Source of the DNA: a virus | Virus genome (UHGV): UHGV-0074586 | Strand: one strand, 5' to 3' | Length of the DNA stretch: 11,801 nucleotides | Shown here: piece by piece, positions 1 through 11,801 of the stretch | Numbering within the stretch: position 1 is the first letter of the stretch | How the letters are laid out: every line of letters begins with the position of its first letter | Translations under genes and position numbers: made by a program | The notes under the pieces: generated by a model | The model's database searches: none | Told to the model about the DNA's origin: nothing | What the model saw: the letters and a program-made list of their open reading frames with translations, nothing else

Positions 1-1
1 T

Positions 2-145
2 GAAAAAATGGGATTAGTAGGAATATCAGGTGACACTGCATTGAAGGCCACGAATAAAGCTGCCATGCGTCAGGCTCTGAAAGAAGCAATGGTTCCTATC
101 CCGGTATTTTATTGTGTAAATACCCGAGGTATTTATTTTTGGTGA
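2..145 (+). CDS. C-terminal fragment of a hypothetical protein whose ORF enters from beyond the left edge
   Basis: Frame is open from position 2 to a TGA at 143..145 (...MGLVGISGDTALKATNKAAMRQALKEAMVPIPVFYCVNTRGIYFW). No family recognised. An AT-rich hairpin plus T-run overlaps the last codons. Confidence 0.3.
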   Translation, partial: EKMGLVGISGDTALKATNKAAMRQALKEAMVPIPVFYCVNTRGIYFW

Positions 146-264
146 AATAATGATAAGCAAATGAATACAAAGGATATTTATTTTTTCGGTGTCTGCTTGT
201 TCAGTGCTTTTTATGCGGGATATGTGAAGTGGATCCCGATAGCTATTGCTGCCGGGATTATGGG

Positions 265-654
265 TTAGTCAGCGAAGGTTAAGACGAGAATTACCTTAAT
301 GATGTCTGCTACAACAGACACGGCCATAGATAAACCAAAGACAATCCAAGCCATAGAGATGTCTTCACTACCATCGTATAGAGTTCCGTAATCACTGGTG
401 TAAGGCGTAAATGTCGCGCCTTGATACAACAGGTATAAGCTTGAACCATAGAGGATAAATGCAGATATCCCTTGTATTGCTATGATCACTAGAATCATGA
501 AACGAGCTGATCTATGCGCCCAAGCCTGGCTTATTTTTTCTGATAGAGATTTCGCAATAAAAGCATGCGCTAAGCCGTAAATTGTCGAGATTGACAACAT
601 CCCAAAAAAGCTTGCTATAGCGGTTCCAACCATAATCGCCCCTTGCGTGATCAA
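265..654 (-). CDS. small multi-pass inner-membrane protein in the rexB position, immediately downstream of cI; candidate superinfection-exclusion or abortive-infection protein
   Basis: 129-aa ORF with about four hydrophobic helices. Its start overlaps the cI stop in an ATGA arrangement (651..654), implying co-translation with the repressor. Function inferred only from position and topology. Confidence 0.6.
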   Translation of the reverse strand: MITQGAIMVGTAIASFFGMLSISTIYGLAHAFIAKSLSEKISQAWAHRSARFMILVIIAIQGISAFILYGSSLYLLYQGATFTPYTSDYGTLYDGSEDISMAWIVFGLSMAVSVVADIIKVILVLTFAD

Positions 655-1362
655 ACCAGCCTTAGTTTTGTCTCAATTGCAACGCCTATAATCTTGCAGT
701 TTCCATTGATTGGCACGAGAGGCCATGCAGGATTAAGTCCCTTGAGGTATTTATTTCCGCCGTCGATTATCAGCTTCTTGAATGTTGCTTCGTTAGAGTC
801 AGAAAGTTTTGCTATGACCAAGCTGCCGTTGATCGCCTCCCTTCCGGTATCGAAAAGAACGAATGTTCCCTCTGGAATGCTTAACCCAACCGGTGCCGTC
901 ATTGAATCACCTTCCACTTTAAGCCAGAACGCATTACCTTGAATATGCGCGTCAGACTCAAGCCAAACATCTATGTCTTTAATGGTGTATGGTTCGCATG
1001 CTTCACACCACGAGCCAGCCTGGATACTGCTTAACACCGGATACCTCTTTCCTGCTCTGTATTCCCCTGCATACCTTACGTTGGCATCGCTCTTAAGGCT
1101 TTCTGCCTGTTCTGCAACCTTGGCAGCAATTGACTGGCTAAAATCAGCAATTGAGACTTGCAACAGTCGTGCAAAACCAGATGCAACCGTTTAGCGCGTT
1201 TCTGCCATTAAGATAATGCCCTACCGCTCCTTGGGTGATACCCAGTTCATCAGCGATTGAGTATTGGGTTATTCCCAATTCTTTCTTTTTTGACTCATAC
1301 AAAGCCTTAAGCCGCTTAGCGTCTTCGAGCTGTTCTGTCGTCAGTGATTTTTTATTTTCCAT
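651..1362 (-). pseudogene. cI: cI-like repressor (N-terminal HTH plus C-terminal S24/LexA-type autocleavage domain) interrupted by a frameshift near 1185..1191
   Basis: ORF 1144..1362 encodes an HTH domain resembling lambda cI ([26 protein letters not shown]...). ORF 651..1163 in another frame encodes the S24 domain (Ala-Gly site, GDSMTAP serine motif, FKKL lysine motif). Reading by hand, removing one C from the CC at about 1187..1188 restores a continuous ...[23 protein letters not shown]... protein. Confidence 0.75.
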
Positions 1363-1368
1363 AGCTTA

Positions 1369-1397
1369 ATTCTAATAGCTAAGGTACTTAAACTAAA
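1369..1397 (-). promoter_or_regulatory. PRM-like maintenance promoter for cI (leaderless transcript)
   Basis: On the minus strand a TAGAAT -10 hexamer (plus coords 1374..1369) lies 6 nt upstream of the cI ATG at 1362, as in lambda where the cI mRNA starts at the AUG. The -35 (about 1392..1397) is weak and abuts operator A, consistent with an activator-dependent promoter. Confidence 0.4.
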
Positions 1398-1438
1398 AAT
1401 ACCCTGAGTATTGATTGCTTTGAATACCTGTAGTATTC
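1398..1438. promoter_or_regulatory. two palindromic operator sites (OR2-like AATACcctgaGTATT at 1398..1412; OR1-like GAATACctgtaGTATTC at 1422..1438)
   Basis: Two near-perfect inverted repeats sharing the half-site AATAC/GTATT, centres about 25 bp apart, overlapping the -35 and -10 of the rightward promoter. A third site was not found. Confidence 0.6.
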
Positions 1439-1439
1439 T
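1411..1439 (+). promoter_or_regulatory. PR-like early rightward promoter (TTGATT, 17-bp spacer, TATTCT)
   Basis: -35 at 1411..1416 and -10 at 1434..1439 with 17-bp spacing, about 30 nt upstream of the cro start and overlapped by both operators. Confidence 0.5.
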
Positions 1440-1468
1440 TTGTTCATGGTTAATAACGGAGAGTGCAT

Positions 1469-1663
1469 ATGATTCGAATGACACTTGCCGATTACGCCAA
1501 AATCCATGGACAGGCTAAAGCAGCCAGTGACTTTGGTGTAATCCAGTGCGCTATCAGCAAGGCCATTCTGGCAGGCCGTAACATTATGGTTACGGTAAAG
1601 CCTGATGGCAGTGTGATTGGAGAGGAAGTTCGTCCTTTCCCAAGCAACAAGAAAAACAAATAG
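1469..1663 (+). CDS. cro: Cro repressor
   Basis: 64-aa product ([64 protein letters not shown]) is colinear with lambda Cro. GGAG at 1458..1461 is 7 nt upstream of ATG 1469; the ORF-track start at GTG 1463 is probably too early. Confidence 0.88.
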
Positions 1664-1669
1664 TAACAC

Positions 1670-1715
1670 CGCTCTTTAACAGTCATGGTCCTCATTCCCG
1701 CCGAAATGCGGGAAT
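1670..1715 (+). promoter_or_regulatory. nutR-like N-utilisation site: boxA (CGCTCTTTA, 1670..1678) and boxB-like hairpin (1694..1715)
   Basis: boxA matches the lambdoid consensus just after the cro stop. The hairpin has an 8-bp stem ATTCCCGC/GCGGGAAT and loop CGAAAT. Confidence 0.55.
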
Positions 1716-1720
1716 ACAAC

Positions 1721-1755
1721 GCGCATAAGTTGATGCGCATAACTTCTTATTTGTT
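1721..1755 (+). terminator. tR1-like element: perfect hairpin GCGCAT-aagttg-ATGCGC followed by a T-rich tract
   Basis: 6-bp perfect stem at 1721..1738 then ataacttcttatttgtt, sitting between nutR and cII as tR1 does in lambda. The T-tract is interrupted, so intrinsic strength is doubtful. Confidence 0.35.
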
Positions 1756-1771
1756 AAGGAAATACTTACAT

Positions 1772-2050
1772 ATGGAACTTACAAGTACTCGCAAGAAAGC
1801 GAATGCAATTACAAGCAACATCCTGAATCGAATTGCTGTACGTGGTCAGCGAAAGGTTGCCGACGCGTTAGGGATTAATGAATCGCAAATTTCGCGATGG
1901 AAAGACAGCTTCATCCCCAAAATGGGAATGCTTCTGGCTGTTCTTGAATGGGGTGTTGAAGACGAGGAGTTGGCGGAACTGGCTAAGAAAGTAGCCAAAA
2001 TGCTGACAAAAGAAAAAGCCCCGAAGAACGGCGAATTCTTCGAGGCCTGA
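1772..2050 (+). CDS. cII: CII transcriptional activator
   Basis: 92 aa with the ...SQISRWK...IPK...MLLAVLEWGV... core of lambda CII. The upstream ttaaggaaatacttacat-ATG matches the lambda cII initiation region as I recall it. The ORF-track start at 1685 would run through nutR and tR1 and is rejected. Confidence 0.85.
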   Translation: MELTSTRKKANAITSNILNRIAVRGQRKVADALGINESQISRWKDSFIPKMGMLLAVLEWGVEDEELAELAKKVAKMLTKEKAPKNGEFFEA

Positions 2051-2084
2051 TGTAGAAAGACTGGATCAATCCACAGGAGTAATT

Positions 2085-2246
2085 ATGACAAAACGTCGTA
2101 AGAAATACCAGGAAAAAGAAGAGATTCGACACCCTGATTCACCTGAGGGATTAGTGGTAGCCGCAGCAAATAACAGGGCGTTCGCAGAGCGCCTTGTTGG
2201 TGTTTACAGACTAGCAAAAGCAGGAGTGAAACATGGGCGTCGTTAA
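2085..2246 (+). CDS. small basic hypothetical protein (53 aa) between cII and the replication genes
   Basis: AGGAG at 2075..2079 is 5 nt upstream of ATG 2085. Product MTKRRKKYQEKEEIRHPDSPEGLVVAAANNRAFAERLVGVYRLAKAGVKHGRR. Overlaps the O-like start by 14 nt. Below the ORF-track size cutoff. Confidence 0.4.
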   Translation: MTKRRKKYQEKEEIRHPDSPEGLVVAAANNRAFAERLVGVYRLAKAGVKHGRR

Positions 2247-3123
2247 GTTAGCTGATTACAGGCATAACCCTGTACAACATCAGGAGGCATCCAGTATGGG
2301 GTATGTCTCTATACACCGCCAGTTTATGGACAGCAGGCTCTATAAGGACTCTCAGGCAGTACATCTTTGGCTTCACTTAATCCTCAAGGCTAATCACGAA
2401 TCTACTGTCGTCAATACGGATATCGGTCCGATAACTGTTGATCGCGGTCAGATGATAACTGGACGCCCGTCGCTGGTCAGAGAAACATTCATCCCCGACA
2501 ACAAAGTTCGGAGCTTATTACGGACTTTTGAGTCGAAAGGGATGCTTAATATTTGCTCGATGGGGAAGAAATTTAGCCTGTTTACAATCGTTAAATATGA
2601 CGATTTTCAGGCAAAAAATTGTCCAACGGTTGTCCAACGGTTGTCCAACGCAAACACCAGTAATGGCGAGGCTCTCAGCGGAGATTGTCCAACGGTTGTC
2701 CAACGGTTGTCCATAAACAATAATATAAATAATATCTCTAATACTGACGTATTAGAGAGTGCCACAGCAGACAAAAAGTCTGACAAGAAAAAACCTTCCG
2801 TTAGCTGTCAGGATGTTGTCGATGCTTACCACGAAATCCTTCCTGAAGCGCCAAGAATCCGCGCACTGAATGACAAGCGTAAAAACCAGATCCGAACGTT
2901 CTGGCGCAAAGCCGGAGTGATAACCCGCCAGCTTGACGGGCATGGGTTCACGATGCAGGACTGGAGAAATTATTTGAGCTACGTAGGCGAAAATTGCCGA
3001 TGGATGTTCGAAGAGCGTCCAAACCATCAACGCGGAACCGTCTGGCACAAAAAGGGATTTGATTTCCTGCTTAACGACAATACCTACCTGAAAGTTCGTG
3101 AGGGTGAACACGATGACCGATAA
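2233..3123 (+). CDS. O-like replication initiation protein (iteron-binding), origin embedded in the gene
   Basis: 296 aa. AGGAG at 2222..2226 precedes ATG 2233. Position after cII, internal iterons and translational coupling to a DnaB-type helicase indicate a lambda O / P22 gp18 analogue. Not sequence-similar to lambda O as far as I can recall. Confidence 0.7.
   Translation: MGVVKLADYRHNPVQHQEASSMGYVSIHRQFMDSRLYKDSQAVHLWLHLILKANHESTVVNTDIGPITVDRGQMITGRPSLVRETFIPDNKVRSLLRTFESKGMLNICSMGKKFSLFTIVKYDDFQAKNCPTVVQRLSNANTSNGEALSGDCPTVVQRLSINNNINNISNTDVLESATADKKSDKKKPSVSCQDVVDAYHEILPEAPRIRALNDKRKNQIRTFWRKAGVITRQLDGHGFTMQDWRNYLSYVGENCRWMFEERPNHQRGTVWHKKGFDFLLNDNTYLKVREGEHDDR
2619..2717. repeat. origin iterons: two clusters of three tandem 11-bp repeats TTGTCCAACGG (2619..2651 and 2685..2717)
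   Basis: Direct repeats with 11-bp periodicity, last copy of each cluster degenerate, clusters separated by about 33 bp, followed by an AT-rich stretch. They fall in the linker of the O-like protein (repeated translation PTVVQRLSN). Confidence 0.8.
2713..2760. promoter_or_regulatory. AT-rich DNA-unwinding-element-like tract flanking the iterons
   Basis: ataaacaataatataaataatatctctaatactgacgtattagagag is almost pure A/T directly 3' of the iterons, the classic lambdoid ori layout. Confidence 0.5.
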
Positions 3124-4549
3124 TTTTTATGCGCCGCCCCATAGCATCGAGGCAGAGCAGGCGGTGATTGGTGGATTGCTTCTGGATGATGACAGCAGTG
3201 AGCGCGTCCAGAAAGTTCTGGCGATGCTGAAGCCTGACTCATTTTACAGCCGGCCACACAAAATCCTTTTCGAAGAAATAACCAGAATGCACCGGGAGCA
3301 AAAGCCAGTAGATGGCCTGACGCTTTTCGATGAGCTGGAGCGTAAATCGTTAACGGCGTCTGTTGGCGGTTTTGCTTATATCGCTGAGATCGCAAAGAAC
3401 ACGCCAAGCGCAGCAAACATCGTTGCCTATGCAATGCAGGTTCGTGAAACCGCAATGGAACGCTACGCCATCAACCGCATGACTGAAGCGACGGAATTGC
3501 TCTATTCCCGCAACGGAATGACTGCAACACAGAAGTACGAAGCTATTCAGTCGATTTTCACGCAACTGACAGACCATGCAAAAACCGGATCGCGTCGCGG
3601 CCTTCGCTCATTTGGTGAGGTCATGGAAGACTGGGTTAGCGACCTTGAGAAGCGATTTGACCCGTCAGGCGAACAACGAGGAATGAGCACAGGGATCCCA
3701 TCGCTGGACAGGATGCTGTCACCGAAAGGTCTGGTGAAAGGCTCTCTGTTTGTCATTGGCGCTCGCCCTAAGATGGGGAAAACGACGCTATACAGCCAGA
3801 TGGCAATCAATTGCGCAGTGCATGAGAAAAAGCCAGCTCTGATGTTCAGCCTTGAAATGCCAGGTGACCAGATACTGGAAAAACTGGTAGGGCAGAAGTC
3901 TGGTGTTAACCCGAATATTTTTTACCTTCCGGCGACAAATGACGCCGATGACGGCTATCAGGGTGATTACGATGGCGACTTCAACAGGGCGATCGAAACA
4001 GCAAATCGCTTGAGTGAAATCGACCTGCTTTACATCGACGACACGCCGGGATTATCTCTGGCTCAAATCGTCAGCGAAAGCCGTCGAATCAAGCGAGAAA
4101 AAGGATGTGTTGGCATGATTCTGGTCGATTACCTGACACTAATGACCGCTGAGAAGGCCGATCGCAACGACCTTGCTTACGGCATGATCACCAAAGGACT
4201 GAAGAACCTTGCCAAAGAGCTTGATTGCGTTGTTGTGCTTCTGACACAGCTTAACCGCGCACTGGAAAGCCGAACCAATAAACGCCCATTACCAAGTGAC
4301 TCACGAGATACAGGGCAGATTGAACAGGATTGCGATTATTGGGTGGGGATCCATCGTGAAGGTGCTTTTGATGACAGCGTTCCTCCTGGTGAAACCGAAC
4401 TAATCCTTCGCCTCAATCGTCATGGCAATACCGGCACGGTGTATTGCATACAGGCAAATGGCGCTATTTATGACACAGACCAACAGTCTGCTGAAATGCG
4501 CCGCCGTGAACGCGAGGAACCGCAGTCCAAGAAGAAAGGAGGGTTCTGA
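3113..4549 (+). CDS. DnaB-family replicative helicase (P22 gp12-type)
   Basis: 478 aa with a DnaB N-terminal signature (HSIEAEQAVIGGLLLD), Walker A GARPKMGKT and a RecA-like C-terminal core. ATG 3113 overlaps the O-like stop (3121..3123); GAGGGTG lies upstream. The ORF-track GTG at 3098 is less likely. Confidence 0.9.
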   Translation: MTDNFYAPPHSIEAEQAVIGGLLLDDDSSERVQKVLAMLKPDSFYSRPHKILFEEITRMHREQKPVDGLTLFDELERKSLTASVGGFAYIAEIAKNTPSAANIVAYAMQVRETAMERYAINRMTEATELLYSRNGMTATQKYEAIQSIFTQLTDHAKTGSRRGLRSFGEVMEDWVSDLEKRFDPSGEQRGMSTGIPSLDRMLSPKGLVKGSLFVIGARPKMGKTTLYSQMAINCAVHEKKPALMFSLEMPGDQILEKLVGQKSGVNPNIFYLPATNDADDGYQGDYDGDFNRAIETANRLSEIDLLYIDDTPGLSLAQIVSESRRIKREKGCVGMILVDYLTLMTAEKADRNDLAYGMITKGLKNLAKELDCVVVLLTQLNRALESRTNKRPLPSDSRDTGQIEQDCDYWVGIHREGAFDDSVPPGETELILRLNRHGNTGTVYCIQANGAIYDTDQQSAEMRRREREEPQSKKKGGF

Positions 4550-4653
4550 TGACCATCTACATCACTGAGCTAATAGCAGGGTTATCGTTACTAATGGTTC
4601 TTACTGTATATATTATTAAGTATATTCTTTATGCGAATAAAAAAACTAATTGA
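4549..4653 (+). CDS. 34-aa hydrophobic single-pass peptide, translationally coupled to the helicase stop
   Basis: ATG 4549 overlaps the helicase TGA (4547..4549) with AGGAGG at 4538..4543. Product MTIYITELIAGLSLLMVLTVYIIKYILYANKKTN. Caveat: AT-rich DNA yields hydrophobic ORFs by chance. Confidence 0.3.
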   Translation: MTIYITELIAGLSLLMVLTVYIIKYILYANKKTN

Positions 4654-5242
4654 TCACGATGAGCTTCTGTCAACATTATCATATGACTCAGAAACAGGAA
4701 TATTTAAATGGCTAAAAACAAATTCAGTAGTAAGAGTAAAAGGTAGTATTGCTGGAGGTGTTAGTGGTGGTTATATATGCATTAGCATAAATAATGTTTT
4801 GTATTATGCGCATAGACTTGCTTGGTTCTATGTATACAAAAAATGGCCTCCTAAGTTTATTGATCATGTAAATGGGAACAGACTTGACAATAGGATTTCA
4901 AATCTAAGACTGGCAACAGAAGAGCAGAATGCAAGAAACATTGTAGGGAATAGGTTAAACACATCCGGTGCGATTGGAGTGTCTTGGTATAAGCCAACTG
5001 GCAGGTGGAAGTCTTATGTTGGTTATAAAAATAAGACAATATCGTTAGGGTATTTCGATAGCAAAGAAGATGCAGCATTCATAGCAGCACTAGCAAGAAA
5101 GAAACTATATGGAACTTATGCGAGTAAAGCACTTAATTGCGAGCATGAGCTTTTATCTCAATTTAATAATGATGAGGATAAACTTGCGGAATATCTTAAG
5201 GAAAAATCTAAAAGGACTCGAAAGCGTGTTAAAAAAAGATAA
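4631..5242 (+). CDS. HNH homing-type endonuclease with C-terminal AP2 DNA-binding domain
   Basis: HNH motif (YYAHRLAWF...IDHVNGNRLDNRISNLRLATEEQNARN) and AP2-like segment (GVSWYKPTGRWKSYVGYKNKTISLGYFDSKEDAAFIAA). The gene sits in a visibly AT-rich island unlike its neighbours. Confidence 0.85.
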   Translation: MRIKKLIDHDELLSTLSYDSETGIFKWLKTNSVVRVKGSIAGGVSGGYICISINNVLYYAHRLAWFYVYKKWPPKFIDHVNGNRLDNRISNLRLATEEQNARNIVGNRLNTSGAIGVSWYKPTGRWKSYVGYKNKTISLGYFDSKEDAAFIAALARKKLYGTYASKALNCEHELLSQFNNDEDKLAEYLKEKSKRTRKRVKKR

Positions 5243-5274
5243 AGGCCTGCTGGTAATCGCAGGCCTTTTTATTT
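5241..5274 (+). terminator. rho-independent terminator after the HNH gene
   Basis: Perfect 8-bp GC-rich stem AGGCCTGC/GCAGGCCT with an 8-nt loop, then TTTTTATTT. An A-run upstream makes it potentially bidirectional. Confidence 0.7.
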
Positions 5275-5290
5275 GGGGGAGAGGGAAGTC

Positions 5291-5731
5291 ATGAAAAAAC
5301 TAACCTTTGAAATTCGATCTCCGGCACATCAGCAAAACGCTATTCACGCAGTACAGCAAATCCTTCCAGACCCAACCAAGCCAATCGTAGTGATCATTCA
5401 GGAGCGCAACCGCAGCTTAGACCAGAATCGGAAGCTTTGGGCTTGCCTTGGTGACGTCTCTCGTCAGGTTGAATGGCATGGTCGCTGGCTGGATGCAGAA
5501 AGCTGGAAGTGCGTTTTTACAGCAGCATTAAAGCAGCAGGATGTTGTTCCTAACCTTGCCGGGAATGGCTTTGTGGTAATAGGCCAGTCAACCAGCAGGA
5601 TGCGTGTAAGCGAATTTGCGGAGCTATTAGAGCTTATACAGGCATTCGGTACAGAGCGTGGCGTTAAGTGGTCAGACGAAGCGCGACTGGCTCTGGAGTG
5701 GAAAGCGAGATGGGGAGACAGGGCGGCATGA
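5291..5731 (+). CDS. ninB: NinB (Orf-family recombination mediator)
   Basis: 146 aa from ATG 5291 ([34 protein letters not shown]...), essentially lambda NinB as I recall it. Confidence 0.9.
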
Positions 5732-5910
5732 GACGACAGCGACGAAGCATCACCGACATCATCTGTGAAAACTGCAAATACCTTCCAACGAAACGCTCCA
5801 GAAATAAACGCAAGCCAATCCCAAAAGAATCTGACGTAAAAACCTTCAACTACACGGCTCACCTGTGGGATATCCGGTGGCTTAGAGAACGTGCGAGGAA
5901 AACAAGGTGA
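5728..5910 (+). CDS. ninE: NinE
   Basis: 60 aa ([52 protein letters not shown]...). ATGA overlap with the ninB stop. Confidence 0.8.
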
Positions 5911-6077
5911 TTGACCCAAATCGAAGTTACGAACAAGAAAGCGTCGAGCGGGCTTTAACGTGCGCTAACTGCGGTCAGAAGCTGCATGTGCTGGAAGTTC
6001 ACGTGTGTGAGCACTGCTGCGCAGAACTGATGGGCGATCCGAATAGCTCAATGTACGAGGAAGAAGACGATGAGTGA
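5907..6077 (+). CDS. ninF: NinF (small CxxC...CxxC protein)
   Basis: GTG start overlapping the ninE stop (GTGA). 56 aa ([55 protein letters not shown]). Below the ORF-track cutoff. Confidence 0.7.
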
Positions 6078-6792
6078 GTTAATGAATGGCAATGCCATCA
6101 AAATGACAAGCATTGAAATCGCTGAGTTGGTGGGTAAGCGTCATGACAATGTGAAACGTACCATCGAAACGCTGGCTAAAAATGGTGTTATCCGGCTTCC
6201 TCAAATTGAGGTTTCCGAAAGAATCAATAACTTAGGGTTCAATGTTCAGTACGAGCATTACGTCTTCGAGGGCGAACAAGGTAAGCGAGACAGTATTGTC
6301 GTTGTTGCCCAGTTGTCGCCAGAGTTCACCGCTCGCCTTGTTGACCGCTGGCGAGAGCTTGAAGAAACTGCGGTTAATATCCCCAAAACGCTACCAGAAG
6401 CGTTGCGCCTTGCTGCTGATCTTGCTGAGCAGAAAATGCAACTGGAAAACCAGCTCGCAATTGCCGCACCTAAAGTTGAGTTTGCCGATCGCGTTGGCGA
6501 GGCCAGCGGAATTTTGATTGGAAACTTTGCAAAGGTTGTTGGTATTGGTCCAAACAAACTGTTTGCGTGGATGCGCGATCACAAAATCCTTATTGCTTCA
6601 GGTTCCCGGCGCAATGTGCCAATGCAGGAATATATGGATCGCGGCTATTTCACAGTGAAAGAAACAGCGGTCAACACAAATCACGGAATACAGATATCGT
6701 TCACCACAAAAATCACCGGGCGTGGTCAACAGTGGCTGACCAGAAAGTTGCTCGATAACGGAATGCTGAAAGTAACAGGGGAGGCTGCTTAA
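6070..6792 (+). CDS. Rha-family regulatory protein with KilA-C/ANT-type C-terminal domain (antirepressor-like)
   Basis: 240 aa. N-terminal segment (IKMTSIEIAELVGKRHDNVKRTIETL) resembles the Rha domain; C-terminal half (NFAKVVGIGPNKLFAWMRDHKIL...EYMDRGYFTVKE...TTKITGRGQQWL) resembles the antirepressor C-terminal domain. Assigned from memory. Confidence 0.65.
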   Translation: MSELMNGNAIKMTSIEIAELVGKRHDNVKRTIETLAKNGVIRLPQIEVSERINNLGFNVQYEHYVFEGEQGKRDSIVVVAQLSPEFTARLVDRWRELEETAVNIPKTLPEALRLAADLAEQKMQLENQLAIAAPKVEFADRVGEASGILIGNFAKVVGIGPNKLFAWMRDHKILIASGSRRNVPMQEYMDRGYFTVKETAVNTNHGIQISFTTKITGRGQQWLTRKLLDNGMLKVTGEAA

Positions 6793-7082
6793 TGGCTAAC
6801 CTACGCAAAGAAGCACGCGGCAGAGAATGCCAGGTACGTATTTACGGCGTATGCAATGGCAACCCTGAAACTACAGTTCTGGCACATTACCGGATGGCTG
6901 GAATTTGCGGAACGGGAATGAAGCCTGACGACCTGATCGGCGCATGGGCTTGTAGCGCGTGTCACGATGAAATCGACCGACGCACCCATAACCTCGACAA
7001 CAAAGACGCCAGACTTTACCACCTCGAAGGCGTAATCAGGACGCAGGCGATACTGCTGAAGGAGGGGAAGATTAAGCCATGA
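6792..7082 (+). CDS. small Cys/His-rich protein of the kind found upstream of rusA in lambdoid nin regions (DUF1364-like)
   Basis: 96 aa with a C-x8-C...H...C...CxxCH pattern. TAATG overlap with the upstream stop and ATGA overlap with rusA. Family name from memory. Confidence 0.55.
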   Translation: MANLRKEARGRECQVRIYGVCNGNPETTVLAHYRMAGICGTGMKPDDLIGAWACSACHDEIDRRTHNLDNKDARLYHLEGVIRTQAILLKEGKIKP

Positions 7083-7441
7083 ACGAATATCAGTTTGTGC
7101 TTCCATACCCACCGTCGCTGAACACCTACTGGCGAAGACGGGGAAGCCAATACTACATCAGCGATAAAGGCCAGAAATACCGAAAAGACGTTCAGCAAAT
7201 CATCCGCCAACTCAAGTTAGACATTTTCACCAAATCACGACTCCGCATCAAAGTCATCGCAGACGTTCCAGACTCCCGCCGCCGCGACCTCGATAACATC
7301 CTGAAAGGTTTACTCGATTCCCTTATCCACGCCGGATTTGCGGAAGACGACGAGCAATTCGATGACATTCGCGTAATTCGTGGTGTGAAAGTACCAGGCG
7401 GACGGCTTGGAATAAAAATCACCGAACTGGAGAACGCATGA
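7079..7441 (+). CDS. rusA: RusA-family Holliday junction resolvase
   Basis: 120 aa, colinear with E. coli RusA as I recall it, including the RRRDLDN catalytic motif and GGRLGIKITEL C-terminus. Confidence 0.88.
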   Translation: MNEYQFVLPYPPSLNTYWRRRGSQYYISDKGQKYRKDVQQIIRQLKLDIFTKSRLRIKVIADVPDSRRRDLDNILKGLLDSLIHAGFAEDDEQFDDIRVIRGVKVPGGRLGIKITELENA

Positions 7442-7626
7442 ACGCCACAATTCAAACGATACCAGAGCTTCTTATCCAGACACGAGGCAATCAGACCGAA
7501 GTGGCGAGGATGCTTTCCTGCGCAAGAGGAACAGTGCTCAAGTACAACCGAGACAGCAAAGGCGAGCTTCACGTAATAGTTAACGGCGTCCTGATGGTCA
7601 AACAGGGCAAGAGGGGAAGACGATGA
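7438..7626 (+). CDS. ninH: NinH
   Basis: 62 aa with the ...GNQTEVARMLSCARGTVLKY...VIVNGVLMV core matching lambda NinH. ATGA overlaps on both sides. Confidence 0.8.
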   Translation: MNATIQTIPELLIQTRGNQTEVARMLSCARGTVLKYNRDSKGELHVIVNGVLMVKQGKRGRR

Positions 7627-8111
7627 GCATAAGAGAACTAAACCTCACCAAAGAGCAGCACGAGTGGCTGAATGGCTGGCTTGAACTGTGGGGCGCATGG
7701 GTTTATTCAGGTCGTCTGGAAAAGCGCATGAGCAGCGTAATAGCGAAGTTCATGGAGAGCGTAGAGCCGGGAAGAGTTATGACAAGGCCAATGTGCAATG
7801 ATGATGATGGAATGTTGATTTCTCAGGTCGTCGATTCCGTCATGTACATTGACAAGAAAGCCTTTGGAATCCTCCTCAGCTACTACGCTCATGGCTCTTC
7901 CAAGCACGCCATTGCATCTTACTATCATCGCGTCGCAAGACCTCGCAAGATGTTATGCCGTGGCGGCGGGCGCATTCAAAAACCATCGCTCGCAACCTGT
8001 CGACGGGAAGTTGACGAAATCCTTAATGCCTCGTTGTTTATGATTTACCCGGTTCTGGATAGTGCGTTTAAAAACCGGAAACGTGTAGAGAAAATTAAAC
8101 ATGTAGCATAG
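7623..8111 (+). CDS. Q-like late-gene antiterminator (non-lambda Q type)
   Basis: 162 aa, last gene before the lysis region. WGAW...RPMCNDDDGMLIS...YYAHG motifs resemble the Q proteins of 933W/82-type phages, not lambda Q. Assigned from memory and position. Confidence 0.65.
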   Translation: MSIRELNLTKEQHEWLNGWLELWGAWVYSGRLEKRMSSVIAKFMESVEPGRVMTRPMCNDDDGMLISQVVDSVMYIDKKAFGILLSYYAHGSSKHAIASYYHRVARPRKMLCRGGGRIQKPSLATCRREVDEILNASLFMIYPVLDSAFKNRKRVEKIKHVA

Positions 8112-8117
8112 AACGTG

Positions 8118-8198
8118 TTGACATCATTGAGCAAATGAGCAACACTATTGGCATAAGCTGCCGTTAGTGACTCTTAAGTTGCAACGGTGGCTTTTTTT
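8118..8198 (+). promoter_or_regulatory. candidate late promoter (consensus -35 TTGACA at 8118..8123) followed by a hairpin plus T7 run (8157..8198)
   Basis: Perfect TTGACA 7 nt after the Q stop; no convincing -10. Stem GCTGCCGTT/AACGGTGGC (two G-U pairs, 17-nt loop) is followed by TTTTTTT ending 5 nt before tRNA 1. Confidence 0.3.
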
Positions 8199-8202
8199 AT
8201 TT

Positions 8203-8277
8203 GGGTCAGTCGTATAAAGGTCATTACTGAAGGCTGTTAACCTTCTTATCGTGGTTCGAGTCCACGCTGTCCCGCCA
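8203..8277 (+). tRNA. tRNA-Asn (anticodon GUU), phage-encoded
   Basis: Hand-folded cloverleaf: 7-bp acceptor stem with one T-T mismatch, perfect anticodon stem GAAGG/CCTTC with loop CTGTTAA, perfect T-arm CGTGG-TTCGAGT-CCACG, encoded CCA. The D-stem has only 3 pairs. Confidence 0.6.
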
Positions 8278-8282
8278 AATAT

Positions 8283-8358
8283 GCTGGTTTAGCTCCAATG
8301 GTAGAGCAGTCGCCTTGTAAGCGAATGGGTAGCGGTTCAAGTCCGTTAACCAGCACCA
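8283..8358 (+). tRNA. tRNA-Thr (anticodon UGU), phage-encoded
   Basis: Hand-folded cloverleaf: perfect acceptor stem GCTGGTT/AACCAGC, D-arm GCTC-CAATGGTA-GAGC, anticodon loop CTTGTAA, T-arm AGCGG-TTCAAGT-CCGTT, discriminator A and CCA. Confidence 0.7.
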
Positions 8359-8519
8359 TAACTGAGCCGTAGCCACTGGCTATCCTGAATTCATCAGTGA
8401 TAGTTATGCTGCGGCCTTCTACACATGACCTTCGTGAAAGCGGGTGGTTCAATTCTGCTGCCTTCTTCACGTTAAAAGAGGAATTAGGCTTCGAAAATGC
8501 AAAAACTTGCAAAAATGAC

Positions 8520-8548
8520 TTGAAAACGAGTTTTGAAACTGCATAATT
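8520..8548 (+). promoter_or_regulatory. sigma70-like promoter (TTGAAA, 16-bp spacer, CATAAT) preceded by phased A-tracts
   Basis: -35 at 8520..8525, -10 at 8542..8547 with a TG just upstream. The preceding 40 bp holds repeated TGCAAAAA/TTGAAAAC A-tracts at roughly helical phasing (8492..8526). Confidence 0.35.
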
Positions 8549-8630
8549 CCTATATGCTCGGACGTCAAAGGCGAAAGAGCTTACCCACCAGCGAAGATGC
8601 CTTGTGCGGAGCGGTGGGAAACACATTCAA

Positions 8631-8658
8631 GCCCTTGCAGAAATGCAGGGGCTTTTTT
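8631..8658 (+). terminator. strong rho-independent terminator in the leader upstream of the insertion operon
   Basis: 9-bp stem GCCCTTGCA/TGCAGGGGC (one G-U pair) with GAAA tetraloop, then TTTTTT. It lies 30 nt upstream of the first operon ATG and inside the ORF-track 5' extension that starts at TTG 8533. Confidence 0.7.
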
Positions 8659-8688
8659 ATTGGCTCAGTGCCACCAGGTGAACACCGT

Positions 8689-9240
8689 ATGCACACGGCG
8701 ATCATTTGCGCTTCCGGACCTTCCCTCACCCACGACGACTGCCAGAAAGCCATTGGCGCTGGATTACCCGTTATTGCGGTGAATTCTTCATGGCGCGCGG
8801 TGCCGGGATGCTCTCACATTTACGCGGGTGATCTGCGCTGGTGGGATGTGAACATTCCCGCGCTGCCCGATGGCCCCGAACGCTGGTCATGTAACCGGAG
8901 AGCACACACCCGATACGGCGTGAGCCTCTTCCCGACAGATACCAGCGGCACATTCAATTCGGGGCAGAGAGCAATCCTGTTCGCTCACTGGCTGGGTGCC
9001 AGTAGCATCATCCTGCTGGGCTTCGATTGCTCAATCTCAAACGGTAGTCACTGGCACGGCGATCACACAGTCCTCGATAACCCGACAGCAGCGAACGTAA
9101 AGCGCTGGCATGGCGAGTTTGCCCGGGTTGCGGCGCAGCTGCGTGGAAGCGTCAATATCATCAACAGCAGCCGCCAGACGGCGCTTAATTGCTTTCGTCG
9201 CTTACCTCTTGAAGCTGCGATCAGCGAGGTTACATGCTGA
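8689..9240 (+). CDS. hypothetical protein with Cst/GT42-like (DUF115/MptE-like) CMP-ulosonate transferase-fold signatures
   Basis: 183 aa from ATG 8689 (AGGTGA 7 nt upstream). IICASGPSL...PVIAVNSSW and FNSGQRAILFAHWLGASSIILLGFDCSISNGSHWHGDH parallel the GNGPSL, RCN, TSG...LGY...LSGIDFY and SHYIGH motifs of Campylobacter Cst-type sialyltransferases as I recall them. Fold-level inference only. Confidence 0.45.
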   Translation: MHTAIICASGPSLTHDDCQKAIGAGLPVIAVNSSWRAVPGCSHIYAGDLRWWDVNIPALPDGPERWSCNRRAHTRYGVSLFPTDTSGTFNSGQRAILFAHWLGASSIILLGFDCSISNGSHWHGDHTVLDNPTAANVKRWHGEFARVAAQLRGSVNIINSSRQTALNCFRRLPLEAAISEVTC

Positions 9241-10175
9241 ATCCTCCGATTTACATCGATGGCATGCTGGGAATGGGAGATACCATTTACCAGCGCGCTT
9301 TCGTCAAACAACTGCCTGCTGGGACATTCATTAAGACGGCATGGCCGGAGCTTTACGAAGATCTGCCGGTGAAAGTTGTCCGAAGTGACACCACGCTCAG
9401 AACGCAGCGTAAAAATGAGTTTCGCAGTTCGGCAAAGTTTTATCCGCCGCCATCGCCACGACAGACGAAGCGAATATTTTACGGACCGTATGATCTGCGG
9501 CGCGGTTCGATATTTGATGCGATGCGACGCCAGTTCGGCGTAACGCCAGCAGCGCTTGATTTGCCATCCTTTGGCCCGTCGCAGTTTACGCACCAAAAGC
9601 CGATCGCCGTTATCCGTCCGGCAACGGTTCGTTCTGAATGGCGTAGCGACTCCCGAAACCCTGACCCCGATTACCTCCTGCGCGCATCGAGAATCCTGCG
9701 GAAACATTTCTGCGTGATTAGCGTTGCTGATTTGCAGGACGGGGAAGAGTGGCTGGTGGGCGAAGAACCAGAGGCGGATCTGAAAATGCACGCTGGCGAG
9801 CTCAATATCAAAGAGCTGATGCGCCTGGTTGAGCATGCCGCTGTCGTGGTTACGCCTGTTGGCTGGGCGCTGCCCGCTGCCATTGCGTACAAAACACCTG
9901 TTTACGTTGTCGCTGGTGGGCGCGGTGGGCATAACGCTCCCGAGATAGTCACCGATCCGGCGATGGATTTATCCCGCGTTGGCTGGGCAATCCCGGACAA
10001 TTATTGTCGCTGCGAAGCGTGGGATCACCATTGCGACAAACGCATCTTCAACTTTGATTCAAAATTCGAGACATGGCTGAATGAAGTCGTTTTATCAGGA
10101 ACTGAACAGCGGGCTGGTATTCCTCCCGGAGCTGGGCATCGGTCGTTATCCGGTTCCGGCATCACGCCCGTATGA
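9234..10175 (+). CDS. hypothetical protein with glycosyltransferase family 9 (ADP-heptose:LPS heptosyltransferase)-like fold; 3' boundary uncertain
   Basis: ATG overlaps the upstream stop (ATGCTGA). N-terminal IYIDGMLGMGDTIYQRAFVKQL and C-terminal ELNIKELMRLVEHAAVVVTPVGWALPAAIAYKTPVYVVAGG follow the GT9 pattern, but the canonical DTGPMHLAAA motif is replaced by TPVGWALPAAIA. The ORF runs 95 nt into the next gene. Confidence 0.45.
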   Translation: MLNPPIYIDGMLGMGDTIYQRAFVKQLPAGTFIKTAWPELYEDLPVKVVRSDTTLRTQRKNEFRSSAKFYPPPSPRQTKRIFYGPYDLRRGSIFDAMRRQFGVTPAALDLPSFGPSQFTHQKPIAVIRPATVRSEWRSDSRNPDPDYLLRASRILRKHFCVISVADLQDGEEWLVGEEPEADLKMHAGELNIKELMRLVEHAAVVVTPVGWALPAAIAYKTPVYVVAGGRGGHNAPEIVTDPAMDLSRVGWAIPDNYCRCEAWDHHCDKRIFNFDSKFETWLNEVVLSGTEQRAGIPPGAGHRSLSGSGITPV

Positions 10176-10690
10176 CGAGCAGTATTTCGCGAAGTATCAG
10201 CAGCTTGCCGACACCGAAACGGGCAGAGCCTTAACGCAATCCCGTATTGAGCTGGTGGCGCGCCATTTTCACGGTCCTGTTCTCGACGTTGGTATCGGTG
10301 CCGGTCAGTTCGTCTCTACCCGACCGGGAACGCTTGGGTATGACGTTAATCCGGCTGGTATCGCCTGGCTGAACGAGCGGGGCGCATTCGCTGACCTCTA
10401 GTCAGGGGCGCGCGCTGACGATGTGGGATGTCCTGGAGCACATCGACGAGCCGGAGCTGGCGGTACAGCAGGCTACAGAGTTTGTTTTCGTGTCGATCCC
10501 CATTTTTACCGATGCCGGAGACATTCTTCGCTCGCACCATTTCAGGAAGAACGAGCACATCTGGTATTTCACTGACGACGGTATTAAGCGCTGGTTTGCA
10601 GAGCAGGGCTTCGAATGCGCTGAACAGAACACAATCGAATGCCAGTTAGGGCGTAAGGGCGTCGCTTCGTACGCTTTCCGCCGCGTTTAG
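10081..10690 (+). pseudogene. class I SAM-dependent methyltransferase split by a frameshift near 10395..10402
   Basis: ORF 10081..10401 carries motif I (VLDVGIGAGQF) and an acidic beta-2 end (GYDVNP). ORF 10421..10690 in another frame carries the DVLEH motif. The frame upstream of 10421 reads ...SSQGRALTMWDVLEH, so one indel just before the TAG at 10399..10401 would restore a single protein of about 200 aa. Confidence 0.6.
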
Positions 10691-10764
10691 TCCCCTCTTA
10701 GCCCATTGCATTTGGGTTTATTCCAGTTTCGCACACATCACCCGCAAACAGGCGAGGTCAACCT

Positions 10765-10923
10765 ATGAATAGCTCTCACGGGATTTTTGAACAAACCATG
10801 AAATGGATCGCGCTATATCTGCCGTCAGTTTACGCCGGGTTATGCGCTCTGGGCATCTCAGCGCTTATCGACATACGCGCAGGGAAGCCGAAACTCTACA
10901 CCGCCACTGGCGCGCTAAATTAA
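10765..10923 (+). CDS. 52-aa small membrane protein immediately upstream of the holin gene
   Basis: GAGGT at 10754..10758 is 6 nt upstream of ATG 10765. Product MNSSHGIFEQTMKWIALYLPSVYAGLCALGISALIDIRAGKPKLYTATGALN has one predicted TM helix. Its stop coincides with the point where lambda-like sequence resumes. Confidence 0.45.
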   Translation: MNSSHGIFEQTMKWIALYLPSVYAGLCALGISALIDIRAGKPKLYTATGALN

Positions 10924-10954
10924 ATAGAGCAAATCCCCTTATTGTGGGTAAGAC

Positions 10955-11278
10955 ATGAAGATGCCAGAAAAACATGACCTGTTAGCCGCCATTCTCGCGG
11001 CAAAGGAACAAGGCATCGGGGCAATCCTTGCGTTTGCAATGGCGTACCTTCGCGGCAGATATAATGGCGGTGCGTTTACAAAAACAGTAATCGACGCAAC
11101 GATGTGCGCCATTATCGCCTGGTTCATTCGTGACCTTCTCGACTTCGCCGGACTAAGTAGCAATCTCGCTTATATAACGAGCGTGTTCATCGGCTACATC
11201 GGTACTGACTCGATTGGTTCGCTTATCAAACGCTTCGCTGCTAAAAAAGCCGGAGTAGAAGATGGTGGAAATCAATAA
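10955..11278 (+). CDS. S: holin S (S107/S105 dual-start class I holin)
   Basis: 107 aa, essentially lambda S as I recall it. Met1-Lys2-Met3 dual-start motif at 10955..10963 and a CCCC...GGG stem upstream. Confidence 0.95.
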
Positions 11279-11738
11279 TCAACGTAAGGCGTTCCTCGAT
11301 ATGCTGGCGTGGTCAGAGGGAACTGATAACGGACGACAGAAAACCAGAAATCATGGTTATGACGTCATTGTAGGCGGAGAGCTATTCACTGATTACTCTG
11401 ATCACCCTCGCAAACTTGTCACGCTAAATCCGAAACTCAAATCAACAGCCGCCGGACGCTACCAGCTTCTTTCCCGTTGGTGGGATGCCTACCGCAAGCA
11501 GCTTGGCCTGAAAGACTTCTCTCCGAAAAGCCAGGACGCTGTGGCATTGCAACAGATTAAAGAGCGTGGCGCTTTACCGATGATTGACCGCGGTGATATT
11601 CGTCAGGCAATCGACCGTTGCAGCAATATCTGGGCTTCACTGCCGGGCGCTGGTTATGGCCAGTTCGAGCATAAGGCTGACAGCCTGATTGCAAAATTCA
11701 AAGAGGCTGGCGGAACGGTCAGAGAGATTGAGGTATGA
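11262..11738 (+). CDS. R: endolysin R (lytic transglycosylase)
   Basis: 158 aa, essentially lambda R as I recall it ([39 protein letters not shown]...). Start overlaps the end of S as in lambda. Confidence 0.95.
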
Positions 11739-11801
11739 GCAGAGTCACCGCGATTATCTCCGCTCTGGTTATCTGCATCATCGTCTGCCTGTCATGGGCT
11801 G
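11735..11801 (+). CDS. Rz: spanin Rz, 5' partial (runs off the right edge)
   Basis: ATGA overlap with the R stop. N-terminus [22 protein letters not shown] matches the lambda Rz signal-anchor. Confidence 0.85.
   Translation, partial: MSRVTAIISALVICIIVCLSWA

Follow-up and report, generated by a model that had tools for sequence, protein, structure and literature searches.

A probable frameshift in the methyltransferase gene of an accessory glycosyltransferase cassette, beside a native 95-nt gene overlap, in a lambda-like temperate phage

In Pseudomonas phage D3 (orf12 and orf13) and in PAJU2 (gp10 to gp12; PHROGs 4603, 6804, and 6564), a glycosyltransferase-like (GT) gene is followed by an overlapping methyltransferase (MT) gene, and the GT-like proteins share approximately 44 to 47% identity with that encoded in the 11,801-nt stretch of the virus genome UHGV-0074586 analyzed here (the window, position 1 being its first nucleotide). 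In PAJU2, an MptE-like gene lies directly upstream of the GT gene, as it does in the window. The D3 and PAJU2 cassettes are located inside the head-tail morphogenesis module, have a GT/MT overlap of 50 nt, and encode a GT of 275 aa, whereas the cassette in the window occupies a late-operon "moron" slot and has an overlap of 95 nt and a GT of 313 aa. The same GT/MT pair, with a 17-nt overlap, is carried by Mulvp2, an Enterobacter phage, and by Eowyn, a Klebsiella jumbo phage. Overall, the head-tail modules of D3, PAJU2, and Psp6 contain the pair, often with an MptE-like gene, and jumbo phages carry it too. This placement suggests a virion-directed glycosylation system, and the position of the cassette among the head-tail genes of the D3-like phages hints that its target is a virion protein. 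A literature search returned nothing specific on the MptE-like/GT/MT cassette.

Within Escherichia coli, strains I3 (NZ_CP195969.1: WP_112023844.1, WP_437599056.1, and WP_112023842.1) and 730V1 (NZ_CP061764.1) carry the same three genes as the window, in the same order and in the same position after the antiterminator gene, with DNA identities to the window of 99.5% and 94.6%, respectively, and both have the 95-nt GT/MT overlap. The MT gene of I3 and 730V1 is uninterrupted and encodes 204 aa, whereas that of the window is split, and downstream of the cassette these strains have a complete 110-aa holin and a GH19 endolysin, whereas the window has a holin remnant and lambda S and R. At the level of predicted structure, the 313-aa protein appears to share the GT-B fold of TibC and other bacterial autotransporter heptosyltransferases and of the GT9 lipopolysaccharide heptosyltransferases WaaC and WaaF, but it has only 11 to 17% sequence identity to TibC and GT9 proteins and is shorter than TibC, the iron-containing protein heptosyltransferase of ETEC. 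The split MT gene itself resembles the frameshifted and nonsense accessory-gene pseudogenes of resident prophages in having a private, out-of-frame lesion in an otherwise conserved gene, and it is distinctive only in the unexplained contig breaks found at the lesion nucleotide.

The window covers the region from replication to lysis of a lambda/HK620/mEpX2-like temperate phage of the Enterobacteriaceae, with 96 to 98% identity to those phages over 50 to 65% of its length, and comparable mosaics are present in thousands of E. coli genomes, while the exact source of the window sequence was not found in any collection searched. A block of approximately 2.3 kb that has no counterpart in the reference phages lies 3' of sites resembling a late promoter and terminator and contains the three cassette genes and the 52-aa holin remnant (Table 1). 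These two sites (8520 to 8654) form a pR'/tR'-like arrangement just 5' of the cassette and, by analogy with lambda, may function in that way. A TTG-initiated ORF listed from 8533 (8533 to 9240) over-extends across the terminator and includes both the promoter-like site and the hairpin; the true start of cassette gene 1 is probably the ATG at 8689, giving the 183 aa annotated in its homologues. Downstream, the holin remnant is a piece of the holin that comes after the cassette in I3-type phages. It is joined to the region upstream of lambda S at a recombination junction at about 10918 to 10936 (similarity to the relative L001 stops at 10918), and this junction is common to many public contigs (61 blocks in the index). 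Many public contigs carry a gene call for an antisense ORF of 289 aa within the GT-like gene (9063 to 9932, minus strand), which had no family match and is probably spurious. In the nin region, a free-standing HNH_3/AP2-type endonuclease ORF of 203 aa was observed (4631 to 5242), and the number and position of such HNH genes vary among the relatives.

Table 1. Features of the late-operon accessory cassette and its surroundings (window coordinates)
Feature	Position	Strand	Evidence or description
Antiterminator Q gene	7623-8111		Pfam Phage_antitermQ, 8.8e-25
Late promoter-like site, TTGAAA-16-CATAAT	8520-8547	+	Consensus scan
Intrinsic terminator-like hairpin with T-run	8629-8654	+	Consensus scan
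Cassette gene 1, MptE-like/DUF115-type, 183 aa	8689-9240	+	PHROG 4603, 9.2e-49
Cassette gene 2, intact, 313 aa, candidate glycosyltransferase (GT-B, GT9/TibC-like)	9234-10175	+	PHROG 6804, 1.7e-110
GT/MT overlap, 95 nt	10081-10175	+	MT ATG inside GT codons CTG-AAT-GAA (W-L-N-E)
MT N-terminal fragment, 106 aa plus TAG	10081-10401	+	Motif I VLDVGIGAGQ, GYDVNP, and FAD segments
MT lesion, 5 nt (ACGCC) missing plus T>G	10399-10406	+	Alignment to intact copies
MT C-terminal remainder, +1 frame	10400-10690	+	First ATG 10421, 89 aa; TxWDxLEHI and rest of fold
Holin remnant, 52 aa, N-terminal	10765-10923	+	PHROG 126 holin, 0.0058
Lambda-type holin S	10955-11278	+	Pfam Phage_holin_3_1 on identical relatives
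Lambda-type endolysin R	11262-11738	+	ORF call

The three cassette proteins were compared with protein family, structure, and defense system collections. Cassette gene 1 scored 30.9 bits against Pfam MptE-like, under the cut-off of 34.6, and its PHROG carries the label "alpha-2,3-sialyltransferase" in PHROGs. The 313-aa GT protein had no match in Pfam (including Glyco_transf_9), in NCBIfam, or in PDB sequence searches. Its AF2 model (pLDDT 92.6, pTM 0.90) gave TibC (4rb4/4rap) as the best Foldseek match, with an E value of 3e-10 and a TMq of approximately 0.6, and the further top matches were a Veillonella GT9 protein, WaaF (4e-6), and WaaC; the label "GT9-like" thus applies to the modeled fold. 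A Cys/His cluster of this protein (C258-x-C260-x4-H265-x-C267) was invariant in 68 homologues. Proteins of 501 to 504 aa in which MptE and GT are fused exist (P0077, P0086, and P0093), which indicates that the MptE-like and GT-like proteins are functionally linked. PDB sequence and NCBIfam searches gave no match for any of the three proteins, nor did the PADLOC defense models, and plasmids gave no match. The cassette probably serves a glycosylation accompanied by methylation of the sugar or acceptor, with its products made late in infection.

The GT ORF runs 95 nt past the MT ATG at 10081, as had been stated in the original prediction, while the preceding junction of the cassette is an overlap of 7 nt (9234/9240) and the nin genes overlap by 1 to 4 nt. 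The prediction had taken this as a possible sign of another indel toward the 3' end of the GT gene, and it named a GT stop close to 10081 in a corrected sequence as part of an outcome that would refute it. Such an event could appear to be favored by the distant family members, whose GT proteins are mostly 275 to 293 aa long and whose GT genes overlap the MT gene by only 17 to 50 nt (D3, PAJU2, and Psp6, 50 nt each; Mulvp2 and Eowyn, 17 nt each). However, the same 95-nt overlap was found in all 38 related loci, down to approximately 80% DNA identity, and the 313-aa GT protein of the window matched that of relatives whose cassette is intact (e.g., L021) at 100% identity; among relatives of at least 80% identity, GT lengths were mostly 308 to 313 aa. 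Apart from D14C, as annotated, and the Synechococcus phage, every lineage examined had the MT start inside the GT ORF. In D3, PAJU2, Psp6, Mulvp2, and Eowyn, the MT ATG fell within the last conserved GT residues (...F-x-x-W-L-N), and the frame relation at this W-L-N/ATG junction in Mulvp2 and Eowyn was that of the window. Because the junction frame is unchanged in these two phages, the longer GT tail reflects the lack of an early stop in that frame and not a shift. A second indel as the origin of the overlap is therefore refuted for the window, and the refuting outcome of a GT stop near 10081 does not apply, the overlap being native.

Between the window and relatives of approximately 80% identity, 7 to 9 of 10 to 11 substitutions within the overlap were at third codon positions of the MT gene, and residue changes numbered 1 to 2 of 31 in the MT protein versus 10 to 11 of 31 in the GT tail. 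In the AF2 model, GT residues 290 to 313 had pLDDT values below 60. The substitution pattern together with this low-confidence tail indicates that the tail is an unconstrained read-on and that it is the MT frame that constrains the overlap, and the last 29 or so GT residues are probably disordered. The GT stop codon, TGA, is formed by conserved MT codons, TAT-GAC (Tyr-Asp). From the sequence arrangement, the overlapping GT and MT genes may be packed for coupled translation.

Membership of the MT in a known family was clear for the intact homologue, which matched Pfam Methyltransf_23 at 40.4 bits (cut-off, 27) and PHROG 6564 at 1.2e-81 over positions 3 to 204. When the two pieces encoded in the window were compared with Methyltransf_23, the C-terminal fragment scored 26.9 bits (positions 87 to 163), just under the cut-off, and the N-terminal fragment gave no match. 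The marks of a class I SAM-dependent methyltransferase were present, namely VLDVGIGAGQ (the glycine-rich motif I), GYDVNP, and FAD-L-Y. In the family alignment, G71, G73, G75, D88, D105, and Y107 were invariant, and the conserved G and D residues are presumably SAM contacts, judging from what is generally known of this fold. The window has no continuous frame through the Rossmann-like fold. The MT ATG at 10081 opens an ORF of 106 codons that stops at the TAG at 10399 to 10401, and the remainder is in the +1 frame ((10421-10081) mod 3 = 1) up to 10690. The runs GGGG (10405 to 10408) and CGCGCGC (10409 to 10415) come after the TAG. The MT motifs in two frames, the TAG, and the two adjoining runs had all been named in the original prediction and were all found in the sequence.

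Nine complete E. coli genomes with the cassette were identified, and five were fetched for alignment; in all five, the GT-like gene was 942 nt and the MT gene was 615 nt. Compared with strain I3, the MT gene of the window had only two differences: 5 nt were missing, and T was replaced by G at 10406. Alignment to the five intact E. coli prophage copies showed that the deleted sequence is ACGCC (equivalently, CGCCA), lost between 10399 and 10401. Over positions 8640 to 11801, the only changes private to the window relative to its nine nearest relatives were 9761C, the deletion, 10406G, and 11336A. When ACGCC was put back, a single ORF for a 204-aa MT was obtained, whose only difference from the common E. 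coli protein (P0001; 101 public contigs) was W111G, and CTCTACGCCAGTCAG(G/T)GG across 10390 to 10410 is the corresponding intact-length reading. Y107, which does not vary within the family, is lost with the deleted bases, and the frame changes immediately ahead of the conserved TxWDxLEHI segment. Alignment with intact homologues, which the original prediction had named as a way to locate its indels, yielded the one in the MT gene and none in the GT gene. Slippage at a homopolymer or GC run, which that prediction implied, was rejected as the cause, since the deletion lies outside and ahead of both runs and the GGGG run itself arises from the T>G change at 10406. A template switch at a quasi-palindrome found no support, as the CTGAC...GTCAG hairpin was not improved by either change and the fold energies were similar (-22.6 versus -23.2 kcal/mol). 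Insertion of an IS or intron at the break was rejected, no foreign bases being found on the flanking contigs.

We next determined how often the deletion allele and other MT lesions occur. The 38 related loci, drawn from E. coli genomes, draft genomes, metagenome contigs, and IMG/VR contigs, all had CTCTACGCCAGTCAGTGGCG at the lesion site. Zero exact matches to the deletion allele were found in one-genome-per-species contigs, IMG/VR, or JGI metagenomes, and a looser pattern allowing 0 to 4 bases also found none; the intact allele, used as a positive control for the pattern scan, was present in 11 IMG/VR contigs. No collection searched yielded another contiguous copy of this allele. IMG/VR was also searched for an intact-length allele carrying 10406G, and none was found. 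Other, independent lesions of the MT gene were encountered in at least two further lineages. A nonsense change, W96* (TGG>TAG), was present in five assemblies (L015 to L019, i.e., GCA_050028575.1 and four Logan assemblies), and the GT gene was intact in L015 and L018, the two of these loci that were translated. A 1-nt deletion at MT codon 43 was found in L037 (IMGVR_UViG_2869462744_000017; L037:3106-3306). These independent lesions elsewhere demonstrate that natural loss of the MT recurs in prophages.

We considered whether the deletion is real, whether it is an artefact of assembly, and whether the split gene could still yield an active enzyme. We favor, with modest confidence, a real, private, and inactivating deletion in the late-operon accessory cassette that leaves the MT as a pseudogene and the overlap as native; the deletion would then be present in the source DNA, and the truncated MT would be inactive. 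In principle, an active MT could still come from a programmed +1 shift of the ribosome at CUC-UAG, or from halves made separately, given that the +1 frame containing the downstream part is open from 10400 and that a shift at the stop would produce a nearly full-length protein. We regard this as very improbable. The two-frame layout was found in none of the 38 relatives, all of which encode one ORF at the site, so the site is not conserved. GAC-CUC-UAG-UCA offers no re-pairing option, CUC-UAG-U is not a known shift-prone motif, there is no Shine-Dalgarno-like stimulator upstream of the site, and the local RNA fold did not exceed shuffled sequence in stability (z = -1.06). A shifted product would also be without the invariant Y107, and the ATG at 10421, from which a separate second half would start, has no evident ribosome-binding site. 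Assembly is a more serious concern. If the source DNA were of intact length, alone or in a mixture, a wrong or minority path or the joining of contig ends could have produced a false 5-nt deletion, and the original prediction had likewise allowed for either a partly decayed cassette or indel errors. The one indel near 10400 leaves both explanations live, while the second indel that it had considered possible in the GT gene is dropped. Two MEGAHIT metagenome assemblies that share the window marker 9761C, ERZ914886 (run ERR589762, PRJEB6997) and ERZ27262435, are both split at the lesion, with one contig ending in ...GACCTCTA (10400) and the next starting with AGTCAGGGGCG (10400), so that the abutting contigs have nothing but the A at 10400 in common. 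In the common lineage (9761T), two Logan contigs (SRR21291512 and DRR771930) stop at ...CTCT, one base before this break. In all, contigs from four metagenome assemblies of two lineages end or start at the deletion point (L011 to L014, L054, and L055). Contig ends at arbitrary codons are not a common background, because look-ups of products starting at 10403, 10409, 10276, and 10282 returned no contigs. Together with the lack of any second sighting of the deletion allele in the collections scanned, and with the presence of a 5-nt deletion and a substitution 7 nt apart, which a faulty consensus or a wrongly chosen path could have left behind, these breaks lend the artefact some weight.

The same breaks can be read the other way. 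They mean that read evidence at 10400 is ambiguous or mixed in assemblies of the window's lineage, and ends with just one A in common are the expected outcome of a de Bruijn bubble between CTCT-A-GTCAGGGG and CTCT-A-CGCC-A-GTCAGGGG, in which case the deletion allele would truly be in the reads. This suggests that the deleted and intact-length alleles are both present in the ERZ914886 and ERZ27262435 samples, where the population could have been mixed or a single genome could have carried two copies of the prophage. Short contigs for the bubble branch carrying the deletion (products from 10276 and 10282) were not on record, possibly because of length filters. Short-read errors seldom give 5-nt deletions outside repeats, and two further assemblies of the window's lineage carry 10406G independently. 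The window had 0 indels and 1 mismatch relative to an independent MEGAHIT contig over 6,320 nt, and no further indel relative to its nearest relatives over 8640 to 11801, so a generally error-prone assembly is unlikely. Loss of the MT has, moreover, demonstrably occurred in other lineages. We therefore consider an artefact possible, although unlikely. A further reading, that 10399/10400 is a site of recurrent, site-specific heterogeneity (e.g., nuclease targeted or unstable) that switches the MT off within phage populations, was raised by the contigs of four assemblies that end or start there and by the three independent MT lesions; we find it improbable. A real deletion accordingly remains the preferred reading, and the MT allele, in a phage cassette that is annotated but uncharacterized, is best described as either an ordinary private pseudogene or a local error of assembly.

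Taken together, these observations fit the following arrangement. Three accessory genes, encoding an MptE-like protein, a TibC/GT9-like candidate glycosyltransferase, and a class I SAM methyltransferase, are situated between a putative Q-dependent late promoter/terminator and the lysis genes. The MT start lies inside the last conserved GT residues, W-L-N-E, with the GT frame of the enterobacterial lineage free of stops for 95 nt more, and the resulting read-on of approximately 29 GT residues is native, with no indel needed. In the window sequence, the MT gene lacks 5 nt after codon 106, with an adjacent T>G change, and translation would end at the TAG, just before Y107 and ahead of both the TxWDxLEHI strand and the fold's C-terminal half. 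Because translation would end ahead of these elements, the MT would be a pseudogene, beside which the two transferase-like genes remain intact.

For annotation, the MT at 10081 to 10690 should be recorded as a frameshifted pseudogene, or the 5 nt should be checked in the reads, and the 95-nt GT/MT overlap should be left as it is, as native. The cassette of MptE-like, TibC/GT9-like, and MT proteins is widespread and uncharacterized, which gives it a mild wider interest, and it occurs in two settings: within virion-assembly modules, as in D3-like phages and jumbo phages, and in the moron slot of the late operon, as in enterobacterial prophages. The repeated loss of the MT only suggests that the MT is the dispensable member of the cassette in the prophage state.

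Follow-up and report, generated by a model that had tools for sequence, protein, structure and literature searches.

The window analysed in this work, that is, the whole stretch of 11,801 nt of the virus genome UHGV-0074586, is part of the late region of a lambdoid prophage. A moron of three genes (8689-10690) sits between the Q and tRNA genes on one side and the lysis genes on the other. Directly downstream of it lies a short open reading frame (ORF) that the initial annotation had described as a small membrane protein positioned before the holin. The features of the locus are as follows.

7623-8111: Q antiterminator gene (PF06530).
8203-8277: tRNA-Asn.
8283-8358: tRNA-Thr.
8448..10917, + strand: donor segment of 2,470 bp, in place of 116 bp of the backbone's tRNA-to-S spacer.
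8448..8546, + strand: left-end remnant, the last 33 codons and the stop codon of the donor Q-position gene.
8689..9240, + strand: cassette gene 1, 183 aa, MptE-like/DUF115 (PHROG 4603, labelled 'alpha-2,3-sialyltransferase').
9234..10175, + strand: cassette gene 2, 313 aa, PHROG 6804, without a Pfam match.
10081..10690, + strand: cassette gene 3, SAM-dependent methyltransferase, 204 aa in relatives and split here.
10754..10758, + strand: Shine-Dalgarno sequence GAGGT of the remnant, 6 nt before its ATG.
10765..10923, + strand: ORF of 52 codons, 3'-truncated remnant of a lambda-family (class I) holin gene (51/51 aa identity with the parent, 92% with the phiNP holin, weak match to PHROG 126).
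10804..10875, + strand: codons 14-37 of the ORF, its sole hydrophobic helix, equal to transmembrane domain 1 (TMD1) of the parent holin by hydropathy.
10913..10922, no strand: right recombination junction, from alignments with donor, backbone and lambda.
10918..10954, + strand: retained lambda-type S leader, with a short stem (10936-10938 paired with 10946-10948) just 5' of the dual start.
10955..11278, + strand: intact lambda-type holin gene S, 107 aa, with the Met-Lys-Met dual start (PF05106, 105 bits; TIGR01594, 127 bits).
11262..11738, + strand: lambda R-type endolysin gene, 158 aa (glycoside hydrolase family 104 according to the annotation of the matching backbone).

An Rfam scan of the window revealed nothing beyond the two tRNAs. 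The S gene at 10955..11278 is the predicted functional holin gene of the element. Cassette genes 2 and 3 overlap by 95 nt, and some gene callers put an antisense ORF of 289 aa (9063..9932) in place of cassette gene 2.

The ORF at 10765..10923 (+ strand) starts with ATG and encodes the 52-aa product MNSSHGIFEQTMKWIALYLPSVYAGLCALGISALIDIRAGKPKLYTATGALN. As the initial annotation had proposed, it carries a ribosome-binding site (GAGGT, 10754-10758) and one predicted transmembrane helix (residues ~14-37). The Kyte-Doolittle mean over 19 residues peaks at 1.76 in this hydrophobic stretch. Among the 58 ORFs of the window that start with ATG and have 40 aa or more, only ~3% reach this value. The distance of 32 nt to S that had been given for it is a matter of counting: the gap to the ATG of S107 (10955) is 31 nt (10924-10954), and 32 is obtained from the last base of the stop codon to the ATG. 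The 52-aa product has no Pfam or NCBIfam match at E <= 1, so that it reaches the threshold of no curated family in these collections. Against the PHROGs a single match was obtained, to PHROG 126 (holin/anti-holin; E = 0.0058, 17.5 bits, profile positions 6-55 of 114), the family to which lambda S belongs.

The identity of the ORF became clear from its full-length relatives. Codons 1-51 (10765-10917) are identical in 51 of 51 amino acids to the N-terminus of a 110-aa holin, WP_142455769. This protein scores 59.2 bits with PF05106 (cut-off 23.8) and 55.5 bits with TIGR01594 (cut-off 55.05), and on these scores we regard it as a true member of the lambda holin family. By sequence homology the ORF thus descends from a lambda-family class I holin (PF05106/TIGR01594). 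When it was compared by tblastn with 50,697 phage records, matches were found on holin genes only and always on their N-terminal halves; they included the holin of Citrobacter phage phiNP (92% aa identity over residues 1-51), those of Salmonella phages SEN4 and SEN5 (56%) and those of P88-like phages (43%). A word-indexed homologue search with the 52-aa query did not recover the full-length cluster; the six proteins that it returned included a variant and two further truncated forms. A 315-aa PheS-like protein placed in the same 90% cluster was set aside as a clustering artefact.

Class I holins have three TMDs, with the N-terminus out and the C-terminus in, and a charged cytoplasmic C-terminus (PMC10865782). 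Of these elements the 52-aa product has one hydrophobic segment (14-37) alone; the next hydrophobic stretch of the parent (residues ~42-71) is cut at residue 51, and the C-terminal tail is absent. The helix and the link to holins that had been suspected are thereby both supported, in the form of a truncated holin. The ORF is, by homology, the in-frame 5' part of a real gene and no chance ORF.

The point of truncation was located by alignment of the window with phage lambda (NC_001416), with the prophage of E. coli 203740 and with the holin gene of E. coli I3. The E. coli 203740 prophage matches the backbone of the window (order Q, tRNA-Asn, tRNA-Thr, S, R, Rz), its positions 3050-3884 corresponding to 7613-8447 of the window and its positions 4001-4884 to 10918-11801. 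Three independent comparisons and the alignment with lambda agree that lambda-type sequence starts at 10918. At the right junction the window follows the donor (...GCGCTA) up to 10917 and continues with lambda-type AATTAAATAG; in the alignment the donor reads GGCGCGCTAATATGCGG, the lambda type reads TTCCTAATTAAATAGAGC and the window reads GGCGCGCTA / AATTAAATAGAGC. The crossover lies inside a CTAAT pentamer common to both parents, plus one extra A. The boundary noted in the initial annotation is therefore real, while its position has to be corrected: lambda-type sequence does not resume at the end of the ORF, and the ORF ends 6 nt inside it. It follows that the last codon (codon 52, AAT, 10918-10920) and the TAA stop (10921-10923) are supplied by the lambda-type S leader. 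BLASTP aligned the donor holin with the resident S over donor residues 46-107 only (TMD2, TMD3 and tail), at 28% identity and with donor residue 46 opposite S residue 44. In this register the break falls near residue 49 of S107, where TMD2 begins.

A gene fragment likewise forms the left end of the insert. Positions 8448-8546 encode ...FNSAAFFTLKEELGFENAKTCKNDLKTSFETA followed by a stop codon, which are the last 33 residues of WP_136698480, a 227-aa protein without a Pfam or NCBIfam match whose gene occupies the Q position 5' of the cassette in E. coli LHM10-1. In the window this remnant is joined in frame to the backbone, giving a chimeric ORF of 49 aa (8397..8546). Two crossovers inside the genes that flank a transplanted block would be expected to leave such fragments at either end, as seen in the 2,470-bp insert. 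A promoter-like site (TTGAAA, a 16-nt spacer and CATAAT; 8520-8547) overlaps the end of the left remnant, and about 80 nt 3' of it there is a strong hairpin that, with its T-run, resembles a terminator (8629-8654). Both elements are kept in the donors, and they look like a late promoter/terminator unit of the donor that has been orphaned from its antiterminator. In the window this putative unit stands downstream of the promoter-like and terminator-like sequences of the backbone proximal to Q (8118-8200).

We then compared positions 10600-11000 with 5,426 complete RefSeq E. coli genomes by megablast, and the query split in two. The part up to 10918 matched in 4 of the 5,426 genomes, where a gene annotated 'phage holin, lambda family' comes after the methyltransferase gene. 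The part from 10915/10918 onwards matched in more than a thousand of the genomes, at the start of lambda-type S. No match among these genomes spanned the junction. When the junction region was compared with phage records, the lambda-type S part alone matched, and no cassette-bearing phage record was obtained. The donor arrangement is represented by E. coli I3, in which an antiterminator gene is followed by the genes for the 183-aa and 313-aa proteins, the 204-aa methyltransferase, the 110-aa holin WP_142455769, a GH19 endolysin and the spanins. Positions 8524-10918 of the window are 99.5% identical in DNA to this genome, the similarity stopping at 10918, and positions 8444-10916 are 82% identical to LHM10-1, where the cassette likewise precedes the full holin and a GH19 endolysin. 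The donor holin gene overlaps the start of the GH19 endolysin gene.

Look-ups with the cassette proteins of the window showed that one cassette occurs in two architectures. In the first, the cassette is followed by the 110-aa holin, the GH19 endolysin and spanin-region genes; in the second, by the 52-codon stump, S107 and R. Both the 110-aa holin and the stump occur with exactly the same 313-aa cassette protein: it accompanies the full 110-aa holin in five numbered loci (L025, L027 and L030-L032) and others, and the stump was found solely where lambda-type S comes next. The full-length holin follows the cassette in 19 loci from E. coli, Pantoea and other Enterobacteriaceae (three contigs being counted more than once). 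Among species-representative genomes, the cassette with the full holin is present in Pantoea stewartii, an Enterobacteriaceae metagenome-assembled genome (MAG) and an assembly labelled Chryseobacterium, and it is present also in many draft genomes; in E. coli, Pantoea and the MAG the moron is tied to the module of 110-aa holin and GH19 endolysin. The assembly labelled 'Chryseobacterium sp. 18061' (CACSKA010000001.1) bears an enterobacterial module, with 95% aa identity in the holin and 67-93% in the cassette proteins, and is probably contaminated or mislabelled. A 68%-identical holin without the cassette occurs in Winslowiella.

These two architectures bear directly on the suggestion that the ORF is a true, small member of the cassette that might, for instance, anchor the MptE-like, 313-aa or methyltransferase protein in the membrane or act as its partner. 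The ORF is indeed the last coding element of the insert, and in the recombinant phages it goes with the cassette in every case. In the ancestral arrangement, however, the same codons are part of the 110-aa holin gene; homologous holin N-termini occur without an upstream cassette (phiNP, 92%; SEN4/SEN5, 56%; P88-like phages, 43%), the cassette having been looked for and found absent upstream of the phiNP and SEN5 holins; and the last codon and stop come from lambda-type DNA. A dedicated cassette gene is thus very unlikely. The proposed anchor for the transferases is refuted by the 19 loci in which these codons begin a full 110-aa holin. The description of the ORF as the last gene of the insertion holds in so far as it is the last element of the inserted DNA, which is a holin remnant and no independent gene. 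It does not co-occur with the transferase genes as a discrete gene either, since identical cassettes carry the full 110-aa holin instead.

As to the cassette itself, the 'sialyltransferase' gene and two hypothetical genes of phiNP were considered as the same cassette, and this was ruled out by BLASTP. An unannotated ORF of phiNP (7802-8329 of the fetched locus), located between Rz and the annotated 'alpha-2,3-sialyltransferase' gene, is 50% identical to cassette gene 1, and phiNP may therefore have two DUF115-like genes 3' of its lysis module.

The junction is not confined to the window. It was found in 17 distinct other contigs, coming from NCBI, JGI, ENA, Logan and IMG/VR; ORF and junction are base-for-base identical to the window in 16 of them and differ by one base in the 17th. 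An exact 34-mer across the junction had one match in IMG/VR, one in the metagenome collection and none in the collection with one genome per species. In the assembly collection, 61 indexed blocks contain the 52-aa protein in exactly this form, which has been deposited as 'MULTISPECIES: hypothetical protein [Enterobacteriaceae]'. In all ten places listed for it the order is cassette, 52-aa ORF, S107, R and Rz, and these places vary in Q (162-aa, 172-aa and 207-aa types), in the replication genes and in the genes downstream. Four metagenome or virome contigs of about 40.9 kb that bear the junction look like complete phage genomes.

Such recurrence speaks against a chance ORF or an assembly artefact. 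The window does carry a private lesion, and some sequence error in it is possible: relative to its relatives it lacks 5 bp at about 10399 (ACGCC in the relatives) and shows a G/T difference at 10406 (region 10395-10410). The deletion splits the 204-aa methyltransferase gene into ORFs of 106 and 89 aa; the gene is intact in all 12 related loci, and the deletion may be either a real pseudogenisation or an assembly error. The ORF and its junction, on the other hand, are identical in 16 of the 17 other contigs from independent assemblies and keep the frame of a real gene, and an artefact is improbable in the extreme.

A single base separates the two forms of the holin sequence upstream of its start. 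Position 10759 is G (GAGGTG) in every full-length copy and C (GAGGTC) in every 52-aa copy, a strict dichotomy. The one shared junction, together with this private C in all stumps, points to a single origin of the truncated form. Known with one junction only and elsewhere part of a holin of about 110 aa, the 52-aa form was not found as the independent gene that an antiholin would be. A second, independent stump (P0010, 48 aa) arose from this holin through a large deletion that cut it at codon 26 and joined it to tail genes, which indicates that stumps of the donor holin gene arise as debris. It lies in a defective prophage (Logan ERR3209434_77; 5001-5147 of the fetched locus) that has lost its lysis and head genes and has tail-tube genes joined directly to the stump.

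Taken together, it is close to certain from these comparisons that the ORF originated by truncation of a holin gene. The initial annotation held that neither of the roles it considered could be settled from sequence; comparative sequence settles the origin. The product of these codons is not a new kind of element and is best described as a truncated copy of a known family, generated by the well-known mosaic recombination of lambdoid phages.

To gain a clue to whether the stump is maintained by selection, we counted segregating sites in the window and 12 related loci. There is 1 in the 159 positions of the ORF, 4 in 840 of cassette gene 2, 4 in 324 of S and none in the two flanking spacers. The sole variant in the stump, S4Y, is non-synonymous. 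The diversity of the ORF is similar to that of its neighbours, the substitutions being too few to tell constraint from neutrality, and the junction is evidently young.

One alternative is that the stump has been co-opted as a modulator of lysis timing, as an antiholin or decoy acting on S105/S107 or through upstream translation that shifts the S107:S105 ratio. In one version, a late peptide consisting of TMD1 only would associate with S105/S107 and delay or sharpen triggering; in the other, termination of translation 31 nt 5' of S would alter the leader stem and thus shift the ratio. The stump lies in the late operon and has retained a Shine-Dalgarno sequence and an ATG. None of the copies examined, from many mosaic backgrounds, is broken. 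Dimerising partners are known to influence the timing of holins (reviewed in PMC6116005 and PMC9636201), and the stop codon of the stump is just 12 nt 5' of the leader stem (10936-10948). Several observations speak against such a role. BLASTP gave no detectable similarity between TMD1 of the donor and TMD1 of the resident S, and the fragment made by lambda Sam7 does not block complementation by S105-GFP (PMC10865782). The fold of the leader region is no more stable than that of shuffled sequence (z = 0.18). The only variant of the stump changes an amino acid, the Shine-Dalgarno match is shortened in all stumps (GAGGTG to GAGGTC), and the diversity of the stump is no lower than that of adjacent genes. 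We consider a role in lysis timing unlikely. If it were true, a domesticated stump would explain the unbroken persistence of the junction across mosaic phage backgrounds, and would show a holin being regulated in nature by a fragment of a foreign holin; nothing found points there.

The leader stem itself varies between phages. At 10935-10949 the sequence is CCCCTTATTGTGGG in the window and in E. coli 203740, versus CCCCTTATTGGGGG in lambda. The variant is predicted to shorten the stem and could change the S107:S105 ratio.

The explanation that we favour, with a probability of about 0.85, is that the ORF is a remnant without a dedicated function, the scar of a recombination event. The donor would have been a lambdoid or P22-like phage with a Q-position gene, a late leader, the three-gene cassette, the 110-aa holin gene and the GH19 endolysin gene. 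A piece of 2.47 kb from this donor would have entered a lambda-type late operon by recombination, in its tRNA-to-S spacer, with one crossover within the donor Q-position gene and the other within the donor holin gene at codon 51/52, at the CTAAT microhomology. The holin frame would then run one codon into the lambda-type S leader and stop at TAA. Lying in the Q-dependent late transcript with its Shine-Dalgarno sequence and ATG kept, the stump is probably transcribed and may be translated; its product would be TMD1 with a short basic cytoplasmic tail (RAGKPK...). TMD1 of lambda S is reportedly required for holin function, as the title of White et al. (2010), cited in PMC6116005, has it. From established holin biology, a product without TMD2, TMD3 and the charged C-terminal domain would be unable to form holes, and the intact S107/S105, R and Rz encoded downstream would bring about lysis. 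The persistence of the stump is most likely explained by its closeness (31 nt) to an essential gene and by the recent origin of the junction.

Two observations count against a mere remnant. The stump is intact, with a usable ribosome-binding site, in all 17 distinct other contigs of varied background, and it is present in the seemingly complete phage genomes of about 40.9 kb. Such wide retention fits selection, and it is equally expected of a young junction tightly linked to S.

For annotation, the 52-aa product should be entered as a truncated holin or a pseudogene and not as a novel small membrane protein. The locus also provides a clean, datable example of a moron cassette that moved between two lysis modules with both crossovers inside genes, the donor module consisting of the 110-aa holin and GH19 endolysin and the recipient module of lambda S, R and Rz.

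Among known systems, the closest relatives of the stump are the holins WP_142455769 and that of phiNP, with which residues 1-51 are identical or 92% identical, respectively, and with which it shares the ribosome-binding region and the position at the head of the lysis module in the late operon. It differs from them in lacking residues 52-110 (TMD2, TMD3 and the charged C-terminus) and in being followed by another complete holin gene and not by its own GH19 endolysin gene.

A second parallel is the product of lambda Sam7, an amber mutation at codon 56 of S that makes the phage lysis-defective; S105-GFP supplied in trans complements Sam7 lysogens (PMC10865782). Both the stump and the Sam7 product are N-terminal holin fragments that end at the start of TMD2 and come from the late transcript. 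Sam7, however, is a laboratory nonsense allele of the sole holin, which abolishes lysis, whereas the stump derives from a second, diverged holin beside an intact S. The complementation by S105-GFP argues against strong interference by a comparable fragment, and on this analogy neither lysis nor strong interference is expected of the 52-aa product.

Small membrane proteins encoded beside a holin gene in the late operon are also found among the separate antiholins (T4 RI/RIII, P1 LydB and P2 LysA) and in S107. In contrast to this likeness in position, the stump has no sequence relationship to T4 RI/RIII, P1 LydB or P2 LysA, and the antiholin S107 is S105 with two additional N-terminal residues and not a truncation as the stump is.

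In its origin the stump resembles the junction remnants of mosaic lambdoid phages; in phage CUS-3, the 241 bp upstream of S are annotated 'bsq3; boundary sequence'. Like such junction remnants, it marks a crossover in the conserved spacer 5' of S, with a foreign block beside it and partial genes at both ends. Unlike the CUS-3 boundary, its junction lies off the annotated edge, 37 nt before S, and involves no more than the CTAAT microhomology.
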